A stretch of 63,638 bases of DNA, counting the filler, from Piedraia hortae CBS 480.64 (taxonomy: Eukaryota), in NCBI GenBank assembly GCA_010093745.1. It is 5 parts of 5 records of this genome, joined end to end, with 100 filler letters (N's around TTAATTAATTAA, not from the genome) between each part and the next. Parts side by side here need not be neighbours in the genome. Positions count along the whole stretch, not along the records: positions 1 to 20,909 come from MU006063.1; positions 21,010 to 39,913 come from MU006065.1; 3 more parts are not named here. One strand, 5' to 3'. The notes beneath the pieces were generated by a model. It was not told where the DNA came from. It made no database searches and worked only from the letters and a program-made list of their open reading frames with translations. The position numbers and the translations under genes were made by a program. Below are positions 1-63,638 of the stretch, piece after piece (position 1 is the first letter of the stretch; every line of letters starts with the position of its first letter).

Positions 1-59
1 GTCAACTAGTTTTCCGTAGAGATTTGTATGCAGGTACACATCTGCTCACAATTATAATA
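1..59 (+). mobile_element. 3' part of 124-bp copia LTR (family A), cut by window/contig start
   Basis: Identical to the last 59 nt of the solo LTR at 15005-15128; ends ...CACAATTATAATA. Confidence 0.95.
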
Positions 60-2259
60 AGCTGCGTAGCTGAACTTGGTCTTCCCTTTTAGTGTGTTTT
101 TAGCCATTGCATCCTCTGACGCCTTCTTGACCGTCTCTAGAAAGTCCGCGTTTCCTTTTTTTTCCGGTTCCTTCTTGGCCTCTTCCTTCTTGTCAACAGG
201 CTTTCGGCAGCCTCCTTCTCAGCAACATCCTTCTTGGCGGAGTGCTTGGCGTGTGCAGCAATCTTTTGCTCCTTTGCTCCATTTTCAAGTTTCGTCTTTT
301 GCTTGGCAAACCTCTCAAGGCTCTTCTCCCATGCAGCACGCCTGTCCACTCTACGCATCTTCTTGAAGCGGGGCAAGGCGGTCATTCCGACCAAAAGTAG
401 GATGAATCGCTCGTTTAAACGCACCCATAGCGATTGTGTTGAACGCTGTCGAGTGACATTCCAAGTGGAGCGGTTCTGACAGCCGGGGAGGTGCAAATTT
501 CTTCCTGGGCTCGTTGCAAACTTCTTACTGGTTGTAGGTAATAAAATCAATAGCACCTTCATTAGATGGCGGTTGTTCTATAAAGAATTTTTGCAGCTAT
601 CCATCTCCTTTTGCCCAGGTTAGAAAATCCAGGGTTTCAAAGTGGAACTGCGACTCCGCTTCGTGCCAAGAAAGTTTCGATCTATACCCCATCACCCCCT
701 CCACTACGATGTTGCAATTCAAGTGGAGACTGGAGACGAAGGAAGACAGCACGGCTGCAGCTACGCACGAGGTGGCGCAGATTGTGCTTGCAATGAACGA
801 TATCGTAGAGGCTGGAACGATTGGAGCCATGGAGGCGGTAAGAGGTAGACTGCAGCATTTATACAGCCACAATGCAGCCGCGGGCCCGCAATCTCAGCAC
901 GTGGTGGATAATGAGCCCTTTACGAACGGACAAACTTAGACTGAAATTTTGCCAACAAACCGCTGCAAAAACTTCTCTAAAAATCTGGTCTCATTGTGCA
1001 TTTATCACAGCAGCCACCCAGGCACGTTCATGCAGGTCGAAATCAAGTCCAAAACCTCAACCACAAAAGGCAGCTTATCAGCCAGGCAAAGATGGTGCGA
1101 GTATTCCTTTGTTGCTGCGTTAAAGAGGCCCATGCAATACTCCAGAAGTGTATACACTGCCTGCAACATCCCCATCTCTCATCAGTGAGTCGCTGTGTGA
1201 AAGGTCCAGTAATATCGGCATCTATCTCTGCCAGTCAATACTTACAGATTCCCTATGTTCTAATCACCGATCAAACAACTCCTAACGGTGAAAGAATTGG
1301 GACCAGGCCAGTGGAATCCGATTTCTATGCGCGTAAAAAGCTTCAAGTCACGGAAAAGGCAGTAGTGCTGAATCATTGAATCCAAACTAAAGGTTGATGT
1401 AACGAGATAGTATGCAAATTTTGAGACCGTGGTCAAAATCAGTGCTCAGGGGTATGTTCGGTTCCAGCCTTGAAAAAGCGTGATAGGCCAGCGAATGAAG
1501 TGTTGATGAATGGTTTAGTTTCTGAGTGAATGTTTGGTGGCCGGTACGTAGCGAATGGACACGGATGGACGCAGAGAATGGGAGCCATGCAGAACACAGC
1601 CTCCGGAGTCGTGGCCTACAATGTACCCCTTGTCATCGGAGACCCGCTGATGGGGACTTAGACGGGATGAGATTTTGATTGACATCAAGGATGATCAAAT
1701 CTGGATGCTGCATCCCAGCTAGGGTTCTGCTGCGTGTACCACACCGAAAATGGAAGGACCCCGGTATTGGGGGATACGTAGATCGTTGATGAGATGGATT
1801 TGTTTGTTGAGAAAAGGCACACTGACCAAGCATTTCCCGTATGTGATATCATTCTGAAAGGTGTCGCAAGAATTCCGATCAATTAGACACGTACACCGCG
1901 TTGAGGAGATGCACTCCTGACCATAACCTAACCAGAGTACGGGGACATCCACAAAATTTGAACGCTCAAAACTTTAGCTTCACACTTCGATAACAAGACC
2001 AGATGCGGAAGCGTTTTGGCTATCCCTTTTCAAGCCTTGAATAACGCGATGTACACCTGGGGTTTTAGCTTCTTCGCCCTTCAAGATCTTGTACTTCTGC
2101 TTTACTCGACGCCGTAGTGCACCTCCCCGCAAAGATTTTCGTGCGCTCAAAACTCCATACCCCTAAACACTAGCAGCGTCACTCCCATCCGCTCCACAAA
2201 GTCACCATGTAATCCAAAGCCTCGACATGATATCACCTCTCCCATCCCATTAAACAAAT

Positions 2260-2655
2260 TCACCTCCCAAAAACCGCTCTCCCCCGCTGAAGCTTACTCG
2301 TAATCCACCTCCAAAACCCACTAGGATCCACCCTCCCCCTCCACCCCCTTTCCTGTACAAATCGATAAACTCTTATCCCAAGATAACCCCAAGAATTGAC
2401 GATCAGAAGCCAGAGCAGTACTCTTTTGAGGGAAGGCCAGAATTTCCATGTCCTTGTGGTAGGTTTTCGATGATTGGAATTCTCCTGAATGAGTTCCCTT
2501 AGGGCTGCGATTTCGGTTTTGATTTGGCTTAGTTGAATATTGATTTCGAGGGGGGAGGATGGGAGGGAGTGGAAGTCATCTTCGTCGGGTTCATCAAAAG
2601 TGGATGGTTGGGGCGGGATATGGATTAGTTTACTCAAGTCTGAATCGGAAGCCAT
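2260..2655 (-). CDS. Hypothetical protein, 131 aa, short coiled coil plus one hydrophobic segment
   Basis: ATG-initiated ORF just downstream of GAPDH; IQLSQIKTEIAALRELIQE heptads followed by hydrophobic VLLWLLIVNSWGYLGI. Confidence 0.55.
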   Translation of the reverse strand: MASDSDLSKLIHIPPQPSTFDEPDEDDFHSLPSSPLEINIQLSQIKTEIAALRELIQENSNHRKPTTRTWKFWPSLKRVLLWLLIVNSWGYLGIRVYRFVQERGWRGRVDPSGFWRWITSKLQRGRAVFGR

Positions 2656-2801
2656 GGCTCATCATTGTGGACGACGTTGACATTTACATACGGTTGCCAT
2701 CCAATGACGCACAGCCCCCACATGTTTGCGGAACCGTTGTGGATGCCGAGGCACACCGGACAATGACATGGGCTATAGAACAGTTCTGTTGATCATCAAA
2801 T

Positions 2802-4041
<1,240 letters not shown>

Positions 4042-4191
4042 TCAAAGTGGGGCAGAATGTGACGACGCTGCGGGACCGTGAAGGCCGAGGCCGATAAGGT
4101 GGTTAATACAAAGCCACTAAATAGATAATCCCATCCAGGTGCCAACGCCTCGCTCTTCGTATGATCATGCTTCATATGCCTTGTTTAACCA

Positions 4192-6270
4192 TCACTGCAT
4201 GTCATCCTCTGCTGGTTTCAGCTTGAAGTCTGGAACCTCGGAAAACCAGTCAGCGGCCTTGTCCCACTTGTAGACCTTGAAGTCGACGCCATACGGCTTC
4301 GGCTCCAGGCAGTAGAGCAGGCCAATGGGCACGTCCAGGTCGGCCACTTCTTCACGTCGAAGGCCGCGGAAGTAGGCGAGCAGGACGCGAGCAACGGAGC
4401 GGTGGCCGACGAGCAGAACGTGGTCCGTCATGCGCTCCAGCTCGACAATAACCGGCCGCATCCGGTTAATTATGTCCAGATAGCCCTCGCCGCCGGGGCC
4501 TGGGTAGCGGTAGTGCAGCTTGTCTGCCTTGCGGGCACGGTACTCTTCGGGGAACTGCGTGGAGATGCAAGAGTACGTGAGGCCCTCCATGACGCCGGCG
4601 TTGAGCTCATCCAGCATGCGCATTTGCTTGGTGTCAAACGCCTCTTCGTCGAAGAACTGCGCCGTCTGGATGCTACGCTTCAGCATGCTGGTCCACACGC
4701 AGAACGGCTTGGGCGAGTACGCGGCGAGCTCGACGGCGGTTGTCTCGTCGGAGATGCTGCCATCTCGGTTGTGCTGCGGGTGGTAGTAGGGGTTGGGCGG
4801 GGTGGAATCGCCCGGCAGAGGCGGGAAGTGCGTGTTCTTGGACGCCTCCAACTGCTTCAGATCCCACTCCTCTCTTTTGGCATTGATAAAGCGCGTCAGG
4901 CAGCGGGCATAGTCGACGCCTTCCGGAGCCAGATCGCTGTCGCCGCCAATTTTGCCAGACATGTTGTCCAGCGACAAGCCATGGCGGGTAATCCAGATCT
5001 GGCGGGGAGCGAGGTTGAAGTTGAGGAGGTAGTAGTTGGCCTGGGCCATCAGAAAGCCCTTGATCTGGTGGGAAATGACCTTGCGACCGACGTCAATCAT
5101 CTGAATATATGGCATGTTATGCTTCTCCTCGTAGTCACCGAGCGGCACGTAGGCCTTTTCGTACGCCTTGACACGCTGCTTGAAGTCGGCGAGGGCGACA
5201 TGAGGATCCATGCCCTTGTAGTCGGGGCCGTTGAGCTTCAGCCGCATGTTCGCCTCCAGCAAGTCCTGGTCGACGCAGCGGGACTCGAGGAAGAGAACGT
5301 TGAGATCGGGCCCCGCGCGTTCGCGGATGCAGTCCATGACCATTTTGCGGCGTTCCATGGTCGAGTTGGTGGCATCCAGGATGCCGACGCTGCCGTTCTG
5401 GTTGAGGATATAGTTCAGCAACTCGTCCAGCGTCTCGCGCGCGAGCTGCTCACGCACAGCTGACGCCTTCTTGTTGTCTGGATCAAACCAAGCTGCGTTC
5501 TGTTCGTCCTTGCCGTCCTTGTGCGGTTCGCCCAAGTCGGGCGTCTCGATCTGGCAGCCGGAGCCATTCACGCCGTTTGTGGAATCGTTGGGCCCGCCCG
5601 AAACTTGGCGCCGGCGCTCGCCAACATTGAAGATGCGCGTGTCGTGCTGCAGCCAGTTGAGGTAACGTGCCAGCTTCTTGGTGATGTAGCTTTTGCCGCG
5701 CGCCGGGAGTCCAACCATCACAATGACAAGCTTGGATCCCACATCTCGCGATGCGATGCGCCCGTCGGGGGACACCTTGCTCTTGGTCAGGCCCGGGATG
5801 TCCAGCGTTGTAGGGCGGCTTCGAGGCGTCGAGGTTCCGGAACTGGCCAGAGCACCCTGAGGCAGAAGGAGTTTGGCCATTTCAGCCATCGGCTCTTGCG
5901 CGCCTTTGGCGTAGGGGCTGGACGGCGCAGTGGTGGCCGGAGTGTCATTGAGGGCAATGGTTATGCTGCTGCTGGATTCTGTCGATGCCGCATGCGGCGG
6001 CCGCTTCAGGATAGTCGCATTGGATGACAGGGCGCAGTCGAGTTGATCGCACAATACGTCTACGTTGGTCGAGTCTACATTGGTCGCACATTTCGCTTCC
6101 ATCTGCTTGGCCAGCAGAAGGCTTTGTCGTCGGCGAAACTGGCCAAGGTCCGAGTCGTCGGGCGTCGTGCACGAGCACCGACCCGAAGAGTGAATGTTGG
6201 ACACGACACTGCTGGTCGACGGCGTTGAGGCTCCGGATGATGCTGCCGCAGCTTCGGTACTGTGAGACAT
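4192..6270 (-). CDS. PFK26: 6-phosphofructo-2-kinase / fructose-2,6-bisphosphatase family
   Basis: MVGLPARGKS P-loop, DATNST, RHG and GHRS phosphatase-like motifs; uninterrupted 692-aa ORF. Confidence 0.95.
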   Translation of the reverse strand: MSHSTEAAAASSGASTPSTSSVVSNIHSSGRCSCTTPDDSDLGQFRRRQSLLLAKQMEAKCATNVDSTNVDVLCDQLDCALSSNATILKRPPHAASTESSSSITIALNDTPATTAPSSPYAKGAQEPMAEMAKLLLPQGALASSGTSTPRSRPTTLDIPGLTKSKVSPDGRIASRDVGSKLVIVMVGLPARGKSYITKKLARYLNWLQHDTRIFNVGERRRQVSGGPNDSTNGVNGSGCQIETPDLGEPHKDGKDEQNAAWFDPDNKKASAVREQLARETLDELLNYILNQNGSVGILDATNSTMERRKMVMDCIRERAGPDLNVLFLESRCVDQDLLEANMRLKLNGPDYKGMDPHVALADFKQRVKAYEKAYVPLGDYEEKHNMPYIQMIDVGRKVISHQIKGFLMAQANYYLLNFNLAPRQIWITRHGLSLDNMSGKIGGDSDLAPEGVDYARCLTRFINAKREEWDLKQLEASKNTHFPPLPGDSTPPNPYYHPQHNRDGSISDETTAVELAAYSPKPFCVWTSMLKRSIQTAQFFDEEAFDTKQMRMLDELNAGVMEGLTYSCISTQFPEEYRARKADKLHYRYPGPGGEGYLDIINRMRPVIVELERMTDHVLLVGHRSVARVLLAYFRGLRREEVADLDVPIGLLYCLEPKPYGVDFKVYKWDKAADWFSEVPDFKLKPAEDDMQ

Positions 6271-7112
6271 GTGGCGTTGAGATGGCGGTGGTCCGTGCGA
6301 TGTATATACTTCTGGTTAGCCGCTGAGAAGAACTTTTTTGGAGGTGAATGTGGAAAAGAAAAATCTCCGGCGAGGAAAAAGACCATTTTATTTCTTCGCT
6401 GGAACTTGTCAACCTATTTGGGAGTGACAGGTCTTCGTGGTGGCCTCTGATTGCTTGCTCCGATTCATGTTCATCATGAGTTCCAAAACCAAAAAGTGCA
6501 TGATTCGAGCACTGTTGTTCCCCAGTTATGGAGTTGTGCAGCCACTCAAGTATATTGCCCAATGAGTAAGATCCAATCACCAAATTCCTGGGCACCACGC
6601 GTTTGATCAACAACGAATTTCGACAGGCGACGGTCCAAACCAATCACATCGAATCTTTACACAGCCAACCCGGACTATAGAGGACACTGAATGCAGCTGA
6701 TCCCTCTATAGCCGACTGTTCGCAGCACCAATCTGATATCTTGGCATCTGCAAACACCTTGATATGGTGGAAAGGATTCACAGGCCAGATGATCCCGCTA
6801 TATCCTGCAAATTTGACCACTCCTCATTGGTTGCTAACACCATGCCAAGAGTTTTCGAAGCTGTCAAAGCTGTCAAATTCGTATGACTCGAGCTTCAGCG
6901 TCATGATGATTGCAAAAATGACCACAACCGTCCAAATTTGGACAACCCATCCCGTAGGAACTCCACTTGGAATGTGCTCGCGATTCATCGCATCAACTGC
7001 TGACCGTAGAACTCTCCCGAGGAATACAGCCCAGCTACCTGGAAGGCATCCCATGGCCGTAGAGCCGTATAATAGCTCTTTCCAACCAAATGTACGTCGA
7101 CTCGAATTCACT

Positions 7113-8138
7113 TCACCCCCCTCCAACCGAACAACTAAAGTCCATCAACCCAGCCGACCAACCAAGCCCACCAATAACAGCAACAACAACCCCCAACCCC
7201 ATCCCAAACGTAATGGAACCATACCACCACGTCCTCCCGAACTTCAACCCATACAGTTCCCCCACAAGCGAGCTAACGGTAGTAAGCGCACCGCAGAACC
7301 CATCCTGCAAACCCTGCAAAGCCTCACAGGTAAGCACATCCCTCCCCACCCGCGAACTCTGCAAATCAAACGTAATCGCAAGCACAATCGTCCCAATCGC
7401 ATTCGACGCAAAAGTCCCCGCGAACACAAACTTCTCCGGTGCCTTCCCATTCAGATATTTAGAAAGGTAGAACCTCATCATACACCCCACGGGCGCGAAG
7501 AGGAGGGGGAAAAGCCACCTTCTCGAAAACGTGGTTCTGAGGAAGATAGTAAGTAGGAGGATGGCAAGCCACGAAGCCCATGAGATGGTAGCTAGTAGTA
7601 GTTCACCCAACCCACCCAAAGGCCGGCGTGCGCGAAGGGTCGTTGTATTGAGAAAACGAGCGACGTGTATGCCAAAAACGAAGCCTATGAATGGCATGCC
7701 GATGTGTACCCATGCCGCTGCGAGGAACGATGCGGCTTTACTCCCACCGCTGGCATGGGCGGCAGGGAAGAGGGTGAGGAGGACTTCTTTGCAGAGACCG
7801 GAGAAGGTGGTTAGGCTTCCGCAGAGGCCTACTGCGAGAGCGGTATATAAGGTTGAGAATTTCTTGGAAATTGTGAAATTCTCGTTGCGGATGGATTCGT
7901 TGGGTCCGTCCTGTGCGCGTTGCCAGTGCGTGTGGAAGAGGAGGTTTGTGTCTTCTTTGAGGAAGCCCATTAGGGCGCAGCCTGTTATGTTTGCCCATAG
8001 GATTGTTGGGGAAGCGACGAAGTCGTTTCTTGGGACTTTGGAGAGGGAGAGGCGTATAAAGACACCGAGGATGGAGCTCGGTATTAGATGGGTTATACTG
8101 TTGAGATGGGAGATGAGCTCGGGAGGGAGTGTTTTCAT
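7113..8138 (-). CDS. FEX1: Fluoride exporter (FEX, two CrcB/Fluc domains)
   Basis: Two Fluc signatures: ANITGCALMG...GLCGSLTTFS and GTFASNAIG...GFCGALTTVS. Confidence 0.9.
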   Translation of the reverse strand: MKTLPPELISHLNSITHLIPSSILGVFIRLSLSKVPRNDFVASPTILWANITGCALMGFLKEDTNLLFHTHWQRAQDGPNESIRNENFTISKKFSTLYTALAVGLCGSLTTFSGLCKEVLLTLFPAAHASGGSKAASFLAAAWVHIGMPFIGFVFGIHVARFLNTTTLRARRPLGGLGELLLATISWASWLAILLLTIFLRTTFSRRWLFPLLFAPVGCMMRFYLSKYLNGKAPEKFVFAGTFASNAIGTIVLAITFDLQSSRVGRDVLTCEALQGLQDGFCGALTTVSSLVGELYGLKFGRTWWYGSITFGMGLGVVVAVIGGLGWSAGLMDFSCSVGGG

Positions 8139-8364
8139 TGTATTTACATGTACTGTTTTCTTTTGGGCAAACTACGTATGCACTATGCACCGTTCGTTCT
8201 GCTCTATGGGCCTGCAGCTCCGACATGCGGACGAAATGCGGCCGCGGTTGCGCAACGGTGAAACGGTAACAAGATGTTAACATTTGACATTTGACAGTTG
8301 ACAGTCGACAGCTACCTCTACATACGTCGCATTCCTTCATGCTCATTCACATCATTCATCTCAT

Positions 8365-9051
8365 TTATCGATAGCTGCGAAACAATAAAACTCTGGCGCA
8401 GCGATGCGCATATTCTAATTCCTGGGTCGGTGAGCACCGCGTCATGTCTGCTCGGCTCTTGGGAGATAGGGAGTAGCGATTTTCGAATGGCATTTGCGCT
8501 GTCTTGGGTGTAGCAACGCGAACATCAACCTTGGGTGGCGCTTGCTGCAGCCAGCAGCGTTCCATTCGCGATTTCCGTCGCACAGCCCTGCAGATGCATT
8601 TGCAGACGTCTAAGAAACCGGGAGTGTTTGGAAATGGCCGGCGGATAGATCGCGGCAGAGTGTCGTGAACAGGCTCTATTCGGTCATCAAGTGGTAGACT
8701 AATGTCAATAGCCCAGTTGAGCTTTTTGACCCACTCGAGTAGAGTCGATAGATCGGCTGCGGCAAGCAGGAACTGAGCTCCCTCCGCCGTTCGCACCCGC
8801 AAGACGAAAGGTCGCTTCTCATAGTCAACGGCTAACCCAGCTTGGGCATGTTGCAAGCCCCAAGACCGGGAGATTAGCGGACTCTGCACTGCCAATAACG
8901 TGCCGCGCAGAGTCGCTTGCACACGTTTCCAGCGCCTGTCGGTAGCGCGATGGAAGGGGCTGATGAACTCGGACTTATACAGAAGGTTAGACACGAGTCC
9001 AACAGTGCAGTCATATGGTGGAGGAGGTGATGAAGACATGTCCGTCGCCAT
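8365..9051 (-). CDS. Fungal PH-domain protein
   Basis: PPPYDCTV, KSEFISPF...RRWKRV...LRGTLL, AQAGLAVDYEKRPFVLRVR...QFLL...EWV pattern of a fungal PH family. Confidence 0.75.
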   Translation of the reverse strand: MATDMSSSPPPPYDCTVGLVSNLLYKSEFISPFHRATDRRWKRVQATLRGTLLAVQSPLISRSWGLQHAQAGLAVDYEKRPFVLRVRTAEGAQFLLAAADLSTLLEWVKKLNWAIDISLPLDDRIEPVHDTLPRSIRRPFPNTPGFLDVCKCICRAVRRKSRMERCWLQQAPPKVDVRVATPKTAQMPFENRYSLSPKSRADMTRCSPTQELEYAHRCARVLLFRSYR

Positions 9052-9217
9052 ATCGACGACAGATTTTCATTTTTGAACAACAAGAAGAGGGAATGGCAGG
9101 GAATGCTAGCAAATGGGCAACATACCCGTCGGAGGAACGCAAGACCTGTTCGACGTGCAGCATGCCCCGCGTCATCCTCAGCCTCCGGCTTTTTACAGCA
9201 AACTCTAACCATGGATA

Positions 9218-9724
9218 CTAGAGCCTCAGGACTAGCACCAGTAATGTGATGTATGCAGCTATGCTGATAGCTGACAAAGCCAGCACGACGTCACCACTGG
9301 TGCGAAACCTGTCTAGATCAGCCAGGGTCATGCTCACCTTAAAAAAAAAAAAACGGACCGTTTATGCGCGAAGCCATCTGACCCCACCTCGCTGAAAAAC
9401 TGCCGATTGCCTTGCATCCGTCTAAAGGCGCTGACTGCCACGAGTCCCGCACCGTAAGCTGCGAACAATGCTCCGATGCTGTAGAACTCTTGAGTGAAGA
9501 TCTTGAGCACGACGAGGCTGAAGCTGAACTGTCCAAGCGATGTCCGGATGTAGGCTCCCTCGAATGTCCGTTGTGCTGCCCTAATGTCGACCAGTTCTTG
9601 AGATGTCAAGATGACTGATCGAGCTCGATGCAGCCGCAGACGATAGCGGTCAGCTGCGCGGCGTGTCTGGCGTTGTTAGAGTAGAATATGATGGAAGACT
9701 CGGGGTAAGATATACCTCAAACAT
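9218..9724 (-). CDS. Small DUF202-type membrane protein (2 introns)
   Basis: RAAQRTFEGAYIRT followed by hydrophobic helices; last exon FRTSGDVVLALS...LRL*; first exon MFE inferred from splice signals. Confidence 0.75.
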
Positions 9725-10134
9725 GGCTTTTGACAAGGATCTGCTCCTCACCGCAACAAAGTCTTGGAGTGTGTGCGGGAACAAAGTTGATGATTGATAG
9801 ACAGCAGGGAAAATGGCGGGATACAAAACTCTATTGCTGCATGGTGCAGCGGAGCAGCAACACAGTTTTCAGTGGTGATGGTAAACTGCATTTCGGATCA
9901 TGGACCGCCAACCCTAGACCTCGTGTCTTGTCTGAACCCTTCTTTGACCCAACCTTTCAGGGTTGACGTTTCATCAAGCCCCGCCAACCCCACCAGCCTC
10001 CCCCGCATTCAAAGACGCCTCATCGCATAACGGGAAACGCCGCGTGAACCACCCCACAGTCTCGTAACATCACGCTGCCTCGCATCCGACGATTGGCACT
10101 GCAAGCAATTACGGCCGCTTGGGTCAGAATCCTC

Positions 10135-11214
10135 ATGGCTGGCGTCAAGCGGAAGCGCGGACTCAAATACTACGCCGTGCGCGTTGGCAGAGTACCCGGC
10201 ATATACGAAACCTGGGAGGAATGCGCCGCGCAGACAAAAGGTTTCCCGAAGGCCACTTTCAAATCATTTGGCACGCTAAATGAAGCGGAAGAGTTTGTAA
10301 AGGTGAAAGACGCGGCGGAGAAGTGGTATGCGGTTCAACGAGGGCGCCGTCCGGGCGTTTACAAGAACTGGGGAGAAGTGCTTGAGCAGATTACCGGCTT
10401 CAAGAACTCATCACATTGCGCGTTTCCAACAAAGGTTGAGGCAGAGCTGTTTCTCAGAGGAACAAGAGAAGCTACTGAAGATGCTGAAGAAGGTCCGAGA
10501 AGCAAAAAGGCCAAGCTCGACGAATATCCCCCTGGAGAGGCACCGCTGAGCACCGGAGCGTCCGGCGAACTGGATGCGAACATCCTTCTCGACCCGAGAT
10601 CTGGTGGATTGCGCTACAAGACAGGCGCGGAGCTCACGCGTACTAAACTCGCGGTGACTCGTCCAACCGTCTTTGCTCCAGTGCGCATCTACACAGACGG
10701 TGCATCGCTGGCGAATGGGCGGGCGGGTGCCGTAGCGGGCGTAGGCGTTTACTTTGGGCCCAGCGATAAGCGGAACATATCAGAAGGATTGGCTGGGCCG
10801 AAGCAAACAAACCAACGGGCTGAGCTTACAGCAATTTCAAAGGCTCTGGAGTTTTCACCCAAGGACAGAAAACTGGTCATTTTGTCTGACTCAATGTACT
10901 CCATTAAATGCGTCACCGAGTGGTGCTTCAAATGGCGTCAGAATGGTTGGATTGGGTCATTAGGAAAGCCGGTGGAAAATAAAGATCTCATACAAAAGAT
11001 CATCTCACAGCTTGAGGAGCGTCTGCGGATAAACGAAGGCCGCCAGGTCGCCTATGAAAATGGAACCGGTCCGTGGGAGCGGGGGCCGGCTGGTGTCAGG
11101 TTCGAATGGGTCAAGGGCCACAACAAGGACGAAGGGAACGAGGCAGCAGACATGTTGGCCACGGCAGGCGCAAGAGATGCCAGGGACTTGATAGCTTCTA
11201 CGAATGAGAATTAG
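10135..11214 (+). CDS. RNH1: Ribonuclease H1
   Basis: Two hybrid-binding domains (KYYAVRVGRVPGIY, KWYAVQRGRRPGVY) plus IYTDGAS, QTNQRAEL, SDS and WVKGH...GNEAAD catalytic motifs. Confidence 0.95.
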   Translation: MAGVKRKRGLKYYAVRVGRVPGIYETWEECAAQTKGFPKATFKSFGTLNEAEEFVKVKDAAEKWYAVQRGRRPGVYKNWGEVLEQITGFKNSSHCAFPTKVEAELFLRGTREATEDAEEGPRSKKAKLDEYPPGEAPLSTGASGELDANILLDPRSGGLRYKTGAELTRTKLAVTRPTVFAPVRIYTDGASLANGRAGAVAGVGVYFGPSDKRNISEGLAGPKQTNQRAELTAISKALEFSPKDRKLVILSDSMYSIKCVTEWCFKWRQNGWIGSLGKPVENKDLIQKIISQLEERLRINEGRQVAYENGTGPWERGPAGVRFEWVKGHNKDEGNEAADMLATAGARDARDLIASTNEN

Positions 11215-11549
11215 GAATAAGCGATGCTGCTCCAGTTAGGTAGAATTCACAGGCTTTGCCATATTCTGCATCTATCTTCGGTCGCATGCACAGACACAGA
11301 GACATGTGCGTCGGACATGACACGATCACAGGCGTCCATTTTGGGAGCGGTGTGGAAAAACTACCCGATTTGGCTTAGCTCTATCGTGGATCGTGTTGTT
11401 ACCGTCGCTGCAGCCTCAGGCACCCGAGGTAGATTTGGCTACGGCCTTAACCTGGCCCTATTTCAAGGCTTGGCAGGGGCGCCAACTCTGCCCCACCGTT
11501 ATCTTGGGGCCGACGACATCGCCTGAATTCTGTCATTCCGTCGCCCACA

Positions 11550-13029
11550 ATGAGCACCGTACCTTCCTCTGCGGCCTTTCGCCGTTCCGTTGCGAACACT
11601 GTGCCTTCGGCCACGACTTCGGCTACAGCTTCGACAATTCCAAGCTCATCTGAGGCCTCGCCGAGCGGATCACCGAGGCCGGCGTCTTCGGCAACGTCGC
11701 TCTCTTCGCTCGCTGCCGACGAGTTCCCCTCAAAGAAGAAGCTGGTCAACACATATGGTGACGAGTTTACGCTGCCGAATTACACCATCAAACAGATTCG
11801 CGATGCGATCCCAAAGCATTGCTATGAGAGGTCGGGGCTGCGTGGGTTGGCATACGTGGCTAGAGACATTCTCTCCTTGGCTGTAACGTTCATGCTTTTC
11901 AACACGTTCTGTACTCCACAGTATGTGCCCTGGCAGCCGGCCCGGGCCGTCCTCTGGACCATCTATACCTTCGTGCAAGGTCTCTTCGGCACCGGGCTGT
12001 GGGTATTGGCCCATGAATGCGGTCATCAGGCTTTTTCGCCCAGCAAGACTTTGAACGACACTGTGGGATGGTTCTGCCACTCTGCCCTGTTGGTGCCATA
12101 CTTCAGCTGGAAGTTCAGCCATCGCGCTCATCACAAGGCCACTGGCAACATGGAGCGTGATATGGTCTTTGTGCCCCGTACGCGGGAAGAACAGGCATCC
12201 CGCATGGGCTGGCTCATGCATGAGATGCACGAACTCCTCGAGGAGACGCCCATCTGGACGGCTCTGCATTTGATAAGTCAGCAGCTGGTTGGCTGGCCTT
12301 ATTACCTCGTTGCCAATGTCACTGGACATGACAACCATGAGCGGCAGCACGAAGGCAAGGGAAAGGGCAAGCATAACGGTGACTTCAGCGTCAATCACTT
12401 TTTCACCAGCAGCCCTCTGTATGACCGCAAGGAAGAGCACTTGATCTTGTTGTCTGATCTTGGCCTTGTCATCGTTGGTACTATTCTCTATTTGATTGGT
12501 CAAAAGTATGGATTGGCCAATTTGGCTGTATGGTACATTGCACCTTATTTGTGGGTGAACCACTGGCTGGGTATGCATTTTGTGTCGAGAAGCATCGAGT
12601 ACAGGGCTAACAATTGCAGTGGCCATCACTTACCTCCAGCATACTGACCCTACATTGCCCCACTATACAGGCGATGCATGGAGTTACACCCGTGGTGCTG
12701 CAGCCACGATTGACCGCGAGTTTGGTTTCATCGGTCGCCATCTGTTCCACGGCATCATCGAAACTCACGTGCTGCACCACTATGTCTGCACCATTCCGTT
12801 CTACCACGCGGACGAGGCGACCGAGGCTATCAAGCCTATCATGGGCCAGCACTACCGTTCCAATACCAAGGGCGGGCCGCTTGGTTTCATGCGTGCGCTG
12901 TGGGAGGCGCCGCGTTGGTGTCAGTGGGTGGAGCCCAACGAGGGGGCAATGGGCGACGATAAAAAGGTTTTGTTCTTCCGCAACCGCAACGGGCTCGGCG
13001 TGACTCCAGCGCGCATGTCAGAGAAATAG
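11550..13029 (+). CDS. odeA: Delta-12 (oleate) fatty acid desaturase, one intron (about 12571-12618)
   Basis: His boxes HECGH, HRAHH and HVLHH; exon join NHWL|VAITYLQHT. Confidence 0.95.
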
Positions 13030-13149
13030 AAAGCTAGAATATGTAGGCGTTGATGATTTTGACAAACTGTCGGCCCGGCCCGATAACCCCCCCGTGATCT
13101 CGCGCTTCAGGCTTCGGACACACACCTCACCCTCTCTCCACTCTGCAAA

Positions 13150-13792
13150 ATGTTGCGCACATCGTTTGCCCGCGCCCCTTCCATCATTCGCGGCCCGGTG
13201 CCCGTTGTCGGTCGGCGCAACGCGCACGCCATCAGCAACCCGACGCTGGCCAACATTGAGAAACGCTGGGAGGGCATGCCTCCGCAAGAGCAGGCCGAGC
13301 TCTGGATGGCTCTGCGGGACCGCATGAAGGTCGACTGGCATGAGTTGACGACCCAGGAAAAGAGAGCCGGTACGTCCGATTCCTTCCTTTGGACATTGAC
13401 CGCCAAGCTCACACCAATGCAGCATACTGGATCGCATTCGGTCCGCACGGTCCTCGAGCTCTACCCCCGCCCAACGAGGGTCGCAAAATCATCCTCTATG
13501 TCACAGGTGGTCTTCTTGTTTCCGGCGCTCTCTTCTCCCTCACGCGCTACAGCATGGGCGGCGCCAGCCCAGCCACAATGAGCAAAGAATGGCAAGAAAA
13601 GTCCAACGAGTACATGAAGGTGATTCAAGTCCGTCGTGGTCCCAAAGCAGGAGCTGACGGTCTCTCCAGGAAAATAAAATCGAGCCCATCACGGGCGTCC
13701 CGAGCGATGACTACAAAGGCGCCGGCATGGTACAGAACGTGTTTGGTCTCAAAGAACCCAAGCCCCAGACAGACGAGGAAGAGGAGGCGTAG
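13150..13792 (+). CDS. COX5: Cytochrome c oxidase subunit V (COX4/Cox5 family), 2 introns
   Basis: Presequence, then HAISNPTLANIEKRWE, AAYWIAFGPHGPR, TMSKEWQE, EPITG. Confidence 0.92.
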
Positions 13793-14238
13793 TTCTGTAG
13801 TCCATGGAGCCGTTTTTTTTTTTCATATGTACGCAAACCATTCTGTAAATTGGCCGGTTCATGTGCTGCAATTGAATACTCCATCAGTTCTTCTCGTAGG
13901 GTTTACCATGATAAACCTAACCGACGTGAATTTGCAATCCAGCTTCAGGAAGCCATTCAGGAAGATGAGTTTCTCATAAACCTTCCCACCGAAGCAATGC
14001 ACGCTGCCCAACCGTGTAACCTATCTCTTCCCAGAAACCCCAGTCACTATTAAACAATCAGAATAAAACGATTCAAAATGCCATCTAGCCCTCTATGAGC
14101 GCCGTGTATATTCATCGAAGCCATCGCAAGCAAAATATCAACCCCAGCTACTGTCGGAGGAGTGCAAACTTTCCGTAATCATTCACTGTCCATCCAGTCC
14201 TTGGATTGTAAAGCGAATGACAAGGGAAAAAAAATATG

Positions 14239-14328
14239 CTCCCCATCAGGGAATCGAACCCTGGTCTCCCGCGCTTGAAATTGGGAATCAATGACAAGCG
14301 GAAATCATGACCACTAGACCAATGAGGA
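14239..14328 (-). tRNA. tRNA-Asp(GTC) with 18-nt intron
   Basis: TCCTCATTGGTCTAGTGG...CCGCTT-GTC-A[intron]CGCGGGAGACCAGGGTTCGATTCCCTGATGGGGAG; A and B boxes; T8 Pol III terminator at 14227-14234. Confidence 0.95.
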
Positions 14329-14474
14329 CTACTATAATAACACTTCAGGTAAAGAAAAATATATCAGTAAAATTGAAAACATGTAAAACTTGGTGGGCGA
14401 GTATGAGGTTGACATTGCAGTCTCTTTTTGGAAGTTTGGATTCGCGAATGTTTTGACCGGAAGGGCTTGAAATA

Positions 14475-15170
14475 CAGTGCCCCAAGAAATTATTCCAGAT
14501 CTTAGGGTTATTGACACATCAAAACCATTGCCTGCGCTTTATCAACTGTATAAATCTGAGAGTAGTACCATTTGATGGCGCTTCGAATGCGCTATCGAAC
14601 GAGAGTAGATTCGTCTATGTATGTGGTATATAGCGCGAGAAAGTTGATGTTGAAGTGATGCAATTTCGTGGGACAATTTATTAGCGACGCGCCAAAACAT
14701 CAACATCAGCCAAGCAACAAGTCATATTCAGTACGCAACACCTCGACACACGTAAAGAGTGAACACAACGAATTCCAGAGTCTGCAGATTCCACTCACAA
14801 TCGAGATTTTCAGATCTGATCAACATGCGACCGTTGGGACCGTCTAAGCGTGAGAACATCATCGCTGGCATGAAATCGGGCAAACCGGTCCGTAAAATCG
14901 CGAAAGACTCCGGATGTAACAAGGGTAACGTCGAAAGAGTCCACAAGGAGCTGAAGGATAAGGGTGCAAACGTTGTAGATAGCAATGCGGGCCGTCCAGC
15001 CAAGTGTTGTGAATATGCGGTATATTACGCGCATTATTAGTAACCGGCGCTCGGCTCTCGACTTCACGCGTCAACTAGTTTTCCGTAGAGATTTGTATGC
15101 AGGTACACATCTGCTCACAATTATAATACCAAGCTTGATAAAGTTACCAAACGGCGTGCCACGCGTATAG
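14475..15170 (+). mobile_element. Tc1/mariner remnant: left end and N-terminal DNA-binding part of transposase, interrupted by a solo LTR
   Basis: TA|CAGTGCCCCAAGAAATTATTC terminus; ORF MRPLGPSKRENII...RKIAKDSGCNKGNV...GRPAK continues as LDKVTKR when the LTR and one TSD are removed. No DDE domain or right TIR seen. Confidence 0.7.
15005..15128 (+). mobile_element. Complete solo LTR, family A (124 bp)
   Basis: TGTTGTG...TTATAATA flanked by perfect 5-bp TSD CCAAG (15000-15004 and 15129-15133). Confidence 0.97.
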
Positions 15171-15299
15171 ATCTCCCATCAGCACACGAGTAACTGGTCT
15201 TGCTGCAATTGCTTGTTCAACAAAGCAAGTGTTACGTCGTGGCAAGATGTGGCTTCGGCGGCAGCACTCAGATCCGAAAAGTACTCTCGGGCACTTGAG

Positions 15300-16986
15300 A
15301 GAACTGAGAATGGCATCAAGCCACCGATCTCCTCACTATAACACTTGCAAGGATTTGATCCGCACCAGGATATCCCATTTGAAATATTGCATGGTGTGCC
15401 ACTGGGGTTTGTCAGAAGCCTCTGGCACCAGTCCTTGGATGACCCGACGATTTAAGTCGGACTTTGAGGAGTTGGCTCTCTGCGTAGCCTCCTCAAGCCG
15501 GGATGAGATGAACAGTTTTATGGGCGCGCAACATATGCTGCTTTGGAGCAAGTCCTTTGTGGGCTCGGATTTTCGGGCCTTGATCGAGATCTGGCCGGCA
15601 ACCTTGGTCTCACACGTCAATGTATCGAAGATCCACTTGCTCACTTGGCGCCATTGAGAGCAGATGCTACACCCATATTGCGTGCTATGGCAGAACATGG
15701 AGTTGTATTGGGAGGATACCAGGCTACAGCATACTTCTACCCTATTGTGAAGATTACATCGGCTCCTTGGGACTTCTTCTGTAACAGCAACGAGTGCGAT
15801 CCAGATAGTTTCATTACTACAATGAGGCAAATCACGATGCTGGAGATAGTGGAAGACGTCCGTTCTGATGAAGGCAAGAGAGTAGTGTATTTGCGAGGAC
15901 ATATAAATGGATCGACCAACCCTATCGCAGTGAGAATCTATGTCTCTTCTATTGATCCCATGGCTGCAATTATGGACCTGAAGATGGGATGGGTCCGGTC
16001 CGTAGGCTCCTGATGCTGTGGTGTGTCGCAGCCCATCTTGCCAGAATGATATATTCTAGGCAGATTGAAGACATGGACCGGTGGGAAGCACTGTTCAAGC
16101 ATCGTTACGAACGTATGCTTCAGCTATAAACCGACGTCTGGGGCCTGGACAGCATCGGAAAAAAAAACAGAGCTTCATATGCTTGCCCATGTGCCTGAAA
16201 TGGTGCGCAGATTTGGCCCACTGCAAGGAACATCCTCGGAGATCCCAGAGTCGCTCAATCGGCACCTGCGGGGTTACGTACGGTACTCAAACCATCAAGC
16301 AAATTCCTTTGATGCCGCTGGTCATGCGTCAATTGGAGCGGCTAAAATTTATCTTGCCAACCGGGGTTGGTGGTGTCATGATGGCACACATATGACACAG
16401 GCTGGGGAAAAGTGCATCGAGGCTCTCAACCAGCCGCGGATGCGACGGCTGCTGGGCCTTCCCGTTGACCCGGCTGCACCGATCCACACGATGAGCATAC
16501 AATTGCCACCAGGGGATTTGCCAGCTCATGATGGGCTTTTTACGAAGTTTGGCTTGGCTGGTCCCAATACTCGTACAAGGCATTTACCCGCTTGCATGCA
16601 CCTGTCAAGTGCAGTGTTTGATCGTTTGTGAAATGTGGTGGTCAGACTATTTTCCGGCTCAGATTTCTCTTGAGACAGCTGGGCATAGCCAATCGCGTCG
16701 CCCTTCTTGAGGAATTTTATACAACCACATTGGAAGACCAGCGTGGCACCTTTAGGTTACCTTGTTGGCCTCTTGTGAGCGATTCACAATAATGCCCGTG
16801 GGCTCAATCTACAATGTCCCAAACGTGCAACACTTCTGCACTGTGGATTGCCGAAATGTTTGGGTGCCTGACGCAACCAGAAGAGAACGGGAAAGCGTTG
16901 AAGGGTTTGCCTGGAGGCACTCCACAGACGGCGTGCATGGCAATCGCTGGATCGAAAACATCCACATGCGAACGCATGATAATTGA
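15300..16986 (+). pseudogene. Degraded CACTA/Plavaka-related transposase
   Basis: Motifs in shifting frames: GFDPHQDIPFEILHGVPLGFV, SFVGSDFR, ELHMLAHVPEMVRRFGP...SEIPESLN...SNHQA, NVQHFC...RRERE; stops and frameshifts present. Confidence 0.65.
15623..15986 (+). other. Unrelated gene fragment inserted into the transposase
   Basis: Encodes LRAMAEHGVVLGGYQATAYFYP...SAPWDFFC; bounded by ATG on both sides; removal rejoins the transposase in frame. Confidence 0.55.
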
Positions 16987-17178
16987 TCCTGCTGGGCTGT
17001 TTGAGATTAATATGTGCAAGAGATTTGTAAGGGGGTTTAGTATTATCTGATTCTTCCGGTGGAGAATGTACTTTTGGCAAAACGGCCGTGTTCTCTTATG
17101 ATATTTATCTGTATGTGCTTGACTTGCCAATAGCCTTGATATGTTCGCGATATTTCCGAGATTAGTTGCCCAATCGCC

Positions 17179-17226
17179 GCATGATGCTGCGTCACGCAAC
17201 CTACCCCGTGTGACGCAGCATCATGC
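17179..17226. repeat. Perfect 17-bp inverted repeat with 14-nt loop
   Basis: GCATGATGCTGCGTCAC (17179-17195) and GTGACGCAGCATCATGC (17210-17226). Confidence 0.9.
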
Positions 17227-17965
17227 CGGGGAGTTGGCTGTGTACATCACCTCTTCCAAGACACACAGAAATGCTGGACCCGCGTTTCAGCTTCAGTTAT
17301 ACCGGCGACATGCTCTGGTCTGGGATCGCAGAGGTGGCCCCGAAAGGAGCATGCCGCAAGAGCTAACTCGGCGGGCATTCCGGCAGAAGAGCAATTTGAT
17401 ATTTATGCTGCTCATGACGAAATGTCGGCCCTCATCTCGGGCGTGCTGTCGGAGAAAGGAAGTTCCTTCCATGGACGGCACAAGGCTTTTCCCCCAGTGC
17501 CCAGAGAAACTGAAGCGTTGACGTGGTGCAAGACGGTGAGGCAACATAAATTTCTACGACGATAGCCAGGGACGTCCTTGCAGTACAAGCGACAAGCATG
17601 TCCTCAGAGAGAGTTTTTTTTCGCTAAGGCAGCCATAGCTTCGCCTTCCGTCAGGCAGATTGGTAGTTGCTGGAACCGAAGAGATGGGGCGTTGTTTATC
17701 GTTGGTGGGCATGGAGGAAAAGGGCTAGGATGTCGGCTGTGCTAGACAAGCTGGAGAGGAAAATGGGGGCAAGCCAATTGTCAGGACGACCGTAGAGCCT
17801 GAGCCCTTGTGGTCAGAAACTAAAGATTTCAAGTCGACAGCTAAGGCTGGCTGAACCCCTGTGGCCTGAAGCCAATCTGGCAACCACCTGGAAGGAGAAG
17901 GAGACGAAGGTAAAGATCATGCCGTTTTTGGACGGTATTAGCGATTCTAATTCGATTCTATCAAG

Positions 17966-18053
17966 CGGCGCTCGGCTCTCGACTTGACGCGTCAACCAGT
18001 TTTTCGTAGAGACTTGTATGCATACTGGCACACATCTCCTCACAATTATAACA
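17966..18053 (+). mobile_element. 5'-truncated LTR of divergent family-A variant (ends ...ATAACA)
   Basis: Aligns to LTR A and carries the same 4-nt longer GCATACTGG segment as 25752-25879. Confidence 0.9.
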
Positions 18054-18427
18054 AATGGCCTTTGGGGACTTTGTATCGTTAAGCTGACCGTCCCAGTGCT
18101 TCCCTTCAAAATTTCAGCGGAAATACATCACCATAGATCCCTCCAAATTCTTGCGCAGATGCCGGTCATGGGAAATGCACATGGAATCCCGGCGCGCCCA
18201 ACACCACCACAGAGCGTGGAGTCATCCACAGCACGACGCGGCCGAGGACTGGCATCTGCCTATAAAGGAACGAAACAAGGCCCTTTCCTCATGTGGTCTG
18301 GCGGCGATGACCATATCGTGAATTGCATTGGTTCTCCAGAAAAAGCTACAAATTCAGGGGCACGGACCGACTGTATCGCTCAGTTAAGTAATTGGGAACG
18401 TTGGAAATTTGAACAAATCCATTTTTT

Positions 18428-20419
18428 CTAAAAGGGAACTTTGTCCGTAAAATATAAAACAGTATAATCAGTCTCTATGTTGGGAACAACCATCGTTAGT
18501 CCGCACAAGAACCAACCAAATGTTTCCAGCTGATCAGGGCGTTTGAACATCTTCCTACCATTGACAGTGATCCAATTATTTGTTTCATATGTTGTATGAT
18601 CCAAGGCCCAGATTTGTCGGCCGTGGAACATCGAAGTTGACTCTGTTGAGGCGGAAGAGTCCTCCTGCGCTTGGGGCTGCGCAGATTCGTTGGCTGCTAA
18701 CCTGTCCACGACAGGCAGGAACGCTGACGACACAAAGCGTCCATCGATAAGTATAGAACCACCCTAAGGGCCCCGATGGAGTGTGCGCACAATGCTCGCC
18801 TTTTCAATGTCCCATTCACATATGCTTTTGAAGTTATAAGTGTAGAGCATCCTACCGTCTGTTGAGAAACATGGCTTCTCCATTCGGTCTTCAGATCTCA
18901 GTACTAGCGGGGTTTGTGACTTCGGTCCCCAGATCCTTATTGTGTTATCGAATGATGCCGATGCAAAGTTCTGCCCATCCGGAGAAAATGCTATCGCAGT
19001 GATCAATTTCGTATGACCGGTGAATTTTTCTCGCAGAACTCCCCGTTCCAGATCAAAAGCCCATATCTGACCGTCGTACGAACCGCAAAGGAGTGTTTTG
19101 CTGTCTGGGGATAACGCAAGAGCAGTAACATAGACCGGTCTGTCTTTTAACTCTCTCAAAGCATTTGCTTCCATGTCCCAAATCAACACCACATTTTTCG
19201 GGGGCCAGCTTAAGGAGGCAACAACCACGAAACGACTGTCCGATGAGATCAACATCTCTTTATATCTCCTCTGCCAATGATGTAAGAGCCTGTCATCTGT
19301 TAACCGCCGTTCGCAAATTCGCGTTTCAATGTTCCAAAGGCTGAGCTGGTTTCTCGGACTCCATAAGGCGAGTGATCGTCCATCCGTTGACAGTGCCGCC
19401 TTAGCGGGACCAGTTCGATGCTGCGGGCTCTTCAAGGCCAGATCGACGTCCAGTTGTGTAATTCGTCCATCCCAATGCCCCGCCCAGATTGTTTTTCCGT
19501 CGGGCGATAATGTCATGGCTGTGATGTTGACTCCCAATCGCAGTTTCATCGGCTCTTGTTGCGTTTGAAAATCGTAGAGATAAAGACCACGCCAGTCCCC
19601 AAACAAGACTCTCTGGCTGTCTGGCGTGACCATGAGATGAAATTTGCCATAACGTTCGTATCCTCGCATGATTTGCTCAACTTTGTGGGTAGTGCAGTGA
19701 AACACCGATAACGAGTCAGAGCGAAAGACAACGAACTTGCCGTTTGGCGAAATGGCGATTTCCCAGATGGTACTACCTACTTGGCATAGTTTTTCAGGCC
19801 CAGCTTGTGGGCTCCATTTCCAGATGTCTGTGGATCCCGACACCAGCGTCTCACTATCCGACGAGAACGCCATGCACCACACTGAAGAGCTGTGACCCTC
19901 AAACACCTGCCCGGCGTCCTCTTCAGCGTCCTTGTCGGCGTCCCAGATGTAAATCTCGCCGTTGAGCAAGCCCCAAGCGGCATATCGGCCGTTTGGAGAG
20001 ACGGAAACCCTTCTTGCAACGCTGGGCAGTTTGAGATCAATCCGTCTGGCGTCGTCTTCCAAATTCCACCTCAAATACACTCCCGACTCCACAGCAATGA
20101 CCACAACGTCTTCTTCAGGGAACACTGAAGCGGCGTCCCAAAGATAATATCTTGACGACACTTTGACCTCACTTATTACAATTTCCGTACGTTTTTCTTC
20201 GGTGCCGCTTTCAACATCCCATAGTCGCACTGTCTTGTCCCTGCCAACGGTGACAAGTCGTCTCCCGTCGATTGAAGGCGTTATCGACAGTATCCAATCA
20301 GCATGCCCCCTCAGGGTTTGCAACTCAAAGCCCCAATCAGTCGCGACTGGCGGCCAAACTTGCAAGAGATCTTCCACTTCATGCCAGAAGGTGTTTCGTA
20401 CGATACTGTTGCTCGGCGC
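18428..20419 (-). pseudogene. WD40 C-terminal half of a NACHT-WD40 NLR gene, broken by copia insertion
   Basis: APSNSIVRNTF...LQTLRGH, multiple GH-WD repeats; in-frame TAG at 18764; paralogous to 34883-36850. Confidence 0.88.
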
Positions 20420-20909
20420 TATTATAATTGTGAGCAGATGTGTACCTGCATACAAATCTCTGCGGAAAACTAGTTGACGCGTGAAGTCGAGAGCCGAGCG
20501 CCGGTTACTAATAATGCGCGTAATATACCGCATATTTACAACACTCCCCCTTGCTGATTCGATTCAGCACTCCACGGTGCGCGGTTTCGATCAAAAGATA
20601 GGGATAGACGACCGTGCTTTGGTCAGGGAGTCTGCTTTCTGTTCTTTCGTTGGAATGTACTTGACATCCACATTCTTCTTCTCATACTGCCTGCGACAAA
20701 AGTGGTTTCGCAAATCAACGTGCTTGGATCTTCGATGATTGTCATGGTTTTTGGTCAGCGCGATGGCTGACTGATTGTCAACAAAAATCGAGATGCCATT
20801 CGATGATTGATTGATGTTGCTGCTGTGTAAGTGTAAGCGAATCGCCATAGACAGATTGCTCATCGAACGAGACATGAGGCGTAATGATGATGACGGGTCG
20901 ATAGGCGTT
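20420..20909 (-). mobile_element. 3' end of Ty1/copia element: integrase tail, RNase H tail, PPT and 3' LTR (20420-20543)
   Basis: VDNQSAIAL...HRRSKHVDLRNHF...YIPTKEQKADSLTK; PPT AAGGGGGAG abuts LTR; runs into gap. Confidence 0.95.
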
Positions 20910-21009
20910 NNNNNNNNNNNNNNNNNNNNNNNNNNNNNNNNNNNNNNNNNNNNTTAATTAATTAANNNNNNNNNNNNNNNNNNNNNNNNNNNNNNNNNNN
21001 NNNNNNNNN
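20910..21009. other. Artificial contig spacer
   Basis: 100 nt of N containing TTAATTAATTAA. Confidence 0.99.
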
Positions 21010-22103
21010 ATTCATCCTCACAGACGCGAACAGCAGGTTCCGATGGGTGATCACAGGTGCCACCAAAGGAGAAGCGGCAACGGGCCTGAAGGACTTCATA
21101 ATCCAAATGCAGCATCAGTACAGCAAAACTCTGAAGCTCATCTTCACGGACGGAGGAACCGAATTCCAAAACAAAACAGTCCATGACATTGCTCGAGCGG
21201 CCGGCATCAGGATAGATGTTTCGGCACCCTATACACCTGAACAGAATGGGACTGCCGAATCATCCAACAAGGTAATCATTAGACGAGCTCGAACGATGCT
21301 CATAGACGCCAAGATGCCGCCAGAGTTGTGGCCATTAGCCGTGCACTATTCATGCTACGTAACCAATCACATCTTCAACATCAAAACAGAAGCCATACCA
21401 GCACAAACGTTCATGAAAGGCTTGGACCAACCCACTGACGACCCATTAGATTTGAGCCACCTCAAAAGGTTTGGCTGCAAAGCCTATCCATTGATCCAAC
21501 CGAGTGTCCAATCTAAATGGGTTCCACGAGCAGAGGTCGGCTGGTTCGTAGGGTTTCAACCGAATACGATGACAAACTACAAAATTCTTGTTTGGAGATG
21601 GAATAACAAATTCAACGCCTATCGACCCGTCATCATCATTACGCCTCATGTCTCGTTCGATGAGCAATCTGTCTATGGCGATTCGCTTACACTTACACAG
21701 CAGCAACATCAATCAATCATCGAATGGCATCTCGATTTTTGTTGACAATCAGTCAGCCATCGCGCTGACCAAAAACCATGACAATCATCGAAGATCCAAG
21801 CACGTTGATTTGCGAAACCACTTTTGTCGCAGGCAGTATGAGAAGAAGAAAGTGGATGTCAAGTACATTCCAACGAAAGAACAGAAAGCAGACTCCCTGA
21901 CCAAAGCACGGTCGTCTATCCCTATCTTTTGATCGAAACCGCGCACCGTGGAGTGCTGAATCGAATAAGCAAGGGGGAGGGTTGTGAATATGCGGTATAT
22001 TACGCGCATTATTAGTAACCGTCGCTCGGCTCTCGACTTCACGCGTCAACTAGTTTTCCGTAGAGATTTGTATGCAGGTACACATCTGCTCACAATTATA
22101 ATA
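21010..22103 (+). mobile_element. Ty1/copia element lacking RT: integrase core, RNase H tail, PPT and 3' LTR (21980-22103)
   Basis: TDGGTEF, SAPYTPEQNGTAE, LWPLAV, LKRFGCKAY, FVGF, VSFDE, then VDNQSAIAL about 75 nt later; PPT at 21971-21979; first LTR base is G rather than T. Confidence 0.95.
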
Positions 22104-22152
22104 CTATGCAAGTGCCCCGCATACGCGCTAGCGGCGATGCCTGAATCCAACA
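22104..22152 (-). mobile_element. Terminal 49 bp of LTR-like repeat family B, interrupted by the copia insertion
   Basis: CTATGCAAGTGCCCCGCATACGCGCTAGCGGCGATGC...CAACA matches 30549-30597 and stops at the same CAACA boundary. Confidence 0.9.
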
Positions 22153-24299
22153 AAAAGCGCACAACTCTTCACAAAAGGTTCATCGCTAGCGCACCTGTTA
22201 AAGTATAGCGCCGAACTTCAGCCAATACGGGACCTTCTTCGGCACCATGCGTATACTAGATTAGTGGGAAAGTGGCGTCTCCGCCTGATTGGTCGGAGTA
22301 CAGAACCATATTCATTTAGGCACGCTAGCGATAAAGAGTTAGTAGGGCAATATCATCATCCGCATAATGTCATATCTTCTCCGCAAGAATATTATATCTT
22401 GAACATTTAACGAATCATATCTCGAACATATCAAATACCATACCTTGATGATAGTGTCGGTTAGGTCTTCATGGAGCTCTCTATCATAAAATCTAGGGTC
22501 TTCATTGTCAGAAGGATGTGGCACCTACCATGACCACAATTGTAGATAGGAGTCAAAATTTCTCAGGGTTTTTACCTCTATAGAGGAAGTTTTCCATGAG
22601 ACGGGTCATTGTCTCGTTCATGCTTAATGGCATGGTTCGCTGACGTTGTCCTGACGAATGCGGCTAGACTGGGGTAGTGTGGGAAAGGTATCGAACCTCA
22701 CCGCATATAGGTATAGAGATCTACATTCACATTTCCCAGTAAAAGTTGAGTGAAAAACATTTGTCGTCGATATCCGCTCCCCTTAGTCCTCGGAGGTTCA
22801 CCCCTCCGACATCATTATATCGTTTGCAGCTCCAAGAATCTGCTGCAGTGACCATTGCTTCGTTTGTGTCTATGTTCGAACTGCTCCCCTCCAACAACCC
22901 GCTCCCTAAGTGGTCCGTTTTGTGCGACCACCCAAAAACTACCACATACGTCTGTAGGATACTTTTTCTTGATATATAAGATCACATAGCTCATTGTGAT
23001 GGCTAAAACTACATCTATTCATTCGTCAACGAACCGTACGTATCGTGCGTATTGTAGAATATGGAATAGGACTCAAGCTAATCGTTGTCGACTTTCCATC
23101 GCTGTGAGACTAAGAACAGTTCTTCAAACCGATTATAAGGTACATGCCCTCATGGCACTTGCCTCTGCCGACCCCCCTTGACTGCACGTGGTCGTTCTGC
23201 GTTGATGTTCTACTGGGCTGCATTCGGGGATCAAGGAACTTAGGTCCGTACAGCTTGAGACCGTTGAAGGGGTAATGCAAGACAGTGACCCTCCTTCGTC
23301 CTCAGAGTCTCCTGCTGGGCAAGTTTCCTTTACAAACTCCCCCTCTTCAAACTCACTTCCTCGAGTGCCCTCCTCTTCAGAGTTTTGCCCCTCTTCAGAG
23401 TCAGTTGCAGAAATTGCTCCCCCTTGCGACTTTTCAAAGTTCGAAATAACTGGCTTCCGAGCAACTTCTTCTCCTTATCATGCAACTCTCGGTTGTGTTT
23501 TAGCCTTCAGTGAACATATGAAGCTTATGAGCCTTGTGCGACGTTTGAGGTTCCCTCACGGCTCTGGATTCTGCCTTGCTGGTACCGCTGGTAACGTTGC
23601 TTTGTTCCTCTCCTCTACAGGGACGAGACATCTCTTCCGGTCATGCGTCATCTTGCCGCAGGACTCATAGCAAAACACCATCACACACCTAGGGGATCAC
23701 TGCAATCGCGAGCATTCCCAGATATGATGGCGAAGTATACGAAAATGAATGTGCCCGTGAGCACACATTTCATTTCCTCTGGCTCGAATTCTTCGGCGGA
23801 CGATATGTCATTGTCAGCTCCGTTGATTTCTCGACGGCTCATATCTATCTTCCTATGAAACATCTCAATCTTCCATGGGCGCCCATTGCTTTACACCAGA
23901 TAAACTTCGCAGGGAACGCAGAATTGAATGACATAAATAGGTGTGCTTCGGTTCAAGCCATACTTTGGTGCTTGTACCTGCCCCCTTCGAATACGTCTTT
24001 CCTTTCCCAAACTCTCTCAGCTGAGTGTAACCCATGGCCAGGGTTTGGCGTGCGTATAATATTAAGACATCAGTGGGATCGCTCTCTTGCAAGCCTCATT
24101 AGAACCAAGACACGGCTTTTTCGCAGTTTGGCTAATGAAGCAGCTAAACCTGACCGATGATCGCGCATGCTCGTGCTCTGGCGGCCGCCAGCTGTCCAGA
24201 GAGCGCAGTCATACCTCACTCTCGTAATGTGATTTGGCATTGAGAAGCTTTTTCTTGGCAAAATAAACTTTAACTCGGCCAGTGGAGGGTACCATTGCC

Positions 24300-24460
24300 A
24301 GAATACATCATCTTTGCACAAGATCTTTTCGTAACCGGCATACGCCTTCCGGAACATCCGTTCCGCATCCCCTGCGAGGCTTTCATACTGGTAGAATTGA
24401 CCTACACGACAGACTTTCCCGAACATGAGTGAGTGCGTGATTCTGTGCTTGGCTTGCACT
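24300..24460 (-). pseudogene. Possible TPR-repeat remnant (NLR-TPR type)
   Basis: GQFYQ...DAERMFRKAYAGYEKIL resembles fungal NB-ARC/NACHT-TPR repeats; no intact gene. Confidence 0.35.
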
Positions 24461-25178
24461 CTTACAGTTCATTGCCGACCTTTGCTGCAATTTCGATGCA
24501 ATGCTCTAGCGACTTGCATTTCTCCAAGATTTTCATGGTAGCTGTGTTCGCCGGGATCCTCATATTGCCACGAAGCACATCATACGATTGGAATATGACC
24601 GCCCTGAACACTCACAACGCAACGACAATTTTTTCACTATAGAAGTTGTTTCGCACTTTGAGGTGCCGCAACGCCGAATGAAATCGTGTACGTCTTTTAG
24701 GAACAGAAAATGCATTAGAGGAATGGATGGAGCGGAATACGAGTGGTAAAAAGTACATTAAAGTAGGATTTTGGAGAGTGTACTTTTGCGCAAGGCGAGC
24801 AGTTCACTGCATCGTAGGAAAATACACCAGGCGTCTAAGATCTCGGGCATGATCGAATCACGAATGGAAAGAAAAATTACTGTACATGTGAGGGGACGTA
24901 GCCGTCGTATCCTACCTATCGGTTCGTGACCTCCTTCAGATAGTAGAAGGCGCATGTGTTGTGTAATACTGCAAAGTTGGTCACGAGGGAAGGCCAAATA
25001 AGTATAGGATCCGTGTGTACGTCCTCGGGTTGTCGTTGTGCATTATGCGCCATGCCTGCCATGCTGCTTGGTAGATCACTAGGCAAGAGCTTGGTAGAGT
25101 GACTTCTGTAGTAACCGTATGAAACGATTGCGGATCAAGCATGTGCTCCGGGCCAAGGACGGCGCGCAAAAGACGTAT

Positions 25179-25698
25179 TCATCTTTCACCCTGTCGCTGT
25201 TGATGCTCTCGAGGAATTCCCAAAGCGCGACGTAATCTCTCGCTCTCGTCGCTCTTTGCCTGAGCAATTTCATGCACCTGATGACTTCTTAGATCTTTAG
25301 TTCCCTTGGTGAAAGTCTTGCTGGCTTTGCCGTGGAGTTCTTTGCGTAGCTGCTCGCATTTTACCTCTATTTGATCTTCGTCCAAGCTATCACAGTCAGC
25401 TGGTCTCGGTTTTGCGCATAGCACAAACAGGCTCACAGAGCCATTCACGGGGAAAGGATCCTTACCCTTCGTCCTCCAGTCTGTCTCTCAGTTCAAAGAC
25501 TTTCACTTCAATCGCCCTCAGTCGCTCATGCTCCAAGATCGCTGCGTCTGGCTTCCTTTGCTCGAGCTTCATCACCTCCTCCTGGCTCTGATTTGATGAC
25601 GGATGTTGGTCGCGCGGCTTGAGGCTCGATAGATTGCGCTGCACGTATCCCGACGTGCCGGAGCCTCTCGGTGTAGGGAGGCCGACATTGGCGGACAT
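25179..25698 (-). CDS. CWC21: Pre-mRNA splicing factor Cwc21 (1 intron)
   Basis: MSANVGLPTPRGSGTSGYVQRNLS, ILEHERLRAIEVKV, HQVHEIAQAKSDESERLRRALGI. Confidence 0.93.
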
Positions 25699-25751
25699 GG
25701 TTGCTTGGAACGGGCTGTTGCTACTGTGATCTGAATGGCGACGTTGCTCCC

Positions 25752-25879
25752 TGTTATAATTGTGAGTAGATGTGTACCAGTATGCATACAAGTCACTACG
25801 GAAAACTAGTTAACGCGTCAAGTCAAGAGCCAAGCACCGATTACTAATAACACGCGTAATATACCGCATATTCACAACA
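25752..25879 (-). mobile_element. Divergent solo LTR of family A (128 bp, TG...CA)
   Basis: Full-length alignment to LTR A; flanks CTCCC and TTCCC (4/5 TSD match). Confidence 0.93.
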
Positions 25880-26190
25880 TTCCCACCGCCCCGCACATGC
25901 GGAATCTTGCCGCCCCCACAAACCCCGGTTGCCTTCCAGAAGGACTACAAATCGGCAGGACAAACACCTGCCCCCGACCAGCTAGGAGTTCGTAGAGGAA
26001 ACCATGGGGTGGAAATAGGAGCAGATGAACGACTGATCAGTCATAGTTAGCCACATGTATCATAGCATCGACTCTGATCGATCCTAACCCTAAAACGAGA
26101 TCGATGACGCGATTGCCCCACGTTAGACCACGAGGCCATCTCGTCACTTGCCCATGACTAACTGTCTGGAAAGAACAAGTAACAGTCAAC

Positions 26191-28774
26191 ATGACCTCTA
26201 ATCGAACTGAAACGTCGGATGATAGATCCCCACATATCCCTGCATCTCCTTCTGCCAGCTTCTATGCTCTGAGCGATGACGAAGAGAACGATTACAACAT
26301 GATCAAGCACACTAAGCATCAGGCTGGTGTCCAACTGCTTCGCACCAAGAACAAAGTCTACGTTCATCCCACGCCTTCGGCCAAAGACAATGTGGAGGGA
26401 TGGATCGCCGTGATGCAAGAAAAAATACCGACTCCGACAAGTCCAGGGAGCATCAAATGTGGGCTCTTACTAGCCTGGCTGCCTGATGATAAGGTAGGAG
26501 ACGTTACAGCCGCATATAACAAGGTTGATATGGCTGAAGACGAGCTCCCCCGCCCTCCCATAGTACCCCCGCCACCTGCCAATGTCAACAGACAGGATGG
26601 CCACGTTCATGGCTTTCAGATCCCCGTCAGCCAGATATTCAGCATCATCGTAAGACCGCCGAGCATTGGCTGGTGGTTTGGTAGTATTATCATCAACACC
26701 CGCAGCGGGGAAAGTTTCCCGGCCTTATTCTTCCATGACTCCGAATGCAAGAGCACCATGGAGCACCGCAAACGCCTTCAACGGGAGAATTTCAGCATTG
26801 GCTCGGAAAATGGAAGCATCTTTTGGGGCGGGGATGTGGTAATCGATTGGCTGAAGCGCTACGTGCCTGTTGAGCGAGCTGCACATGAACTGGGCGTTTA
26901 CCTCATCGATCCTTCTGAAGAGGACAGGATTGGCTTTGGTAATGATTCTCAAAAGGTCAAGAATGTGCTTGAGGGTAAGCATAAAGACTTGTCAATTCAG
27001 AACAAAGAAGACCCGGTGGTTGCAGCATTGAACCAGGCGCGCTGGAACTTTTTAGAAAAGATGTCTCAGGTCACAACATTCGCCCGTCGCACCGCTCAAG
27101 CCGCTGCAGAGAACAGGAACTTACCCCCTCAGGTACGACGATTGCTTCAGAACCCGCAAGTGCAAACCGTGTCGGAGGAATTTGACTCGGCGAGGCTATA
27201 CCTAGCCAGATGGGCTATGGGAATCGCTGAGCAGAGCGAGAGAGAAAGGAGCCAGCGGCTGTGGACCGCCAAAGATGTTCTTGGGAAGGAGCATTCTGAG
27301 GTCGGTGAATTCGAGATTCTGGACGTCGAAAGTCTGGTACTTTCAGACCAGTACAAACCAGTCACGCAGAAAGAGTGGGATGGTTTTTTCAATCAGCGGA
27401 CAGGTGTTTTGGAAAAGACTGTTGATGAAGTCAAGCAACGTATCTTCCACGGTGGGTTTGAGTCGGACGCCGTTCGAAAGGAGGCGTGGCTGTTTCTTCT
27501 CGAAGTCTATGATTGGAAAAGCAGTAAAGACGAGCGTCAGGCAAAGATCAATAGTCTGCGTGATGAATTCGTCAAGCTTAAAGGCGCCTGGTGGGAGCGC
27601 TTGGTAGAGAACGACAACAATTACTCGCAGAGAGATTGGTGGAATGACCAGCGTAACAGAATTGGTAAGTCATCATATATAAAGACCCGGATTGCCAGTT
27701 TTACTCAAAACTAACCTGGTGGCGATCCCATAGAAAAGGACGTCCATCGCACAGATAGACACATACCTCTCTTCGCCGGCGAAGATATTCCCCACCCTAA
27801 TCCTGATAGTCCTTTCGCTGAACAAGGAACCAATGTGCATATGGAGCAGATGAAGGATCTTCTATTGACGTATAATGAATACAATCCCGATCTTGGCTAC
27901 GTGCAAGGCATGTCAGATCTCCTGGCCCCAATCTATGCCGTGGAGCAAGATGATGCCGTAGCCTTCTGGGCTTTTGTTGGATTCATGAGTCGAATGGAAA
28001 GGAACTTTTTACGAGACCAGAGCGGCATGAGGTCAGTGAAAAATCTGAGCACGTTTGCACATCACTAATGAAGCAGGTTTCAATTAATGACTCTTGACCA
28101 GCTGTGCCAGTTGCTAGACCCTAAACTGTACGAGCATCTGCAGAAGGTCGACAGCACGAATTTTTTCTTCTTTTTCCGAATGCTCCTAGTCTGGTAAGTC
28201 AATGACATAGATCCTATGAGCTTTTTCTCACACTTGGCACAGGTACAAACGCGAATTTGAATTCAACGACATTCTACGCCTCTGGGAGTCGCTATGGACA
28301 GACTACATGTCCTCGCAATTCCACATCTTTATTGCCATGGCCATCTTGGAAAAACATCGCAATGTCATCATGGACCACCTTAAAGGTTTCGACGAGGTGC
28401 TCAAGTACATCAATGAGCTCAGCGGAATGATTGATCTGCAATCCACCCTCATCAGAGCTGAGTCTCTCTTCCGCCAGTTTCAGCGCATGGTTGAAGCCAT
28501 TGACAAAAAAAACAATTTCCCATCCGCCCCCATTCCCCGTCAAAGGCTTCCTCAACCTCCATCTTCCTCCGACGCTACTCATATGTCCGGAAGGAAATCT
28601 CCTGCGGCCACAGCCCAAGTGTCCGGTCGTGACGCTGCGACTGCCACAGATGTTATACGTGGTGCCCAAGCGGAGTGTGTGATAACTCCTGAATTAAGGT
28701 CCCTGCTGAGCAGGGACCCACCGAAGTTGAACAAGGCAGAAGTAAGAGCGCATGGCGGTGGTGTGGGAAGTTAA
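26191..28774 (+). CDS. GYP7: Rab GTPase-activating protein (TBC domain), 3 introns
   Basis: KVYVHPTPSAKDN, IEKDVHRTDR across intron 1, GYVQGMSDLL, FFFRMLLVWYKREF. Confidence 0.95.
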
Positions 28775-30351
28775 GTTTCTGTGCTTGTACATCTGTTCCC
28801 GGTCCGGATCTGCTATGATGTTCTTAGCCTCAGCAGGTTTGAAATGCAATCACTCTGCAATCAGTATTGTTGAGCAAACAGTGTGTTGAACTATTTGCTG
28901 ATTGCCTAACTTTGGTTATTTTAGGCACTGCATGACGGAGGGGGTCTTACTTTAATGAATCCACCAAAACATTGCGGTAAGCAACGTAGTTAGCGACTCA
29001 AGAAAGGCAAATCGAGCTCTGCATCCATCTGTTTGGCGCTGTAGAAATCAGAATAGGTGCCTGCGATTCTGAAAGATGATTGGCCTAGGGTGAGTCGTAA
29101 TCCGAACGCGAGTTTACTCTGCCGATTTGGTAGAGCAAATTTCTTGGCCATCAAATGCTTAATGAATTGGGTCCAAAGACAACGTTCAAAGTCTGAGACG
29201 AATACATGATTTTTTAACTGCCCTTCCAATGACTGACGTGTGCGCCTTGTTGAATCTCTCAACTCAGTTCTTATCATTTCAGTTTAAACCTTGAAACCCT
29301 GACTGCAACTGTGAGCCCAGTGGGGCGAATGTGGCTAGCAGGAGCAAACTCTCTACAAGTTATTGATGCGGCGGTATAAAGAGATTACGTAACAGGAAAC
29401 AAGGTTACTTGCGTCTCTCGCAGCAATCTGCGGGTTCACAAACTTTTTCAATGAAGTGTATGGTAAACTCTAAGATTGGCCACTTTGGGAGCACTCATCG
29501 CTAAATATGCTGCGATGGGTACCCGTCCCTCACCGTTTTGAACCCTCGAATGAAGACTTTCCCGCTAGTCTATGAGACGTCGATGATTCAGTAAAGTTTA
29601 ACTGAGAACTAGTGCAAACCTTATTGATCTAGCTCTGGGAGCGAGACACGTACTTGAGAGCCGGTGGCTCTCTTTCCTCGTCCTTCTCTGAAGCAATCGA
29701 CTCTTTTTCACAGCCAAATGCAGACACATCTACACCATCTCCTTCCACAATTTTCTGTGACTGATAAGTGGCATCGCGTTCGAGCGCAAGCTTACTTCCA
29801 ACCTCAAATCGGGAATTTAAAATGCGAGCCTGAACTGCTTCAGGGTTAATGCGACGAGATATAGTCTCCACTCAATTGCTTTGAACGTCAACGTTCAACA
29901 TTTTCCTACAAATTAATATTGTAAGGCGAGCTTACCGCCCAACGATATGCAGCTGGGGATATTCTTTTCCTGCATAGTCGTAGAGCTCGTCACTATTGGG
30001 TTCAGCAACTATACGATCGGTCAGTTCCTTCTCTAACACTTTCGTGGCCGTCTTCTTTCCTCGGCTCTGCAGCCCTTGTAAAGCCCTAAACTCCGTCTTA
30101 CACTCTCAGCTGCACGTGGAAAAACGTGGAGGTCATTCGTTTCGAGGACTTCCGCCATTTCGAAATACGCTAACCGTGTGTTGGTATGTGTGGTTTTAAT
30201 CGTGGCCGAGATTGTTGGTTTACCTGCACCCTGTAGCGACAGTACTCTTGTGGATGGGAGTGCGCAGCGGCCCAAACTAGGAGGACGTAGCGATAGACTA
30301 CGATCAACGACAGAGACAGGAAGGATGCAGGTGGGTAGCAGTCAATACCAG

Positions 30352-30597
30352 TGTTGATATGACAGTGTGAATAACTATCTCTATGAGGGGACGTCAGAAT
30401 AAATATTCTGTACCTGTGGGCCGGTGACGTCACGTCGTACACTAGCAGGGCGCATTCGCCATGTCACATATGACATGACCGTGAGGGAAAACCTCCGTGT
30501 GGGAAAAAACTAGGGTGCAGCTGGTAGTGTAGGAGGTATGCTGACTTGCTATGCAAGTGCCCCGCATACGCGCTAGCGGCGATGCTTGAATTCAACA
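30352..30597 (-). mobile_element. 246-bp LTR-like repeat, family B
   Basis: TGTTG...CAACA ends; followed (minus strand) by cTGGTATTGACT; inverted copy at 32384-32629. Confidence 0.8.
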
Positions 30598-31097
30598 TCC
30601 CTGACCAGGATTCGGGCACTTGAAGATTTTCTTGTGTAGCTCTAGATACGCGTATATACGGACACACCTGTGAGGTGCCGCTGCTAATTAGAATAAAGCC
30701 GACGATTTTCTTTAGGCTCACGGTCTACCGAACCCAACATCTGGTCCTTGAAATCGGAAGGCTAACTAGCAATTATCCTTCCCAGTCTTCCGGTGATGTC
30801 AATATTGAAGAGTAAGGTCTAAAAATCATATTTTATTGTCCGACTGAGCGTCATTCGTGGGCCGCTGTCTTGACGACGCGTAACACGTCGACATCCCCAA
30901 AGCCAGAGCGCTCCTTGAATCTTCGCGCCTTCTTTTCCAGAAAAACCCGCAAACCCGCAACCCTGATTTCTGTACAGTTATGGTCACTCAGCAACAACAC
31001 GCGTGCGTATCTCAAGCGAAGTTCGCTCCCAATGCTGGTCTCAGCCAGCTTTATGTTCTAAACGCACACCTTCCAAACCATTACACGGCAGCACACG

Positions 31098-31520
31098 ATG
31101 CAAACCATCAGCATCTTAGCCTTGATCAGTGTTCTAAGGATTTCAAAGGCGCCAGTTTGGAATCAGCAGTTCAATGATGCCCTAGCCCGGCTCGAAGACT
31201 TGTTGAATGCGATTCTCCAGCTATGTGATCGTTACAAAGTCATCCCCAACTCTGTCAAGCAGGATGTGGAGTTACCTCTCCGAACCAGAAGGTTCTGTCA
31301 AGGAACTCTCTGTGCAGTTTGGGCTTCATTATGGGCAACTTTTTACCTGGGGCTCGCGGCTGGATGCCTTGCTGAAGATGGCAATGTGCATTTTCCGACG
31401 GTGAGCTACTGGACCGCGGCGGCTGCAGATGAGACGGCCAGGGCAAACAAGGTGTTGGAGGAGTGCGAGAGTGTTTTTACCCGGAAGTGTCTGGAGGGTT
31501 TACAGTTGAATGTGGATTAG
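31098..31520 (+). CDS. Hypothetical ORF (140 aa) between the inverted family-B repeats
   Basis: ATG-initiated ORF only; no motif recognised; may be a gene remnant. Confidence 0.25.
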   Translation: MQTISILALISVLRISKAPVWNQQFNDALARLEDLLNAILQLCDRYKVIPNSVKQDVELPLRTRRFCQGTLCAVWASLWATFYLGLAAGCLAEDGNVHFPTVSYWTAAAADETARANKVLEECESVFTRKCLEGLQLNVD

Positions 31521-32383
31521 GTGGCAGATACAAAGGGTGATGTTTTTTTGTTTCGTGCGGCTGGGTGGAGTCTCTTTTGAGCGTGACTTTGATTTACACT
31601 AAAAATGCGATACCAGGCTAAAGCCATTTTTCAAGCTGTCTACGATAAATTGCCTGCACAAATTGTTTGCCAATGACCCTGCCTGTAATTTGGCATCCAA
31701 TGGCTTCGCTGTGAACACTACAGGTAATGCTGTGGAAGCCGTGTGCCAAGTCTCATCTCTCTAGAATCACCGTTCGTCAGATGGAACGGTTGAAAAATTG
31801 TCTGACATCGGACTTAAATCAATTTATAGTTCGCCTGAAAACGGTTAAAACGATCCACAAATGGTTCAAAAATGGGTTATGAACGGTTCAGCTCATCAAT
31901 TGAAGAACTTCTAACGCCGGCAGCGTCTGACTCGACCAGATGAAATGGTAAAACAGATACCACGCCTTCCGTGTTTGATCCAAGCGCGTTCGCAATGGAC
32001 AGGTATACCGCTTGTCGTGCTCTATTATGGTACTGACATTAGAAATAACGTGAAGCATGATTGTGCGGTCGCCCAGACAATCACTTTTTGCCAAATGGTT
32101 GAAGCTATCCCGCAGACGTGCGAGTCATACCTCTCTCTTAACTCCATCAAATCCATTCAACCGTACAGCCGTAGACTCCTCGAGGCTATAATCAAGTAAC
32201 CATGCAACTCACCTGGAAGATTGGCGAGAGCACATCACGTATCTCTATTCAAAGCTCAAATGCTTACGATTGGAAACCCTCAACAGATCTTAAGACGATT
32301 ACAACACTCAAATCAGTTACTATACATGCGACGTTGTTTGGCCGATTGGGCCATCCGTGAACAACCCCTCGAACCCCAGGATG

Positions 32384-32629
32384 TGTTGGATTCAAGCATC
32401 GCCGCTAGCGCGTATGCGGGGCACTTGCATAGCAAGTCAGCATACCTCCTACACTACCAGCTGCACCCTAGTTTTTTCCCACACGGAGGTTTTCCCTCAC
32501 GGTCATGTCATATGTGACATGGCGAATGCGCCCTGCTAGTGTACGACGTGACGTCACCGGCCCACAGGTACAGAATATTTATTCTGACGTCCCCTCATAG
32601 AGATAGTCATTCACACTGTCATATCAACA
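32384..32629 (+). mobile_element. 246-bp LTR-like repeat, family B
   Basis: TGTTG...CAACA followed by PBS-like cTGGTATTGACT; two mismatches seen versus 30352-30597. Confidence 0.8.
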
Positions 32630-34882
32630 CTGGTATTGACTCATATTCATCTGCATCTGTCCTGTCCCTGTTGTCGATTTCCGTCTATCGCTTCGTCCTC
32701 TTCGGGCCGCTGCACACTCTCACCTACAGGAGCCCAATCGCTACAAGGGATGTGGGTCATCATCTGCAGATCGCTCCGCGGCGACCTGCACAACAGGCTT
32801 GTCCAATACTGTCCTAGTCAGTACCTTCGTTTTACCATGGGTGGCGTCCGTCTGCTCGCCCTGGTCGTGAACTGACGCACGATTTGTCTTACAGGAATCT
32901 TCACGGATCCGTCTTGTCAGCGGTCACTCTCATTCTTGTCCACAGATACCTCTTGATACACGCCATACTGGTGCAGCATTGCAATCTTATCCTTAGCCGC
33001 CGATCGCACAATCGTATATGCCACTTATGGCGAACGGGCTACTGACATGCCCCATCACGCCATGCGTGATGGTGTCTGTTGGGAGACTGGGCATGTTTGT
33101 TATACGGTGCTCAGAGGAAAAGGTTCAATAAATCCAGAAAATGAGGACAATCCGAACTGCTATTTACTAGAGAGCTAGGATGCTAATAACCAATCCAGAA
33201 GCGCCGTTCATACGCACGCTATCGCGTGTGTAGCTATAATTAACCAGCAGGGCGCGTCGGTATATTAAATTTCCCGTGCGCTTAGGCGGCGCGGGTCGTC
33301 CCGCGCGCTCTCTCAACCTCGCCATAACAGTTTGTAAGCACGTCCGCGGATCGCCCGGTAAGTGTCACATAGGCTGTTCCGGCTGAGCACCTTCAAGGGC
33401 ATGGACAACGCGATTGTCTCTCCCCATGAAGGACTGGTGCTTGTATGCACGTCCACATTACTCGCACACGAAAGAGCATTTTTGTCGGGATTGCGGTTTA
33501 TTTCGCCGGAAAGTAGAGGTTTGTCGGTGGCACAGATTTGGGTGGAGGATTGATGGAAATGCAGGGGCAAGGAAATCTCTTTGTTCGCCCACACTATCGG
33601 CCCAGTTCCGTCCACCAATCCGGGAAGGCTATCGGTCCGGCCATGGATGCCCACATCACCTGCTGGTCTCTTTTGTGGTATATGATCGGCGCCATTGAGG
33701 CACACAGCCAAGCCTACGTCGATGGCGGCCAGAATACACGATTTACGTCTACGCTATGTCTCATATCGGATGGAAAGATTGAAACGTCATACACACGGTG
33801 GGTTGTATAAACAGCATCTTGCCTCCTACACCCTGCATTTCCCTTTGCTGCGAGTGTTGATGCTTATGTCCTTGAACTACCCTTGCGTACGAGCCATTGT
33901 GACGTCCACCATGTGAGAACGCTCCATGCAACAGTTTTTCTCACCAATAATAACAAACTTTGACGTAATTGCGGAGGCTAACTAATCATTCACGGTAACT
34001 TGCGTTTCATCTCCGAAATCTTCACGCAAGATGAGCCCCCGCATCGTCTCAGTCATATGTTCAGATGGGCGGGTCGAAGCGTCCTTCGAAACTGCATCTT
34101 CTGCCGATTTAAATGAACGGATGCGTCTTTCTTGACTATACCACTAGTACCAGTCACCTGATAGCATAGCGATCTGGCGGTGGCGGACTTAAGGATCCAT
34201 TGCTCCCTCCTGTATGCCTGTTTTATGATCCTGACTGACGGCGGCTGTTTCTCCTTTAGCCTAATGCACGGTAGCTACATTCTCAGCGCGTTAACGCTTT
34301 GCTTCAAACGATGGGATTGCTTCAATCGTAGTCTTAGTATTGTTAGGGTGCTGTAGGGTCTGAATATCCTCAGACTGTGCATGTATGTCTGAAGCTCGGC
34401 CTTCCATTCACACGTAATGGCCAACCGACACGTGAACATGCCTTTAAGGGCGGCTGTGAGGAAGATGTTTGCATGTGAGTCTCTTCTGACCCAAAAAAGC
34501 GTACACCGTGGCACATAACAACCCCCTTATCGTTTAACTGACCGTCACTAGTTCATGTGCCACCGCGGCCAGAAAAGCGCACACCCTCCCTTTGATTATC
34601 GCCACGAACTAATCTATCCACGGATCTTGCTCGGATTTAGGCTACTCCGCAAAAAAAGCGCCGAGAGACCCACAGCGCATCGCGGCCGAGGAGTGGCGCC
34701 TTCCTCTACATGAGGAGAAATTCCACAAGGCCCCTTCTCATACGGTCTGACTGCGATGATATTAGCGTACATTGCATTGCAGTTCTCCACGCGAAAATTG
34801 TCACAGCAATTTTCACAAAAAAAAAAAAAAAAAAAACTTCGAATTTAGCAACATGTACTTACTTCATCGGTTAGTGAATGAA

Positions 34883-37800
34883 TTAGGACCGTTGGAAGTT
34901 CAATTCCATCCAGAAGTCTTTGCCCGTGAGATAGAAAACAGTAAAATCAGTCTCTTCTTTGAGAAAAACCATTGTTCGCCCACACGAGATCCAACCAAAT
35001 CTTTGCAGCTGATAATGGCGTTTAATCGCCTTCTGACCATTGACAATGATCCACTGTTCTGTAGGGTCCAAGAGGCAGATTAGTCGGCCTTGGAACATCG
35101 AAGTCGACAATGTCGAGGCGAAAGACTCCGCCTGCGTTTGGTGCTGGGCAGCTTCGTTGGCTACTAACTGTCCACAACAGGAATGAAACTTGACGACACG
35201 AAGCGGCCATCAACAAGTATCGAACCACCATGATGGCCCTGATCGAGTGTGCGCACAATGCACTCCGTTTCAATGTCCCATTTACATATTCTAAAAATGT
35301 CGCAAGTGCAAAGCATCCGACTGTCTGCTGAGAAACATGCCTCCCACACTTGTGTTCAGAGCTCAGTAACAGCGAGATTTGCGACTTCAGTCCCCAGATC
35401 CTTATTGTCTTATCCAGTGATGCCAATGCAAAGTTCTGCCCATCTGGAGGAATCACTATACAACGGATGACTTCCGTATGACCCATGAATGTTTCTCGCA
35501 GAACTCCACGTTTAACATCAATAGCACATATCTGACCGTCGTACGGACCGCAAAGGAGTGTTTTGCTGTCTGGGGATAATGCAAGAGCAGTAACTGTGTC
35601 CGGTCTGTCTCTGAGCTCTCTCAGTTCATCGGCATCCACGTCCCAAATCCAAACCGTGTTGTCTGCAGGGCTGTATAGGGAGGCAACAACTACAAAACAG
35701 CTGTCCGATGAGATCAGGATCCGGCTGTTGAAGATTTTAGAAAGTCTTTCGTCTGTTAACCACCGTTCGCAGATTTGCGTTTCAATGTTCCAAACGCTGA
35801 GCTGGCTTCTCTGACTCAAAAAAGCGAGTGAACGTCCATTCGTTGAAAGTGCGACGATACTGGGACCAGTCCGATGCCGCTGGCTCTTCAAGGCTAAATC
35901 TAGATCCAACTGTGATATCAATCCACCATGACACCCCACCAAGATTGTCTTCCCGTCGGGCGATGATGTCATGGCTGTGATTTCACTGGTTTTTAAGGGC
36001 AGTTTCATCGGCTCTTGTTGCGTTTGAAAGTCGTAGAGAAAGAGTCCAGCCCCTCCAAAACCCAAAACTTTCTGGCTGTCTGGTGTAACCATGAGAAAAC
36101 TTTCGTCACCTTCTCCTTACATGATTTGCTCAACTTCGTGGGTAGTGCAGTGAAACACCAATAACGTGTCAGAGCGAAAGACAACGAACTTGCCGTTTGG
36201 CGAGATGGCGATGCACTTGATAATAATAGTACCAACTTGGCATAGTTTTTCAGGCGCAGCTTGTGGGCTCCATTCCCAGATGTCTGTGGATCCCGACACC
36301 AGTGTCTCGCTATCCGACGAGAACGCCATGCATTCCACTGAAGAGCTGTGACCCTCAACCATCTGTCCGGCGTCCTTGTCGGCGTCCCAGATGTAGATCT
36401 CGCCGGTGACCAAGCCCCAAGCGGCATATGGCCCGTTCGGAGAGACGGAAACGCAGTTTGCATTGCTTGGGAGTTCGAGATCAATTCGTCTGGCGTCGTC
36501 TTCCAAGTCCCACCTCCAATGACTTCCCCACGACGCGTCAATGACCACATGGTCTTCTTCGGGGAATGCCGAAGTGACCTCGTGAACATTATGATATGGC
36601 ATTCCAATTTCCGCAAATTTTTCTTCGGTGCCACTTTCAACATCCCATAGTCGCACTGTGTTGTCCCATCCAACGGTAACAAGCCGTCTCCGTCGATTGA
36701 AGGCGTCATGGAAAGCATGCGCCCCGTATGCCCACACAGAATTTGCAATGTAAAGCCCCAATCACTCGCGATTGGCAGCCAAACTTGTAAAACCTCTTCC
36801 ATCTCACTTCTGAAGCTGTTTCGTACGACACTGTTACTCGGCGCAAAGGCAAGTGCTGAAACATATTTCTGACGCGGTGTATCGCTGACCAGGTTTCGGT
36901 TTGCTGAAATCCATCTTAGAGCAGCGGCGACAAAGTCGTGTAGCTTGGGCGAAGAATTCGACTGCGCGGGGTTAGACATACTTTCGGCAGACGGAAACAG
37001 AAGCAGTACATACGTCGATGACTCTTTGCAGCTGCCTGAGACTTGCTACCGTTTCCCCAAGCATTTCCAGCTAGGCCATTGCCTCTGTCCAATAAAGAAG
37101 AAATGCGCGTAGGAGAAGATCTACTTTTTCGCCATCCTCGACTGCCTCATTGCTATCGATCGCATGGCTGACCCAGTAGCGGCAAGCGTACTGTACTGAC
37201 TCGGAAATGTGTGTTTCGACATGCTCTGCGGACACATCTTTGCGTTTCACTGCTGGATCTTTCTGCTTGCAGACATCGCGAACCAACTTTTTCTTGAGCA
37301 AATTTACGCATTTGCTCATGAGGATGCCATGTACTTTTTCTTGATCAATCCAGAATTGAGGATGGTTCTTCAGATTAAACTCCATGAGGAAGTCTCTGAG
37401 GGATTCATGATAAATCCGCACCGTGGCCCGAGAGCCTGTTTTCACCTCCTTTCCGCTCGGGAAGTCGATTACCGAACTCAAGGGTTTGAGAGCATTCGGA
37501 ACCACCATGTTATCTCCTTCCCCCAGCAGATCCGTCAGCGCCGGAATCGAGAGGGGAGCACGCAGAACGACAATTGGCTCGATGGCTCGCTTGAAGTGGC
37601 TGAGCCACTTTGGATCAGCCTTAGAAGCCTGCTCGAGAATGCCTGAATAGATGCAGTTCAGCCCTTCTGAGCCAGTGAAGTTGAGCCGGTCGACCCATTC
37701 CCGAAGCTGCCTTCGTGGATCATTGCTCACTTCTCGGAATATCGTGGAGGCTGCAATGAACAGTGGCTTTGATATGTCAACAAGTTTGTCGACAACGCTT

Positions 37801-39500
37801 TCCCCTGGCCAGTCATCCTCGAGCTCGTCATAGCTGGACTCCTTCCTGCTTTGCTCTCGAAGCCTTCTCAGTTCATCGTGACAGAACAACCTCAAGTCAT
37901 CCTCGATAGTACTCGATTGCCAGTGCTCAAGCCTCTCGTGCTGAAGATCCTTGCGCCCCATCTCGCCGAGCGCATCCCCGACCTTGTTGCCAGACCGGCT
38001 CGTCAAGAAAACTCTTAGATTCATGGAGCTTTGTGCACGAAGACTCGGCCAAAGAGTCATGGCATGGCCTATCGCTCCCCAGTCCTCGCACTCGTCCAGA
38101 GCATCGATGACAATCGCCCTAATATATGTCGCGGAACCCGTCCTATACCCTGAAAGCGGCCCTTTGATAAGCGTGTCGAACTGAGTTGTCAGCGGCCTTA
38201 CATTCACCGGAGGGGAGTCTTTGGAGGCGGCAGCAATCTCGTAGCTGATGATGGGTACGAAGTCTGCCATTTGACGGGCAATGGTGGGAAACAGAATGCA
38301 AGCGCGGCCCAACTCACCATGGCCACGCTTGAAGAAGAAGCTTCCCACCAGGTACCCTTGCTTCGCCAGTTCATCGGCAACGGTTAGAGCAATTGTGGAC
38401 TTGCCCGTTCCGGCCTTTCCAGACAGCCAGAAAACTCTCTGATCATTGACTGTGGTCGCCCAGTCCAGGATCTTCTGTCTGATCTGCACCCGGGTACCGA
38501 CCAGACATAGCCGCAGCTCGCCAATGTCGTCGGCATTAAGATAGTCGATAGAGTTGTAAGTGGCCTCGGCAACTGCCTGCAGAGCACTAAGATCTAGCGT
38601 TTGCTGAACGCCCTTGATTCTCTCACTGACTTCCTCTTGAGCCTTCCCCAACTCCTAAAGCTTTTCATTGACCCATGCCCGCTGCTCCTCTGAGACCTCG
38701 CGATCGACAGTTCTTGCATGATGTTCAACCGTCTTCAGCATCCCATTGTGATCGGTTTCGAAACTTGGTATGGCCACACCAGTGAGAGAATGTACAACAC
38801 GTTCCCACCGCTTCATCTCGCAAGCGTTTCGGGCGTGCGCGACGAACTTCAAAATGAGGGCATACAGTTTTACCATGTTGTGATACAATTTCCCAATCGT
38901 TGGCGTGCCATTAAGGCGGCCGTATATGTCAAAGTATATGTTTAGGATGTAGCTGGTGCCTAGAGCGGTTTCGATGCCCTTTAGGATCAATTCACTTTGC
39001 TCATGAGTTTTCTGGGTCACCTAGACAAGTAGTGCTATTCAGGGTCGCAGTTGCACAGCATTGCTGCTTACCATCAAGAGAGAGCGGATGCCGGCCCACG
39101 GTAGACTAAGCACGTCCGCTTGGGCATTAGTCGCCACATCAAATACCGGCGCAAATTGCATGATTTGACAGGCGATCTTCCTCATGTTCGCAATCCATTG
39201 ATTGGACCTTTTTGTTTGATTCTGCCCTCTCAAGGTTGGGACTCTGGCCGCGTCCCTCTCGATGTTACTGTTGGACCCCAGTTGATTTTGAACGAACTGA
39301 CGATGTTCTGCGGGAAGCTTTTCTATGGCATCGCGTAGTAACTTGCCCTTTTCTTCAAATGGGTTTCGTGTTATTAGCACTAGAGCTGAAGTCGGGACGG
39401 GCACATTGTGCTGCTGCACGGGCTGGGGAGACTGTACAGTGGAAGCTTGCTGACGTGATATATGCGACTTTCCCTTCACTTTCAAGCGTCCATCCCACTT
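34883..39500 (-). pseudogene. NACHT-WD40 NLR (HET-E/HNWD-like architecture with NACHT N-terminal helical domain), pseudogenised
   Basis: N-term SLPWAGIR; Walker A WLSGKAGTGKST; Walker B IVIDALDEC; HESLRDFL; YACRYW; WD40s; in-frame TAG at 38655 and 37071; several frameshifts in the WD region. Start approximate. Confidence 0.92.
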
Positions 39501-39818
39501 CGACACGCTGTACACAATGAAATGTGGTGAGAAAAGCAAACTGGAGGAGGTGCCGGCTGGCTCAAGGCTGAGGTCAGATGAGGCGGGGTTAGAGTGGCGT
39601 GAATGCATCAATCACCCGATGACGTGCAAGTGATTGGAGCGGATGCCGTTCGCCGCCGAGACTCGCGCACAAGAGTACCCTAAATGAACTACCCAGGGAG
39701 GTATAATACCAATCCCTGGCCAAAAGCCCAACAGCTTTCAGGATCCTGGCCAGGGCTTTTGGTGGGATTTTATAGAATGACAGCGTTGTATAACGTCAGC
39801 GGGAGCGGCGTCACCCCA

Positions 39819-39913
39819 TATTATAATTGTGAGCAGATGTGTACCTGCATACAAATCTCTACGGAAAACTAGTTGACGCGTGAAGTCGAGAGCCGAGCGA
39901 CGGTTACTAATAA
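39819..39913 (-). mobile_element. LTR family A, partial (runs into gap)
   Basis: Reverse complement of the last 95 nt of LTR A. Confidence 0.95.
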
Positions 39914-40013
39914 NNNNNNNNNNNNNNNNNNNNNNNNNNNNNNNNNNNNNNNNNNNNTTAATTAATTAANNNNNNNNNNNNNNNNNNNNNNNNNNNNNNN
40001 NNNNNNNNNNNNN
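39914..40013. other. Artificial contig spacer
   Basis: 100 nt of N containing TTAATTAATTAA. Confidence 0.99.
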
Positions 40014-40072
40014 GTCAACTAGTTTTCCGTAGAGATTTGTATGCAGGTACACATCTGCTCACAATTATAATA
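40014..40072 (+). mobile_element. LTR family A, 3' 59 nt
   Basis: Same sequence and same break point as 1-59. Confidence 0.95.
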
Positions 40073-40279
40073 ATTTGCCAGTCTCTATAGTATGTAGGCG
40101 TCCCGTCGCCTCACCTGCGAAGTAGACACTTCCAAGGACAAGTTTCTCAACACTAACTACGAGGCGGTGGCCCCGGGGCATGATGCTTGTCGGTGCCTCC
40201 GGCCTGTTGAGGCTCGTTTGTCGTGTAAACGACATTGCCGAACTGGTTAGATTAGTCGCTCCCTTGTTTATAGTTGGCC

Positions 40280-41900
40280 CCCGCCAGGTTGGGCGGTCGT
40301 CGCGCTGCGGATATCCATCGCTGGTTCCTGTGCACTCTCACAACAACACTCCAACACTGTCCATAGTTCCTCTCTCAGGTACAACACAGTTGCAAGACCA
40401 ACAGTATGTCCAGCCCAGTTCCCCCGTAACACCAACACAAGATCCAACGCGTGGCCTGGAAGTCGTGGCGGTGCGAGAGGCCGAGGGAAAGGTCGCGGAG
40501 GCAAGAGACCACTGGTCGAAGAAGCCCAATCTGTGCCAAACCTCAAGCGCGTACGCATCACAGCCGAAAGGTATGATCAATCACTTATTGAGAGCTATGT
40601 ACGCCTCTAATCTGATACCACATCTGGTTAGGCCAACTGCCAATACTCACGACTCTTATGAGGTTTTGATTATGTTGATGGCGAGGTTGACAAGGATTAC
40701 GAGGACAACGACCACTCTGTTGATGAGGATCTTGTTGATGATGAGATACGCGACGATCTTGGTCACATTGGCAATGCCAATCATGTAGATTTTGTTGAGG
40801 ATGTCGAAGATGATGATAACCTCACCGAGATGAGAGCCAGCATTGCTCCTTCGGTTACCCACCCGACTCCCCTACCAAAGTCCGTTTCCATTGTCCTCCC
40901 GCAAAGCGGGCTGAAAGCGGTGGACCCAGCATCTTGCGGGCACAACATCAGCGTCGGGTTACGGCTCCCTTGGGCTTGTCAGCGCCTCGCGCGCCTCCCG
41001 CCGGTACCCCGGTGCCCTCAATGAGTGATGATCCACTCGGCATCGCTGGCAGTTTGTCGCAGACGGCCCGTGTGCGCCCTTCGCGGCCGACTATGATCAC
41101 TGCAGATGCAGTAAGCTGAGTCAGGGCAGCTGATCTTAGCAGCCCCTTTCTCTTGGAGGATGTGGTTGAGGTACGTATGCAATTCCGGGCTTGAGCGACC
41201 AAATCAGGGTAAGATCTCTCAAGGCGCTGCCCAACGTGGCCCTAGGGGTTGCGATTAAATACATCGGCAAGCTCGTCACGATGAATAAAGAATTGCATAT
41301 CCGCCTCCAGGCCCTTGAAGCTTGGGTAAACGAAATGCACAAAACGAAAGCGGCCGAGGGAGTGAGTCAAGGCCTGCATTTTCAATGCGATTAGGGACCA
41401 GGCTAATTCTACCTTAGGGGATTTGCGCTGCAATGCGGCAGCTGCTCTTCTGGAAGCACGCTAGGGGTGCGTTGTGGGGCGACAATTCTGCCGTCGCGGT
41501 AGGAGCTTCAGCACAACCTTCTTTCTAGCATCAGGATCGTTCTAATGGAATTTCTAGGCCGAGTTGCGCTCCCGGGGTGTTATGGAAAAGGCCCCTACAC
41601 AGTCCGTCCTCACCGAGATCTCGCAGATCAAGTCTGATCTGCGCCAAAACCTGCGAAAGCGGTTAAGAGACGTCCATGAAGAGACACTGCTTTACAGCGT
41701 GTTCACCACACTCCATCTTCAGCCCGTCCCTCTCGCCTTTAACGTCTCCGAGGAGCAGGCAAAGGCTGCTTCGCTATAAGTAAGTTAACTTATACATGTT
41801 CCAATACAATGCTAATCATCCTGACTTCTACGTTGCAGAAGTGGAAGGTGTCGCAATGCTTCGCCAGTCGAGCCGACTTTCTGAAGCAATGGGACCTAAA
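40280..41900 (+). pseudogene. Degraded intron-containing gene of unknown type
   Basis: RGGARGRGKGRGGKRP basic tract, GTATGA...CTAAT...TAG intron-like segment near 40571-40630, D/E-rich tract; no continuous frame. Confidence 0.3.
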
Positions 41901-43853
41901 TTATCACCTCCTGTCCGCAGACGACAATTGAGTCCTTCGCGTATGAACTGCAGTCCCTGACATTATCTCTAGAAGGCTCATTTTCAAGCGAGACCTCCAG
42001 CGCCATGGATGGGAGAAGGGGAATGGTGGGCGAGGTCTCCCAGGACGGCAAGGCCCTAGCCGGGTAAACCGCCTGATCAATAACTCCTGGACCTCCAGGC
42101 AGTAGGTCGCAAGAGAACCTCGGCACAGTGTAATGTTTTTTTAGAGAGGCCAAAAGTCGTCAACATAGCACACCTGATTTCAGCCCATATAAGCTTGGTA
42201 TCAATCCAACGGAGTGCCTGGAATCAGATAGCTACAAGCACGATATCAGGGGGAAACTAAAGATACGATATTATATAGAAACAGACTTGATATTAGATAG
42301 GAATAGGCCTGAAGTCAGACCACCACAGGCCCGAAATCAGGCTAAATCTCATCTGAAATCAAGCACATATTTCACGGACACCAACCGATCACAGGGCTGA
42401 AACCAGCCAGATCTCAGATAGATTTTCGACGAATTGACAGGCTTGCAGGGGTATTGCGCGATCTAGACCTAATTTGTTTCGCGTCCAATAACTAGATTGC
42501 GAGAATACATCTACAAATGACAAAATCATACATGATATACACGACGCACGGCTTTCTGGGACAAATCGAAAGAAAACGAGATCTTTTGGCACCATACTGA
42601 TTGTAAAGAGCACTTTGAGCGCTGTAAATATGTACACGCAAGTATACAAGGTATTTGGTCAATACACACTGAAACATAGAGGATGGACTATAGACATTGA
42701 TATGAGTGGAGCTATTTGCCGTAAAATGCTTTGCGCATCATAAGGATTGCACAGACAATTTGCAATTCGAAAGCATGAGGAACCCATCTATGATTGAGTT
42801 CGTCGCAAAATTCGCCTCTCTTCTGTCGAGGTGATATTGACGTATCATTCCATTAGTATCAGTTGTGGTGTGTGCATATCTTAGAACACCCATGCTGTAC
42901 GCAGTCGTCGATCGATGGTAGGTACTGCAAGCTTTAAGCGATGCTCAAGATTTGAGTACTGGTTCGACATTTGGCAGAGAAGCAAGGCACACCGGAATCC
43001 TGAGTCCCGAATGGGGAGCGCAAACCTGCTCACATCGTTGAACGCTCGTACCTGAGTGCCGAGATTCCAATCTAGCCAAATGACAGCGATTTGATGAAGC
43101 AGACAGTTGGTGAGCCCTGTGTCATGATCTTCCTGTTCCTATCCTTGGCGGGTATGGACCCATGGTATAATACAACTTATGAGCATGCGTTGAAAGTGAG
43201 AATCTTCCGATTCTACCCTGATCAGCCATGGATCTCGTCAAGAATATAAAATACAATGCTTACGTTATCGAGACCATCCATGCATGGCTCCCACTTGGTC
43301 GAAGTTGGGCGTTTTGCCGACGGTATTTGCAGCACTTTGGTCGACGAGTTTTCTTGGTTGTTGAATGATGCGTCACGAAGAGATTTGCCAATAACAGCTG
43401 TCAACCCACATGGTTGGATACGCTTCTCTTGATGAGGTCTAGATGACGTTTTGGCACTTCCAACATCAGAAGTTGCCCTCAACGATCTTTTTCATTCATA
43501 ACACGCGCCAACAAGAACTCTGCAAACGCAACCAACCTAAGACCTCGCAAATTGTTTAGGAACTCCATAGGATACGTGAACTCGGATTAGAACATCCCAT
43601 TGAATTCGATCGCCTGAGAGCGCGTACCATTAAACACCATCCGCACGTAAAGACAACACCACAAGGAATCTCCCAGCAGCGCATCTCGCCTCAACTACCG
43701 ATCCACGCACCGCAGCTCAAAAAGTGAGGGGTACATACATGTGGTCCACATGTGCGACGTAGCAGTGATACAATGAAGTCATGCGGTCTAGAAGACTACC
43801 GGTCATCAATTTGACCCTCGACCTTCACGATACGCATAATCCCCCAACTCAAC

Positions 43854-44914
43854 ATGCGTCCTCACTCGCTCCTCCTACGCTCCCTAAGCCACAAACGCAC
43901 CCCACCAACCCAGGGATTCAACCCACGTCCACTCTACCAAGCCAAAGCCCCAACTCACCCTGTCCAGTCTGGGATAAACGACCCCCACCGCGATGCTCAT
44001 CGCTCCAACTCTTCTATTCTACGAGCTCTCCCACCAATCCTGTCCAAATTCACGCTAGTGGGAAAACATGCAGTGGTAACCGGCGGGGCACGAGGACTAG
44101 GGTATAGCATCAGTCAGGCGTTTTGCGAAGCGGGATGTGAGAGAATAACATTGTTCGATGTACAGGCTTCGCTTGGGAGGGAGGCGGCGCGGAGGTTAGG
44201 TGATGATACGGGTGTGAAGGCCGAGTTTTTCGCAGTGGATGTTAGGGATGAAGAAGCTGTGTGTGAGGTGGTTGGAGCGTTGGAGAGGGTGGATGTTCTG
44301 GTAAATTGTGCGGGGGTTGCTGAGTAGGTTTCTCATCATTCTCATCTCGCAAGGAATTTCCTCTCTTCTTTCTCCCTTAGGACTTAACTAATGAAGATAC
44401 TCACAGCTCAAACATCAAAGCGGAATCCTACCCCATCCCTACCTTCCGCAACCTCATCGACATAAACCTCACGGGAACGTTCATCGTCTCGCAAGCTGTG
44501 GGTCGGCGGATGATAGCCAGTTCCACCAAGAACTCCCCCACGGCAGTCTCCCCAGCCCGCAGCTCAATAATCAACCTCTCATCCATCGCGGGCTCCATCG
44601 TATGCCACCCGCAGGAACAAAGCGCATATAATGCTTCCAAAGCCGGCGTACGACATCTCAGCAAGTCCCTCGCCACGGAATGGGCCAAATACGGGATCAG
44701 AGTGAATTGTATCGCGCCAGGGTATATGGATACCGCGCTGAATAGGGTTCCTGAGTTGGATGCGTTGAAGGATAGCTGGAGGGAGGGGATTCCGATGCGG
44801 AGACTGGGACAAGTTGATGAGATTGATGGGGTGGCAGTGTTTTTGGCGAGTGAGGCCTCGAACTATGTCACAGGGGAGTGTGTTACTGTTGATGGGGGGT
44901 TTACGTTGTGGTGA
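43854..44914 (+). CDS. Short-chain dehydrogenase/reductase (D-arabinitol/mannitol/sorbose reductase-like), 1 intron
   Basis: TGGARGLG, NCAG, SSIAG, YNASK, RVNCIAPGYMDT, VDGG. Confidence 0.92.
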
Positions 44915-46655
44915 GGATGAGGGCTTTTGCGGGTGGTGAGTGGAGGGATGGGATGGGAGAGAGGGGATTTGAGGGCATGTGATGTGTGAGGTATTTAGTA
45001 GGGGACTCGATGATGATTCGGATTTGAAACTATTAAATAGAACGGATTTCTATCATATATATGTCAATTTCATCGTCATCGTTGATATCTTTCTCACGAA
45101 CCTCTCAATGCAACTGCTTCCGAGCCTCAATATGTATCATCGACGAACTCGTTAATAAGACGGGCTTCGTTAAATATTGAGACCAGCTTGAGCCCTCGGG
45201 TCTTAGCGATCACGGAAGATTGGATTCTGTACGACGAGTGTAAAAGATCCTCAGAACCTTGCAATCAAATTTGCCCACACAAAACAGAACCTGGGTGCTG
45301 TGAGGCCTTGCAGTTAATGAACGGCCCGAGCGCGAATAGGCGAGTGTGGATTCGTCACATCGTAACCCATTTGGTGGCGTTGCAAGTGATTGGCTCAAGT
45401 TTTGGGTGCTTGCGTAGCTCGCCAATCTTTTTGACTGGTGTAATTTCTTATTATGCTAATCACCTTCATCTTTTGGACTGACATTCGGTTCCTCGCCTTT
45501 GGTGCAGCCAAGGCGTGAGAAAAGACGATCTATACCCGCGTTGCGCGGTTTCATATCTTGGGTTGCCAAGTTCAGACAAGGGCTGGCGCAGCTGACGACT
45601 GGGTGACCCATTCTTATAAGCTAATCCTCGTGGATGAGTTCTAAGGCTGTGGACATCAGACTCTCACTTATCATATAGCTGCAATTGTGCTGGGAAATAA
45701 ACAGTCGCATGAGCTCCTCTGAAGGGAAAGGTATTCAGGGGTTGCTCTAACCGTGGGTCTAAACTGAAGCTCTCTTCCATGGTCCCTCCGATTGTGATAG
45801 TATTAATCTTACCAACTTCTGCTGTCTACCTGGATGCACCCTCAACGTCTCAGGGGCCACAAATGTGGAGGAAGGAGGGTATTTCGTTCCATAGTCGCTT
45901 CCACTTCCATGCGGTGAACAGGCCTATAGTGCATTAAAACTTCTCAGAGGTCGAGAGTTGTTCGGAACAATGATAACCATTCGATGTAAGGTGTTGTTGA
46001 TTTCTGCTCGTCGTCTATGCTTGTACCACGATAGCCATTTCCACGCTCACTGTATTGCCAGGGAGGCGGTACAGTGGACGATGTTAGCACATCGGGACTT
46101 CCCTTAGGTGACCGTAGTGATTTAACAAATACAGAGATTCGTGCCTAGTTCATACATGTCAAGGTTCGGTGCAATCTTACTCAAGTGCTTGTTCCGCGAC
46201 CACCATATATCTTGATGTAGAAACATGTAGGACTGGTGATCCTACTGTGACTCGGAGATGTCATTCAACAGTCGTGGTGTATCCCACTCAGTTGAATATA
46301 TATGCTGCCCTTGTGTATGAAGACCAGTTTCCCAGTAATTGAATATGGTCGAATGTCGACCAATTCCTCTCAGAGGACCCCGAGGTTGGTGCAATTCAAA
46401 GCAATTCCTGTGTTGTAACAATGCATTTCCCACTATAGTCCGGTAACGTCCGTCTAGCAAAGGCCACCAACTTTCCCAGAGTGAGTCCCAGGCTGTGAAA
46501 TGCGAATTTTCAAACCCAGAGTGCGTCACACTAAACCTGATTCATGACGGCCCGACCCGCCCGCCCGGCCCTAGCGCGGCCCAACTTGTCCTAGCTCCTA
46601 GCGCAATCGCATCGCGAACAACTTCCACCTTACGCCGCACCGTTTACAACCCGCC

Positions 46656-49499
46656 ATGAGCGACCAATACGATGAATTCGGCAACTACATCGGCGACGAT
46701 GCCTCCAACACGTCTGACCCCATCGAAGTTGACGCCGCTACCTCCACCGCCATAATCCTCCACGAAGATAAGCAATACTACCCCTCCGTATCCGAGATCT
46801 ACGGCCCAGATGTCGAGACTCTGGTACAAGACGAAGACACACAGCCGCTTACACAGCCCATAATAGCGCCGATTGAGGCTAAAAGGTTTACGGTCGAAGA
46901 GGAGAAGTTGCCCCCAACGACGTTCGGTCGGGGCTTTCTTAATGATTTAATGGGGTATCCGGAACAGGTGCGGAATGTGGCGATTTGTGGACATTTGCAT
47001 CATGGGAAGACGACGTTAGTGGATGTGTTGGTGGAGCAGACGCATGATTTGACGGAGTGGTTGGATAAGAGGAAGGGCAAGGAGAAGGGGGAGCCGTTGA
47101 GGTATACGGATACGCGTCTCCTGGAGGGGCAGAGAGGGCTGAGTATAAAGGCGAGTCCTATGGGTTTGGTCTTGCCGGATGGGAAGGGAAAGAGTTTTGT
47201 TGTGAATCTGATCGATACACCGGGACATGTAAATTTTGCGGATGAGGTGGCGGCGAGTATGAGGCTCGTGGATGGGGTGGTGTTGGTTGTGGATGTTGTG
47301 GAAGGAGTGCGGCCAATGACGGAGCTGGTTATCAAGAGAGCAGTGTTGACGGGCCAACCAATGGTGTTGGTCGTGAATAAGATTGACAGACTTATTCTCG
47401 AGCTGAGGCTTCCGCCTACAGAGGCGTACTTTAAGCTAAAGCATGTTATGGAGGAGGTCAACTCGTGTATCGAGGAGGCGCTCCCAGGTCAGGGCGAGAA
47501 GTTCCGGCTGAGTCCCGAGAGGGGAAATGTCGCTTTCGCGTGCGGCTCCATGGGCTGGTGCATGACCCTTCGCAGCTTTGCAAACATGTATGCTGAGAGC
47601 TATCCGACCCTGGATTCGAATGAGTTCAGTCGAAGGCTCTGGGGAGACGTCTTCTTCAACCCAGGGAAGCGAACGTTTACAAGAAAGGGAGTGGAGCCGA
47701 GCTCGAAAAGGAGCTTTGTTTACTTTGCCTTGGACCCTATTTACAAGCTGTACTCGCATACGCTCAGCGATAGTCCTGAAGACTGCCGGAAAATGCTTAG
47801 TGAGCTGGGCATCTCGTTGAAGCTGTCGCAGATCAGAGTGGGTGGAAAGGTACTTCTGAAACAAGTCTGTGGGCTGTTCTTTGGCCCAGCAACAGGACTT
47901 GTTGATATGCTTGTGCAGCATATACCGTCACCAGCGGGGGGAGCGAAGCGGATGTTAGAGCAGTTCTACACTGGGCCGAGCAACGAGGCGATGCAGTCCT
48001 GCAATTCTAAAGGTCCGCTAGTAATACATGTTACTAAGCTATTTCCGACCTCTGATGCAGAGAGCTTCAACGCCTTCGGTCGCGTCATGTCTGGTACTGC
48101 ACGGCCAGGCCAAATTGTCCAAGTCCTGGGGGAAAACTACAGCAGCGAGGATGAAGAAGACATGGCTACAGCCACAATCTCAGACGTGTGGATTTGCGAA
48201 AGCAGGTACAATGTACCTACTTCAGGTATACCCGCTGGGAACCTAGTTCTCCTCGGTGGTATCGACAATACCATTCTCCAAACAGCAACGGTAATATCGC
48301 CTCCACCGGAAGGGGAGGAGAGATATATTTTCAAACCGATAAGACATTTTTTCGACAGCGTGGTCAAAGTAGCAGTGGAGCCAGAGAACCCATCAGAACT
48401 CCCCAAAATGCTGTCTGGCCTACGCAAGATCAATAAATCCTATCCTCTAGTGTCAACACAAGTAGAGGAAAGCGGCGAACACATTATCCTTGGGACCGGC
48501 GAGCTGTACATGGACTGTGTGCTACACGACCTGCGAGAGCTCTATGCGCAGACGCAGATCAAAGTATCCGATCCGCTGGTTAGGTTCTGCGAAACGTGCA
48601 TCGACCAGAGCGCACTGAAATGCTTTGCAAAGTCCCCCAACAAGCACAACACACTAACCTTCGTAGCGGAGCCGCTCGACAGCGGTATTGCAGAGGACAT
48701 TGAACAAGGCAAAGTCAAAATCACAGACCCCGTCAAGGTTGTCGCGAAATACTTCCAAGATAACTACCAATGGGATCTGCTAGCCAGCAGAAACATTTGG
48801 GCATTCTCCGAAACATCACCAAACATCCTACAAAACGACACCCTCCCCTCCGCCACAGACACAAAACTACTAAACACAGTAAAGGGCAGCATCAAAGCAG
48901 GCTTCACGTGGGCCACGCGCGAGGGTCCCTTATGCGAGGAACCCCTTCGAAACGCAAGGTTCAAACTCACCGACATCGTCCTCCATGCTGATAACGCCAT
49001 ATTAAGAGGCGGAGGACAGATCATCCCAACAGCTAGAAGAGCAATTTGGTCTTCCTTTCTCACCGCCACGCCTCGCCTAATGGAGCCACTCTACAAGATT
49101 TCTGTCCTTGGGGCGGAGTCATGCGTAGCTGCTCTACACAATGTCCTCACCAAGAGAAGGGGCCACGTACTCACCACGTGGCCCGTGCCGGGCACACCGC
49201 TGACATCTGTCACGGGGTTGATCCCTGTCATCGACTCATTTGGGTTCGAGACGGACGTCAGGATCGCGACAAAAGGCGAGGCTAGCGTTAGTCTCGTGTT
49301 CGACCATTGGGGTATTGTACCTGGCAACCCGCTAGATCCGAACACGACGAGGCCGTTGGAGGTGGCTCGGGGCGTGCAGACAGCCGCGGATTTTGTGAGT
49401 AAGACAAGGAGACGGAAGGGAATCACGGTGGAGGTGGGAGTCAAGAGTTATATGGATCCGCAGTTAATCAGTCGGCTTGAGGAATCGGGGATTTTGTAA
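46656..49499 (+). CDS. SNU114: U5 snRNP GTPase Snu114/EFTUD2
   Basis: YDEFGNYIG, LHEDKQYYP, GHLHHGKT, DTPGHVNF, NKID, KTRRRKG; intronless 947-aa ORF. Confidence 0.97.
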   Translation: MSDQYDEFGNYIGDDASNTSDPIEVDAATSTAIILHEDKQYYPSVSEIYGPDVETLVQDEDTQPLTQPIIAPIEAKRFTVEEEKLPPTTFGRGFLNDLMGYPEQVRNVAICGHLHHGKTTLVDVLVEQTHDLTEWLDKRKGKEKGEPLRYTDTRLLEGQRGLSIKASPMGLVLPDGKGKSFVVNLIDTPGHVNFADEVAASMRLVDGVVLVVDVVEGVRPMTELVIKRAVLTGQPMVLVVNKIDRLILELRLPPTEAYFKLKHVMEEVNSCIEEALPGQGEKFRLSPERGNVAFACGSMGWCMTLRSFANMYAESYPTLDSNEFSRRLWGDVFFNPGKRTFTRKGVEPSSKRSFVYFALDPIYKLYSHTLSDSPEDCRKMLSELGISLKLSQIRVGGKVLLKQVCGLFFGPATGLVDMLVQHIPSPAGGAKRMLEQFYTGPSNEAMQSCNSKGPLVIHVTKLFPTSDAESFNAFGRVMSGTARPGQIVQVLGENYSSEDEEDMATATISDVWICESRYNVPTSGIPAGNLVLLGGIDNTILQTATVISPPPEGEERYIFKPIRHFFDSVVKVAVEPENPSELPKMLSGLRKINKSYPLVSTQVEESGEHIILGTGELYMDCVLHDLRELYAQTQIKVSDPLVRFCETCIDQSALKCFAKSPNKHNTLTFVAEPLDSGIAEDIEQGKVKITDPVKVVAKYFQDNYQWDLLASRNIWAFSETSPNILQNDTLPSATDTKLLNTVKGSIKAGFTWATREGPLCEEPLRNARFKLTDIVLHADNAILRGGGQIIPTARRAIWSSFLTATPRLMEPLYKISVLGAESCVAALHNVLTKRRGHVLTTWPVPGTPLTSVTGLIPVIDSFGFETDVRIATKGEASVSLVFDHWGIVPGNPLDPNTTRPLEVARGVQTAADFVSKTRRRKGITVEVGVKSYMDPQLISRLEESGIL

Positions 49500-49615
49500 T
49501 GTTTATTGTGTACGGAGTAGTGAATATGCTCATGCTCTTCACTTTTCCAGTGTGGTTCCTAGAGCGAGATGAAGGAAGGTACGACCGACGGGTACCTGCA
49601 CCTACCCCTCAATGA

Positions 49616-50845
<1,230 letters not shown>

Positions 50846-50859
50846 ATTCATATACCCTA

Positions 50860-52101
50860 TCAAGGCCACCAGCCCATTTTTCTATAGCTGTCAATGACGG
50901 CCTGGACCTTGTCCTTGGTGATGGTTGGGTGCTCGGGGCTGAAGGCGTTAGTGGACTTCCTGGTGATAGACATACATACCGGAAGCCAACAACTCTCTCG
51001 AACCGACTGCCATCAAGGCTCAGATCAGAGTCCCGAAGAAGTTCCTTCTCCATAAATGGACTCAGCGGGCTGCCGTTCTGGATGCCAGCATCGGTCAGCA
51101 GATCAGCCCAATCGTCCAGAGTATCGTCGTTAAGCTCATCAACAACCCGCTCTAGGTTCAGCCTCGCAAATGTATTGACGATACTGTTCTGGAAGCCAGT
51201 CTCGATATCGAATATTTCGTGCACAATTCCAGCCATTGTGCCCTGGCACGTGGCTCCGTGATCTACGACGTTGAAGATGATCTTCTGACCTTCAGCATTG
51301 GGAATTGCGTCGTTTTTCTCGCGCCATTGTGCTGCCATCCAGAGAGCACGTACGGCATCGTCAATGTGTAGAGTGTTGGTCTTGAGATCTGGGCCCCAGA
51401 GCCATTTTAACGTCTCCTTGGGCTCTCGCGATTGATACACTCTTGCCAGCGCCAGTTGCGTTCCCAGCCATCCCTTGGCTGCGTACGCACCATACACAAA
51501 TGGCAGCCTCACAATGCACAGCCGGAGTTTATCAACCTTTGCTAGGTCTTCCTCGGCAGCGAGCTTCCACTTAGCCTGCTTTGTGTGCGGCTTCCCTGTC
51601 TTGTCAGTTTCCTTTTGCGGCTGTTTGTTGGCTGAGTAGACTGCGCCCGTGCTGGCCTCGATCATGGCCTTGACGCCGCGTTTGGCTGCTTCTTTCCCAA
51701 CCGTTAGGCTGAGATCGTAACTGCGCAACTTGTAGACTTCATCCTCCTGCGAGAAGCGCGTCTCGCCACCGCAGTTAAAGACGTAGTCAAACTCACGTTT
51801 ACTACCATCTGCGTGGGGTGGCAAATCGAAAATGCGCGCCTGAGAGGTCTCGCGCGAGGCATCGGCCTGCACAAAGTTGACTGAACATGCCTCGACGTGC
51901 TCGGGTGCCAGAGAGGCCAGCTGAGGTAGCAGTTTGTCGACGATTCGTACTGTCGAGGCAAGCTGATTGGCGCATATGTAGTTTGTCAGGAAGCGGCCAA
52001 TGTAGCCTCATCTATCAGTAGGCGTACCTGACTACTCTACTCGTAAACATACCTAGCCCTCCAATGATGAGCACCGCTGGCCGAGACTCGCCGTTTTCCA
52101 T
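50860..52101 (-). CDS. NAD-dependent epimerase/dehydratase family protein (2 introns)
   Basis: VLIIGGLG|YIGR Rossmann motif across intron 52007-52052; last exon ends YRKMGWWP*. Confidence 0.85.
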
Positions 52102-52623
52102 TGTGTGTGCGCGTGGGGAAAGCTGCGGTGCTCCATCGAGCTGAGAAGCGGGGACGGCTGAAGACACACCGCTCTAAATTATCTACATATCGTATACAGG
52201 GCCACGATTCTGATGTGCATGGCACCTGCAGCCACACCATGTCTGTGCTACCTCGTGACACCTGTTCTACCTTGCTGTCGGGGCATGGGCAGCTGCCAAC
52301 TGTCAAGGTGCTAATTATGTCACGTTATCATGTATCATTACGTAATAACGACTGCCCGAACACTTCATGTCGGTTGTAACGTCGTCGTCAACCTGCCATA
52401 CATCCTGACCGTCGGTCGTCAAAACTGCAGCGACGAACGCATGTGAAAGCTGCTCCGAAGCTTCCAGAAGTGCGGCCCGGCAGATCAGCGGCCGAGTTCC
52501 CGACTGACGACCGGCAGGCTGCAGCCTGAGTGATATCATAACTTGCCCCACGACGCACGGTGTGCGTTTGTACAAAGAGTAATCGCATAGATACGCCCAT
52601 TTAATAGGATTGGCCAGCATTCC

Positions 52624-55003
52624 ATGCCTCGCTCCCGAGGTATGTAATCAGCGGATCTGCTAGTAAGCAACTAACGACGAACCAGTACTCTCGTTTATGA
52701 GCCAATGGGGCGCTCCAAACACCGAGAATGCATCTGCATCGCCCCCAACTAACACCCTCCTTAAAAAGCAATTCCGCCGCTCGTTGACCGGTTCTCCCTC
52801 ACCGCAACAAACGCCCGAACGGCCGGCGTCAAGTCCGCCCGAGACTCCCTCCCCATTGCTGTCCAGAGCGCGAGGCGGCAGCAGAGCACAGAAGCTCAAT
52901 GGCATGACCCAAAAGTCACCCCAACACGAGGCTGTCGAGGACACTCCGCCCGAGTTGCAGCCCATCTTTAGCTACCTCAACAGTCATAGCAACAAGCTGT
53001 ACCAAGAGGGTTATTTCCTGAAACTGCATGATTTGGATTCCAGAGGCCGTCCGAGCCCAGATCGATCTTGGGTCGAATGTTTTGCGCAATTGGTTGGCAC
53101 TGTTCTTTCTTTGTGGGACGCCGCCGCGCTGGATCGGGCTGGCCAAGAAGGGGAGGTCATGCCGACCTTTATAAATCTTAGCGATGCGAATATTCGAATG
53201 GTATGTTGAATGAAAATGATGGGAACGCTCTGACGTTTTAAGATTGAGTCGCTTCCAATGAGCGGCTCATCTAATCTGCAGAATGTGCTCATGGTCACCA
53301 CCGCGGCTAATAACCGCTACCTTTTGCACTTTAATTCTGTGAATTCTCTGACACAATGGACGGCCGGCATCCGTCTAGCCATGTTTGAAAACACTGCACT
53401 GCAGGAGGCATACACTGGCTCACTCCTGGCTGGAAAGGGAAAGGTGTTGAACAACATCAAAAACATCATGCAACGCTCCCGCTTCCCTCATGAAGATTGG
53501 GCCCGCGTGCGTTTCGGTGCCGGCACTCCTTGGAGACGTTGCTGGTGCGTAGTCACTCCGCCAAGCGAAAAGGAGTATGCCAAGGCGCAAAAGACTCTGA
53601 AGAAGAGCGCGTATGACCGCAAAGTGGTGATGCCCACGGGACATGTCAAGTTTTATGACACTCGTAAAGTGAACAAGAAGACGACGCCCATAGCCACCGT
53701 CACTGATGCCTATGCCGCTTACGCCATCTATCCTCAGAGCAAGCCGCTGATCAACCAGTCGACGTTGGTTAAGTTAGAGGGCTTGGTCACGATGCACGTC
53801 AGTAGCCATGTCCCAAACGAAGGCTACGTCTTTGTCATGCCAGAGGCGCATCCTGCTGTACCCGGCTTCGAGACGATGCTTCAATGGCTGTTTCCTGTTT
53901 TTGACACTTTCAATCTCTACGGTCGACCTATGAAGCTGATCGCGGATGTCTTGGATCCTAGGGGTCTCATGTTTGCCATGCCTCGTGATAAAAGATATGG
54001 ATATCTTGACACGCTCGACGTGATATCCCTCATTAACATGCCAGATTCGCAGAAGTGGACTGAGCGGCAGTGGCGGGTAGAACTCCGAAAACTGACGGCT
54101 CGCCGCATGCTCAGCTCGGCTGAGTCTCCGGCTCAGATGAACCTTTCTCGCCCTGGCCAGAGACGTAATACGACTCTCGCTAGGACGCCGGCGGCTGCTG
54201 CCCAGTTACACGAGGAAGGACGCAATTCCTCTCCTGCCTCACGAGCCAGTTCTTTCACCCATTCTAATCATCCGACTCTGCCGATACGCACGGCTCCCGG
54301 CCGTCCAAGTATCAGCCCACATAAGCGTTCGGTGTCTGATGCGCCGAGATACGTTAGAGAGCCAACAACCCCATCAGATATTTCCTACGAAACCGGCCCA
54401 GAAGACTATGGTGAAGATGACAGTAGGCCTCCAACGCCACCGCCTCACGGCGGAGTTTTAGCCAACGCAGGAGCTGCTGCTGCGACTGAGTTGGCGCCGC
54501 CTGAACCAGTCTCCTCCCCGCCCGCTTTCACCCACAGTCCAAACAGTCGTCCTTCCCTGCAACTGAATGTCGCCCCGGAGCTCCGTCGTGCACACTCAAA
54601 CGTTGACGCTGCGACTCTATACCAGATGCAGGACGCCATCCGCAAGCAATCTACTCCTCAGGAGGACCCTCACAGGCCAATCTCCCTTGATGTTGAGCAC
54701 AACCCACCGCGAATCTACGAGCATTCGCATTCCATTGCGGGTGTACCCGACTACTATAATCCTCCGGTTGAGGTGCATGGCGCGTCGGATGCGGGACAGC
54801 ATCGTCTACCGCCGATCCCAGGGTCGCCCTATATGGAGAGGGAGGACCTTGAGATGGCCAGCCCTCAACAGGTCGCTAATACGCAGCAACACCATATGAG
54901 GTATGATGAGCCGAGGCCACAAAGTGTTGCGTCCCCCGCTGGGAGCAGTAGGAGCGTCAAGCGGAAGCCGTTGCCGGGAAATTTGAATAGGGAACAGGGA
55001 TGA
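52624..55003 (+). CDS. PH-domain protein of the Skg3/Caf120 family (2 introns)
   Basis: MPRSR|VLSF start, KLYQEGYFLKL, QEAYTGSL, WARVRFGAGTPWRRCW, FDTFNLYGRP. Confidence 0.85.
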
Positions 55004-55310
55004 TGGACTGCGTATATAGGTAATTGTTAATGTTTTTTTTCCTTGTGTTTGTAGCTTTGGGAACTATCGTTCTCAGGGTCTTCGTTCAGTGTATCTACCG
55101 CTTTAATACTAGACTTTAACATTTTAAAAGCGGTATGTAGCAGTCTGTGCTCAGATTGTTTCAGCCGAGACGCGGCCGCCCCCGCCGCATCTGCAGGAAC
55201 GTTTGTCGACTGCAGCCGTTAAAACGTCGACAACGTCGGCTATTCACGGATCTGTCTGCCATAAAAGTCGTCCCAAGGCTGCTTTCGCCAAAAAAAAGAA
55301 ACCAGAAAAA

Positions 55311-56762
55311 ATGGCCGGAAAACTCTGGGGCGGTCGCTTCACCGGCGCTACTGACCCCATTATGACTCAGTATAATGAAAGCATCCACTTTGATCGGGCC
55401 TTTTATGCCCAAGATATCCGTGGCAGCATCGCCTACGCGCGGGCAAATCTCAAAGTAGGCCTTCTCACACAACACGAGTTCACCGAAATCGAGCGTGGGT
55501 TGAACCTCGTTCTGAAAGAATGGGAAAACAGAACCTTTGAGATTAAAGAAGGCGTAGATGAGGACATTCATACCGCCAATGAACGACGACTCGGTGAGCT
55601 CATCGGTGCTGAAATTGCAGGCAAGCTCCACGCAGGCAGGAGCCGCAACGACCAAGTCGTAACCGACATGCGGTACGCCCACCCCAATCGAACCCTCCCC
55701 TCTATCTAACCTCCCCTCAGAATGTGGCTCCGTGACCAATTCCTCCTCCTAGAAAAACACCTCACCACCCTCCTCCAAACCATCACCTCCCGCTCAGCGG
55801 CAGAAATCTCTATCCTAATGCCAGGGTATACGCACCTGCAACGCGCCCAGCCCATCCGCTGGAGCCACTGGCTACTCATGCATGGCAGCTTCTTCCTAAC
55901 GGACATCCAACGCCTCCGCGAAGTCTACACTCGCGTGAACCGTTCCCCCCTCGGTAGCGGCGCTCTAGCCGGAAACCCCTTTGGGATCTCCCGCGAATCG
56001 ATCTCCGCCGACCTCGGCTTTGGATCCGTCCTCCCCAACTCCCTTGCCGCCGTAAGTGACCGAGACTTCGTCCTCGAGACCCTCCAATGGGGCAGCCTCC
56101 TCATGTCACACATCTCCCGCTTCGCCGAAGACCTTATAATCTACTCCTCCGCTGAATTCGGCTTCATCAAACTCGCAGACGCGTACAGCACGGGCTCCTC
56201 TCTAATGCCTCAAAAGAAAAACCCCGACTCCCTCGAACTCCTCCGCGGAAAGTCCGGCCGCGCGTTTGGGCAACTTGCGGGACTGATTATGAGTATCAAA
56301 GGAATTCCGTCCACGTATAACAAAGATCTCCAGGAGTCGGTCGAGCCGCTACTCGATCATGTCAAGACTGTTTCTGACTCGTTGCAGATCGCGACGGGTG
56401 TGCTCGCTACGTTATCTGTGGATGCTGCTAGGATGCATGCTGCGCTCTCCCCAGAGATGTTAGCGACTGATCTGGCGGAGTATCTTGTCCATAAGGGGGT
56501 TCCCTTCCGCGAGACGCATCATGTTGCTGGACGTGTTGTTGCGCTGGCGGAGAAGAGAGGGGTAGCTATGGATAAACTTGGGGTGGAGGAGTTGAGGGAT
56601 GTGGATCCCAGGTTTGAGGATGATGTGCTGCGTGTGTTTGATTATGAGGCTAGTGTGGAGAGGAGAGATGTCACGGGTGGGACGAGTAGGGAGGCTGTAA
56701 AAAAGCAGATTGAGAGGTTGAAGAGGGAGGTTCGAGAGGGTGGTTTGAGTGAGAGGGTATAG
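55311..56762 (+). CDS. ARG4: Argininosuccinate lyase (1 intron)
   Basis: [45 protein letters not shown]. Confidence 0.97.
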
Positions 56763-57663
56763 GGGGGTGGGATAAATTTAGGTTGTAGAGGCAAGGTATG
56801 GGAGTGAAGTAGTTCTGAATGGGAAAGATGGTAGTCTCGATTGTTTGTCTATTCTGAGCCGAATGTGGAGCAGAGGTTATACACGGGTCAGGGGACGTCT
56901 CCCACTTTATTGACTTTTCCTTTCTCCCATCTTTGTTGGCATGAAAAGCTGCATGGGGAGATTCCTGCTTACTGTTTCTTTTTGGGATTTAATGGATTGT
57001 TTTAGGTAGAGGTAATTCGCAGCATCGAGGTGTTCGTGCGACCAACACTGGAGTCAATAATCTCTATCCAGATAAGCAGAGCCACTCTCACACCTTAGCT
57101 TCACTGTGAGTAACTCGGATCAAACAAATTATAAACTTACCATACGTCCCAGTCAGCGTTTTGGTTTGTAGGAAGACTCACAGCAAACCCGATGAAAGTA
57201 AACTGAGACGCTGACTGTTACTATCGCCATCCTTTCGAACTGATGAACATGTGTGACTCGATGATGTTTGTTGGGTTACAACTTGGCACGTTTTAAATTC
57301 ACACAACATCATACGAATGGCGCTTCGATCATTGCATAGTGCCGCGCATTGAGCGAGTTGGTTTGCGAGCATCTCCACCACCATTTCACTTATTGACGTA
57401 TTTTGTTGGCAGTTGGGACCCACGTCAATGTTGATCGCCAGACAGAATTCTTGACTCACTGCAACTATAAGATGTGAGGCGCACACGGTGGCGAAGCTCC
57501 GGGACGGGGCGTTCCGTCTTTTGGTGCAGTGCGACGACTGCAACCACCAAAACGGTCCAGCCCGAAATTCATCTGCTTTGGACGGCAAGACTCGTAAAGC
57601 CAGTACGGATTACGTAATATGAAGATTAGAGAGTATATTAATGGAGGTGGTCCAGGGTAACTC

Positions 57664-58122
57664 ATGAGAAGGGGGAACTTTGTGCACAAGACACCTTATG
57701 TTATTCTTGACAACCCATCCGAAGTACGAAAGGACCTTAACGAGTGGAACATTGCGGCAGTCAAACATGAAATCGCCATTTACAAGCGAATATGGCCTTA
57801 TCCAGGCCTTGTCGGTGGTTTCGAAATTGCGGAAGATTGCTTCGTCATCGACTACCTCCCACGGGGAAGCCTGGAATGTTCCAAGGAGGACAAAAACAAT
57901 CAACGGCCAAATGATAAGCAGATGCATGCATGGTACTTGGAGCTAGCTAAGACTTACTCCTATATCCACAAATGCAAAGTTTTTGTGGCTGACATCGCGG
58001 CACGTAATGTCCTTGTTGCTAATGATGACTCGCTCAAGGTCGTTGATTTCGGCACCTCTGACCTGTTCCCCGAAAACTGGGAGGGGCCTTTGCTCGGTGA
58101 CTGTGTGTCTTGGAAGAGGTAA
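57664..58122 (+). pseudogene. Truncated protein kinase-like fragment
   Basis: HEIAIYKR, YLPRGSL, VADIAARNVL, VDFG; ends before the later subdomains, with an LTR 30 nt downstream. Confidence 0.75.
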
Positions 58123-58151
58123 TGTAGAACTAAGGTTCAAGAGCGGCTCCT

Positions 58152-58253
58152 TGTTGTGAATATGCGGTATATTACGCGCATTATTAGTAACCGGCGCTCG
58201 GCTCTCGACTTCACGCGTCAACTAGTTTTCCGTAGAGATTTGTATGCAGGTAC
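58152..58253 (+). mobile_element. LTR family A, 5' 102 nt (runs into gap)
   Basis: Identical to the start of 15005-15128. Confidence 0.95.
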
Positions 58254-58353
58254 NNNNNNNNNNNNNNNNNNNNNNNNNNNNNNNNNNNNNNNNNNNNTTA
58301 ATTAATTAANNNNNNNNNNNNNNNNNNNNNNNNNNNNNNNNNNNNNNNNNNNN
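58254..58353. other. Artificial contig spacer
   Basis: 100 nt of N containing TTAATTAATTAA. Confidence 0.99.
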
Positions 58354-60288
58354 GATTGCCAGCGTGTGGCCACTAACATGACTAACGCGACGGATGTGCC
58401 AGAGAATTCCTCCTGCTTCTGGCGCCGCTCCTCTTCCGGAATATGGTGCCGTTTGAAAGTTTCACAATCTCGACTACACCCTTCATTAACCGCGAGAATG
58501 GCGCCAGTTTAATAATGTCCTTTACCATCAGGCTGAACTGATGGGCGTTGCATCCAATGGGATACATGGCGGGAAAATTGTGGACGACACTTTCGACCGC
58601 ACTCTTCATACTTGAGGCCGTGTCCGTGCAAATAGCGTCAATACGCTCCGGCCCAATCTCTTCGATGTCCTCGATCAACTTTGTGGCCAGATACGCACCG
58701 GTGTGCGAGTTGACCTCTGTTGCCACTGCCTTGTAAAAAAATGACTTTCCGTCTGGAGTGACCAGAACATAGTTGCTGAGGGGCTCGTTTCGTTGGTTGG
58801 TCCAGGAATCCGTTACCAGCGTCAGTCGTTTTCTCTTTTCCCCCTCGAACAGGATGTTGCTGACCCGTAATTTGAGCCTTTCGTACGAGGCATTGAGCAT
58901 GGGGCCAGCAAGCTGCTTACCATTTGGTAGGGAGTATTCAGGATTAAGCGAAGTGATCCAATCGCGGAACTTTGGATTGTCAAACAAGACGCAAGGGAGC
59001 CCCAGCTCGAACATGGTATCCGCTCCCTTTTGGTCTAGTATCAATTTGCGCTCATTGGTGAGCAGCTCAGCGGCGGGCTTAGATGCATCTGCTTCCAACG
59101 GAACGTCGACCGCTTCGCCAAACGCCGTCGTGGCGGTTCTTGTCTTCGATTCAAACTTCTTGGCATACATCCGTTGGAAAAATTGGTGCACGCTTGAATC
59201 AACGTGTTCGCATTCCTTGAATGGGCCATCATTCGCTTTCTGTTGTTGTTTGTTTATGACTGTGAGGAAAACTTGCAGGTCTCCGTGGGGTGTGGCACGT
59301 TTGGGACATCCCAGTAGTTGTACAACAGGCCTCTGTATGTTCGCATGATTGTTAAAGTCAGGAGAATTTGGTGTGAGGTGTGCGTCAAGAGTTGGATGAA
59401 AGCTTAGCTGAGCGAGGGAAATATGGGAAATTATATGGGAAAAGGGGGGCGTTAATACACCCATAATGTTGGGCTCAAGTTCGCGACTATCTATTGTTTG
59501 ATACTATTAACTCTGCTTGATGAAGATCGCCATGTATCTAACGAAAAGTTTGAGTCCTCTTTCTTAAACTTGAGTGGACCAGTGAGCGAAGCCTGGCGTG
59601 GTACATTGGAGTTTGCGCTTCTCGTTTGCGCACCGACGACATGGAGCTTATCAAGCCTCGTAGATGTCCGATCATGGCCATTGTGAGTATCGGTAACCAG
59701 AGAAATCTGTTCCTCTCTCACAAGTTCTGTTTATCGGCACCTGTGGATAAAACGTGGCGCAGTGCCATGTAATTTGCGCTTCAAGCTTTCGGCACGGCAC
59801 CACCAGTCTGAAGGCCATCACGTGTTCGAGAATGGCAATTGTGAGCATCGTTCACCAGAGAAGATACGCTCCTATCTCCAAGGTTTATCGGCAACTGTAG
59901 ATACAGTCGGGCGTAGCACCATGCAGTTTGCGCTTCACGCTTTCAGCACCGCCAATTTCGAGCTCATCACGGCCCGGCAACGTCTGATCATGACTGCCGC
60001 AAGCAAGCCTCAACAGAGGTGAGGTCAGATCCATGCCAGACACTAATCCCAAAAAGGCTTCGCGCCCAGCGCTCCCTTTTGGCACTAGCCAAGTTGGCTA
60101 GTTTAATCCAGCACGTGATCATTTCCAGTGAGAGACCTAAAGTAAATTTACAGGTGGTTAGCAGTAAATTTACGAATAATTTCATGTCTCATCACGTGAG
60201 CTATAAATTTACCGTAAATTGCCGATCCCTACGTAGGCCCTGAATCCTGACAGCGAGCTGTAAATTTACCGCAAATCGCCGATCCCTA
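58354..60288 (-). mobile_element. hAT DNA transposon, 5' half, frameshifted transposase (about 59346 to the gap)
   Basis: LVTDSWTN, ICTDTAS, CNAH and, after a frameshift, VATRWQ; degenerate BED finger; terminus TAGGGATCGGC on the minus strand. Confidence 0.9.
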
Positions 60289-60402
60289 CTTGTCGATGAC
60301 GGGCGCTACGGAGCGGCTGCTGCCGCCGGGCCGCAGTGGGGCCTGAGGCATCACTTGACTTAACAGTGAGCGGCCGAACACGCACATACTGGTGCAGCGA
60401 CA

Positions 60403-60767
60403 ATGCCAACGCCAGAGTCAGAATCATTCCGCGCCGCGAAGCCCAGCGTGGCGCCGACATTCGATGGGGTCGATTACGACGATGCCTCAGCGTTAAAAGC
60501 AGCGCGCGACGCCATAATCCGCGAGCAATGGGTCCAAAGCATGATGGCACGCCTACTCCGGGAGGAAATGGGAAAATGTTATTACCGTGAAGGTGTCAAT
60601 CATCTCGATAGATGCAAGAAGATAAGAGGTATCTTTTATTGGTGGCTGTCGAGGGTAGGGACGCTAACATATATGAAGAGGCATACATGGCACAGCTCCC
60701 ACACGCAAAGGTCAAGGGTTACCTGTTCGAGCAACAGAACCATTATAAAGATGGTCAGAGCGATTAG
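60403..60767 (+). CDS. NDUFB10: Complex I accessory subunit NDUFB10 (fungal 12-kDa subunit), 1 intron
   Basis: MPTPESE, IIREQWV...MMARL, KCYYREGVNHLDRC, KVKGYLFEQQN. Confidence 0.88.
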
Positions 60768-60916
60768 GCTAGTAGCTACGGGTATGGTATTCGCGCATCC
60801 ATTCTTTGACGAATTCCACTTCGGCATGTTGTGTGTCTTTTATCCTCTTTGGCGGGAGCGTGGACGTTGTCTCGTTAGGAAGACGTCCGTTTTCGTCCCA
60901 GTGGTGGACCGCCTTT

Positions 60917-61016
60917 NNNNNNNNNNNNNNNNNNNNNNNNNNNNNNNNNNNNNNNNNNNNTTAATTAATTAANNNNNNNNNNNNNNNNNNNNNNNNNNNN
61001 NNNNNNNNNNNNNNNN
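60917..61016. other. Artificial contig spacer
   Basis: 100 nt of N containing TTAATTAATTAA. Confidence 0.99.
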
Positions 61017-61080
61017 CGTGAAGTCGAGAGCCGAGCGACGGTTACTAATAATGCGCGTAATATACCGCATATTCACAACA
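61017..61080 (-). mobile_element. LTR family A, 5' 64 nt
   Basis: Reverse complement of the LTR A start, ending ...TTCACAACA. Confidence 0.95.
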
Positions 61081-61244
61081 CCAACCAACCCCGCTACCCG
61101 CCCCAAGCTATCGCTGCACCCCGCTCATCAAGCTCCAGCAGTGACGCTCCGACCACGCCGGTAGGGACGCTGCGCACCACATGCCCACATCAGTAGGGAC
61201 GTTCCGCTCCGCCCACCCCACCCGCCCTGTAGACCCCCTCCGCT

Positions 61245-61790
61245 ATGACAAATCCCATCCTCCCCTCCATGGCGGCACACACCGCCCCTCTCCCACCAAC
61301 ACCCGTCAAGCGGGCCGCCATCCCTCCCAAGCAGGAGACCACAAACAATGCCGACGATCCCACCGACCTCCCCCCCTTCGACTGGGACGATTTGCGTCGT
61401 AGATTCGCTGCGGCGATGCAAGACGCTGAGGATCGAGAAGGGAAGCTGATGAACGAACTAAACGAACTATTTGCGGTGAGTTGATCGACGCTTTGACAAC
61501 GGGTAGGGGCTGATGGGGGAGTATTTCGCTGTTTGGGCGGGTTCGGCGCGAGGACATGAAGCCCACCGGGGGGTTAGGAGGTATGTTGTACCCTATGGTG
61601 GATTTGGGGTGGGCTGATTGTGTAGGTTGAATACGCAGATGCGATTTGTGCAGAACGAGGAGGAGGAGCTGGGGAGGAAGAGGGATCATTGTATGGGATT
61701 TGGGACTTTTTCTGCGGTGGATTGCTAATGATTCTAGATATCAAAGTCGTGGAAGCGTTTAAGAGCGCGTTGGAGTTGTTGGGCGAATGA
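61245..61790 (+). CDS. Fungal coiled-coil hypothetical protein (3 introns)
   Basis: Exons join to PFDWDDLRRRF...|YFAVWA...R|LNTQMRFVQNEE...H|YIKVVEAFKSALELL*; GT donors with CTRAY branch sites. Confidence 0.75.
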
Positions 61791-61792
61791 GT

Positions 61793-62848
61793 TTACAGTA
61801 GCGGGTTTTGTTTATATTCCGGCGCGTTATCGTCGCCTTTTTTAGCTTCCGTTGTTCCTGGCACGTCGACGTCTTCTTGCTCCGCGAGCCACTTTTCTGC
61901 TTCGAGGGCTGCCATGCAGCCTGACCCTGCCGAGGTTACGGCCTGGCGGTACTTCTTGTCCTGCACGTCGCCGGCTGCGAAGACGCCGGGGATGTTGGTT
62001 TCTGTGGTTCCAGGGGTGGTGATGAGGTAGCCGTCTTCGTCCATATTTAGCTGGCCTTTGAAGAGATGCGTCGCTGGTTCGTGGCCTACTGCGTAGAATA
62101 ATCCGTTGGCTTCGACTTCCTCCATCTGTCCTGTTTTGTTGTCTTTGATCATTAGGCTGGTCATGAGGCCTCGGGGGCCGTCGCCGCCTTTGATTTCTAC
62201 GGGAGAGGTGTTGTACTTGATCTCTACTTTTGGGTTGTTGGAGAGCCGTCTGATGTTGGCTTTGCTGGCGCGCATAACGTCCCTTCGCACCAGGACCGTG
62301 ACTTTGGATGCCTTCTTCGTAAGATATGTAGCTTCTTCAACCGCGCTGTCGCCGCCTCCAACAACCACAAGCGGCTTCTCTCTGAATATCGGCAGAGACC
62401 CATCGCACACGGCGCATGCCGACACACCTTTGCCCCAGTACTGGTCCTCACCCGGCAGCTCCAATCTCCGCGCCTTCGCACCCGTCGCAATGATGATGCT
62501 ATCAGCCGTATGCACCTCCTCTTCGAGCTCCACCTCCTCGCCCATCTCATGCAGCCAGTACCTAAACGGCCTCTGGGAGAGATCGACCTTCCCCACCGTC
62601 TGAGAAACAATCTCGGTCCCGCACGCCTTGGACTGCGCACGCATCTGATCCATCAATTCTCCCCCCTTAATCATCATAAACCCCGGGAAATTTTCCACCT
62701 CGTCCGTCGTCGTGAGCTGTCCACCCGCCGCGATCCCCAGCGCCAGGAAACCCTCATACATGACCGGCTTCAAATCCGCCCTCGCAGCGTAAATCGCCGC
62801 CGTATGGCCGGCTGGCCCAGACCCAATAATCACGACTTTGCTATGCAT
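61793..62848 (-). CDS. TRR1: Thioredoxin reductase
   Basis: MHSKVVIIGSGPAG, GGQLTTT, CAVC, GGGDSA, AAGDVQD; intronless. Confidence 0.97.
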   Translation of the reverse strand: MHSKVVIIGSGPAGHTAAIYAARADLKPVMYEGFLALGIAAGGQLTTTDEVENFPGFMMIKGGELMDQMRAQSKACGTEIVSQTVGKVDLSQRPFRYWLHEMGEEVELEEEVHTADSIIIATGAKARRLELPGEDQYWGKGVSACAVCDGSLPIFREKPLVVVGGGDSAVEEATYLTKKASKVTVLVRRDVMRASKANIRRLSNNPKVEIKYNTSPVEIKGGDGPRGLMTSLMIKDNKTGQMEEVEANGLFYAVGHEPATHLFKGQLNMDEDGYLITTPGTTETNIPGVFAAGDVQDKKYRQAVTSAGSGCMAALEAEKWLAEQEDVDVPGTTEAKKGDDNAPEYKQNPLL

Positions 62849-63036
62849 CTTGCGCGCAATCCTACCCTCGCTCGACGGCCGCGAAAACGAAGCTGCAGCA
62901 ACGGGCACAATTCCAAGTCGAAGTGAAGAAAGGCGAGCGCCTCGGAAAGCTGCTTGAGAAAACACTTTGACGATTGTTGCTGTTTTTCTAATCTGTTGGG
63001 ACGCCACATGTGAAAGGGAAGCAATGACGTCATCTA

Positions 63037-63555
63037 CTACATTTCGCCGCACTGGGCGATCAGGACGGGGAGCGAGGGCGCATCGTCCTTGTTTGTTCGC
63101 GTCCCTTCGATTTTTTTTACGACGTCCATTCCCGATACGACTTTACCGAACACGACGTGTTTTCCGTCGAGGAAGGGGGTGGGCTGGCAGGTGATGAAGA
63201 ATTGGCAGCCGTTGGTATGCCGGCCGGAGTTGGCCATCGAGAGGAGGCCCGGCGTGTCGTGTTTTTTGGTAAAGTTTTCGTCGGGGAAATACTTTGTGCC
63301 GTAGATGCTGATGGAGCCGGTGCCGTTGCCGTTGAGGAAGTCCCCGCCTTGGATCATGAAGTCTTTGATGACGCGGTGGATGCGCGCGCCTTTGTAGCCT
63401 TGCGGCTGCCCGCGGCTGTCTTTGGACTCGCCCGTGCAGAATTGGCGGAAGTTTTCGGCGGTGCGTGGGGTTGTGTCGTGGAAGAGTTCCATTTTGATTC
63501 GGCCTAGTGGCTCGCCGCCCAGGGTGACGTCGAAGAAGACGATGGGGTTGGGCAT
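63037..63555 (-). CDS. PPIH: Peptidyl-prolyl isomerase H (U4/U6 snRNP cyclophilin)
   Basis: [55 protein letters not shown]; intronless. Confidence 0.9.
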
Positions 63556-63557
63556 TG

Positions 63558-63638
63558 TGTTGTGAATATGCGGTATATTACGCGCATTATTAGTAACCGT
63601 CGCTCGGCTCTCGACTTCACGCGTCAACTAGTTTTCCG
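63558..63638 (+). mobile_element. LTR family A, 5' 81 nt (runs off window)
   Basis: TGTTGTGAATATGCGG... begins 2 nt from the cyclophilin ATG. Confidence 0.95.

Follow-up and report, generated by a model that had tools for sequence, protein, structure and literature searches.

In assembly records of Piedraia hortae, two truncated Ty1/copia copies share an integrase–RNase H junction that most likely marks a rare deletion derivative of an abundant family

In the window that we analysed, the whole 63,638-nt stretch of DNA from Piedraia hortae CBS 480.64, two copia-type fragments face one another, and in both of them an integrase (IN) coding region runs straight into the end of RNase H (RH), with no reverse transcriptase (RT) between the two. 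An earlier note took these fragments to be copies of an element that had kept its integrase, lost RT and gone on transposing. The locus therefore raises the question of whether this junction exists in the DNA of the organism and, if so, whether it was spread by retrotransposition. The coordinates of the features that bear on the question are collected in Table 1.

Table 1. Positions of the features of copies A and B, the solo LTR and the artificial linkers in the window.
Feature	Position	Strand	Basis
Copy B, IN fragment: last part of the rve core (motifs TDGGTEF, EQNGTAES) followed by the SH3-like domain	21011-21703	+	ORF, Pfam, protein alignment
Copy B, deletion junction: 5-nt microhomology CAACA, common to the IN side and the RH side of the intact element	21704-21708	+	Contig comparison
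Copy B, RH C-terminal tail (…NINQSSNGISIFVDNQSAIAL…ADSLTKARSSIPIF), out of frame with IN and closed by a stop codon	21709-21932	+	ORF, protein alignment
Copy B, polypurine tract (PPT) core, AAGGGGGAG, immediately 5' of the LTR	21971-21979	+	
Copy B, 3' LTR, 124 nt; adjoins terminal inverted repeat (TIR) of another repeat family at 22104	21980-22103	+	
Copy A, 3' LTR, 124 nt; adjoins WD40-repeat ORF at 20419	20420-20543	-	
Copy A, PPT, short 3' UTR and RH C-terminal coding tail (VDNQSAIAL...ADSLTK, with KKNV)	20544-20814	-	
Copy A, CAACA microhomology at the junction, equivalent to 21704-21708	20815-20819	-	Coordinates mapped from alignment
Copy A, final 90 nt of the IN SH3-like region, up to the record end	20820-20909	-	
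Solo LTR of the same family, 5-bp target-site duplication (TSD) CCAAG (15000-15004, 15129-15133)	15005-15128	+	
Artificial linkers, N44 + TTAATTAATTAA + N44, non-genomic	20910-21009, 39914-40013, 58254-58353, 60917-61016		

The whole window is made up of five assembly records placed end to end and joined by four identical spacers. Since the four linkers are identical, the stretch has to be read as glued records, and features that face each other across a linker are not genomic neighbours. The linker at 20910-21009 was overlooked in the earlier reading, and what were described there as copies are the ends of separate records: the minus-strand fragment (20420-20909, copy A) is the end of record 1 and the plus-strand fragment (21010-22103, copy B) is the start of record 2. 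Both are cut by the record ends, with their 5' halves, 5' LTRs and TSDs lying outside, and no 5' LTR, PBS, gag, protease or TSD is present within the records for either copy. When the record ends in the window that stop at an LTR start were compared with copy A (GGCGC side) and copy B (CTATG side), none fitted as a partner with a matching TSD. The lesson is that N44-TTAATTAATTAA-N44 marks a record boundary, and that copies facing across it are record ends broken by a repeat, without local structure.

The boundaries of the copia LTR are fixed because the solo LTR is flanked by the CCAAG duplication. The LTR starts with TGTTG and ends with ...ATAATA in young copies and ...ATAACA in two diverged ones, and a 37-nt word taken from it matched seven times in the window against none expected (100 shuffles). 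There are 11 LTR matches in all, comprising six at record ends or window edges, the two in copies A and B, one intact solo LTR and two that have diverged, at 86%. This family is the main breaker of the assembly. Within its 124-nt LTR lie six record ends or window edges (1-59, 39819-39913, 40014-40072, 58153-58253, 61017-61079 and 63559-63638), and one LTR position, equivalent to 22045, is the start of two records. The diverged LTRs at 17963-18051 and 25754-25884 are older, with roughly 86% identity, and belong to the same or a sister family. Some other frames in the window were also noted. The short fourth record has a 373-aa open frame at 58382-59503 (-) that, by eye, resembles a fragment of a hAT-type transposase. 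Likewise the frames at 61793-63142 (-) and 63037-63627 (-) look by eye like a thioredoxin reductase and a cyclophilin, respectively, and the start codon of the cyclophilin-like frame lies within about 20 nt of the LTR start at the window edge.

The assignment to Ty1/copia is based on both LTR and protein features. The LTRs have short inverted ends, the 3' LTR is preceded by a PPT and the TSD is 5 bp long, and copy B carries a Ty1/copia integrase core with an SH3-like domain by Pfam; the protein search returned 42 matches, of which the best were copia polyproteins. In this family the order is IN, then RT (RVT_2), then RH, and the rve and SH3 domains precede RVT_2 in P0009, P0007 and P0004. Copies A and B lack this order, and RVT_2 was absent from both by Pfam and by alignment to P0009. 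A TRIM or LARD identity was considered and rejected, the coding capacity between the LTRs being an open 244-aa integrase fragment. Copies A and B are best read as the 3' parts of two young insertions that belong to a single high-copy family of fungal Ty1/copia elements.

The IN frame of copy B (21011-21745, plus strand) is open over 244 aa and its stop codon lies at 21743-21745. VSFDE is encoded at 21650-21664 and VDNQSA at 21741-21758, 76 nt apart and in another frame, so that beyond the junction the IN frame consists of 12 foreign codons followed by the stop, while the RH-tail frame has its own stop at 21930-21932. An open IN frame passing VSFDE, an RH tail in a different frame, a PPT and an LTR had all been described in the earlier note, and each was found in place. 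Its description of the element as having kept integrase was overstated, as only the C-terminal ~60% of IN is within the record, the IN tail is deleted and the frame is shifted. Copy B begins inside the IN core, so that neither the zinc finger nor the first catalytic D falls within the record. As the record start truncates the rve domain, its Pfam match (E 8e-6, profile positions 28-102 of 102) does not reach the gathering score; the SH3_retrovirus match (E 7.6e-13) is above the cut-off.

It can be seen from alignment to P0009, a copia polyprotein of 1508 aa, how much has been removed. The IN fragment of copy B aligns to aa 559-784 (49% identity) and the RH tail to aa 1443-1505 (52% identity), and the RVT_2 domain of P0009 lies between them at 1043-1273. 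Positions 785-1442, about 658 aa, have no counterpart at the copy B junction. The DAD and EAEY motifs of P0009, which we take to be catalytic motifs of RNase H, are upstream of 1443 and hence before the part that aligns to the window. The claim that RT and the first catalytic part of RH are missing is thus borne out: copies A and B lack the C-terminal tail of IN, the whole of RT and the first two catalytic motifs of RH, and the deletion leaves the remaining IN and RH parts out of frame with each other. In the protein database, the element's own proteins were found neither by a broad search (42 matches) nor by a near search (11). The nearest matches are 45-52% identical, and powdery-mildew Ty1/copia polyproteins (P0001-P0016) have the same IN, SH3-like domain and RH tail at this level of identity, but in these relatives, unlike in the window copies, RVT_2 separates IN from the RH tail. 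The exception in identity is P0050, an intact relative that its source assigns to Piedraia hortae, which is 93% identical over 57 aa and runs on into the RT N-terminus.

The second copy shows the same junction. Reverse-complemented, copy A agrees with 21614-22103 at 484 of 490 positions, and the six SNPs that separate it from copy B are at 21851, 21967, 21980, 21986, 22022 and 22061. The two are without differences across 21614-21850, so the SNP closest to the junction, at 21851, is 143 nt away from it. The likeness stops exactly at the LTR end (22103) and the flanks beyond it are unrelated. The earlier note had reported the shared junction with SNPs and a different target site; in our comparison the junction is shared, a few SNPs are private and the flanks differ. 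A segmental duplication with shared flanks, which it had named as an outcome that would count against its reading, was rejected, as the similarity is confined to the element.

The flanks themselves show what each copy adjoins. On the copy A side, a WD40-repeat frame (18764-20419, minus strand; Pfam WD40, E 1.4e-40) is open right up to the LTR. The copy A insertion probably interrupts this WD40-repeat gene, which is possibly of the fungal NACHT-WD40 type; its upstream half is outside the window. On the other side, the LTR of copy B is inserted in another repeat, and the next 49 nt (22104-22152) match part of a TIR at 96-98%. The TIR pair is found at 30441-30597 and 32384-32540, roughly 150 nt each and about 2.1 kb apart, and the element at 30441-32540 looks like a DNA transposon. 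In run X1 (see below) the 49-nt piece past the copy B LTR is as deep as the LTR (about 15,800), and in its other copies there it connects straight to 22506 onward.

Contigs of the public runs X1, X2 and X3 were compared with 21011-22610; X3 gave no match. In X1 the unique flank of copy B is found without differences over 313 nt at a depth of 13. The element itself is present in three pieces: a contig of depth 1790 covers 21011-21641 with 0 differences and continues for 495 nt further upstream, a contig of depth 1387 covers 21612-21708 and then runs into unlike sequence, and a contig of depth 2490 covers 21704-22006 and has unlike sequence before it. X2 has two loose ends at the same breakpoint positions, the IN side fitting to 21708 and the RH side from 21704. 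Because the contigs of both runs fit on the IN side to 21708 and on the RH side from 21704, the breakpoint is the CAACA of 21704-21708. Of the two CAACA words of the intact element, one stands just past the SH3-like domain of IN and the second about 12 codons ahead of VDNQ. The X1 sequence past 21708, read by eye in the IN frame, gives ...TQQQQIDSGWASSP, which matches the intact relative P0050 (...TLTQQQQQTDSGWASSP...); P0050, the nearest named relative, reads ...VSFDEQSVYGDLLTLTQQQQQTDSGWASSP... there and continues into the RT N-terminus. The loose end before 21704, in the RH frame, is plausibly the upstream RNase H helix.

X2 additionally contains a 4951-nt contig in which the RH tail and LTR (21704-22103) are followed by 1708 nt, then by IN (21011-21708) and a further 1871 nt. 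This contig is a full-length element in permuted order, and from its lengths we infer that about 2.1 kb has been deleted from an element that measures about 5 kb when complete. An origin of the junction from spliced RNA was also considered, Drosophila copia being an element in which splicing gives rise to a subgenomic RNA; it was rejected, since the missing segment, read by eye, has no initial GT, and no GT...AG, in any of the six registers across CAACA.

The earlier note had suggested that a helper with the same LTR be sought, and a candidate is present in the full-length form of the X1 and X2 contigs. X1 contains intact sequence on both sides of the breakpoint at depths of 1387-2490, and the X2 contig links the LTR to IN and beyond. 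Summed contig depth, which is not copy number, is about 1400-2500 for the internal part and 15,000-22,000 for the LTR as compared with 13 for the unique flank, which points to a family of very high abundance and to numerous solo LTRs. The junction form is a small minority of it at best. X2, which is labelled as a different organism and comes from a different study, shows 0 differences over 698 nt of IN and two over the 400 nt of RH tail and LTR, and has none of the copy B unique flank. This match under another label could reflect very close relatives, a difference in naming, contamination or recent transfer.

The same contigs were examined for the junction itself. No contig crosses 21704-21708 in X1, where three pieces touch the breakpoint, or in X2, where one record matched, and contigs drop rare variants. 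The X1 bin depths across 21605-21766 (2442.6, 1708.9 and 2490.3) are the exact sums of four listed records, and as records 1-4 of that list explain the bins fully, there is nothing else there. Metagenome scans with two exact words that flank the junction, one of 24 nt in the IN part and one of 27 nt in the RH part, gave 0 loci for each. The search for sequence spanning the junction, which had been proposed as a check in the earlier note, went against it as far as the contigs of X1 and X2 are concerned. However, copy B letters at 21967 and 21980 are also missing from X1 and X2, where all of the depth is on the other letter. Since the contigs evidently drop single-copy variants inside the repeat, the missing bridge is weak evidence against the junction and no disproof of it.

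These observations bear on the possibility that the junction is an assembly artefact, that is, a chimeric read path or a mis-threaded repeat, with the same false path joined to two unique flanks. In both runs each side of the breakpoint runs into the intact element, both copies are placed at the ends of records and this repeat is where the assembly breaks, the record of copy A reaches only 90 nt past the junction and the family is covered more than 100 times above single-copy depth. Moreover, as A and B are identical around the junction, an assembler threading repeats could have reused one path. Against this, k-mer or overlap assemblers do not join on five shared letters, and by this reasoning an overlap too short for a de Bruijn join speaks against a junction made by the assembler. 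For a random chimera, identical reads would have to recur, and the assembler would twice have had to prefer it to a path about 100 times deeper, and the silence of contigs that also omit the genuine-looking variants at 21967 and 21980 is expected even if the junction is real. We regard an artefact as unlikely, though well above negligible, and consider that the junction is probably present in the DNA of the organism beyond the assembly. That both loci truly carry it is a closer call, at slightly better than even odds.

A real deletion might also have reached the second flank by a route other than retrotransposition, either because only one locus carries it and its assembly path was copied there, or by ectopic gene conversion or recombination. 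There are just two truncated copies, neither with a TSD, and the 143 nt between the junction and the nearest private SNP mean that the junction is not tied to one flank; ectopic exchange would be favoured in an abundant family of near-identical members, with 0 differences over 21011-21708. On the other hand each record is continuous from its unique flank across the junction, and the differing flanks exclude a segmental duplication. We consider this route rather improbable, more so than an artefact.

The view that an RT-less element has propagated has in its favour the same junction, in the assembly, at two record ends with different flanks; no contig of X1 or X2, which drop rare variants, bridges this junction, and the transposition after the deletion would be seen from two truncated record ends of an assembly broken by repeats. 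On balance, the copies are most likely rare deletion-derived members of an abundant and young Ty1/copia family, mobilised in trans. We give the whole account, in which two young insertions share a deletion of ~2.1 kb and the derivative was re-inserted via full-length siblings, a probability of about 0.55.

According to this account, a jump between the two CAACA words would have removed about 2.1 kb containing the IN tail, RT and the first RH motifs. The simplest route would be a template switch by reverse transcriptase during minus-strand synthesis, with chromosomal microhomology-mediated repair as an alternative. The shortened RNA would keep the LTR, the PPT and a 5' part that is unseen here, and the proteins of full-length siblings with the same LTR could copy and insert this defective RNA, the result being a minor deletion derivative that is no longer autonomous. 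In retroviruses, reverse transcriptase is known to jump between short repeats, and the CAACA at the breakpoint would also suit a template-switch hot spot at which two identical deletions arose independently, in separate reverse transcriptions of full-length RNA. Five letters recur often in a 5-kb element, however, so that use of the same pair twice would be unlikely, and no other deletion variants were seen; we consider this highly improbable.

The open IN frame might be taken as a sign of selection, and the earlier note had proposed to test gag-PR-IN for purifying selection, but the high-depth contig of the family matches 21011-21641 with 0 differences. Over the whole of 21011-21708 there are likewise 0 differences from the majority contigs of X1 and X2, and the open frame is therefore a mark of recency and not of selection or retained function. 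Purifying selection on IN was rejected as a test for the same reason, there being nothing to measure. In a bolder version of trans-mobilisation, the deleted form would be a specialised sub-family, active at present, with gag, protease and tail-less integrase of its own and with RT and RNase H alone supplied by full-length siblings; this seems to us very unlikely. If it were true, the sub-family would in part be a parasite, or else a modifier of dosage, of a family that is very abundant in this fungus and almost identical in X2, the run with another organism's label.

Several known systems resemble a deletion derivative mobilised in trans. Template-switch deletions between short direct repeats occur in retroviruses, and helper-donor mini-elements of Ty1 mobilise an RT-less donor. 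As in those cases, the deletion here is bounded by a few shared letters and an RT-less donor would depend on a helper; chromosomal microhomology-mediated repair, however, would give the same junction here. BARE-2 of barley is a defective copia-type element that parasitises its autonomous sibling BARE-1; it has no functional GAG and keeps POL, whereas in copies A and B it is RT that is lost, the GAG region being outside the window. BARE-2/BARE-1 is named in two sources (PMC8704663; 10.64898/2026.03.01.708851).

Closer in outline are the TR-GAG elements, such as the ATCOPIA63 member AT5TE33540, which are described as non-autonomous elements that keep part of their coding sequence and are moved in trans, transposition of a copia-type TR-GAG having been shown directly in Arabidopsis ddm1 (PMC8704663). 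Non-autonomous families of sugar beet with partly decayed RT, RH or INT domains are likewise described (10.64898/2026.03.01.708851). The TR-GAG and sugar-beet families resemble copies A and B in being LTR elements that descend from autonomous ones through the loss of POL domains; they remain able to transpose with the proteins of others. Unlike in those families, what remains here is the RH tail together with an IN that lacks its own tail, and what has gone is the IN tail, RT and the N-terminal part of RH; the host is a fungus, and the derivative is rare, one recent deletion away from its parent and no established family.

Copies A and B are therefore an ordinary kind of defective retrotransposon, of a kind already in print, and the general picture is unchanged. 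If the junction is real, one deletion bounded by microhomology would have turned an autonomous LTR retrotransposon into a dependent one, and the derivative would have been caught early, while still letter-identical to its parent, in a fungus, most described cases being from plants.
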